Below are positions 1-54,509 of a stretch of DNA of 54,509 nt, piece after piece. The DNA comes from Gekko japonicus (taxonomy: Eukaryota). The notes under the pieces are model-generated. The model was not told the origin of the DNA and did no database searches. It worked only from the letters and a program-made list of their open reading frames with translations. The stretch's first letter is position 1, and every line of letters starts with the position of its first letter. The translations under genes were made by a program, and so were the position numbers. The stretch covers positions 161,913 to 216,421 of the forward strand of contig NW_015160308.1 of the NCBI RefSeq assembly GCF_001447785.1, in the 5' to 3' direction.

Positions 1-659
1 ACTTATTTATTCAAATATTTATATCCCACTTTTCCCTGTGACTCAAGGCAGTATCCCACTTTTACTGTGAAGCATAATAGGGGTGTGCAAAAAAAAAATA
101 CTGATTTTTTCTGCTCCTCCATTATAGCCTATGGGGACCATTAGAGTCAATGATGAATCTGACTATATTTCTACTGCTTGAGGAATAGAATGATTCAGAG
201 GATTGCTTGCCTGTTCTGATGGTATGCCCTCTACTTCTTGTCTTGTGACTTCCACAGTAGAAGGGACCAGTAGCTGCTGGTGCCTCGCCTCAAACCCCCC
301 CCCAAATTTCAAAAAGATTGGACCAGGGGACACAATTCTATGGGCCCCAGAAGGAGGTATCCTCATCCTCCATTGTTTTCAAAGGAAAGAAAAAATGCTT
401 GTGAACTGGAAGCTAAAATCTCTGAGCAGCCAGCTAAAAAGTTGTGCGCCAGCACCCCCAAGCACAGCTTAGAGGGAACACTGGTAAGAGCATCAGTTAG
501 GACCTCTCAGGGTGGGTCTCCCAACTGTGAGTGTCCCTCCACATATTAGCAATGACACTGACATCACCCCTGTTTTTTTGTTACTTAATCATGAACATTA
601 AGAAGACCTGGAACCGGCTGGGTTTTTACACTTTTGGCTGATATTCCATGTGGCAGCTA

Positions 660-944
<285 letters not shown>

Positions 945-1872
945 TTATTCATTTGAACTGGGGGAAAAAATCCTCATGAGTGTTCACAGTAGGCATAACA
1001 TATTTAAGACTATGCATTGTGTAATAAAACTGCGGTGGTCAAGGTTCCTTCCAGGACATTCAGTTGCTGACCTAAAAGTAGCAGTTTTCTCACAAAGGAA
1101 TTTCAAAGGGAGATTAGAACTCGACTGAATCAAGACCTAGGTTTCCTGTCTCATTACCAATGCGATTTCTCCACGTCTGTTACCCCTCTGCAAATCTCAC
1201 CTAAATCCAATCACACCTGCTATTGTCCTTCACTTGCTATTGTCATTTGCCAGCTAATGTCATTTGGCATCAGAAATCACTCCACTTTCCAACAAATAGG
1301 ACAGACGGACTCCCATTCTAGCTGTATCTGAAGAAGTGAGCAGTGAGACAAGACAATGCATCCTCCTCGACTGAATCAAGACCTAGGTTTCCTGTCTCAT
1401 TACCAATGCGATTTCTCCANNNNNNNNNNNNNNNNNNNNNNNNNNNNNNNNNNNNNNNNNNNNNNNNNNNNNNNNNNNNNNNNNNNNNNNNNNNNNNNNN
1501 NNNNNNNNNNNNNNNNNNNNNNNNNNNNNNNNNNNNNNNNNNNNNNNNNNNNNNNNNNNNNNNNNNNNNNNNNNNGCTGTACGGACAGCCAAAGCCGTAA
1601 CGGGGAAACTAAGCATGCCTGTCCCTTGTTCCAACCCCCCCCCCCAGTATGATTCTATGATCTTGCATCACAAACAGAGCCATGGAATCCTACCAGTGTC
1701 CAAAATGCTCCCGTTTCATACTCAGACCTGGTGGGAAGCAAAGCAGTGTTTATGTCCACCCTGGCCCATTCCCCTAGGATGGCCATATTCTGCTCATTTC
1801 CTGGCTCCCCAAAGTCCCTCCCACCTTCCTTTGCTTCTTCTACATATCATGCACTGTCCTACTTCCCAGTTA

Positions 1873-2019
<147 letters not shown>

Positions 2020-2035
2020 TCAGAACGTGAAAGAA

Positions 2036-2480
2036 ACCCATTAAAAAGCTTAGATAAAAAAGAGGCGACAGGGCAGCAGGCGCATGCTTTCTTGGGAGAC
2101 CTTTCCTCAGGCCGATTTTAGAAGGGTTGACTCAGTTCCAGATGTGTGGGATCCAAGCGGTAAGGGAAATCCCCTGAGCAAAAAGCACTGCTGACAGGTG
2201 GTATTCACCCCTCCAGCATCCCACGTGCAGGTGATTCCGCCTTCCACAGCCTGCAGTTCAGCGTCCCATTAAAAAGCTTAGATTAAAAAAGAGGCGACAG
2301 GGCAGCAGGCGCTAGCTTTCTTGGGAGGCCTTTCCTCAGACCAATTTTAGAAGGGTTCACTCAGTTCCAGATGTGTGGGATCCAAGCAGTAAGGGAAATA
2401 CCCTGAGCAAAAAGCACTGCTGATGGTGTTCACCCCTCCAGGTGGTGTTCACCCCTCCAGCATCCCACGTGCAGGTTATT
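2036..2480. repeat. ~230-bp intronic tandem duplication
   Basis: CCCATTAAAAAGCTTAGA...CATCCCACGTGCAGGT occurs twice. It is single-copy in the paralogous intron at 28760-28945. Confidence 0.85.
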
Positions 2481-2866
2481 CTGCTGTTTCCCAGACCAGC
2501 ATAAGCAAGCTTTCACTTGCCCTCCACCAGAAGCATCAGGACTAGGGGTGTTAAAAAATAAATAAATCATTTTTCCCTCGATTTGGGTCTACTGGACCCG
2601 AAAAATATTGGTATTCCCGAATACCAGTACCAGTATTGGTATTGGGGATAAATATTCGGGGAACCCAAATTTATTCGGCTTCGTTATCCATTATCTGGTG
2701 GAAAGTACCTTGTGCCCCCCCGTCCCCCCCCCGTCCCCCAATTACAATCAGAATAAGTCTTTGGTCACTGAAACCAGACCAAGCCTTTATCTTCATCTTT
2801 TGGCGAGTAAATAATGTGACCCATTAAGACTCACTTCTTTCAGAGACCCAAGAGGATCATCTTTAC

Positions 2867-3254
2867 CAGGGCTTTTTTTGTAGAAAAAGGCCAGCAGGAA
2901 CTCATTAGCATAACAGGCCACACCCAACAGCAGAAACTCATTAGCATATTAGGCCACATCCCTGACACCACAACTCATTTAGCATATTAGGCCACACCCC
3001 ATGCCTTCCCTTGGCATGCCCGGGCACCCCGCGGCTGCGGGGAGCCTGAGCAAGCCCCCCCTTGAAGGGAAGGGAAGGCAGTTCGGTGTAGTGGTTAAGT
3101 GTGCGGACTCTAATCTGGGAGAACCGGGTTTGATTCCCCACCTTCCTTCTGTAGCCATGCATGCTTAGAGGTTTTGGCTGTAGGCGTGGGTGTGGCCAAC
3201 TCGGAAGCCAGCTGGAACTCCGTTCCTGTGCGTTCCTGCCCAAAAATAGCCCTG
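2867..3254. mobile_element. MITE with CAGGGCT TIRs and internal GGAACTCATTAGCATA..GGCCACACCC repeats; related copy at ~37690-38084
   Basis: CAGGGCTTTTTTTG...CAAAAATAGCCCTG termini with subterminal tandem repeats. Confidence 0.65.
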
Positions 3255-4999
3255 AATTCTTTACTCTTATGACTAAAGGAACTGTTTTGTTATTGCTCCT
3301 TTGTTAAAACATAAGTTGAGAAATAAGCAATGGGGGTGTTATCTTTATATGTATTTTTTTAAAAGCATCTTTATGGATACAAAGAGAATGCCCTCCACCC
3401 CGGTTGCTGATTTCTCATTCTCAATGTATGTTTTAATAAAGCTGCACTAACAAAACAGTTGCTTCCATCATAAGGTAGAGATGATCCTGTCGTGTATCTG
3501 AGAGAAATGTGTCTTAATGGGTCACGTTATTCTCAGGCCAAAATATATGGTGTTTTTTCCCTTTTCTTTTCCATTGCTGCAAAGGTCCAGTAGAGATTTA
3601 CCAGGCAAAATTAACATAAGGATGTTAAAACCACTCTAATTGCTTTCCTTTTGGACGCATGTTTTAAAAGAAGCTTTGGAGGTTTACACTGCTCTTTGGC
3701 GAGAAATACAAAGTCGTACGGTTTAACAGCACGGATAGATGTAGATGCCTGATCTACATTTCTCCTGTCGAAAATGCATGTTCTCAGGTTTTCCTTGCTC
3801 CTGTTCCAAAGCTTGTCAAATGAAAGTATGGTGACTTGGAAGTGCATTGCCCAGACCAACATTCTCTCAAGTACATAATTCTTGGAAGGCTGGGGACACT
3901 GCTAAAAAGAAACACCTCCACCTTCATCTTTAGATACGCATTACATCAGTCAATGTGACCTGGGCTTATTTTCTTTGCAATCAGTCAATGTGAGCTGTGA
4001 CGGGAGCCATGGTATTACTTGAACTGTTTGTCATCCCAATATGAATTCAGAATTCAAAATTATAATAAAAAGAGAATTAAAAAAATGTGAGCTGGGCTGA
4101 CTTTCTTTGCCATCACTATTTTATAGCAACAAGAATCATATCTAGATATCACATTTGTATTCTGCTGTTTGCAAGAGGGCCTGTTCAAACATTAGAAAGC
4201 CTGAACGTCTTTCAGGAGTCTGCCATGTAGGGTTGCCAAGTCCATCTTCCACCCCCAGCGAGGGACTTTGGGGGCGTTCCTGGAGGGGGCGGGGCATCCC
4301 CGATGTGATGCCGTCACGTTGGGGACGTCCGCCCCCCCCCCCCGTGCGCCAGATCTCCAGAAACNNNNNNNNNNNNNNNNNNNNNNNNNNNNNNNNNNNN
4401 NNNNNNNNNNNNNNNNNNNNNNNNNNNNNNNNNNNNNNNNNNNNNNNNNNNNNNNNNNNNNNNNNNNNNNNNNNNNNNNNNNNNNNNNNNNNNNNNNNNN
4501 NNNNNNNNNNNNNNNNNNNNNNNNNNNNNNNNNNNNNNNNNNNNNNNNNNNNNNNNNNNNNNNNNNNNNNNATTCCTGCCCAAAAATAGCCCTGGATACC
4601 ACAGTTTGGGGGCTTAACCCACCCCCCATCATTTTCCTTACTTAAAATGAGCCCAGGGAATGGCTATTTGATCCACTGGGGAGACCTATATGTACTATTG
4701 GGCTAAGCTGTAGCTCAACTTAGACCTATTTAAGTTCGAGCATATGATCCTACAAACAAATGTACCCATTTCCATAATGTTAAGGAAGCCTAAAATACGA
4801 AAACAGTATTGCCAAAAGCTCTCCTTAAAAGCAAAGACAGCCACTAAGGATAAATCACCTGTTAATGTCTGCTCAGAAGCCTTCCTAACAGTCTACTCCA
4901 ATGAACAAGCAATCTGCAAAAAGCATAGATTGCATCGTGGCACACGTTTTAACAAAGCCCGTTCCCAACCAGATCTGTAGATCAGTAGAAGTGTAGACA

Positions 5000-5216
5000 G
5001 GGTTGCAAGGTCTGGGTTGGAAAATACCTGGAGACTTTGGGGGTGGAGCCGGGAGAGGGTGGGGTTTGGGGAGGGGAGGGGCCTCAGCACAGTACAAGGC
5101 CACAGAGTCCACCCTTCAGAGCAGCCCTTTTCTCCAGGGGAGCTGATCTCTGCCAGCTGAGGATCAGTTGCAAAAGCGGGAGATCCCCAGGCCCCGCCTG
5201 GAGGCTGGCAACCCTA
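5000..5216. mobile_element. hAT (Blackjack/MER53-like TIR TAGGGTTGCCA) ~215-bp MITE; copies at ~13978-14190, 18757-18972, 21361-21572, 22016-22232, 38180-38394, 43578-43789
   Basis: Recurrent element bounded by AGGGTTGCCA...TGGCAACCCT with a shared internal CCCTGGAGAAAATGGCTGCTTTG core. Confidence 0.75.
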
Positions 5217-5392
5217 TGTGCAGGTTATGGCCTTTGAACTAGGTGCAACTGGTTTTGCTATGTGAATCTGAACCAAAGGTGAAGCTGGCAAAATCTCCAG
5301 CTGCACGGTTCTCCAAGCGCCTATAATTTTTTTGTAAACAAGCCTTGTCTAACTCTCACCACAAGCCCCAATTGTTGGCCCTGCTCTCTTAC

Positions 5393-5593
5393 CACGCTGC
5401 TATACAGCGGCTCTTCCAAATCCAGCTTTCGCCGGCCAATGAGTGTCACCCTGGAGAATATTTGCTGCTTCAAGATTTCAGCCAGCAGTTCCTTCCCCGT
5501 CTCACCCGAGGCACCCAAGATGAAACACGCTTGTTTCTTGGCCCGGAAAGACTCCCGGAGGTTCTTCAGTTCTTCTGGCTTGGGGGGAGGCAT
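5393..5593 (-). CDS. HTATIP2: HTATIP2-like copy A, coding exon 1 (MPPPKPEELKNLRESFRAKKQACFILGASGETGKELL...LIGRRKLDLEEPLYSSV)
   Basis: Contains the Rossmann GxxGxxG motif FILGASGETG and VTLIGRRKL, with donor |gtaaga at 5392. The ATG at 5593 sits 1 nt after a polypyrimidine tract + AG acceptor (5595-5596), implying an upstream exon. Confidence 0.92.
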
Positions 5594-6491
5594 TCTGGGG
5601 GGGGGGGAGAAAGAAGACATTTTGTTATGAAATAAAACCACTATCTGAGAGCCTGGTATAAAGTTTCTCAGTGTCTGAACTGTTTGGGATAAACCCATGG
5701 TTAATTTTTGAAGAGAGGTGCCAGAAGCCGACTACAACTACTGTCCTTGTCTCTGAAACGGAAGCCCTGCCTCTAAATTCCAGGTTTTGTACAGGGTAGC
5801 CATGGTTACTGAGGAATATACATTCTGTACATGGCTCACAGTACCTCTTTCCTCTATTACGGTATTACCTCATAACCCCAGATATTCTGATCCAGTTCCT
5901 ACTGCTTTTTAAGAAGCTCCTTGTTTTCTATACATTTTTGCATTTCCCGTTGAGATATTTTAATTCTGTGAACCTCTTTTTTCTACATCTTATTGTGTCT
6001 GTTTATTTAAACAGTAAGCCTCTGGATTCTGTTGTATTTAATTCTGTTCTTTTTAAATCTAGGTTTTTGAATTGTTAAATTAAAAAGTGATACGTATTTC
6101 CCCCTTATTTAAAAAATACATTATAGAACGTGCACAATGTGAAACCCATAGGAAGTACAAAAATGTATTTCCTTAAACAAATGTAAATACAGCAGTGGCC
6201 ATTTGTGCAATACCATTCCCACAGCTGAGATAAAGGTAGCCACTATTGTTTGATAAACACGTATTTTACCGGCCTTGTCCAGGTGGTATATAAAAGATAA
6301 ACTTGGCCTTATAATTATTACTATGTGGAAGGCCCTCCAATCATTGGAGACGAAATCTTTGTAGCTTTTGGCGCCCATTAAAATATATTTATTGGATCCC
6401 TTCGACTAAGTAAGAAGTGTTGACCCAGAGTAATGAGTAAAGAGTCTGCAGAGGGCAGGGTTTGGGAAGGGGAGGGACCTCTGCGGGGTAC

Positions 6492-6812
6492 AGGGCTCCC
6501 AAGTACTTACCTTGATTCGGCGGGGGATATATAGTTCTTCGCGGGACCATTCCCACGGGGAAAACACAGGTGCTGCACTATTCCGTCGCCCAGACGTGAT
6601 GTAGACACGTAGCCGGGCGACGCTCTAGCAATGGGGTTGGAAACTCGATGGTACCATCGAGTTTTCAGTCCCATTACCAGAGCGTCGCCCGGCTACGTGC
6701 CTACGTCATGTCTGGGCGACGGAAAGTGCAGCGCCTGTGTTCCAAGCAAGAATCTTCCGGCGGGGAAGCATGTGTCCCCCGCCGGATCGTAGGTAGGTAC
6801 TTGGGAACCCTA
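6492..6812. mobile_element. Palindromic (foldback) hAT-like MITE
   Basis: ~320-bp imperfect palindrome centred on AAACTCGATGGTACCATCGAGTTT, with termini related to TAGGGTTGCCA. Confidence 0.75.
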
Positions 6813-6898
6813 GGAAAAGCAAAATCCTAGGTGATATAAAAAACATATAAAAGGGCAATTATGATAGAATTACATGCTCAAAATATATATAAAGGACT

Positions 6899-7037
6899 GA
6901 GGAGCTTCAGGCCTTCTTAGGACTCCTTAATTTCTATCACTCTTTTCTTCCCTTGAAAGCAGCTGTAGCGGAACCCCTCCACCGGCTCCTCGACAAGGGC
7001 GCGCCATGGGTCTGGGGCCCGACGCAGCAGGCGGCGT
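6899..7037 (+). mobile_element. Short Gypsy/Ty3 pol fragment (RT-RNaseH connection)
   Basis: Translates from 6902 as ELQAFLGLLNFYHSFLPLKAAVAEPLHRLLDKGAPWVWGPTQQAA, a typical Gypsy connection-domain motif. Confidence 0.8.
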
Positions 7038-9348
7038 CAACCCAGTTACTGTTTCAGAACAGTGGAAGTAACACCAGAACGTCAAGAAGAGAGGGAAAGA
7101 CAGGAGCTAAGAAAATATGAAGCGACAGAACAAAACAAACCACTAGCCAGCCAAGAGCAAACCAACAAACAACCAGCTGGCAAAAGGCCCAAGGGAAATA
7201 AATGTTTTCATCTGACGCCAGGGAAGCCATTAAGGCCTGGTCTAGACAAACACTGGAATGAGAAAGCAATGGGGTGGCAGAACCCTGGGGTGGCAGAACA
7301 GACCAGACCAGACTTCAGGGGAGGGTAATTCACTGTTCAATGTTCCCCTATATGTAGATCCAATTGGGTAGCCATGTTGGTCCGAAGCAGTAGAACAAAG
7401 TTTGAGTCCTGGGGTACCTTTAACACCAACAAAGTTTCATTCAAGATGTGAGGTTTCGCGTGCACGCACACTTCCTCAGGTACAATGGAATGGAATTTAC
7501 CAGTCCATACCTATAAGGCAGAGGTTGAACAGTAAATTAGTATACAACATAATGAGATGTTTTAACAGATGCAAACAAGAATAACAAGCTAAGTTTATAA
7601 GGTCATCATTGCTTGAATTTAATTGGGGGGGACAGTGGAAAAAACAAATATTTCAGAATTGGAGACAGATGTGTAATTGTATCCTTAATTGTGGAGTGCT
7701 AAGAGTAATGAACTGAGACCTTGTTGTTATGCTCCATCTGTCTCCTCTCAAGCACAGAGGTAATAGCATCTCTGAAGTGGGGTGATTTGTAGTGTAGTGT
7801 TATGCCTCCTTTGTTACCAGACAAAAGAAATGCATTCCAATATACCATTCCAATATCCAATGCATTACATTATAATCGCTATTCTAATCTACTGTTCCAA
7901 CTCGGCCAATGGCCAGGGGAAACCTGGCAGTCCTCGAGGGGAGAGGGAGAGGCTAAGAGATGCCAGGTGCCTGGGAGGACTGGAGGCAGTGTTTCCATTT
8001 TGTGTTAAAAGCTGAACTAAGTTTGAGTCCAGTACACCTTTCAGACCATCAAAGTTGGTATAAGCTTTAGTGTGTATATGCACACTTCCTCAGATACAGT
8101 GGAAAATGGCCTGATCCAGCACTGGCTTCTCTTAAGTTCTTATATGGCAACCCTAGTCATGGAACAGAGCAGGATTTTAAATAAAACTAAAAGGGAGGCA
8201 AAATAAATGCCAAGAAGCAGCAAGAAACAAGCCAATACCAACCCAGTTACTGTTTCAGAACAGTGGAAGTAACACCAGAACGTCAAGAAGAGAGGGAAAG
8301 ACAGGAGCTAAGAAAATATGAAGCGACGGAACAAAACAAACCACTAGCCAGCCAAGAGCAAACCAACAAACAACCAGCTGGCAAAAGGCCCAAGGGAAAT
8401 AAATGTTTTCATCTGACGCCAGGGAAGCCATTAAGGCCTGGTCTAGACAAACACTGGAATGAGAAAGCAATGGGGTGGCAGAACCCTGGGGTGGCAGAAC
8501 AGACCAGACCAGACTTCAGGGGAGGGTAATTCACTGTTCAATGTTCCCCTATATGTAGATCCAATTGGGTAGCCATGTTGGTCCGAAGCAGTAGAACAAA
8601 GTTTGAGTCCTGGGGTACCTTTAACACCAACAAAGTTTCATTCAAGATGTGAGGTTTCGCGTGCACGCACACTTCCTCAGGTACAATGGAATGGAATTTA
8701 CCAGTCCATACCTATAAGGCAGAGGTTGAACAGTAAATTAGTATACAACATAATGAGACGTTTTAACAGATGCAAACAAGAATAACAAGCTAAGTTTATA
8801 AGGTCATCATTGTTTGAATTTAATTGGGGGGGGGACAGTGGAAAAAATAAATATGTCAGAATTGGAGACAGATGTGTGATTGTATCCTTAATTGTGGAGT
8901 GCTAAGAGTAATGAACTGAGACCTTGTTGTTATGCTCCATCTGTCTCCTCTCAAGCACAGAGGTAATAGCATCTCTGAAGTGGGGTGATTTGTAGTGTAG
9001 TGTTATGCCTCCTCTGTTACCAGACAAGAGAAATGCATTCCAATATGCCATTCCAATATCCACTGCATTACATTGTTGCATTCCAATATACCATTCCAAT
9101 ATCCAATGCATTACATTATAATCGCTATTCTAATCTACTGTTCCAACTCAGCCAATGGCCAGGGGAAACCTGGCAATCCTCTGGGGGAGAGGGAGAGGCT
9201 AAGAGATGCCAGGTGCCTGGGAGGACTGGAGGCAGTGTTTCCATTTTGTGTTAAAAGCTGAACTAAGTTTGAGTCCAGTACACCTTTCAGACCGTCAAAG
9301 TTGGTATAAGCTTTAGTGTGTATGCGCACTTCCTCAGATACAGTGGAA
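7038..9348. repeat. Near-identical tandem duplication (7038-8105 vs 8239-9348)
   Basis: Near-identical ORF translations offset by 1201 bp. Differences are a few SNPs and a ~43-bp internal indel. Confidence 0.92.
7366..7500 (-). mobile_element. Penelope-like pLTR remnant with degenerate minimal hammerhead ribozyme; related copies at ~1140-1345, 7990-8105, 8567-8700, 9235-9348, 20570-21330, 45090-45210
   Basis: Minus strand CTGAGGA-AGTGTGCGTGCACGC-GAAA, followed by the recurrent TTGTTGGT..TAAAGGT..C..GGACTCAAA...ACATGGCTACCC tail. Confidence 0.65.
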
Positions 9349-9585
9349 AGAACCTTCTCAACCATTACTTATTGTGGGGGGAGGGGTTGTCAGGGAGGAC
9401 CATTTAGAGTCAAGATGCAGAAGTACTGGGTGATTGTAGCTGAGATGGGATGTTGTGAATCGCAGTAGATTAGCATACAATTACAAGAGTTGACAAACAG
9501 ATGTGGGAACCAGTTTTGAGTCCAGTGGCACTTACAAGACAAATAAAAGTTCAATTCTGGGTACAACAAAGAACTGAGAGACTTA

Positions 9586-10117
9586 GGGTCAGGTCACACG
9601 GACATTTAGTGCGGGCTTCGCTGCTGATCCCTCGTGCATTAAAGTTTCCTGTTCATATTGGCAAACCCGCCTCCCGCACCGAAGCGGGCTGAATCCCGCG
9701 GTTTCTGCTCTTTTTATCCGCGTTTTTTGACACCCATTCGAACAGTTGTTTTCCGATATCTCGCGCTTTGTATCCGTGGTTTTGGTATCTGGACAGCAAT
9801 CCGCCTTGACTGCGCTATCCCCCTTTTTTGTGTGTTTCGGTTTAAATTATGCGCATGTGCAAACAGGCACTTGCTTTTATTTTGGTCTTTTTTAGTTTGT
9901 ATGTACGCCCAAGCGCATGGGAAGATAAGCGCATGCACAGGTAAAAAAACCCCAAACCCCGTTCCGCCGCGGGGACTGCGCACTGTGTGATCAGTACTTT
10001 GTGCGAGTGAAGTGGAAGACAGAGGGACCGTCTGACCACCTCCAAGTGATATAAAATGTTGTGGATAGAAGAACTGCGGGAAAACTAGCGCGGTAAGAGG
10101 TCCGTGTGACCGCAGCC
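9586..10117. mobile_element. PIF/Harbinger-type MITE
   Basis: TIR core GGTCACACGGAC/GTCCGTGTGACC and TTA TSD on both sides. Confidence 0.75.
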
Positions 10118-10979
10118 TTAGTATGCACACTCCATCAGATTCATAGAAACAGATTTCCTCAAATATTGCACATAGGAGGAAAGGGGGGTTATTGCCAGGA
10201 AGAGCTAATTAGAGTCAAGATGCCCAAGCGGCTGAGCAATAAATACAGCTATTATTAGCTATTCTTAGTTCAAAGCGATCCACCCAGTCTGTGAAACATC
10301 AACAAAAGCCACACCTATTGAACCCACTGGGTGTGAAAGAGCCTTCCGGAAAGCTCCTCCCCTGGATTGCATAATAGGGTCGATCCTCGCCATGAAATCT
10401 TTTCAAACAGGGATGGGGGGGATAATAGCCAAACCTTGGAAGCCAAACTGGGTCTGCCCTGTTCTGGACCACCAAGCAACAGCAGGGTCACACAACACAG
10501 AGGCAAGCAATGGCAAAACACCTCGGAATGTCTCCTGCCTTGAAACCCGTATGGGTTGCCAAAAGTTGACTTTGACTTGACAGCACACACACACACAAAA
10601 AGGGGGGGGAAGAAATAATAAATGAGAAAGTTTTGCAGTTCTTTGGCCCTCCTAGTTTCCACCCCCTGCATAAAACGACTGCATAGCGGGGAAGCATGCA
10701 CTGCGTTTGAAGCTGCGAGTTCCAGTTCATAGAGAATTCTTATAGGGGAAACTGCGCGGTGGGGAGCGCGGGTGCTCAGCCTTTCTGCAATTTCCCCCGC
10801 GAGACTCCCCCCAAACGATCTTTCTGCAATTTTCCCCTTTCTGCAATATCCCCCGTGAGACTCCCCCCAAACGATCTCGTGCACGTGAGAGCTGACTCGC
10901 TGAAACTCAGATGGAAGGCGATAGAGGTAGTGCCTCTGGCTTGATTTATTTTTTTAAAAATAATCCAGTCTTTTCAGAA

Positions 10980-11600
10980 CCTCGAGATGTCCCCTCCGCT
11001 GCAGAAACCACGCCGTCGTCCCCCCCTCCCGGCGGAAGGCACCAGCTGCACCCAAACTGTTTGTGCTAACTTGCTTCTTTTCCAGCCTTCNNNNNNNNNN
11101 NNNNNNNNNNNNNNGGCAAACCTGTCAAGTATTGGCAAAACCCTCCCTAGAGCGAGGCGTTGCTCTTAGCAAGCGGGGAAGGCAATGTGACGCGATGTGC
11201 ACGGCCTGAACCCGCCCGTTGCAGAGGAAAAAAACTGAAAACCGGGACAGGGGACAGGGTAATGATTTCTCCAGCCCCTGCGGGGACGGGAAAGGCGACC
11301 CGCCTCCCCTTGACTCATCTGCACCAAAACCACGGCAATAAGACAAACCAACCTGCAGCCTTCCTGTTGCTTCGGCGCCGCCGCAAGTCGCCCAGAGCGG
11401 GGCGCATGTGCAGACTTCGGACTCTCCCCGCCTACTCGCCCGGAAGACACGCCCGCGGATTGCATTGCTAGGAATTCGCTGCAGCTGTCACAAATCGGTT
11501 AGGCGGGATCGCTCTGCACCCCCGCATCCCCTAGTATTGCGCTCTGGTTGCTCCGGCGCAGCCCTTGGCGACCGGATTTTCCAGTGTGAACAAACCAAGC
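10980..11600 (-). promoter_or_regulatory. CpG-rich island; candidate promoter or upstream exon of HTATIP2 copy A
   Basis: High CpG density without an obvious repeat match, ~5.5 kb upstream of the copy A acceptor. The promoter role is inferred from position only. Confidence 0.45.
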
Positions 11601-11708
11601 CAGTTGCAAACGTTTGCTGTGGTACACTGGGAACATACGGGGGAGAGGCTGTGACTCACTGGTGGAGCATCTGCTCGGCACGCATAAGGTCTCAGGTGCT
11701 ATCCCCGG

Positions 11709-12128
11709 CGATGTTCCCTCTGAGCTGTGGAGTCTTGTGAGCCAAAATTCTACTTTGTGAGCTCCTGGCATTAAAGTTCTGAGCGAGCAATTTGGCTACT
11801 GCATTAAATCAGTGGGCTCTGGAGAGAAAAAAATCTGTGAGTCAGAGGCTAAAAAACTGTGAGCTAGCTCCAGGGCTAACCCCAGCTTATTTTGCACCCT
11901 AGGCGAGTGTCCCTTCTGGCCCACCCCCCAGTGCGCCCACCAATTTTCAAAAATAAATGCATTTTAGGAAGAATGAAAAACACAAATAATCAAGAAACTC
12001 CCAGAGTATGGGACTGGGTTCAGTTTGGCACCCCTAAGGGCCGTCCTACTCTAGGCGACTGCCTAGTTCGCCTAGTGAGTGAGCCGGCCCTGGCTAGCTC
12101 ACACTCACTCAGCTTAGAGGGAACACTG
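11709..12128. mobile_element. MITE family with CAGTGTTCCCTCTAAGCT TIRs; other copies at ~395-483, 14479-14683, 16318-16356, 40070-40274, 52093-52297
   Basis: Recurrent ~205-bp element ending CTCAGCTTAGAGGGAACACTG. Confidence 0.75.
11871..12092. mobile_element. hAT MITE (CAGGGC TIR) nested in another MITE; further copies at ~48008-48224 and ~49988-50210
   Basis: CAGGGC...GCCCTG termini and perfect 8-bp TSD GCTAGCTC (11863-11870 and 12093-12100). Confidence 0.85.
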
Positions 12129-12615
12129 AATTCCCCGGTATCTCCAGTTGACAGGATCAGTTAGTAGTAGGTGATGGGAAAGACCTCAGCCTGGGACCCT
12201 GGAGAGCCACAGCCAGTCTGAGGAGACAATCTGGTCTTGATGGACCAAGGGTCTGATTCAGTAGAAATCCAAATCCAAAAAATAAATAAAAATAAGGCAG
12301 CTTCATGCAAATAGGGATAGGTTCAGGTGGGTATCCATGCTGATCTGAAGCAATAGAACAATGCTTGAGTCCAGTGGCACCTTTATATATGTATTTATTT
12401 AGATTTATACCCTGCCCTCCCCGGCAAGGCAGGCTCAGGGCGGCTTACAATAAAAGTTAAAACAATATAAAATCATAAAAATCATAACAATAATAAAATA
12501 ATAAAAAGATAAAAATCATAAAAAGATAAAAATTGTGGTCTGTAAACCGCTCTGAGCCTCATGGATAGGGCGGTATATAAATCGCTAATGTAATGTAATA
12601 AAACATTTATAAGGT

Positions 12616-12924
12616 TGAAAAGTACTGAGACTTACTAGCGATTTCAGCTCTCATACTTTTATTTAGTTCGGAACAAGACAACTAGAACCGGCTCGCAGGC
12701 CGGTTTATATGTGCAACAATCCCAAACCCAAAACACACCCACACACAAGTGATTGGTCATTACAGTGGCCGAGAGTTCCATGGGCTCTCGGCAGGGTGCC
12801 TAGCCCTCCTATTGGTGCAGGCTAGGATCTGCTTGGCCCATTGTTCCTGAGAGTGAAGCTCGGCTGCTTTGCATGACCGTGTGGCGACCTAGCTGCACAC
12901 GTGGTCAGAGATGGATACATTACA
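12616..12924 (-). mobile_element. Solo LTR (309 bp)
   Basis: TG...CA ends and 5-bp TSD AAGGT (12611-12615 and 12925-12929). TATA and AATAAA on the minus strand. Related to the LTR at 43969. Confidence 0.8.
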
Positions 12925-14682
12925 AAGGTGCTACATATAGGATGGCGCAATTTCAGTTTTGATATTAACCATAGTGGGCATCCAGTCAACAATAGTTATA
13001 AAACTGCTGCCCAGACCCATAATATATTAAGTAGGTAATGGCTCAGAGGTTAAGATGCTGAGCTGCAGACCGGAAGGAAACAAAAGAACTGTGATTATGG
13101 AAATCACCATTTGGATGATGTGCACAGTGCCAGAAAAGGAAGATAACATGGCAGAATTGTTAACAGTGAGTGTGACCAATCAGGCACTGCAGTACAGATC
13201 TATATCGAGAAATGTTATTCCCTGAAATGAAGCTGGCTTTGGGAAAGGAAGTAATGAACTTCATACAGCCGAAGTGATAGTATATCTGCGCTTTTAAAAA
13301 ATCTGCCCTTCCTTTAGAGCAACAGACCAGGTTCTCTGTGGTTTCATCCCCGCCCCGCACAGCAACCATGTCAGGTATGTAGACTGAGAGAGAAGAAGAA
13401 GAGGAAGAAGAGAACCCACTTTTCTCTATCCAAAGGAGTCTTAAAGCGGCTTACAATCGCCTTTCCTTTCCTCTCCCCACAACAGGCACCTTGTGAGGTA
13501 GGTGAGGCTGAGCGTTCTGAGAGAACTGTGACGGGCCCAAGGTCTCCCAGCAGGCTTCACGTGGAGGAGGTGTGGGGAATCAAACCCAGTTCTCCCAGAT
13601 TAGAGTCTGCCACTCTTAACCACTACACCACACTGGGGGGGGGGGGTCCAGGGTCATCCAGTGACCTTCATGATGACTGAATGGGGATTTGAACCTCTTG
13701 GTCTAACCCTATACTGGCTCTTGCAAGAGTTTGTATAATTGGGACATGGACATAATAGGTAGGGTGTAGGTAGGTGGACTGGGTGCTGAAAATACCTACC
13801 GGTAGTTTACAAGCTAAAGCTGCAACTGTTTTTACGCAATTCAGTTGGAATTCTGTCTAGCACTAAGGCGTACCTTGTAATCAAGGATGTCGAAAGTGAA
13901 TAAACCTTGCTAGCAACCCTCAAGTGAGTGGCCATTGTTTTGGAGGTTCTCTGCATCTGGCCTGGCCCTATCAGATGTAGGGTTGCCAGCTCTGTGTTGG
14001 GAAATTCCTGGAGGTTTGTGGGTGGAGTCTAGGGAGGGCGGGGTTTGGGGAGGGGAGGGGCCTCAGCTGGGGTTTCATGCTATGGAGTCCATCTTCCAGC
14101 CATTTTCTCCAGGGAAACTGATATCCGCTATCTGGAGACTAGTTGTAATTCTAGGAGACCTGCAGACACCGCCTGCAGGCTGGCAATGCTGACATAAATT
14201 GAGTGTAAAAGTGGCAGGGGGAAATCACACATGCCAATGCAAGTTTTTTTAATTTATTTTTAAAATTATTTTATTTAAATAAAACAATCAACATATTCAT
14301 GAACATAAACATACCATAATCCAAACGACTTATGTCAGCACATACACAGGTTATCTACCAACTTAATGTTAGTACAATGAACACCTTGAACTTAAGGAAT
14401 ATACTGCTATATAACCCGTGTAGTGAAGAACTATACTGATTTTAGTTCATCACACTCAAAAACAAAGCCAGTTTTTATCAATGTTCCCTCTAAGCTGTGG
14501 AGTCCTGTGAGCAAAAAAATCTACTTTGTGAGCTGCTGGCATTAAAGTTGTGAGCAAGCAATTCGACTGCTGCATAAATTAATTTGCTCCGGAGCCCTCC
14601 TTCCTGAGCAAAGACAGAAATTTGTGAGCTGGAAGCGAAAAAACTGTGAGCTAGCTCACACTAACTCAGCTTAGAGGGAACA

Positions 14683-14930
14683 CCGGGTACCACTTCTTTT
14701 TCTGTGAGAAACTGCAGTATTGGAAACCACGTAGATACAAATAGTGTTTGATAATCTTCACTGGCTTGGTTAGATATATCATTTGCAATTTCCCCCATAA
14801 TAAATTGCATCCATAGGTTTTCATACCACCCGTTAAGAGAAGGGCCTAAATTCGATTTCCACTTAGAAGCAATGGTGAGTCTGGCTGCAGCAATCAAGAT
14901 AGAAATTGTTTCTTCCTTTGGTTTCAAAGT
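14683..14930 (-). mobile_element. L1/Tx1-clade ORF2 C-terminal fragment
   Basis: ILIAAARLTIASKWKS..PSL..W resembles the C-terminus of non-mammalian vertebrate L1 ORF2. Confidence 0.6.
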
Positions 14931-15150
14931 GTTTTTATTTTATGTGTATTTTTATTCAGGTCCGAGATAACTTTCAAGGCAAGTCTTCTAAACCTGGGGT
15001 TTTTCTGCTCACTATTCTTGCTAATCCTAAATGATATTTTATTATTGATACCGTGAGCTTGCTATGGCATAACATGGAAGAAAAGCAACAAACAAGATAT
15101 TTATGGAATGCTACCAGTGAGGCTGCGATATTTATGGAATGCTACCAGTG

Positions 15151-15500
15151 AGGAGCTGCGATGGCTCAAGTGGTTAAGACGCTGAACTGCAGGCTGTGGA
15201 AGGTCAGTAGTTCAGCGGTTCGAGACCTGAGTGTGCCGCATGACGGAGTGAGCTCCCGTCTCCAGTTCCAGCTCCTGCCAACCTAGCAGTTCGAAAGCAA
15301 GAAATTGCAAGTAGATAAATAGGTACCACTTCGGTGGGAAGGTAACAGCGTTCCGTGCGCCTTGGTGATTAGTCATGCCGGCCCCATGACCACGGAAATG
15401 TCTTCGGACAGCGCTGGCTCTTCGGCTTTGAAACGGAGATGAGCACTGCAACCCTAGAGTCGGATTCGACTGGCTTTCGAGCAAGGGAACCTTTACTTTA
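15151..15500 (+). mobile_element. Sauria/Squam1 SINE
   Basis: tRNA-like head (TGGCTCAAGTGG, GGTTCGAGACC), TAAATAGGTACC core and ACCTTT tail, flanked by a TACCAGTGAGG duplication. Confidence 0.85.
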
Positions 15501-17591
15501 CCAGTGAGGCAAGAGGAAGAAGCGAGTACACCCCCATCGTGCTTGGATTGAAACCTTGCTAACAGTATGTTTTAATTATTTGTTAATTTTAAAGCCAGTG
15601 GTGGACGGCTGAAAAGCAGAGTAAAATGCAACACCCTCCCCCAATAATAAATAGACTTCTACAGTGGAGGCTTAAATGAATTGCCATGTATTATCAATAG
15701 AGTCGAAGCAAGGCATCATTTAAAACAGACAACTCTTTATTCAATAGAGAGTTTACTGGAATAATGTACTATTTGGGATACTTCAGAAGCTTTCCGTGTA
15801 CTAAGGCTTGTAACAAACTATTTCACAAACAAAGCAGATACAGTATAGACATTGATTTTAAAGGAAAATGGCAAATCAGAGAACTGTCTGTGTGTACGTT
15901 ATTTCCAAACACAGACACATTCCATATTCAAAATGTAGATCTAATTTTTTAAAAAGCCCATAAAAATACTAGACAAGCTTTGTTGATTTCATCTTCAATC
16001 ACAGTTATTGAATAACATCCCTTCCTTTATTACTAGTTAACCCATGAACCAGTTATAGAAGTTCTTCTTTTGACAGAGATCCCTTGCAAACTGAGGGCGA
16101 TTCCGCATCTAGCATTTGCTCTGCATCTTCTTAACTGGGGCCCATTCTGCATCCAACATTCGCTCTGCTGTTTTACCAAGCCCACGTTGGAACAGAAATT
16201 CCCCTCTACATTGCATGCCACTTTCACTTTCTTTGATCGTCACATTTTATGGTAGCGTTCACACTCTCCACGCAAGTTTCACTTCCTTTGATTGCTCGGT
16301 TTTATGGTACAGTCTGCCAGTGTTCCCTCTAAGCTGAGTTATTGTGAGCTAGCTCGGGCTGCCATTTCACACAGTCTTTCCCCTACCAGTAAGGAGCCAT
16401 CTCTGAAGCGGTTTGGCATTTCAGACTGCACCACTTTGTTTTCCCACCCTTTTTCGCCCGAGCAGGCGATCTCTGTCCTTTTATTTTTAACGTTTGTTTT
16501 AAAGTGCTATAGCGAATGTTCAAAACATTCTAAAACGAACATTAAAAAAAATGAACATTCAAAAATAAAAAAAGACAGAGATCACCCACGCAGGCAGAAA
16601 AGGGCGGAAAAACAAAGCGGTGTCGGAGGAAGCACTACAGGGCATTTTACACAGCACCCCATAGCGCTTCAGAAATGGTATAGAAAAGTGAAGACCACTT
16701 GGAAGCAGTTTGCAGGTAAAACGGTTCAGAAAGACTTCCCGAATGGAACAGAAGCGTTTCTGTCTGAAAGTGAAAATATATTCCGGTAGGGAACCGTTAC
16801 TAAAATGGTTCTGTCTGAAATGTCAGATAGTTTTTTACTGTATCACAGCTATAGTAGAGCTAATACGGTAGGAGATGTTCACATCCTGCAAGTTCACCCT
16901 GTATCCGCACGATTGCCTGATTTGTGCAGCCACTTCTCATACAACATTTTCCCTGCAAGGGTGTATAACATCACATGTGCAGATGATGCAACTGTCTAAG
17001 TTTGCCCCAGGTTCATTTATTGGGAACTTACAGCCCATTGTGGCTTCCCAGAGTGCATTGCAAAAGGCAGTCGTGTGGTCATCACAAAATGGCGCCACGA
17101 CGATTGAGCAGAAACGATGTAAAAATGAATTAAAATAAATCAAAATAAAGCCAGCTGCCAGCCTGACCCTTAGGTGGGTGGCTATAAAACCAGCCAAGAA
17201 AGGCAGTTAGGTGCGAATGCAGTGTGTACGTTAGATGCTAAGCCACTGACTCTGCCTTGCCTGATTCTTGGAACTTGACCTTGGACCGAATAACTCGACC
17301 TTGCCTGACTTCTGAAACCCTGATCTTGGACTGAATGACCCTGCCTTGCCTGACCCCCTGGCACCAGAGCATTGTGGGCAAGCCGGTAGAATTATTCAAA
17401 ATGGTGGCCATGGGGAATTGGGTGGTTTGCTGTGTTACCATTGAAAGACAGAACAGTTTCAAGGATATATGGAAGTCCCCTCACTGTTTGATGGGTGGTC
17501 TCTTTGGAAAAGGAAAGATAGGCAAGACTGGGGCCTTGGGACGGAGAGGGTGCTTTCCACCATCCCTATCACTCAGGAACAAGCCTCCCAA

Positions 17592-17808
17592 CTATTTAAT
17601 GTTTCCTAGGGCATGTATATCTGCATTCTCTAGAATTTCCACCTTCTGATTATCAGGTCCTGGCATTACCACGTTGTTCACCATTGCCCGGGCCACAGTC
17701 ACTGTGGAGACAGAGCAAAATGTGGGAAAGACGTAGGCTACTGCTCCAAGGACTTGCCTGGCAATCCACTCAGCAGGACGAGACTCCTGACGATCGCACA
17801 GCAGCAAC
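17592..17808 (-). CDS. HTATIP2: HTATIP2-like copy B, terminal coding exon 5 (LLLCDRQESRPAEWIARQVLG...VARAMVNNVV...EILENADIHALGNIK*)
   Basis: Acceptor aatag| at 17809-17810, phase matching exon 4. Homologous to the TIP30 C-terminus (LLCDRQESRPGEW, VTVVRAMLNNVV, ELLENKAIHDLG). Stop TAG at 17592-17594. Confidence 0.92.
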
Positions 17809-19417
17809 CTATTAGGAGGAGAGGAGACATGGGTAAAAAAACCAGGTTCCTCCCCGTTCTATAGAGTGACTAGATCTTAAGGAGGAGGAGAGAGCTCTTT
17901 CAAGGACTGCTTATGGAGGAGAAGAGAGCTCTTTCAAGGACTGCTCTTGAGAGAACAGCTCTGAAAGAACTTGTAACTGACCCAAGGTCGCACAAGCAGC
18001 TGCATGTGGAGAAGTGGGGAATCAAACCCAGTTCTCTCAGATTAGAGTCCGTGCTCCTAACCACGACACCAAACTAGTATGATGAACTAGTATGGAGAAG
18101 CACAGTGCAATAGGGGAGGATGTAGGTAGGTGAGGTGGACGAGAGATGCTTGCCATTGCCACCATTTTCTGGCCACAGTAAAAGCAGTTAGTTGCATGAG
18201 GACCAACTGACCCAGAAATATGATGGATAGCACATTGTTTTTCTGATGGGATCTAAAATCCTGCCCCTAAATGACAAAATAGGACCTACGTCTTGGTGCA
18301 TTATTGCATCAGAAGGGTCCATCCATTTCTGTGGAAAGAGCCTCTAACGCAGGGTTCCCCTACCTTTTTGAATCTGCGGGCACATTTGGAATTCTGACAT
18401 GGTGTGGTGAGCACAGCCACAAAATGGCTGCCCTCAGGAGGTGGAGCCAGCCACAAAATGGCCACTGTGGCTTACCTTTAGTCACATAGTGAAGATTCTT
18501 ATGCTGTGCTGGCAGCTGCTGCCAAAGCAATTTTTGAAGATCTGCAAAGTCAATCAAATCTCTAATGGCCAATCAGAAACCTTGCTGGGCCAAAGCCCCA
18601 CCTGGCTCCGCCCACTTTCTAAAAACACTTGGTCAGCCCCACGTTGGGGACCACTGCTCTAATGGCATACCTCACCACTCATGATTAGGATTCAGGACTA
18701 TTTTACATGGTACCAGAACATTGTGGGCAAAAACTACCATGGTGGCTGTTCCCACCAGGGTTGCCAGCCTCCAGGTGGGGCCTGGGGATCTCCCGCTTTT
18801 ACCACTGATCCCCAGCCGACAGAGATCAGCTCCCCTGGAGAAAATGGCTGCTTTGAAGGGTGGACTCTATGGCATTGTACTATGCGGAGGCCCCTCCCCT
18901 CCCCAAACCACACCCTCTCCTGGCTCCACCCCCAAGTCTCCAGGTATTTTCCAACCCAGACTTGGCAACCCTAGTTCCCACATCATTCTATGAGTAATGG
19001 CATTCATGTTGCTCAGGTACCCTGCCCTTCACTACCCGAAGGAGTCTCAGAGTGGTTTACAATCTCCTTTCCCTTCCCCTCCCCACAATAGACACCCTGT
19101 GAGGTAGGTGGGGCTGAGAGAGCTCTCTCGAGGACTGCTCTTGAGAGAACAGCTCTGAGAGAACTTGTGACTAACCCGAGGTCACACCAGCAGCTGCATG
19201 TGGAGGAGTGGGGAATCAAACCCCGTTCTCCCAGATTAGAGTCTGTGCTCCTAGCAGGATCCATGTTCCAGTTCCCACTCTGCCATGAAGCATGCTGAGT
19301 GGTATGGGCCTGTCACTGCAGGTCCAACTTCAATGGCACAATGCCCAATTGTTCAGCTTTCATCCTTTTGGCACACCCGTCCACCCCCAGTTCACACACA
19401 CTCTTCTTGGTACTTAC

Positions 19418-19479
19418 GCTGGTCTAAATATGGAGCAGCGGTCAAACCTAACTGTTTTGACCCTGGACTCTGCTTCAGC
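19418..19479 (-). CDS. HTATIP2: HTATIP2-like copy B, coding exon 4 (AEAESRVKTVRFDRCSIFRP-A)
   Basis: 62-bp exon, tcag| ... |gtaagt. Matches TIP30 [21 protein letters not shown] and joins exons 3 and 5 in frame. Confidence 0.88.
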
Positions 19480-20641
19480 CTGAGGGGACAAATCAAATGA
19501 AACATAAGGTGTCAGTTCTCAAACATACCCACTGCGAATTCCATTTTGTTCCATGCTCAGAGTTACAGGCCCCAGATAGTGGGCTGGTGTACAAATTCAT
19601 TAGGGGCTAAAGTCCTCCAAAATCAAAGTCCTCCAAAATCAAAGAGCCTAGAGTGCTCACCCCCAGAAGAATGCATGGTATCACAGTTAAGAGCCAGAGC
19701 ACAGGAGATCCGATAAGAACATAAGGTTGTACTTTTATCCCTTGATGATGTATGTTTTGTTGTGATGCCAATAAAGGTAGCTGATGATGATGATAAGAAC
19801 ATAAGAGCCCTGCTGGATCAGACCAGGGTCCATCTAGTCCAGCATCCTGTCTCAGACAGTGGCCAACCAGTTCCTCTGGAGGGCCAACTTATCCTCCATG
19901 AATCTATCTAGTCTTCCTTTAAAACTGTTTATTCCTGATGGTGTACAGATAGCCATCCCCCAAGTCGGGTCAGGGGATCCCCCAATATCAGGGGCACCAA
20001 TCTGCTGCTAGCCAGCTGGCCAGCAGGGGAAGGCCCACCAATGAACAACAGCGTCCCGTGGGGACACCACTGATGCAATGACATCACCGGTAGTGATGCC
20101 ATCACGCTGGGGCCATCACGTGGTGACGCTCTAGCATTCGGAGGGAAATTCTATGGTTACCAGAGTTTCCCCCCCAAATGCTAAAGTGTTGCCGCGCTAC
20201 GGCCCTAGCATGATGACATCAGTACCGGTGACATCATCGCTCCACACAAGTGGCAGAAAAGTCCTGACGAGGAGCCGGGAGCCCTCCTGCCACGGGTAAG
20301 GTGAGACCCGGCAACCCTATGTAGAGGAGATGGAACAAAGGTTACCGATGATGATGGGGTAATGATTTTGGCATACAAGTGCATAATGCAACATAGATGT
20401 ATTTGGTGAACGTCTGGAAAGTGTGACAACAACGCCAGTCAGGACCCTTCTGGGTGGGTGCTCCAAACTGTGAGCGTCCCTCCACATCTTAGCAACGACA
20501 ATGATCTTGTTCCTTTTTTATTAAGCATGAACAGAAGGTAAAGCTTCTGCCAATATTCCGTGTGATAGTTTCAGAGGGTAGCCACGGAGGTCTGCAGTGG
20601 AGCCGGTTAGGTTCGTGTCCAGTAACCCCTTAGAGACCAAC

Positions 20642-21267
20642 GGCTGATTTCGCACTAGAGCTGCCTCGATGTTGCGCTGCCATTTGCCCCGATACTATTG
20701 GTCAATTTCACACCCGAAGCTGCTGGGCTGCATTTTGACTCGCGGCTTCGCCCGATTTCCCCCGCAGTTTCATGATCCTGTTTTTTGAGGATCACGAAAC
20801 TGCGGAGGAAATCGGGGGAGGAATTGTAATGTATTGGAACAATTACATGAATCACCTCATTAGACTCCCATGTTAAGCTTCGAGCCAAGCTAGGGCTCCT
20901 CTGAACGAACTTCCTATTGGTCGCTTTGTAACAGCGACCAATCAGAACGGTACTATTCCCTGGGAGGGAAAGACTCCCATTGGTCTTTAACTCATCAATC
21001 TTATTGGTTGTTAAATGTAAATAGGCGTGGCTATATTAGCCCGGTAATGTTTAAAAGGAGCATAGCTCCCACTGTTTGGTTGTTCTGGTTTTGGAATGCG
21101 TTTGAGTGTTTGCTTGCTACTTCAAATAAAGCTGAATCACTGAGCTGAAATCATTCTCCGATCCTTTGTTAGCGCGATCTAACAGCAGACTCGGGTGTGA
21201 AATTGACCAATAGTATCGGGGCAAATGGCAGCGCAACATCGAGGCAGCTCTTGGGCGAAATCAGCCC
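20642..21267. mobile_element. PIF/Harbinger-type foldback MITE inserted in a Penelope pLTR remnant
   Basis: ~75-bp near-perfect TIRs (GGCTGATTTCGC...CACACCCGA) and 3-bp TSD AAC. Confidence 0.75.
20825..21184 (+). mobile_element. Solo-LTR-like insert nested in a foldback MITE
   Basis: TGTAATGTAT...AACA ends, multiple CCAAT/ATTGG boxes and AATAAA near 21125. No clean TSD. Confidence 0.6.
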
Positions 21268-22192
21268 AACAAGAGTTTCATTTTTTAGCTTTAGAGAGTC
21301 AAAGCTCCTTTCATTGGAAACGAGCAGCAAGACATTTCACTCTTCTGGCTCACTCTGTAACAGGTTTGCCGACTTCCAGGTGAGACCTGGACGCCTCTCG
21401 GAATTACAGCTGATCTCCAGATGGCAGCATCCGTTCCCCTGGAGAAAATGGCTGCTTCCCAGGATACCCTCTATGGCACTATGCTGCACTGAGGTCCCTC
21501 CACTGCTCATGCCCTGCTCTCCCCAGGCTCCACCCCGAAATATCAGGAATTTCCATCCCAGAGCTGGCAGCTTTAACGCGTGACAGTTATTCAAGCGGGA
21601 GTAGGGTTGGCAAGTCCCCCCGGCCTTCAGTCCCCAAAGGAGTCTCAGAGCAGTTTACAATCCCTTTCTCTCCCGCTCCCCACAACAGAGGAGAAGCACA
21701 GTGCAATAGGGGAGGATGTAGGTAGGGGCGGGGAAACCCCCGCTTGAGAGGCCCATTCCCCACCGGCTGGGATTGGGCTGCTGGGGGAAACCCCGCCCCC
21801 AAAGTGCCAGACGTGCCTGGCATGATGATGTCACCTGGAGGTGACATCATCGCATTGGACACGTTGCGGGGGGCGCTCTATCATTCGAGGGAAAACTCTA
21901 TGGCCTACAACTTGCATAGGTAAGGCCAGAATGCAGAGTAAGGGAGAAACAAAAGGTTCTTCCCTATTCTCTCGCTGGCTAACTGACCTCGGAACCGACT
22001 GAATAGTGTGTCACCTAGAGTTGCCAACCTCCTGGTGGTGGCTGGAGATCTCCTGGGATCGCAACTGATCTTCAGGCAACAGAGATCAGTTCCCCTGGAG
22101 AAAATGGCTGCTTTGGAGGGGGACTGTATGGCGTTATACCCCACTGAAGTCCCTCCCCTCTCCAAACCCCCTGCCCTCAGGCTCCACCTCTA

Positions 22193-22411
<219 letters not shown>

Positions 22412-25400
22412 TTAATTTATTTGGATCATTAAAAATAAAAAAATATCAGTATCGCTAACAATAAATCAGTATTATTATTGTTGTTGTTTTTTAATAATAA
22501 TGATTGAGATGACTGGGGGAAGGAAAAGAAGTAGGAGGCTGTTCCTCCGGTTTTCATTAGACACAAAAACCTCTCAGTTATCACTGCAAACATTTCTGGG
22601 AACTGTCGTTTTCCAGAGCTTCTGTGGCTTTCGAAGGACCCAGAATTCCTACTATGCTTTGGGCTGCCAAGTCCCCCCGGGGGCCCGTTCCCCGACACCG
22701 GGGGATTGGGCCCCGGGGGGAACCCCGCCCCGGCGTGCACGTCACCAGGAAGGGACGCTATGACGCCAGGCATGCTGGGGGCGGGGCCACGGCCATACAA
22801 GGGAAAACTCTATGGCTTTCCCTAATATGGTCGTGGCCCCGCCCCCACCGTGCCCGGCTTCATAACGTCACTTTCTGGTTCCCGTCCATTTTGAACTTGG
22901 CAACCCTAACTCTGCTACAATTCATTGAGACTCTCGTCCTGGGGCCTCATTTTGGGTAAAGCTTTGGGGCCTAATGAAGGCCTGAGGACCAGTCTTTGCG
23001 TAATGCCCCCTCCTCCAATAGCTGCTTCAGGAAAGCAAACGTTGAGGAAAGAGGCAGTGTGGCACAGGCTAAAATTAATTACAAGAGCAACCTAGATACC
23101 AAGGGGTTTGGTATTAAATTCTGTAAATAAAGGCTGCTTTCCAAATTGGGATATGGGAGACGTTTTCTCACTCCAGCCCCTCCCAGTTCCAAAATCCAGC
23201 ATATATCTTGCTTAAACAGAGTGATGGAATCCTCCTACTGTCCAAAGCATTCCCATTTCATACTCAGCACTTTCCCACTTTTGTTGTTGTTATTGTTCTT
23301 GCCCCATACTGCTTTGGTTTCTCCCCTGATATCCACGTACAGTTTTGTGCCTTTTTCACACTGTTTTCACACTGGTTTTTTGTGTCCCCCCCCCCCCGGG
23401 TTTTCCCGGTTCTTTCGAGAGCACTTTTACCCCAACCTTTTCTGGAAGCTGATTCTGAGTTGCCCTTCAGTTTGTGTATTAATGCTTCTGTTGGTTTTCT
23501 TTGTCTCACCCATTCCCATCTACCTCCAGCTCACTTTTTTAGCTATTGGACCACCACCACCATCAAACGACTCCCTCTCCTCCTCCCCACCTTGAAGAGG
23601 TGATTTCATTTTTAATTTTTTTTAAAAAAGGCACTAAAATATTGATTTAGTACTATACCATTGTAACGATAGGTTTAGCAGGTTCTCTGAATTTCCAGCT
23701 TCCATTAAAAATAAAATAAAATTTTTAAAGTCTCTAGAGATATGCCCTTTTCCTTACATCTCTATGGGTGCGGTCAGACGGCGGGCTGGGAGCGGTGTAA
23801 ATCACTCTGGTTCCAACTAGATTAATTTGATACGGGGAAAGCGCGATCACACTCACCTCTTACATCGCTCCCTGGTGTCCACACTTCAGGCGCTCAGTAG
23901 AGCGCGTCGGTTGTTTTTTTTTACACAGTTTGCACATGCACATAGGCAGTCTTCCTTATAATGAAGATCTTTGCACAGGCGCAGAACAACCCAACCCGAA
24001 AAGCATGCCCTGAAGCAAAGACGTCCCTTTAAATTTTTACTCTGAAACTGGCCTCCGTGAGGTCCCGGACTCATCTAAAGCCTTACACTAGGCCCTTTTT
24101 TTGGTTTGTTTTACAAACGCCAGGGCGAAGCTTCGCCCAAGCGCACATTGAGGAGCCTTAAAAAAAATGGCGGCCGAAAAGCGGAAGCCTTGGGCTTCTG
24201 AACGGAAGTGGCTAGACACCGGTGGAGAGCGATCAGATGGGGATAATGTGGTTGGAACCGGTGCACTCAGGATACCACCACTTGGGGACCTAGTAGCAGA
24301 ATACAACGGTTAAAGGCTGTTTGCAACGGTTAGGGACGGAAGGCAGATGNNNNNNNNNNNNNNNNNNNNNNNNNNNNNNNNNNNNNNNNNNNNNNNNNNN
24401 NNNNNNNNNNNNNNNNNNNNNNNNNNNNNNNNNNNNNNNNNNNNNNNNNNNNNNNNNNNNNNNNNNNNNNNNNNNNNNNNNNNNNNNNNNNNNNNNNNNN
24501 NNNNNNNNNNNNNNNNNNNNNNNNNNNNNNNNNNNNNNNNNNNNNNNNNNNNNNNNNNNNNNNNNNNNNNNNNNNNNNNNNNNNNNNNNNNNNNNNNNNN
24601 NNNNNNNNNNNNNNNNNNNNNNNNNNNNNNNNNNNNNNNNNNNNNNNNNNNNNNNNNNNNNNNNNNNNNNNNNNNNNNNNNNNNNNNNNNNNNNNNNNNN
24701 NNNNNNTCCGAGACAAGTCAGTCTGCTGATGTGGCGGGGCTTGGAGAACACATTTAATTTTAGATGTNNNNNNNNNNNNNNNNNNNNNNNNNNNNNNNNN
24801 NNNNNNNNNNNNNNNNNNNNNNNNNNNNNNNNNNNNNNNNNNNNNNNNNNNNNNNNNNNNNNNNNNNNNNNNNNNNNNNNNNNNNNNNNNNNNNNNNNNN
24901 NNNNNNNNNNNNNNNNNNNNNNNNNNNNNNNNNNNNNNNNNNNNNNNNNNNNNNNNNNNNNNNNNNNNNNNNNNNNNNNNNNNNNNNNNNNNNNNNNNNN
25001 NNNNNNNNNNNNNNNNNNNNNNNNNNNNNNNNNNNNNCTAAACCTACAAATACAACGGTATGTTGATATAATGGCATTTTAGTACCTTTTAAAATAATCT
25101 AGCCATGATATCAATACTATTGTGTGCGAAAATTAAAAAGGGTGTGTGTGTGTTGTGACACTGGCAATGATGCCACTCATGATGACAGCACCCTCCCTTC
25201 AAAATCCTGATAATTTAAGGCCCATGTGTGTAAGGGAGTTTGGAGATTTGGGCCTAAGGTCTTGGCAAGATTTTGGTAGGAGTCTCTGTAAAACCTTAAG
25301 TGTTGCCAGGATTCTGGCTTGGTTAGAGTTTCTGCCCTGCTGATCAGTGACAGCTGCAGGGCAGTTTTGCCTCCCTGAGAAGTCTGACCTTGGGAGATTG

Positions 25401-27954
25401 CTCTGTAGAGCTCCTAATTCACCTCCCCGATTTCCTTTTACCAGACGCCAATTAACTGATCAATCTTAGATTGGCTAGTGAGTGTTAGAAAAAGGTGGCT
25501 TTTGGCTACGCACGCCTTGACTCTACGGATTCTCAACAACGCTTTGCTATGCTTGCCAAGCAGGGGTCATTTCGTAGCATAACTCATTAGCAAGCTCATT
25601 TTGCATTGACATCAGGGGCCCGGCGATGGACCTGCAAGGCCAGCGGAAGTGCGAGGAAGCCCCGCCAAGGCCCTCCCTGGCCCCAGGCACGCAGGGGTGG
25701 GGAGAGGCGGGGAGGAAGCAACTTACCCTCCCTCTTCTCCTGCCTGAATGAGGGCTGGAAGCGGGATGGCCGGAAGCAGGGGGCGCTATCTGGGGGGGAG
25801 GGCTCTGCAACTTACCTGGCTGCTTCTTGCTATAACTGAGGGCTGCTGGGAGCAGGGGGTGGGGCTTGTTGCATGTGTCCGCCCCCGGGCTCTTTACTGC
25901 CGGAGCTCCGCTCCTGTGCGCTCCTGTAGGAAATGACCCCTGTTGCCAAGTATGAAGAGACTCTTTGGCCCTTTCTGCACTGACAGCTTGCTCCAGAGAA
26001 TCTAAGGAGTCAAGCCTTAAGGGTTGACTTAACAGTCGCACGTGTTCCCTCTAAACGGTTTCCCCCTCCCCCTCAGGTTTATTTATTTGTATATTCTGTA
26101 TGCACTCTGCATCTACAAGCAAAACCTTCATTTGGTGAGCTAACTGGTTGCTTTGTCTAAAAAGAAGAGAAAGGCAAACATCGTTCTAAACTTTTAACTG
26201 CAGGCCCAACCCCTCCCTCCCTCCCTCCCTCCCTCNNNNNNNNNNNNNNNNNNNNNNNNNNNNNNNNNNNNNNNNNNNNNNNNNNNNNNNNNNNNNNNNN
26301 NNNNNNNNNNNNNNNNNNNNNNNNNNNNNNNNNNNNNNNNNNNNNNNNNNNNNNNNNNNNNNNNNNNNNNNNNNNNNNNNNNNNNNNNNNNNNNNNNNNN
26401 NNNNNNNNNNNNNNNNNNNNNNNNNNNNNNNNNNNNNNNNNNNNNNNNNNNNNNNNNNNNNNNNNNNNNNNNNNNNNNNNNNNNNNNNNNNNNNNNNNNN
26501 NNNNNNNNNNNNNNNNNNNNNNNNNNNNNNNNNNNNNNNNNNNNNNNNNNNNNNNNNNNNNNNNNNNNNNNNNNNNNNNNNNNNNNNNNNNNNNNNNNNN
26601 NNNNNNNNNNNNNNNNNNNNNNNNNNNNNNNNNNNNNNNNNNNNNNNNNNNNNNNNNNNNNNNNNNNNNNNNNNNNNNNNNNNNNNNNNNNNNNNNNNNN
26701 NNNNNNNNNNNNNNNNNNNNNNNNNNNNNNNNNNNNNNNNNNNNNNNNNNNNNNNNNNNNNNNNNNNNNNNNNNNNNNNNNNNNNNNNNNNNNNNNNNNN
26801 NNNNNNNNNNNNNNNNNNNNNNNNNNNNNNNNNNNNNNNNNNNNNNNNNNNNNNNNNNNNNNNNNNNNNNNNNNNNNNNNNNNNNNNNNNNNNNNNNNNN
26901 NNNNNNNNNNNNNNNNNNNNNNNNNNNNNNNNNNNNNNNNNNNNNNNNNNNNNNNNNNNNNNNNNNNNNNNNNNNNNNNNNNNNNNNNNNNNNNNNNNNN
27001 NNNNNNNNNNNNNNNNNNNNNNNNNNNNNNNNNNNNNNNNNNNNNNNNNNNNNNNNNNNNNNNNNNNNNNNNNNNNNNNNNNNNNNNNNNNNNNNNNNNN
27101 NNNNNNNNNNNNNNNNNNNNNNNNNNNNNNNNNNNNNNNNNNNNNNNNNNNNNNNNNNNNNNNNNNNNNNNNNNNNNNNNNNNNNNNNNNNNNNNNNNNN
27201 NNNNNNNNNNNNNNNNNNNNNNNAAAGAAAACAGAATGGAGGGGAGGATCAACCTAGACAGGTGGAAGTGGGGGAGGGCAGTGGGCAGCACTCAAATACC
27301 TGCAGAAACAATTCTACTTTTAGAGAGGGTTAGCCATTAAAAAGTGGACAAGAACAAAGAATCGCAGTTTAAGGAGTTTTGGTAAGTGCGGGGCAACAGT
27401 GTGCTGGGAGCGGTCTGAATGCAGGTTCCTGTAAAACAAATGCAGAGACAAGAAAAAGCCCCGACAGAAACCAGAAGTGAAAGCGGGAGGGAATGCAGAA
27501 TGGAAGAATAGGATGCACTCAGAAACGGAGGCAAAATACGGGTGCGGAAAGGGCCTTTGCTTTGCTGGATGGCTGGGATAATGCCTGGAGAGCGCTCCTT
27601 GGAGATATCTGAAGGCAGTAAGGCTTAAAGAAAGATTTTACTTAGAAACAGAAAGGTGCAATTATTTCATTTTTCTGTGTTTCTGATTGTGTGATTTACG
27701 CCTTGTGCAACACTCCTTGGACTAATACATTTGCTTTGTGTTTTGAAGCCGTGTCTGGAAATTACTGATGGAATGTGGGTGCACCCCAGAAGGGAACCCT
27801 GAGGGTGAGAACCTTTGGAAGAGAACTTCCACCCTCATAAATAAAAAAGGGGAGTCCGCCCTGCCTGCTTAACTGCGGCACTGGTTGTTTCCCATCCAAG
27901 GCAGCAGGTCAGGGCGGCTTCATCCTTACACTGTGGAAGAGGATAAAATGACTC

Positions 27955-28308
27955 TAAAGGTAAAGGTAAAGGTTCCCTTGCTCGAAAGCCTGTCTAATCT
28001 GACTCTAGGGTTGCGGTGCTCATCTCTGTTTCAAAGCCGAAGAGCCAGCGCTGTTCGAAGACGTTTCCATGGTCATGTGGCCGGCATGACTAAACACCAA
28101 GGCGCATGGAACGCTGTTACCTTCCCACCGAAGTGGTACCTATTTATCTACTTGCAATTTCTTGCTTTCGAACGGCTAGGTTGGCAGGAGCTGGAACTAG
28201 AGACGGGAGATCACTCCATCATGTGGCACCCGGGTCTCGAACTGCTGAACTACTGACCTTCCACAGCCTGCAGTTCAGTGTCTTAACCACTTGAGCCACC
28301 GCAGCTCC
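27955..28308 (-). mobile_element. Sauria/Squam1 SINE
   Basis: Reverse complement of the 15151 element, with an (AAAGGT)n tail at the left end. Confidence 0.85.
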
Positions 28309-28595
28309 ACATAAACATAAACTGACTCTACAACTGTGCAGATGCAGAGGGAGGGCAGACACGTGGAACAACTGTGCCCAAATAGATTTCAGTGTTTGTG
28401 GACTGACTGCCAAGAAAATCAGGAGCAAGTTGAGTGTGCAGAAAAGCCTGTAGACCTGGTGGGGTAGAAAGTAGTCCTTATGTCTACTCTGACCCATTCC
28501 TCTAAGATGGCCATATTCCCTTCATTTCCTGGCTCTCCCTAGTCCCTCCACTTCCCTTGGCTTCTCCTACGTATCATGCACTTTCCCACACCCTA

Positions 28596-28904
<309 letters not shown>

Positions 28905-30120
28905 TTACAGGTGGTATTTACCCCTCTGGCATCCCAAGTGCAGGCAGTCCAGCTGTTCCTCAGACCTGCGTGAGCAAGCTTTCACTTGCTCTCCTCCAGA
29001 GGCATCAGGAGTCAGGGCTGGATCCTACCACTCCGTCCAGCTGCAAGGGGCCTTCTTTAGGCACAAGGCGCTCGCAACTTTAATGCCAGCAGCTCATTGG
29101 ACTCATTGGACTCCACAGCTTAGAGGAAGCACGGCTTCCAACCCTCCCATTTCTGGACCAGCAGGCATGTCTCTCTTAGCAGCTGCTTAACACCCAGAGA
29201 AACATCCTAACTTAGTGCTGCAACCCCCCCCTCCCAATGGTGGAGACAGGAGACCCTCACTCCCAGGCCTCACTCCCTGCTGTCAACCAGCTGGCCAGTG
29301 GGGGGACTTACCCGGAGAGAGAGGGAGGCCCAGACAACAGTGCTTGCAACATGGCAACATCACTTTCGGAATGGGAAAGTGATATCATCACACCGGCAAT
29401 GTCTAGGCAACACTGGTATTTGGGTGAAAACTCTATTGTAGAAGACATTATTATTATAGAGTTCCCCCCCAAAATACCAGAGTGTTGCCGTGATGTTGCA
29501 GTGTGACGATTAGGGTTGCCAGATCTTACCTGGCTGCTGGTGGGGGAGTCCAGCCCTGCCCCCAAAGACCCCCATCCCGCCCAACGTGCACAGCGCGATG
29601 ATGTCAACCGGAGGTGACATCATCGTGCCGGGCATGTCAGGTGAGATTCTCTAGCATTTGGGCAAAAAACGCCATGGTCACCATAGAGTTTTTGCCCAAA
29701 TGCTAGAGCGTCCCCCATGGGACGTGCCTGGCACCATGACGTCACCTCTGGGTGATTTCATTGCACTGGGCACGTCGGGCAGGATGGGGCTGCTTGGGGG
29801 CAGGGCTCCCCTTACCGGCCAGCTGGCCAGCAGTGGATTGGCCCCCCGAACTTGGAGGAAAACTGCCACCATCAGGGAATGGCAACCCTAGTGACGATGT
29901 CACTTCCAGTGCACACCGAAAGTGACATAGCCTCATCACTGGTAACATCGCTTGGACCTCCCTCCCACTCCTGGTAAGCTCCCCCTATCCCACGCCAGGA
30001 GTCACTCTGGTCTTCGGATCAGAGTGATGTAAACGTCGGAGGCTATTTGCTACGCTGTTTTCTTATTTGAAGCCTGCTTGTTGAATTAGAGTTGCCAGAA
30101 TCTGGCAACTCTACTTCAAC

Positions 30121-33100
30121 TTGTTGTTGTTCAGTCGCACAGTCGAGTCCGACTCTTCGCGACCCCATGGACAATCTCCCGCCAGGCTCTCCTGTCTTCC
30201 GCCGTCCTCCGAAGTTGGCTCAATTTCATGTTCGTTGCATCGCTGACACTGTCTAACCATCTCATCCTTTGCCGTCCCCGTCTTCTTTGACCTTCAATCT
30301 TTCCCAGCATCAGGGTCTTTTCCAGTGAGTGCTCCCTTCTCATTTGGTGGCCAAAGTATTTGAGCTTCAGTTTCATTATCTGGCCTTCCAGGGAACAGTC
30401 AGGGTTGATTTCTTTGAGGATTGACTGATTTGTTCTTCTTGCAGTCCAAGGGACTCTCAAGAGTCTCCTCCAGCACCATAGTTCAAAAGAATCTATTCTT
30501 CGGCGCTCGGCCTTCCTTATAGTCCAACTCTCACAGCCATACATGACTACTGGGAATACCATTGCTTTGACCATGCGGACTTTTGTTGGCAGGGTGATGT
30601 CTCTACTTTTTATCATGCTGTTTAGGTTCGCCATCGCTTTCCTCCCAAGGAGCAGGCGTCTTTTAATTTCATGGCTGCAGTCACAGTCTGCGGTGATCTG
30701 GGATCCCAGGAACGTGAAGTCTGTCACTACTTCCACGACTTCCCCTTCTATTTGCCAAGGAGTGATGGGGCCGGATGCCATGATCTTAGTTTTTTTGATG
30801 TTGAGCTTCAAGCCCACTTTTGCGCTCTCCTCTTTTACTCTGAGCAAGAGGCTCTTTAGATCCTTTTCACTTTCAGCCATTAGAGTGGTATCATCTGCAT
30901 ATCTGAGGTTGTTGATCTTTTCCCCAGCAATCTTAATTCCCGCTTGTGATTCATCCAGGCCAGCATTTCGCATGATGTACTCTGCATATATATTAAATAA
31001 GCAAGGCGACAATATACATCCTTGTCGTACTCCTTTTCCTATGCTGAACCAATCAGTTGTTCCATATCCGGTTCTAACTGTCGCTTCTTGGCCCTTATAC
31101 AGGTTTCTCAAGAGACATGTGAGGTGGTCTGGTACTCCCATCTCTTTAAGGACCTGCCATAGTTTGTTGTGATCCACACAGTCAAAAGCTTTAGCATAGT
31201 CAATGAAGCAGAAGTAGATATTTTTCTGGTACTCTCTTGCTTTCTCCATAATCCAGCGAATGTTGGCAATTTGATCTCTAGTTCCTCTACCTCTTCGAAA
31301 CCCAGCTTGTACTTCTGGTAGTTCTCTATCCACGTACTGTTGAAGCCTAGCTTGTAGGATCTTGAGCATGACCTTGCTAGCGTGTGATATGAGTGCAATT
31401 GTGCGATAGTTTGAACATTCCTTGGCATTGCCCTTCTTTGGGATTGGAATGTATACTGACCTTTTCCAATCCTGTGGCCACTGTTGCGTTTTCCAAATTT
31501 GCTGGCAAATGGAGTGCAGCACTTTAACAGCATCATCTTCTAAGACTTTGAATAGCTCAGCTGGAATACCATCACCTCCACTAGCTTTGTTGTTAGCAAT
31601 GCTTTCTAAGGCCCATTTAACTTCACATTCCAGGATGTCTGGCTCGAGGTCAGTGATTATACCGTCGTGGTTGTCAAGGACATCGAGGTCTTTCTTGTAT
31701 AGTTCTTCTGTGTATTCTTGCCATCTTTTCCTAATCTCTTCTGCTTCTGTTAGGTCCCTACCGTTTTTGTCCTTTATCATGGCCAGCTTTGCATGGAACG
31801 CTCCCTTGATTTCTCCAACTTTCTTGAAGAGATCTCTAGTCCTTCCCATTCTATTGTTTTCTTCTATTACTTTGCACTGTTCATTCAGGAAGGCCTCCTT
31901 ATCTCTCCTTGCTGTTCTCTGGAAATCTGCGTTCAGTTGGGTAAATCTTTCCTTTTCGCCTTTGCCTTTCGCTTTCCTTCTTTCCTCTGCTATTTGTAAA
32001 GCCTCATCAGAAAGCCACTTTGCTTTCTTACATTTCTTTTTCTTTGGGATGGTGGTGATTGCTGCCTCCTGTACGATGTCACGAACCTCTGTCCATAGTT
32101 CTTCAGGCACTCTATCTATCAAATCCAGACCCTTGAATCTATTCTTCACCTCTACTGTATATTCATCAGGGATGCGATCTAGGTCAAACCTGAATGGCCT
32201 CGTGGTTTTCCCAATTTTCTTCAGTTTAAGTCTGAATTTTGCAATGAGTAGCTCATGATCTGAACCACAGTCAGCTCCAGGTCTTGTTTTTACTGACTGG
32301 ATAGAGCTTCTCCATCTTTGACTGCAAATTATATAGTCAATCTGATTTCGGTGTTGCCCATCTGGTGATGTCCATGTGTAGAGTCGCCTCTTAGGTTGTT
32401 GGAAAAGGGTGTTCGCTATGACCAGTGTGTTCTCTTGACAAAACTCTGTTAACCTTTGCCCTGCTTCATTTTGCTTTCCAAGGCCAAACTTGTCTGTTAT
32501 TCCAGTTACCTTTTGACTTCCTACTTTAGCATTCCAGTCCCCTATGATGATGAGGACATCATTTTTTGGTGTTAGTTCTAGGAGGTGTTGTAGGTCTTCA
32601 TAGAACCGGTCCACTTCAGCCTCTTCTGCATCAGTGGTTGGGGCATAGACTTGGATTACTGTGATGTTGAATGGTTTGCCTTGGAATCGGACAGAAATCA
32701 TTCTGTCATTTTTGAGATTGTATCCCAGTACTGCCTTTTGCACTCTCTTGTTGACTATAAAGGCCACACCATTTTTTCTACGAGATTCCTGGCCACAGTA
32801 GTAGATATAATGGTCTTCTGAGTTAAATTCGCCCATTCCTGTCCACTTTAGTTCACTGATTCCTAGGATATCGATGTTCAGTCTTGCCATCTCATTTTTG
32901 ACCACGTCAAGCTTACCTTGATTCATAGATCTTACATTCCAGGTTCCTATGTAGTATTGTTCTTTGCAGCATTGGACTTTCCTTTCACCATCAGACACAT
33001 CCACAACTGAGCGTCCTTTCGGCTTTGGCCCAGCCGCTTCACTCTTTCTGGGGTTACTTGTACTTGTCCTCTGCTCTTCCTCAGTAGCATATTGGACACC

Positions 33101-33338
33101 TTCCGACCTGAGGGGCTCATCTTCCGGCGTCATATCTTTTAGCCTTTTGATACTGTCCATGGGGTTTTCTTGGCAAAAATACTGGAGTGGGTTGCCATTT
33201 CCTTCTCCAGGTGGATCACGCTTGGTCTGAGTTCTCTGCTGTGGCCTGTCCGTCTTGGGTGGCCCTTCACGGCATAGCCCACAGCTTCATTGAACTGCGC
33301 AAGCCCCCTCGCCACGACAAGGCAGTGATCCATGAGGG
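30121..33338 (-). mobile_element. Full-length BovB (RTE-clade) LINE, ~3.2 kb
   Basis: BovB-type 5' UTR (ATGGATCACTGCCTTGTCGTGGCGAGGGGGCTTG), single ORF and (CAA)n 3' tail at 30121-30130. Confidence 0.95.
30131..33160 (-). CDS. BovB ORF: APE endonuclease + reverse transcriptase, 1009 aa, uninterrupted
   Basis: APE motifs IGTWNVRSMN, LGISELKW, GDWNAKVG, SDH. RT motifs FIDYAKAFD, GVRQGCILSP, LRYADD. Confidence 0.96.
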   Translation of the reverse strand: MDSIKRLKDMTPEDEPLRSEGVQYATEEEQRTSTSNPRKSEAAGPKPKGRSVVDVSDGERKVQCCKEQYYIGTWNVRSMNQGKLDVVKNEMARLNIDILGISELKWTGMGEFNSEDHYIYYCGQESRRKNGVAFIVNKRVQKAVLGYNLKNDRMISVRFQGKPFNITVIQVYAPTTDAEEAEVDRFYEDLQHLLELTPKNDVLIIIGDWNAKVGSQKVTGITDKFGLGKQNEAGQRLTEFCQENTLVIANTLFQQPKRRLYTWTSPDGQHRNQIDYIICSQRWRSSIQSVKTRPGADCGSDHELLIAKFRLKLKKIGKTTRPFRFDLDRIPDEYTVEVKNRFKGLDLIDRVPEELWTEVRDIVQEAAITTIPKKKKCKKAKWLSDEALQIAEERRKAKGKGEKERFTQLNADFQRTARRDKEAFLNEQCKVIEENNRMGRTRDLFKKVGEIKGAFHAKLAMIKDKNGRDLTEAEEIRKRWQEYTEELYKKDLDVLDNHDGIITDLEPDILECEVKWALESIANNKASGGDGIPAELFKVLEDDAVKVLHSICQQIWKTQQWPQDWKRSVYIPIPKKGNAKECSNYRTIALISHASKVMLKILQARLQQYVDRELPEVQAGFRRGRGTRDQIANIRWIMEKAREYQKNIYFCFIDYAKAFDCVDHNKLWQVLKEMGVPDHLTCLLRNLYKGQEATVRTGYGTTDWFSIGKGVRQGCILSPCLFNIYAEYIMRNAGLDESQAGIKIAGEKINNLRYADDTTLMAESEKDLKSLLLRVKEESAKVGLKLNIKKTKIMASGPITPWQIEGEVVEVVTDFTFLGSQITADCDCSHEIKRRLLLGRKAMANLNSMIKSRDITLPTKVRMVKAMVFPVVMYGCESWTIRKAERRRIDSFELWCWRRLLRVPWTARRTNQSILKEINPDCSLEGQIMKLKLKYFGHQMRREHSLEKTLMLGKIEGQRRRGRQRMRWLDSVSDATNMKLSQLRRTAEDRRAWREIVHGVAKSRTRLCD

Positions 33339-34729
33339 GGAAAATTGGCCATAATGAGTACCAAATAACCAAAAGGTTAGATTTATGTTTTAGTCAGAGT
33401 CTTGATGTAGAAATCTGAAAACTTACACTACACAGGAACAGGTATATCCTTAAGCCAAATAGATATTTACCAGCTAGCAAATATGAGTTGTAATTGTCTG
33501 CATATGCACCCACGTTTTGCAACTGGGGAATGTTACTGTTTTAGTTATGAATATTGCTGAAGTCTGAGTTCTATCTTCCAGCTACTTACAACTTATTTAC
33601 CTAGTATTGTTCAATGCTCCACAGCAAATCAAAGCAACAGGTGGAGAACTGTCTGTTTCTATTCTTCTAGTCTTTGAACCTTTGTGGTATGGATTATGTT
33701 AGATATTTATAAAATGTCACAGCATTCTGTAGGAGGCATTGCCCCCCCCCCCCACCCTTCAGGCTTTGCCCCCCATAATGCAGGAGAAGCGGCTTGAACG
33801 AGACAGTCTTGTACAATCAAAACAGCATGCTTTGTGGAAAATAAAAACATGATTAGATGACCGCTGTGTGTCTATTTTGCTTCTTTAAGAGCTACCAACA
33901 TTTCACTGTGGGGAAGAGTAGTGGATGTGACGTGGTTTAGGTCAAATATAGTTCACATTCCACTGTTAGGTCAGTGTTGCTTTTTTAATATGTCTGTATC
34001 CTGTTTGTGGTTTTGTTTTCTTTTTTAAAAAATGTATTATGTTGGTCCAATTCCCCTTCTCCATTCCTCCCTCCAAGCATACTGTTACACTTCTTGTTCT
34101 TTCTCATAAAAAGTTCATTTCATAAAGGCTTACTCATGCAGTCTTCTTTGGAAGTCATTTCATTAATTTCTTGAAGAACATGCATTTGTTGTTCAGTCGC
34201 ATACATGCATGCAAACTTCTCCCACTCCCGAGAAGTTTAAATTGTTGAGATGACTTCATTCTGAGACACAGTGGCTAAGATTTAAAAAAAAAAAAAAAAA
34301 AACTTGAACCCACTGTTGCAGTATCTGAATAGACTGTCCAGTGAGGAAAACTGCAACCTACTGTAGATGGCTTTATTACAGAGGGCAGTTAGTTGTTAAA
34401 TAACAAATAATGGCAGTGCCTTGTTTTTGCTGTCAATGTCAGTGTTAAGATTCTCAACTTTCATGTGAAAAAACCAAGGTTCTTGCCCATATGGTTGAAA
34501 AAGAAGCATAGAAATGTGTTAGAAGTGTCTGCTGAGGGCTCAGAGAGCTGGGTAGGGTTTTCAGCTGTTGTAGGGTATGCCTTTGATTCCTTGTTCTTCA
34601 GTCCCTGACTTTGTTCAGTTTCCAATACTCTTGCAGTTGTGTCCCAGAAAATGAGAGGGGTATTATAAAAAACACCAAAAATAATTAAGCTACCAAAAGT
34701 GGTCGATTTCTTTGGGGGTGTGTGTTAAG

Positions 34730-35370
34730 TTTAATCACGTTGCTTCCAACTTATGCCGACCCTATGGATTAATGTTCTCCAAGACATCCTGTCATTATCA
34801 GACTTGCTCAGGTCTTGCAAACTGAGGGCTGTGGCTTCCATTACAGAGTCAATCAATCTATCTCATGTTGGTTCTTCCTGCTGCCTTCAACTCTTCCTGG
34901 TATTATTGTTTTCTTATTTCATTATTGAATTCAGACTTGATATGATCTAGAACCCCCTTATTTGTCTTTTTAGTGATCCACGGTATCTGTAAAATTCTCC
35001 TACAGCACCATATTTTTAAATGAATCAACTTTCTTCCTGCCAGCTTTCTTCATTGTCCAACTTTCACACCCGAACACAGTAGTGAGGAATACTATGGCAT
35101 GAATTGACTTGATCTTGGTCACCAGCGACACATCCCGACCCTTAAGGATCTTTTCTAGCTCCTTCATGGCTGCCCTTCCCAGTCTCCATCTCTTTCTAAT
35201 TTCTAGGTTGCAGTCTCCCTTTTGGTTGAGGATTGAGCCAAGGTATTTTCTGCCAGTGTGATGTCATCTGCATATCTCATATTGTTAATGTTCCTTCCAC
35301 CAATTTTTACTCCGCGTTTATATGAATCTAATCCAGCTTTCTTTATAAAATATTTTGCATATAGATCGAA
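34730..35370 (-). mobile_element. Old 5'-truncated RTE-clade LINE fragment, distinct from the intact BovB
   Basis: Reverse strand carries decayed RT C-terminal motifs (GCESWTMKKA, ..ADD-like) and an RTE-type 3' end. Confidence 0.7.
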
Positions 35371-38300
35371 GCAGCCCTGTAGCTAAGGAGTTTTTGGGGA
35401 GGGGGCCGGAGGGGTTACAGCCCAGGGCATCACGGTATCCACCGAGGCAGGGGTCGGCAGCCATGCGGGGTGGCGGAGAAGCAGAACGGCTCCGGCGATG
35501 GGGCAGAGAAGACGCCTCCTTCGCAAGGTCCATCGGCGATCACGACGAAGCAGGACGGCGAGAGAGAGTGGGACAGGATGGCTCTGGGCTCCTCGCTGGG
35601 CTCACTCCAGCCTAGGTGATAGCGTTGCTTCTGCCACCGCATCCAGCGCGGGGCTTGCCAGCTGGCTGGCTGCTCCTTTGGCGTGCCTGCAGGCTCCCCG
35701 GCCGCTCGCCTCCTGCCTACCCACTGTCCCTGGGTGCCCCGGGCTGCCAAGCTGTGCCCAGGCTGGCTCCCTCCATTGCAAGTGAGCAAAAGCGGGGAGG
35801 GGAGGGAAGGGAAGGGAAGGGGGAGTGAGCCAGGCTCCTCCGGACCTGGGCAAGCAGGCAGGCACGGCATGGCGGCTTCAGCAGCAGCCCCAGTCTATCT
35901 CCGAGCGGGGGCACTTGGAAGCCCTGGCTACATGGCACACGCGGCAGCTACAGGGCTTGGACAGGGCCCCTCCTCATGCACAGGTGCGCTGCTGCCCTCT
36001 TCTTGCTGGCTGTTGGACTGAGGGCAGCGATGGGGGGAAGGGAGGGGGAGCCGAGGAATGGAGAGGGGCCCGTAAAAACTGTGGGGGCTGGGCCCCGTGG
36101 TAACTACGGGCTTGGATCAGAGATAGGGAGATTAAATACAAACTATGGGGAGGGAGATTGAAATGGCCACAGTTAAGGTATGTGAGGATGAAGTACACAA
36201 TGTGATGATTAATCATTATGTAAAGAAGTAACTGCTTCCAAGGTACAATCCTATGCATACTTTCATGTACAAAACTTTATCTGTGGCCCCTTGACCTTGT
36301 TCTTCAGGGTTGATCAGATCCTCGAGTTACCCTAAGGCAGGGCTCTGGGCCTGTGAACTTTGTATCCAGAAGTGAACAGATGGCGAGTCCCAGGAAAGGA
36401 TCCTTTAAATGTAACAAAATTTTATTGAAGACAGCTATGCATCCTAAGTTAACCACCCTTCACAGTCATGTGACGTTAGGTTGGCCAGACCCAGTTGCAT
36501 GTGAGGACTGCCCAAGCAGGCGGCTCAGCTGGACAGCTCTGCTGCTGATGGAAAGCAGAACTTCTCTGACCTGTTTTTGCTCTGCACACAGCAACCCCTT
36601 ATCCCAAATGCACAGATGTACAGACATTTGACAAACCTAGCATCAGCACAGTACAGACAATGCAATTACAAGCACACATGGTAACACAGCTCTTGTCAGA
36701 ACTATGGCTTGCCCAAGGTCATCCAGCAGGTACAAGTGGAGGAGTGAGGAATCAAAGCCGGTTCTCTCAGGTTAGAGTCCACGCGCTTAACCACTATACC
36801 AGACTGGCATTTAGGTGATAAGCCCCTGGATTTTGGGTTTTTAAAATCCTTTAAAAAATTCTAACTGTTAAATTGTAAAGGCACCAGGCTACGAAGTAAT
36901 GAATTTGTGTCTGGTGTCGACACCTCTGCCTCCACACTTACCCCAAGGGACTGCAAGCCCCACTGAAGATGCGCTATGCCAGCAAGCCCCGAGGCTGGGG
37001 GAGTTGTCTGTCTGGTGTCAGCAGACCTTGGTCTTGATGGAGTCTACTCAGGAGTCAGCCAGCTTGAAGGAGCCCAGCCGGCTCTCAGTGGTGTGTTCAG
37101 CAGCAGAAGCCAACACACCCAAATTTCTACCAGAGATGCCCCTGGCACCGAGACCCAAGGGAGTAAAGACGAAGGGCCAGGGAGAGCTGACAGCAAACTG
37201 ACCTTCTTAGAAGAGGTCGGGCAGGGCAGCCATCTCTTTAAAGAAGTCCAGGGGGAAGGCCAGTGAGCTCACCAATCCAAGGCAAGTATCCACGGGCCCA
37301 GATGCCTGTCACTCCCCAGGACTGAGTTGGGGAGGGAGGATTGGCTGAGCCCAGGGTTGGCCCGCCCTTGGGGAAGCATTTAAAAGGCGTGCCCAGGAGC
37401 GGCCAGACCTGTTCCCTGGCGGGGAGGAATGGGTAATTATCAGAGCAGAAGGTGGACACTGGGTGAAGAAAAACCCTCTTCTCTTGCCGTATTGTGAGTT
37501 TCTGTTCTGGGACACTTGCCCAGCTAAAAGGAACCCTGGAGGGTGAGACAGCTCTCGACGCAGACTGAACCCCAGAGGAACCTAAGAATACGTTTCCTTA
37601 TAGTTAATAAACATAAGTTACTTTTAATTGCTTTGTTCAGCTTGTATATAAAAGATACATTTAGCCTTGTAGAAATTATTAATATGTTAACAGGGCTCTT
37701 TTTGTAGAAATAGCCCAGCAGGAACTCATAAGCATAATAGGCCACACCCAACAGCAGGAACTCGTTAGCCTATTGGGCCACACCCCTAACAGCACAGCTC
37801 ATTAGCACATTAGGCCGCACCCCCATGTTACCAGAAGTGTGGTCATCCAGCCACACCCATCTTTTGCTTGTTATTCTGTTTACCTTGTTTGTTGTCAAAA
37901 CCCAGGGCTTTTTTGTAGCAGGAACTCCTTTGCATGTTAGGCCACACACGCCTACTGTAGCCAATCCTAATGAGTTTCTGCTGTTGGGTGTGGCCTATTA
38001 TGCTAATGAGTTCCTGCTGGGCGTGGCCAACTTGGGAGCCAGCCGGAACTCCATTCCTGTGCGTTCCTGCCCCAAAATAGCCCTGGTTATGGAAAGACTT
38101 CCCTACCATACCTAATGGATAAGTCGGCCCTGAATATCCCCCTCTGTTTATAATTCCCTCTAAGTGGAAAAATTGTACATGGGGTTGCCAGCTCCAGACT
38201 GGGAAATACCTGGAGATTTTGAGGGTGGAGCCTGAGGAGGGTGGGGTTTGGGGAGGGGAGGGACTTCAATGGGGTATAATGCCATAGACTCCACCTTCCA

Positions 38301-38961
38301 TGGCAGCCATTTTCTCCAAGGTGACCTGATCTCTGTCACCTGGAGATCAGTGATCCCTGGAGATCTCCAGCAACCACCTGGAGATTGGCAACTCTTTGTA
38401 CAGAATCTGAAGGGCTAAGCTAAAAGTTTTCTCCCTAATGTCATTTCTTTTTTAAAAAAATGCAGGGTGTTTTTTGAGGAGGAACATTAAAAATGTGTCA
38501 GACCAGGACTAAGGGGAAAGCATTTCTGACTTTAGATGTGCCCTTGAAAGTAAGCCTCCATGAGAGCCGGTTTTGGAGAGCGTTGCAGGAGAGCAGGGCC
38601 ACAAAAATAAAACCCAAATACATGGTTGAGGCCTGGCAGTGAAAACAGGCCTCATGACTAAGCTCACGACCTGAGGGGAAAGGGTGGGGAGACAAACAGG
38701 AAATGCCAAGGGTGTGGCGGGGCCAGGGGCATTGTTTCCCGGTTGTTTTGGAAAGCTGTGTATCACTTAGAAAGCAACAAACACCTAAACTTACAGAACC
38801 AACTAGGTGAAACATAATTAATGGAAAGGGAAATGGCCGCTGTGGAGGACTGGGACAGGAAAAATGGTACCAGGGTGGGTGAGTCTGGGAAGACCTGGGC
38901 TTCCCAGTCCCCATGGGATTTGTTCTTTCTCAAAACATTGCATTTGGATATGAGTTTTCTA

Positions 38962-39541
38962 TAAGCAAGAAATTGCAAGTAGATAAATAGGTACCACTTC
39001 GGTAGGAAGGCAACAGCGTTCTGTGCGCCTCGGCGTCTAGTCATGCCGGCCACATGACCACAGAAACGTCTTCGGATAGCACTGGCTCTTTGGCTTGGAA
39101 ACGGAGATGAGCAACACAACCCTAGAGTCGGATTCGACTGGCTTTTGAGCAAGGGAAACCTTTACCTTTACTTTACCTTTCCATATAGGAGGGGCTGCAG
39201 TGGCTCAGTGGTTAAGATGCTGAACTGCAGACTGGAAGGTCGGTAGTTCAGCAGTTCGAGACCTGAGTGCTGCGTGATGGAGTGAGTTTCGGTCTCTGGC
39301 CCCAGCGCCTGCCAACCTAGCAGTTTGAAAGCAAGAAATTGCAAGTAGATAAATAGGTACCGCTTCGGTGGGAAGGTAACAGTGTTCCGTGCATCTCGGT
39401 GTCGAGTCATGCCGGCCACATGACCACAGAGAAGTCTTCGGACAGCGCTGGCTCTTCGGCTTGGAAACGGAGATGAACACCACATCCCTAGAGTCGGATT
39501 CGACTGGCTTTCGAGCAAGGGAAACCTTTACCTTTACCTTT
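38962..39541 (+). mobile_element. Two head-to-tail Sauria/Squam1 SINEs (first 5'-truncated)
   Basis: Two copies of the core, each ending in (ACCTTT)n. Confidence 0.85.
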
Positions 39542-40804
39542 CCATACAGGGTTTTTGGTACAGCTCAGTTTATTAACTGCATTGGGTTTTCCACTCCCTT
39601 ACACACGATATCATTTGCTGTCACTCTCCCATTTTTAAAAATAAAGTTTCCCCCATATTTTGTTCAGGCACAAAACCTGGGGAAAACTGGAATAAAAACT
39701 GGGAGAACAATGACCAGCTAGGGCTTTTAAAAGCTTGTTAACCCCTCTTTATCCAATTTACCCAATTTCTCCCTTGAAATCTGACAATCTGTTTCGTTCC
39801 CTCTTTTTAGGAATTGGAAGTCAGTTGCTAATGAATTCTGTTTTGATCAAAGAGAAATTCAAAGATAGGAGGGGCAAGAGAAATCAAAGAGAAATCAAAA
39901 AGAGAAATCCCTCTTTCAAAAGAGAAAGAAAAGAGAATAAGAGGGATCAATGGCTATGTTTAAAAAAAGGTTATAAAAGAAATCCTACTCACCATAGCAA
40001 CACTACAACCAGCAAATGACTCTGCTCTCCTCTTTCCTCTTTCCAAAGAAAACAAAACAGCTGCCATAATAGTTCCCTCTAAGCTGAGTTGGTGTGAGCT
40101 AGCTCACAGATTTTTAGCCTCCGGCTCACAGATTTTTGTTTTAGCTCAGGAAGGATGGCTCCAAAGCAAACTGATTTTATGCAGCAGCCAAATCGCTAGC
40201 TCACAACTTTAATGCCAGTAGCTCACAAAGTAGAATTTTTGCTCACAAGACTCCATAGCTTAGAGGGAACATTGCCATTATCAAATCTTGCTGTCCCCTC
40301 TCCTTCTTCCAAAGAAAACATGTTTGCCTGCTGTTCCCGTATCTTAGTTTCCACTTACCTTCTTCCAAAGGAAAAAAGTCAACTGCTGGTATCATATATT
40401 GCTCTCCCTTCTCCTTCTTCCAAAGAAAACATGCCGGCTGCTGTTACCAATCCATTTGGGTTGGCTGGCAGGAGCAAACAAGATACGCGGGAATGGGCAG
40501 GCTTGCTACTGGTTTATCCACGTGGGCTGAATGTGGCAATTTTCACAGCACAGTCTTCCAACCATCCATCCGTCTCTTGTAGTTTGACTTATTCCATCTA
40601 GGGTAAGACACGCAATATTCACCCACAGTTGTTCTTCATTTTTAATCCACTGTTGCCCGCCAAGCTTGGGAAAATGATCACACAGTTTAATGCTCCTCAG
40701 CCACAAGTTTAAATGTAGGGCGTCAAAACAGCACACAAGACAAGGCAGTTTCATACAGGTGTGTGTTTATGATGAACACACAGAGTTGCCAACCTCCAGG
40801 AGGA

Positions 40805-43577
40805 TATGAGTAAGCTGACAGAAAGTCACGAAAAAGTATACGTAAAATGTAAAACATTAAAAAATATATATTAAACGTTTGGGAATAATACACGATATGA
40901 GAGCAATAAATTTCATCCTCGTTCTCCTTTCAACCCGAATATATATGATCCTTGTGTAACAGCATCTGAAAAGGCGGTATAAAGAGAGACATTAAAATGG
41001 TTGAAGCTACTTTTCAAAAATCTTGGAATAACCTGTCAAAATTGGATTCTGAAGCATTAAAGGGCTTGGCTGAAGATGAAAGTATTACTATAAAGCCTGC
41101 GGACAAGGGTGGAGCGGTGGTTCTTTTAAATAGGAAGAATTATTGCCAAGAGGTGGAATGCCAACTATCTGATAAGGCAAGTTACTTACCTATTGAATAT
41201 GCTCCTACTAAGATAGCCAGATTAATAAAGATTGTTTTGGATGAGGCTGGATCTATGGGGCTTATTAAAACAACACATATAGATTTCTCATGAAGGAACA
41301 TCTGAGAATTCCAGTAATTTATATCTTGCTTAAGATTCACACATCCAGATTTCCACCTCCCGGACGCCCAATTGTTATCAGGGTCCAACTCATTATTGGA
41401 GCCACTATCTATTTTTGTTGATTCATTTTTGCAGCCCTTTGTTTTTAAAAATGGGATCATATATTAGAGAAACGAGATATTTCATAAGCGTTGTTGAAAA
41501 TTTACAGATTCCTAATCAGGCTGTTCTAGTCACAAGCATTCCTTATGAGGAGGCACGTGGTGTAATTGAGAAGACTTTAGAAGCATGTGATGATTTGTAT
41601 CCCCCAATGTTTTTTCTGTTCGAATTGGTAGAAACAATTCTTGGAAAACAACAACACTATTTTAAATTTCAGAAGGATTTTTATCTACAGATTTGTGGGG
41701 CAGCCAATGGGGAGCAGTTTCCCTCCCAGTATAGCTAATCTTTTCATGGCTGATTTAGAGGAAGAAAACTTTTGCAATCCATATTATAACCTTTTTTTTG
41801 ATCAAATTATTCTATTTAAACATTATATTGATGACATGTTTTTGATCTTTAAGGATGACAAAGAATTGCCCTTCTTTTTTGAATGGATAAATGGGGTGCA
41901 TTTCAATATTAAATTTTCTAGCCACTTTGATAAAAACTTGGCACCTTTTTTGGACACTATGGTATATGGCACAGAGTCCAATCATTTGGCAGTTTGCACC
42001 TACAGAAAACAAACTGATAAAAATTCATACTGGCACTTCCAGTCCTTCCACTCAGCCCACCTCTGTAAAAATTTGCCCTATGGCCAATTTTTCTGTTTGA
42101 TTAACTCTACTAAATTAACAGATTATTTGAAAGATAGCAGAGATATGGCAGATGAGTTTAAAAGTAGGGTTTATCCAGAAGAGGTGATACAGAAGGCTAA
42201 GAAAAGAGCAGATAGGACTAACAGGGAGGAATTATTAGACTAGACCAGGTAGGATTACACGTGGTTTAGTTTATACATCCCTGTCTAATAAAACAGGCAG
42301 AATTCTGATTCGACATTGGCACTTAATAAGTGTTCCTGAGTGTGAAGAATTACCCTATGTAGGCTTCAGAAGAACTAGGACCATCAAAGACATATTGGTG
42401 CATTCTGGCATGAATTCTACAGGTAGAGCAGAGAGGGAACTAATGGGACATCATAGGTGTGGTAGATGTTTGATCTGCCCTCAAGCATTGGAAATTAGTG
42501 AATTCACACCCAAACGGGGGTTCAAAGATTTATTTGCGGTTTTTCTCCACTTGTGCATAAAAGAATGTGGTATGTGCTATAATCTGTGATTGTGGCTTGA
42601 TGTATATTGGAAACACTACTTGCCCTGCTGTAAGAACTAGAATTTTAGAACATCAGAGTAGAATTTGAACTAAAATTATGGAAGCTTCTCTTGTATCTCA
42701 CTTTATTGGAAAAGGGCATAATTTTGACAGCTTTAAACATTTTGTATTATACAAATATGTGGCAAGAGAATCTTATGATGAAACAGAAAAATTTACTCAG
42801 AGAGGAAGGAGTTTGGATTTTCAGACTTAACATGGTCACACCCAATGGTCTGAATTTAGCATTGGATTATTCATGTTTTTTGTGAAGCTTAGGAAGTGTT
42901 ATAATTGTGTACATAATTGTTTATATAGCTATCTATCACATATGAATGTTTGAGATTATTCTAGCAGGTTTTATCAGACTTGTAGCTTTAAGAAGTCAGG
43001 GAATACTGCAATTGAAACAACAGGTGTTGATTTACATTGACTTTTAAAAAATGTATCAACATTTGTAATGTTAACCACAAAACATGAAGGTGAATGTCGA
43101 CTGATGAGAGAACTTCTTGGAATTTTGTATTTGTATTGGAATAGTTGTATAGTAAGTATGATATGGTAAGGAACTTTTAAAATGGACTATGATGTATATG
43201 GTTGTATTGATTATAACATTTTAACATCGGAGTTGGAGTCCCGACCTTGAGGAAATGAGGAGTGAAATGGGTGTTCCAAGTTGACTCCCCATCGCCGGGA
43301 CCATTGACTTTTCTACTGAGTGGTTGATGGAATATGAATTTTTGAAAAGGATACCCAAATTGTCTGAACAATATTGTTCACTGAAATTGTGAGAAGTTAT
43401 TTTCTTTTGGGACTTTTCCAGTACGTATCGGCATACCGTTGGATTGGGACAGTAATATGATTATGTGACTTTATAAAAGCCTAATTTGTTCATGAATTAC
43501 TCAGATTTGAAATTTATTGCATATAATTGAAACAACATTAGTAATTCGGTCATGACTGCTTTTGCTTCTGTGATGTT
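40805..43577 (+). mobile_element. Degenerate Penelope-like element (RT + GIY-YIG endonuclease) inserted in a hAT-type MITE
   Basis: Frameshifted fragments ITIKPADKGGAVVLLN, MGSSFPPSIANLFM, HYIDDMF and C-x-CGLMYIGNT..RILEH. 14-bp TSD AACCTCCAGGAGGA at 40791-40804 and 43578-43591. Confidence 0.88.
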
Positions 43578-43968
43578 AACCTCCAGGAGGAGCCTGGAGA
43601 TTTCCCAGAGTTACAGATGATGTCCAGATGACAGAGATCGGTTCCCGTGGAGAAAATGGCTGCTTTGGAGGGTGGACTTTGTGGCATTCGATCCCACTAA
43701 GGTCCTTCCCCTCTCCCAACCCCACCCTCCCCAAGTTCCACCCCCCAAAAAAATCTCCAGGAATTTCTCAACCCAGAGTTGGCAACCCTGTGTATGCATA
43801 TGATACACAGATTTTAGGCATACATGCAGTGAAACCCTTTTCACTCTCCATTTACTATGTGCCGCTTTTTAAGAGACTGGAAAATAATCTAGGATCTGGG
43901 ATTCCATTCGGGTGGGATGAGCAGTAGATAACCGTTTTTTTCTCTTCTGGCTGTCAGAAAAGGGATGT

Positions 43969-44275
43969 TGTAGTGTATCCAGCCCTGACATGGCCGGGCA
44001 TGTCCGGACTTGTCCAGGGACAAAACCTCAAGCTTCGCGCCTAAAGACAATGGGCCAGTAGGAATCCTAGCCGGCCCAATCAAAGGGCTAGGTCCCAGAC
44101 CGTGAGGCCAATAGGCCTCTCGGTTACTGTAAATAGCCTATAGGGAAGTGGGGTGTGTGTTGTGGTGGTGGGTTCTGAGGGAATATAAGCCGGCCTGCGA
44201 GCCGGCCAAAGTGTCTTGTTCCTGACTGAATAAAATATGCTTTGCTGGAATCACTCTCCGTCTGCGTACTTTTCA
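43969..44275 (+). mobile_element. Solo LTR (307 bp), same family as 12616-12924
   Basis: TG...CA ends and 5-bp TSD GATGT. Contains CCAAT boxes, TATAAG, AATAAA and the shared CCGGCCTGCGAGCCGG core. Confidence 0.8.
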
Positions 44276-47200
44276 GATGTAATACAATGAAATAGTCCAG
44301 GAGACACTTTTATCAAGGGAACAGGATTGTAGCCTATTCCGCTGCTTATTGTCCATCTTCTCTTACAATGCTCTTACAGCATTGTCTTCTACTTCCATAA
44401 TTGAAGCTGCCTTATACGGAATCAGATCATTGGTCCATCAAAGTCAGTATTGTCTACTCAGACTGGCAGCGACTCCGCAGCATCCCAGGCTGGGGTCTTT
44501 CACATCACCTCTTGCTTGCTCCTATAACTAGAGATACCAGGGATTGAACCTGGAATCTTCTGCATGCAAAGCAGAGGCTCTTCCACTGAGCCACAGCCCC
44601 TCCCGTTTTCTTGTATGTTTTATTAAAAAATACTTGTAGGATGTGAAGGTTGAGTGTATATTGTAATCAGCTTGATTAGAGCAGAGAGGAAATACTTGGG
44701 GGCAGAAAATTAGCATCTGTAGTGAGATAAAAATCCTGGGTCCTTATTCAGTCTGGGCGGGGGGGGGGGGGCCTGCCCTTAACTTGTCTCCAATTCAATC
44801 TGGCCTCCCCCCCCCCCCCCAATCGGTCAGTCACTCTTATGTGTCTGTTGAGGTATAATTTATTTTAAAGTATTTGGTGTATTTTATTGTATTTATTTTA
44901 TTGCATTTATTGTATATGTTTTGTTATTCTGCTTTTATGATGTACATCTGCATTCAGCAGATTATTATAGGCTGGAACCTGCCCCGAGCCAGCTTTGCGG
45001 GAAGGGCAGGATATAAATTGAAGGAAATAAATAAACAAACAAACTCCAGTTCAGCAATCTTGCACTGGAATGTCCATGTAAAAATTTCTTTGTCTGATGA
45101 AGGGAGCTTTGACTCTCAGAAGCTTACATCCTGAAACTCTTGTTGGTCCCTAAAGTGCTACTGGACTCAAATGTAATTGTTGCAGACCAACACGGCTAAC
45201 CCTCTGAAATGACCTCCTACCATGGAGATCAATGGATTAAAAAAGCAGGTAGAAGTATAATTGGAACCATGCTCCTGACTTTCACACATACAGACTGTTG
45301 GAAGAGAAGGACCAGACGCTGTCTCTTAGCCTTAGCCTTGGGGGGGAGGGGTTACAAAAGAGTCAGGTAGACAGACAGGCATATTGTGAGTTTCCTTCCT
45401 GTTTACTCTTCTGCCACTGACCCTTTGATGGGATACTTTCAGGAAATTGCTTCCTTCCTTCCTTCTGTTCACACTTCTGTCTCGCACACACACAAAGAAG
45501 GAACACATTGCTCTCCAACTTTGCATCATGGATGCCGGAGAGGCATCTCTACATCTGCATCCATCCTAGATAGTTTAGTTGGATCCTATCACTATCTCTC
45601 ACCTTTACTATCTAGAATGGAGTTCCCTAAATAAAGAGCTTTTTATTAATCTGAAACTGACAGGTGGCTCTGTGTAACTCTGTAACTTTGCCAGCACATG
45701 TAGAAGAAAGAGAAGCTCTGCGGCTTTATAGCCTTTAGTGTGCTCTGCTACAATAGAATACAGATTACTCGTTTACTATACCCGTGAATCTATATATAAT
45801 GAATTAGGAGGTAGGGGGAGAGCTTCCAAAATGTTTTAACTGGCATGTATTACATTTTGCCTAAAGCAGCATCTATGTTTTAGCTTAAGCAGAGCCGGCA
45901 TTTGGCAACCTAGTACATGTTTTTGTGCATTGGGTGGGGTTGGGGCAGAGCTGGAGGAAAGATGAGCTTGGCGTGATGTTCAAAGGTGATCAAGACATAT
46001 AGAATTGGCAAATATAGCGCTGCTGAAGCATCCTGTGGCACAACCAGGCAGCGGAACCAGTCATTCCTGCGTGTTGCGCAACGCTGACACCCACATGCTA
46101 ATGAACCCCTAATTAATCTCCGAAACCCTGGCAATTAAGACCAAACTGCGAAGCCCGGCTGAAGCAAGAGGGAAGGCAAGCAAGCGACAGAGGTTTCGAG
46201 GTCAGTAAGTAAAGATTGGGGACGAAGGCTAAACGCTGGAGGAATGCGGGACGGGTTGTGCTGCGCATCGGATGTCATGTGTTTTGCACGGCAGCTGGAA
46301 GCTATTAAGAAGCGTGCAAAAGAAAGGAGCAGAGCTCCAGGTGAAGAAATCCTATTGCCTCAGATGGGCTGTAGGAAGGGCAGTCTTGAACCTTGTGCAG
46401 CTGAGATGGTGGTGTGCCTATTATTTATACGCCACTCTTCCCCTAGGACAACAAAACATACCATCTAGTCCTCCTTTTCTCCCCAGTGCAGCAACCCTAT
46501 GGGGGTGGGGTACCTAAACTGTGTGTGTGTAAGACAGAAGAGAAGAGGAGATTGGATTTATATATGCCCTTCACTCTGAAGGAGTCTCAGAGTGGCTTAC
46601 AATCCCTTTCCCTCCCCCTCCCCACAACAGACACCCTGTGAGGTAGGTGGGGCTGAGAGAGCTCTTTTGAGGACTGCCCTTAAGGGAACAGCTCTGAAAG
46701 AACTTGTGACTGACCCAAGGTCACACCAGCAGCTGCATGTGGAGGAGTGGGGGATCAAACCCGGTTCTCCCAGATTAGAGTCCGCACCAAGGTAACCTGG
46801 CAAGCGTCATTGCTGAGTCAGGATCGGAACCTGTCCTGGTCTCCCTCTCTAATTACTATGCCACATCAGCTCTCCTGAGCATTTGAATACATAAGGATGG
46901 TGACGTGAATGTAAATAGACTTGAGTGTAGGAAGGTGCACTGGGTGTTGAGAACGTCTAGGGGTTCTTCACAAACGGAAGGTGTTTATATATGGGAGCCA
47001 GGAACTTCTCCTAGACGATGTCATGCCTTAATTTTCTGGAAATAGAGATTTGAGATATGGAAAGGTAATATTTTTCATTGAGGGCTTCCCTTTTGTCACC
47101 ATAGCTTTCTCACAGGTGTTTCCCACATGGGATCATCTTGCTGCTGAGAATGCCCATACAGTGAAGGGCTTTCACAAGGCAGCTTCCCCAAATTTCCCTT

Positions 47201-47696
47201 TCCCCAGTCCCCTGAGGTTGCTAGTTCTCACCCTTTTCCATCTTAAAAAAGCAAGAACAACAAACAGCTATTGACATATTGTTTGAGGGTTACAGACATC
47301 TGTGTATCAAGTTTCATTTGTTTAAAATGTAAGTCTCTTGTGCTTTATAATGTTACAACACCGTATTGATAGGTCAATTGCTGATTATAAAAAAATCCCC
47401 CCAAACTCGTTGGTGGCAGGGGGAGGGAATGGCCATTGTGGAGGGCTGGGACAGGGGAAAATGTCACCACGGCAAAACTGGTTTTGGAGGGATTGCAGGA
47501 AAGGTGGGGGGAAACCCAAGAGGTCCAGGGAAGCACCGTGATACAGTGGGGAAGCGGGGGTGGGGGATAGTTGCTCACTAATAGTACTCAAGGCAGTGCA
47601 AACAACCCATGTCTGTCTGTCTCTCTGGCCCGTCTGTGCATGTTGGTTATAGTATGTCCATGCATACATGCAGTGGGTAAATGTATGTGTATTAGT

Positions 47697-50210
47697 GATT
47701 GAATCCAGCAGGCCAGCTCAACCAAGGCCATGGGGCATGAATCACAGGTAGGGTTGCCAGGCACGGCACTGCCATTGGCGGGAGATGGGGGAGGCAGGCC
47801 TTTATCACGGGGGTGGGGATGTGATCACCGCCACTGTGCAATGATATTGCTTCCGGTGCAACCCAGAAGTGCCAACATCATGCCTCAGCAACACTCTTAA
47901 TGCTCGCACAAAAAATTCGATGGAAGCTATAGAATTTTTGGACGAGTGCTAGAGTGTCACACCAGCATGATGCTGGTGATTCTGGGTTGTAGTGGAAGTG
48001 ACATCAGCAGGGCCGGCTCACTCACTAGGCGAACTAGGCGATCGCCTAGAGCGGGGCGGCTCTTAGGGGCACCAAACTGCACCCGGCCCCGTACTCTGGG
48101 AGTTTCTTGATTATTTGTGTTTTTCATTCTTCCTAAAATACATTTATTTTTTAAAATTGGTGGGCGCACGGGGGGGGGAGAAGGGATCCTCGCCTAGGGT
48201 GCAAAATAAGCTGGAGCCGGCCCTGGATGAGCTCCCCCTCACTGGCAGTCTTCAAGCAGCAGCTGGACAAGCCCTTGTCAGGGATGCTCTTGGGCAGACC
48301 CTGCTTCCTTCCTTCCTTCCTTCCTTCCTTCCTTCCTTCCTTCCCATGCCATAGGATGCTCTGCAAGAAAATAGGAGGGTTTAAGACATTGCCTGCCACT
48401 GAGCATATCCAGAACACAATTTTGAAATGGTGTAGAACCTGACTTCCCATCCCTCCACTCTTTGAATTTCTCTTTTGATCAAGATGGAACTGCTTTGAAA
48501 TGGGCTCCAAATTCCTAAAAAAAAGAGAGAGGAAAAGGACTGCTAGATTTCAGAGAGAAGTTGGGTAAAGAGGAATTAAGCGGAATTAAGAGTCCTCTTA
48601 ACAATGCTAATGTGTATGTGGGGAGAAGACTTTGTTTTTGACAGGAAGTTGGGGTTTTAAGTGGAGATGCTGGGGATTGAACCTGGGACCTTCTGCATGC
48701 TAAACAGAGGTTCTTCCACAGAGCCACAACCTCCCCTCCCACCTTTAAAGACCCCGGTAAAGGAAAACAGGAAGAAACAGCCATGACTATTTCTGCCCAT
48801 CCCTTCCTTGGTACTTTCATCAACTGCCCTCCCAATCCTGCTGTGGCAAGCAGGACTGGTGCTGGGAAGCTGATGGGAAGGACTGGTGGCCAACCAGATG
48901 TGGAGAGGAATGGATGGGGAAGGCCTTTTCCCAGCATACTGAGGGACTGAATAGTATACGTCAGTTGTTCACATTGCAGCTTGGCAACCATAGTGAAAAT
49001 GAACAGGAATCTCTCCTCTCTCCTTATATATAATTGAATAGTGGGTGCCAAAGTTCTAATTCTAAAATGCACTCCCTTAGTGTATGGCTGATGGCACTGC
49101 TCCTCAGCATATATCACCACCAATCAGAAGGCAAAGCCCGGGTCCCGCCCACACCACAACTGCTGCGACAACCTGGTCTTTTGCATATGGAAGCTGATTG
49201 GACTTCACTCCATTCCACACCTCAAACTCCCCTCCCCGCAAGGCAGTTGGAATGTCAGTTGCATATGGAACCTGCTGTATTCTGGTGGCGTGCAGGTCCC
49301 AGATTCATGTTTTAAAAGCAGACTGACACTGTTTGCCCAAAACCAGAGCACTCTCCCAGAGCCTCTATCTAGATCTCATATTTATTTCCACAACGGGCCT
49401 TATTTCTAGTGTATGTTATAAGGGTTTGTGACTCAAGTACTCAGTATGGTTTCCTTAATGTGGGAAATATGCCTTCTGCTCTGAAGGTGTGTCATAATTC
49501 TTTATTTACGTAGAATAGTTACTCCCCACTTTTTTTTGCCTAGCAGGGACCCAAAGCAGCTTAGAACAGCTGAGAAATACAACACAATAAAGTCCAATAC
49601 AATGAATTACAATACAACGACGTTTAAAGAAAAGAAACAAACAAAAAAATAACCATCTGTAGCCTGGGCCAGTCCTGATTGAATCCAGTGGGCCAGCTCA
49701 ACCAAGGCCATGGGGCATGAATCACAGGTAGGGTTGCCAGGCACGGCACTGCCATTGGCGGGAGATGGGGGAGGCAGGCCTTTATCACGGGGGTGGGGAT
49801 GTGATCACCGCCACTGTGCAATGATATTGCTTCCGGTGCAACCCAGAAGTGCCAACATCATGCCTCAGCAACACTCTTAATGCTCGCACAAAAAATTCGA
49901 TGGAAGCTATAGAATTTTTGGACGAGTGCTAGAGTGTCACACCAGCATGATGCTGGTGATTCTGGGTTGTAGTGGAAGTGACATCAGCAGGGCCGGCTCA
50001 CTCACTAGGCGAACTAGGCGATCGCCTAGAGCGGGGCGGCTCTTAGGGGCACCAAACTGCACCCGGCCCCGTACTCTGGGAGTTTCTTGATTATTTGTGT
50101 TTTTCATTCTTCCTAAAATACATTTATTTTTTAAAGATGTGGGGGGGACGGGGGGGGGGGGGGGGGCAGAAGGGATCCTTGCCTAGGGTGCAAAATAAGC
50201 TGGAGCCGGC
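47697..50210. repeat. Near-identical ~520-bp direct repeat (47697-48220 vs 49677-50210)
   Basis: The same composite of flank + TAGGGTTGCCA element + nested CAGGGC MITE recurs 1980 bp apart. Confidence 0.9.
48225..48345 (+). repeat. CR1-like 3' fragment followed by a (CCTT)n microsatellite
   Basis: GAGCTCCCCCTCACTGGCAGTCTTCAAGCAGCAGCTGGACA resembles a CR1 ORF2 end, followed by about 10 CCTT units. Confidence 0.6.
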
Positions 50211-50378
50211 CATCAACAATTGCTGCCCCCTCCTATTTTACTGGCCTATTTCTACCCGCTGACTGGTTGTGCATTGGTGGACAGTGCCCAGAATTGCTGG
50301 GACTTTGCCTGACATAAGTGGGCATTTGGCAAGCCTAGCCACCCACCAAGAGCTTTTTGGCTTCTGCCCTTCATCTTG

Positions 50379-50592
50379 ACCTGGACAGCGCAGGCAAGCC
50401 CGATCTTGTCAGATCTCAGAAGCTAGGCAGGGCCGAGTGTGGTTAGTATTTGGATGTTAGACCACCAAACAAGTCCATGGTTATGATGCGGAGGCAGGCA
50501 ATGGCAAACCACCTCTGAATATCTCTTGCCTTGACAACGCTATGGGGTCACCGTAAGTCGGCTGTGACTTGACGGTATTTTCTACCACTACT
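50379..50592 (+). mobile_element. 5S rRNA-derived SINE (SINE3, 5S-Sauria-like); decayed second copy at ~10420-10590
   Basis: CCCGATCTTGTCAGATCTCAGAAGCTAGGCAGGGCC..TGGTTAGTATTTGGATG is 5S-like and is followed by an RTE-like tail (GCAATGGCAAACCAC..TGACTTGACGG). Confidence 0.8.
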
Positions 50593-50699
50593 AACTTCAG
50601 CCTGCCACATTCAAACTTTTCGTGAAGAGACAGGAAGGTCAAACTGAAGCTCAGGTGTTACCGCTGGCTGCCATATTTCCCTCCAATCTACCTTCCCTG

Positions 50700-51120
50700 A
50701 GAGCCAGTTTGCTGTAGTGGTCAAGTGCGTGGACTGGGAGAACCAGGTTTGATTCCCCACGCCTCCACTTGCAGCTGCTGGATGACCTTGGGCAAGCCAT
50801 ACTTCTCCCAGAGCTGTTCTTGAAAGAGCAGTTCTCGAAAGAGCTTTCTCAGCCCCACCTACCTCACAGGTTGCCTGTTGTGGAGAGGGGAAGGGAAAAG
50901 GAGTTTGTAAGCCGCTCTGAGACTCCAAGTGAAGGGTGGGGTATAAATCCAGTCTCTTCTTTATTAAGAGAGCCAGTTTGGTGTAGTGGTTAAGTGTGCG
51001 GACTCTAATCTGGGAGAACCGGGTTTGATTCCCCACTCCTCCACTTGCACCTGGCTGGATGACCTTGGGCAAGCCATAGTTCTGATAAGAGCTGTTCTTG
51101 AAAAAGAGCAGTTTCTATCA
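50700..51120 (+). mobile_element. Two tandem Squam3-like tRNA-derived SINEs (second 3'-truncated); other copies at ~3075-3150, 13400-13633, 17880-18075, 19015-19250, 36690-36806, 46535-46786, 52857-53150
   Basis: Head GAGCCAGTTTGGTGTAGTGGTTAAG..GGTTTGATTCCCCA, body CTCAGCCCCACCTACCTCACAGGG and (CTT)n tail. Confidence 0.8.
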
Positions 51121-51122
51121 AG

Positions 51123-51867
51123 AATCCCTGGCACCCATGACACCATGAGCCTTTTTGGTGGCTCAAACATTCGCTGCCAGAGCTGGCCCCTTGAGGCTCA
51201 GCTAGAGGCCGGCATACGCTTCCTGGATATCCGCTGCAAACTGGAAGAGGGCCACTTCCTTATTTACCACGTCAATACTTACCAGGAGGCTGACTTTTCC
51301 ACTGTCCTCAAAGTTACCTTGAGCTTCCTGAAGCGGCACCCGCGGGAGACAGTCCTCATGAGAGTCAAAGAGGAACTCCCCATTCTCCCCGATGCAGATT
51401 TCGGGCCCCGTTTGCGACGCTACCTGGATGAAGAAGGCCAAGGCCAAGTTTGGGTGAAAGAAGCCATTCCCACCTTGGGCGAGGCACGGGGGAAGATTGT
51501 CATCTTGGAGGAGCTGGAGAACGAGATCCTGGGGGTGCCCTACGAGGCCCTGAGCGTTGGCGACTCCTGGCACGTTCTCTCTGCAGAGTCCAAGTGGGAT
51601 CGAGTTTTGGAGCACCTGGATACGGCAGAGACCACTAGCCATGCCACTCTGCACCTCACCTTTTGCTCCGGCAATGGGCTCTTCACCAACCCCGAGGAAC
51701 TGGCCCAAGACATCAACCAACGCTGTTATGAACATCTGAAAGCCCAGGCTGGGAAAGCGGGGCGGTGGGGTGTGGTGATCATGGACTTTCCCGGTGCAGG
51801 ACTTATCAGAAATATTGTGGAGAGTAACCTGGAAACGGGGAATGATGACACAACGGCTCGGTTGTGA
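51123..51867 (+). pseudogene. 5'-truncated near-identical duplicate of the PI-PLC gene, fused in frame to a SINE head (pseudogene, chimera or assembly artefact)
   Basis: Identity with the right copy starts abruptly at AATCCCTGGCACC (IPGTHD). Only about 3 substitutions are visible in the CDS. The native acceptor, ATG and first ~33 codons are missing. Confidence 0.75.
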
Positions 51868-52445
51868 TGAAACAGTGACTCACAGGAGAAGAGGTTCTGC
51901 AGCATTCTGGACCAATGCCGGGGGCTGCTTGGTGGTAGTTTGAGTCTACTGAGACTCTGCTGGGGTTTCTTCCACCCTGTCTGGAAGCCAAGCCCTCTGC
52001 TGAAGAGGTCCTAGTTGCAGATATGTGACGGTGGGTGGTGGTTATGCAGTGTTGCCTAGAATTAGGCTATTGCTTTAATGCTCGGTGGTGGGCAATGTTC
52101 CCTCTAAGCTGTGGGGTCTTGTGAGCAAAAATTCTACTTTGTGAGCTACTGGCATTAAAGTTGTGAGCAAGAGATTTTGCTGCTGGATAAACTAGTTTCC
52201 TCTGGAGTCATCCTTCCTGAGCCAAGACAAAAACCTGTGAGCCAGAGGCTCAAAAACTGTGAGCTAGCTCACACTAACTCAGCTTAGAGGGAACACTGGT
52301 GGTGGGTCTGACCAAAGGACTGCCTTGCTCGGGGTTTGGCCACTGGAATGAAATTGGATGACGTATTTTAATCCTTGTGTTTGTCCCAGGCTTGGGAAAT
52401 AGCTTCATTGTTTTATATTTTGTGTAACAGTCCCCCCGAGACCTG

Positions 52446-52730
52446 GGGTGATTTCCCACAAGCGCTGCTCCGCGTTCACTCTTCTCTTTGGCCCGATGGT
52501 ACGTGTCAATTTCACACAAGCTGCTGCGCGGCTGCATTTTGCCTCGCAGCTTCGTGCGATTTCCCCCGTGTCTACTCAATCCTGTTTTTTGAGGACTGAG
52601 TAGACGCGGGGGAAATCGCACGAAGCTGCGGGGCAGAATGTGGGTGTGCAGCAGCTTGTGTGAAATTGACACGTACTATCGGGGCAAAAGGGAGGAGTGA
52701 GCGCGGAGCAGCACTTGTGGGAAATCACCC
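52446..52730. mobile_element. PIF/Harbinger-type palindromic MITE
   Basis: Long TIRs GGGTGATTTCCCACAAG/CTTGTGGGAAATCACCC and 3-bp TSD CTG. Related to the element at 20642. Confidence 0.8.
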
Positions 52731-53254
52731 CTGGTTAAAAGCCAGCAGTGTATATCTAGCCGGCATGTAATTTTTGGGGGGGTTGGGATTTGGGTGTGTG
52801 AAAGAGTACCTTTGCTTTCATATAGCTGTCGTTCCATTAACAACTTCAAACAACATTTGGTTTGGTGTAGTGGTTAAGTGTGCGGACTCTGATCTGGGAG
52901 AACCGGGTTTGATTCCCCACTCCTCCACTTGCAGCTGCTGGATGACCTTGGGCAAGCCATAGTTCTCTCAGAGCTGTTCTCTCAAGGACAATTCTGGAAA
53001 GAGCTCTCTCAGCCCCACCTACATCACAGGGTGTCTGTTGTGGGGGCGGGAAAGAAAAGGAATTTGTAAGGTGCTCTGAGACTCCGGTGAAGGGTGGAGT
53101 ATAAATTCAATCTCCTCCTCCTCTTCTTCCTCTTCTTTTTCTTCTTCTTTTTGCAAATTATTGAGTCCTAGAGTTAGAAGAAGGCTCCTAGTTCCCCTAA
53201 TACAAGCTTCTGCTTTATGCAGAAGGGCAAAAGCTAGAGCATCCTCAACAGATG

Positions 53255-53452
53255 AACACAGGAAGCTACCTAATTATGAATCAGAATATTGATCCACCAG
53301 AGTAATTACTGGCTACACAGAACTGACTCTGTCTCAGACAGAGGTCTTTCCCATCACTTATAACCTGATCCTTCAATGCAGACACCAGGGATTGAACCTG
53401 GGACCTTCTGCATACCAAACACATGCTCTGCCACTGAGCCAAACCTCTCCCC
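53255..53452 (-). mobile_element. tRNA-derived SINE (Squam2-like); copies at ~11640-12305 (interrupted), 44405-44605, 48640-48745
   Basis: Reverse strand GGGGAGAGGTTTGGCTCAGTGGCAGAGCA..GGTTCAATCCCTGG carries the A and B boxes. Confidence 0.65.
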
Positions 53453-53577
53453 AGATGGATGAGCAGGCTCTGCTTGAAGACTTTCAGCGAGAGCCCAAGG
53501 TAACTGGTTCCACTGACAATCTGCTCACTTCTCCTTCTCATGTTGCTTCCTCTCCTTTTCAGGTGAATCTACCAACC

Positions 53578-54423
53578 ATGGATCAGACGGAGTCATTCGA
53601 TAACACTCCTCAGCCTGTTGCTTCCCTCCCTGACTGGATGTCCGACCTACCTGACCACCTTTCCATTTCCAGGATCTCAATCCCTGGCACCCATGACACC
53701 ATGAGCCTTTTTGGTGGCTCAAACATACGCTGCCAGAGCTGGCCCCTTGAGGCTCAGCTAGAGGCCGGCATACGCTTCCTGGATATCCGCTGCAAACTGG
53801 AAGAGGGCCACTTCCTTATTTACCACGTCAATACTTACCAGGAGGCTGACTTTTCCACTGTCCTCAAAGTTACCTTGAGCTTCCTGAAGCGGCACCCGCG
53901 GGAGACAGTCCTCATGAGAGTCAAAGAGGAACTCCCCATTCTCCCCGATGCAGATTTCGGGCCCCGTTTGCGACGCTACCTGGATGAAGAAGGCCAAGGC
54001 CAAGTTTGGGTGAAAGAAGCCATTCCCACCTTGGGCGAGGCACGGGGGAAGATTGTCATCTTGGAGGAGCTGGAGAACGAGATCCTGGGGGTGCCCTACG
54101 AGGCCCTGAGCGTTGGCGACTCCTGGCACGTTCTCTCTGCAGAGTCCAAGTGGGATCGAGTTTTGGAGCACCTGGATACGGCAGAGACCACTAGCCATGC
54201 CACTCTGCACCTCACCTTTTGCTCCGGCAATGGGCTCTTCACCAACCCCGAGGAACTGGCCCAAGACATCAACCAACGCTGTTATGAACATCTGAAAGCC
54301 CAGGCTGGGAAAGCGGGGCGGTGGGGTGTGGTGATCATGGACTTTCCCGGTGCAGGACTTATCAGAAATATTGTGGAGAGTAACCTGAAAACGGGGAATG
54401 ATGACACAACTGCTCGGTTGTGA
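53578..54423 (+). CDS. Bacterial-type phosphatidylinositol-specific phospholipase C (1-phosphatidylinositol phosphodiesterase-like), complete single coding exon, 281 aa
   Basis: Motifs WMS..SIPGTHDT, QLEAGIRFLDIRC, IYH, ETVLMRVKEE, PTLGEARGKIVIL and GVVIMDFPG are typical of the Bacillus/Listeria PI-PLC catalytic domain. Kozak accATGG, preceded by a polypyrimidine + AG acceptor at 53561-53562. Confidence 0.9.
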   Translation: MDQTESFDNTPQPVASLPDWMSDLPDHLSISRISIPGTHDTMSLFGGSNIRCQSWPLEAQLEAGIRFLDIRCKLEEGHFLIYHVNTYQEADFSTVLKVTLSFLKRHPRETVLMRVKEELPILPDADFGPRLRRYLDEEGQGQVWVKEAIPTLGEARGKIVILEELENEILGVPYEALSVGDSWHVLSAESKWDRVLEHLDTAETTSHATLHLTFCSGNGLFTNPEELAQDINQRCYEHLKAQAGKAGRWGVVIMDFPGAGLIRNIVESNLKTGNDDTTARL

Positions 54424-54509
54424 TGAAACAATGACTCACAGGAGAAGAGGTTCTGCAACATTCTGGACAATACCGGGGGTTGCTTGGTGGTAGTTTGAGT
54501 CTACTGAGA

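Follow-up and report, generated by a model that had tools for sequence, protein, structure and literature searches.

The bacterial Ca2+-independent PI-PLCs (EC 4.6.1.13) are a textbook enzyme class and count among the best-understood phospholipases. The enzymes of Bacillus and Staphylococcus release GPI anchors efficiently, and PlcA of Listeria monocytogenes is a secreted virulence factor carrying a signal peptide, a feature that is typical of the bacterial members but not demanded by the fold. The small, single-domain vertebrate proteins PLCXD1 and PLCXD2, which have a bacterial-like fold, were recently demonstrated to cleave PI intracellularly (PMC13542105; bioRxiv 10.64898/2026.09.13.750855), and PI-PLCs of the cd08586 type were found in the venom of the parasitoid wasp Cotesia chilonis (PMC5408209). 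Vertebrate genes of the bacterial type are listed in expression and GWAS tables from chicken and seabream (PMC5291977, PMC11252595), and our literature search found incidental mentions only, with no study of the vertebrate family and no enzymatic, localisation or tissue data for any vertebrate member.

Near the end of the window, by which we mean the whole 54,509-nt stretch of Gekko japonicus DNA that was analysed, lies a gene whose complete coding sequence of 281 codons plus stop (positions 53578-54423, forward strand) was delimited by its open reading frame, Pfam and structure matches and alignment. Our main reading, to which we assign a probability of about 0.72, is that it encodes a functional, leaderless, Ca2+-independent PI-PLC of the bacterial type that acts intracellularly on PI, and that it is the vertically inherited gecko orthologue of a gene lost in therians.

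The assignment to the bacterial type, the PI-PLCc_BcPLC_like group of CDD, is based on the full-length match to Listeria PlcA, the TM scores of the structural model and the conservation of the catalytic residues. The Pfam PI-PLC-X match of the gecko protein is modest (E 5.5e-8), the NCBIfam models used for bacterial and archaeal naming give no match to it, and PF26146 is listed for many of its homologues. A single-sequence search of solved structures ranked PlcA first (1AOD/2PLC, E 2.8e-28, residues 16-269 of 281), followed by the PI-PLCs of Bacillus and Staphylococcus, and returned no eukaryotic PLC. With a profile of 16 family members the match reached E 1.9e-61 for PlcA (positions 14-275) and about 1e-39 for the Bacillus and Staphylococcus enzymes, as against 5e-3 for PLC-gamma, where it covered the X half only. 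The AlphaFold2 model, built from 51 sequences (mean pLDDT 93.2, pTM 0.92), predicts one distorted (beta/alpha) barrel domain, for which Foldseek gives TM scores of 0.81/0.83 to 1AOD, 0.72-0.79 to the Staphylococcus and Bacillus PI-PLCs and at most 0.54 to Ca-dependent bacterial and eukaryotic PLCs. Among solved proteins PlcA stands closest, sharing about 30% identity from end to end and catalytic residues that line up, but it is a secreted protein, whereas the gecko protein is predicted to be leaderless and is the product of a spliced vertebrate gene. The enzymes of Bacillus cereus/thuringiensis and Staphylococcus aureus (1PTD, 3EA1, 3V18) have the fold and the catalytic residues in common with it but are less similar (22-25% identity) and some 15-25 residues longer. 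The X/Y halves with PH, EF-hand and C2 architecture of the Ca2+-dependent PLCs are absent from the 281-aa gecko protein. The original prediction of a Ca-independent, bacterial-type PI-PLC that keeps its main catalytic residues and is distinct from the multidomain eukaryotic PLCs is thus confirmed by the sequence and the predicted fold.

The motifs on which that prediction had been built are all found in the protein (THD 38-40, DIR 69-71, YH 82-83, KEE 116-118, PTLGEARGKIV 150-160 and MDF 254-256). They include the catalytic residues H39, D40, R71, H83 and D255 and inositol-binding K116 and R156, which together with D181 and the aromatic W183 complete a set that is invariant in 23 of the 23 tetrapod rows of the alignment. 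Judging from alignment offsets, we take the five catalytic residues to be the counterparts of His45, Asp46, Arg84, His93 and Asp278 of PlcA; in Bacillus they presumably correspond to His32, Asp33, Arg69, His82 and Asp274, a numbering that is partly confirmed by PDB titles, those of mutant structures bearing out H32, H82, D274, R163 and D198. Likewise, we take K116, R156, D181 and W183 to match the inositol-binding Lys115, Arg163, Asp198 and Tyr200. If the chemistry follows that of the bacterial enzymes of solved structure, His39 would deprotonate the inositol 2-OH while being held in orientation by Asp255, His83 together with Asp40 would protonate the leaving diacylglycerol, and Arg71 would occupy the position that Ca2+ has in eukaryotic PLCs. 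The expected products would be diacylglycerol and inositol 1,2-cyclic phosphate, the latter subsequently being hydrolysed to inositol 1-phosphate.

At the DNA level, the 3' end of an intron, comprising a polypyrimidine tract and an AG acceptor (ttcctctccttttcag; 53546-53562, forward strand), precedes the coding exon, with the cut at 53562|53563 (...ttgcttcctctccttttcag|GTG). The 5' UTR portion of the exon (53563-53577, forward strand) leads into an ACC ATG G start, whose A at -3 and G at +4 provide a Kozak context, and the 3' UTR begins at 54424 (forward strand) and, as judged from the transcript contig described below, extends past the end of the window at 54509. The reading frame of 281 codons is uninterrupted, a length that would be free of stops by chance in about 2e-6 of cases per frame start at the local base composition, and is nested in a longer naive frame from 53392. 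The intact 281-aa frame, the vertebrate splice acceptor and the Kozak ATG, all of which had been proposed from the letters, are hence in place.

The gene is also transcribed. In one sequencing run (X1) a 1128-nt contig with a depth of 81.2 runs gapless and colinear along 53560-54509 and breaks off at the acceptor, and the depth is 0 across 53527-53559 and 53150-53319. The record of the run offers only a guess as to its nature; we take it to be RNA because the contig breaks at the splice site, the intron is empty and the run's contig set is small, and we infer that the contig is a spliced mRNA using the predicted acceptor. It bears out the claim of an intron-free catalytic domain and contradicts the possibility, weighed with that claim, that the gene has no transcripts. 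At its 5' end the contig carries 14 extra letters that match nowhere in 51960-54509, the interval in which an upstream exon preceding 53563 was looked for with this contig and not found. At its 3' end it continues for at least 164 nt beyond 54509 with sequence resembling 51955-52118, the tail of an upstream duplicate of the gene. Another contig of the same run, 531 nt long and with a depth of 75.6 close to that of the mRNA contig, matches the intronic positions 53389-53526 exactly and has a further 393 nt that lie off the window, with an edge devoid of GT/AG; its source may be a further copy beyond the window, a structural allele or a different transcript. Of the words sampled from 53400-54509, a fraction of 0.68-0.83 was present in each of eight runs belonging to two studies and, since the exon makes up 0.85 of this interval, these runs contain the exon and not the intron. 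Three raw G. japonicus RNA-seq runs, of each of which 3-12% was read, had no read that fell on the exon. We conclude that the gene is expressed in a restricted manner or at a low level and not ubiquitously, the zero in these three runs meaning "not seen" and not silence.

The surroundings of the locus include SINE-like repeats and a LINE ORF2, the latter a long open frame of 1009 aa at 30131-33160 on the reverse strand with endonuclease and reverse transcriptase domains (Exo_endo_phos E 5e-19, RVT_1 E 3e-40). One SINE-like repeat lies in the adjoining upstream intron (53330-53451, no strand assigned, 5' bound approximate), as seen from the heap of reads from elsewhere over bins 53320-53489 in the RNA read mapping and from the blastn alignment of 53388-53451 to 48673-48736, and it makes the naive frame, at 343 or 322 aa, exceed the true coding sequence. 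Both the 343-aa frame from 53392 and the 322-aa database gene call (P0001, ATG 53455) span the intron and this repeat and were rejected. A donor at 53499|53500 (AAG|GTAACT), which would define an in-frame intron of 63 nt and lengthen the N-terminus by 20 aa from the ATG at 53455, was judged unlikely because the X1 contig carries the genomic CAG at 53560-53562 and not AAG.

About 2.5 kb upstream of the complete gene (copy B), a 5'-truncated duplicate (copy A) covers codons 35-281 and the 3' flank (51123-51954, forward strand) with 99% identity to copy B and is bordered by SINE-like DNA on the 5' side (region 50976-51954). There is no Met upstream of its equivalent of the catalytic His39, and copy A alone can therefore not encode an active enzyme. 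At seven of the eight sites that separate the two copies the X1 contig shows the letters of copy B. Only 3 of the 745 coding positions distinguish the copies, as against 5 of the 86 that follow the stop (Fisher p 5e-4). This concentration of differences behind the stop codon disfavours a simple assembly or haplotype duplicate and suggests gene conversion or coding constraint.

Regarding the location of the enzyme, the gecko protein has a hydrophilic N-terminus (MDQTESFDNTPQP...). The RefSeq proteins of Paroedura picta and Eublepharis macularius, which resemble the Gekko protein closely (84-86% identity, 282-285 aa, same catalytic residues), start at a Met identical to that at 53578, in line with the earlier remark that no signal peptide is evident. 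Ahead of PGTHD, the 9-residue Kyte-Doolittle mean peaks at about 0.8 in the gecko compared to 2-3.9 in frogs, fishes and bacteria, and a hydrophobic N-terminal segment is found in none of 10 squamate, platypus and short bird models but in all frogs, fishes and bacteria. In frogs, a signal sequence is followed by G(D/E)QTPAFD, while the squamate, platypus and short bird models begin with Met and 3-8 residues followed by (E/D)QTEAFDN, so that the amniote starts fall about at the expected cleavage point of the frog signal peptide; a few squamate and bird models (e.g. Tiliqua, Hemicordylus) have longer N-termini that are not hydrophobic. As amniote proteins begin where the signal peptide is cleaved off in frogs and fishes, the gecko enzyme is most likely leaderless and would cleave PI within the cell, its substrate being PI on cytoplasmic membrane faces and not the GPI anchors of the cell surface. 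Compared with the geckos, in which the RefSeq orthologues show nothing substantial in addition, frogs and fishes thus have an extra N-terminal signal peptide and birds an extra C-terminal tail of 60-107 aa that is without counterpart in other groups.

The acceptor lies 15 nt ahead of the ATG, and these five codons are in frame and free of stops; judged from the window alone, an upstream exon could still add an N-terminal extension. Together with the position of the acceptor near the boundary of signal peptide and mature chain in frogs, this would be compatible with a secreted enzyme whose signal peptide is encoded upstream and which releases GPI-anchored proteins or cleaves extracellular PI. 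We nevertheless consider secretion improbable, as the two gecko RefSeq models have this very Met as their start, those of eight further squamates, the platypus and the short birds begin within 3-8 residues of it, the longer Tiliqua and Hemicordylus models gain no hydrophobic segment, and the gecko ATG stands in a strong Kozak context. Leaderless members that start with Met-Gly (MGN..., MGDTKS..., MGSRQT...) are also found among sponges, caecilians and some hemichordates (P0095, P0088, P0096, P0101, P0121, P0139); this start may be a sign of N-myristoylation and of recruitment to membranes from the cytosolic side.

A word search with the gecko protein returned 1406 relatives. The closest named ones are RefSeq proteins termed "1-phosphatidylinositol phosphodiesterase-like" from Paroedura picta (86% identity) and Eublepharis macularius (84%), and identity is 71-79% in other squamates, about 56-62% in birds, 59% in the platypus and 42-46% in frogs. 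Pipefish, bowfin, hemichordates and a sponge come next in the ranking and bacteria come last (37-39%). When a hemichordate member served as query in a second search, many teleosts, two caecilians, a spider mite and further bacteria joined the list; some of the teleost orthologues are named after zebrafish si:dkey-266f7.9. Neither search had a therian, turtle or crocodilian among the matches listed (the 120 best, which include the platypus at 59%). RefSeq orthologues in squamates, birds, frogs and many teleosts, with the platypus as a mammalian addition, substantiate the earlier statement that similar genes are annotated yet unstudied in non-mammalian vertebrates. With orthologues in squamates, birds, platypus, frogs, caecilians, teleosts, bowfin, hemichordates and sponges, the view of the gene as a speciality of lizards can no longer be held.

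Unrooted maximum-likelihood trees were inferred by quick searches with SH-aLRT support from a sampling of vertebrates, other non-insect animals and bacteria, and their deep branches are weakly supported. Among tetrapods the topology is frogs + (platypus + (birds, squamates)) with SH-aLRT values of 95-100, which matches the species tree, and the Gekko gene is placed beside Paroedura inside a gecko clade with Eublepharis (support 98-100). The teleosts form a separate clade (support 100), and all 11 of 11 named bacteria are separated by a branch with a support of 93 from all named animals apart from the mite. The mite sequence, from Panonychus citri (P0179, with a signal peptide), lies among the bacterial sequences on a long branch and could reflect an independent acquisition or an artefact. 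In the hemichordate Ptychodera flava (P0082, P0085, P0087) there are many paralogues, several of which have one or both catalytic His replaced (H39Y or H83K/N) and are candidate pseudoenzymes.

The tetrapod tree is the species tree and the named bacteria lie on its opposite side, which argues against the horizontal acquisition that the original prediction had offered as a possible reason for the lizard gene. The wide spread in animals, the tetrapod topology and the separate bacteria largely describe a broadly conserved eukaryotic clade, the alternative that had been set against such a transfer. The distribution is "patchy" only with regard to losses, with no therians, turtles or crocodilians listed. 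On the present sequences, the history is one of vertical descent with losses, and nothing points to a transfer into reptiles, amniotes or tetrapods; the gene was inherited vertically since the tetrapod ancestor at least, probably since early animals, and would have been lost in therian mammals. That the sequence is a bacterial contaminant, reached lizards by a recent transfer or is a relic that is dead or not expressed, as its intronless coding sequence and its bacterial solved relatives might suggest, is scarcely credible: vertebrate DNA with SINE-like repeats and the LINE ORF2 at 30131-33160 surrounds the gene, which is spliced and has a transcript, ten other squamates have orthologues that are 71-86% identical in a tree that follows the species tree, and every catalytic residue is retained.

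A different matter is an ancient transfer from bacteria to an early animal or an earlier eukaryote with vertical descent ever since, which concerns the origin of the family only and is compatible with a functional gecko enzyme. Animal proteins are 35-43% identical across phyla and about equally so to actinobacterial and proteobacterial enzymes, the closest solved relatives are all bacterial, and few phyla are represented (sponges, hemichordates, vertebrates and a mite), all of which fits such an event. However, plain vertical descent likewise predicts the position of the named animals, minus the mite, on one side and of all named bacteria on the other, and an unrooted tree of animals and bacteria gives no direction. 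We therefore regard an ancient transfer as possible but unlikely, and retain vertical descent as the history of the tetrapod genes.

The nearest functional analogues of the gecko enzyme are PLCXD1 and PLCXD2. Like PLCXD1-3, it is small, single-domain and endowed with a bacterial-like fold, and it is predicted to be intracellular and PI-cleaving as well. PLCXD1-3 are, however, present in therians and encoded by multi-exon genes, while the gecko family is absent from the therian matches and has a single coding exon. For these reasons and because RefSeq names its members after the bacterial enzyme, it apparently constitutes another family. Membership of the gecko protein in the vertebrate X-domain-only PLCs PLCXD1-3 could draw on the shared single-domain, bacterial-like fold, on the PI hydrolysis reported for PLCXD1 and PLCXD2 (PMC13542105; bioRxiv 10.64898/2026.09.13.750855) and on one bird annotation project that calls the bird orthologues "PLCX3 protein". 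It is nonetheless very improbable, as therians own PLCXD1-3 and yet provide none of the 120 best matches, RefSeq naming of the orthologues follows the bacterial enzyme, PlcA is matched over its full length with E 2e-61, and the coding sequence is a single exon. The PI-PLCs of Cotesia chilonis are likewise bacterial-type and animal-encoded, but they are secreted components of an insect venom.

The importance of the gecko gene is modest, given that the enzyme class is known and that vertebrate genes of this family are already in RefSeq, which makes it an added orthologue and not a new system. What stays interesting is an apparently unstudied vertebrate family with an apparent loss of the secretion signal in amniotes and a loss in therians; since the family is absent from the therian match lists, work in mouse and human has never met it. 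The demonstration in 2026 that PLCXD1 and PLCXD2 cleave PI inside cells makes a second PI-PLC of birds and reptiles, closer to the bacterial enzymes, worth a small project. As a tentative proposal, to which we give somewhat less than even odds, a secreted PI-PLC became a leaderless cytosolic enzyme on the amniote stem, was kept in squamates, birds and monotremes and lost in therians, and would provide sauropsids with a Ca2+-independent route separate from PLCXD1-3. If this is true, sauropsids would own a Ca2+-independent conversion of PI into diacylglycerol and cyclic inositol phosphate that the placental model animals are without.
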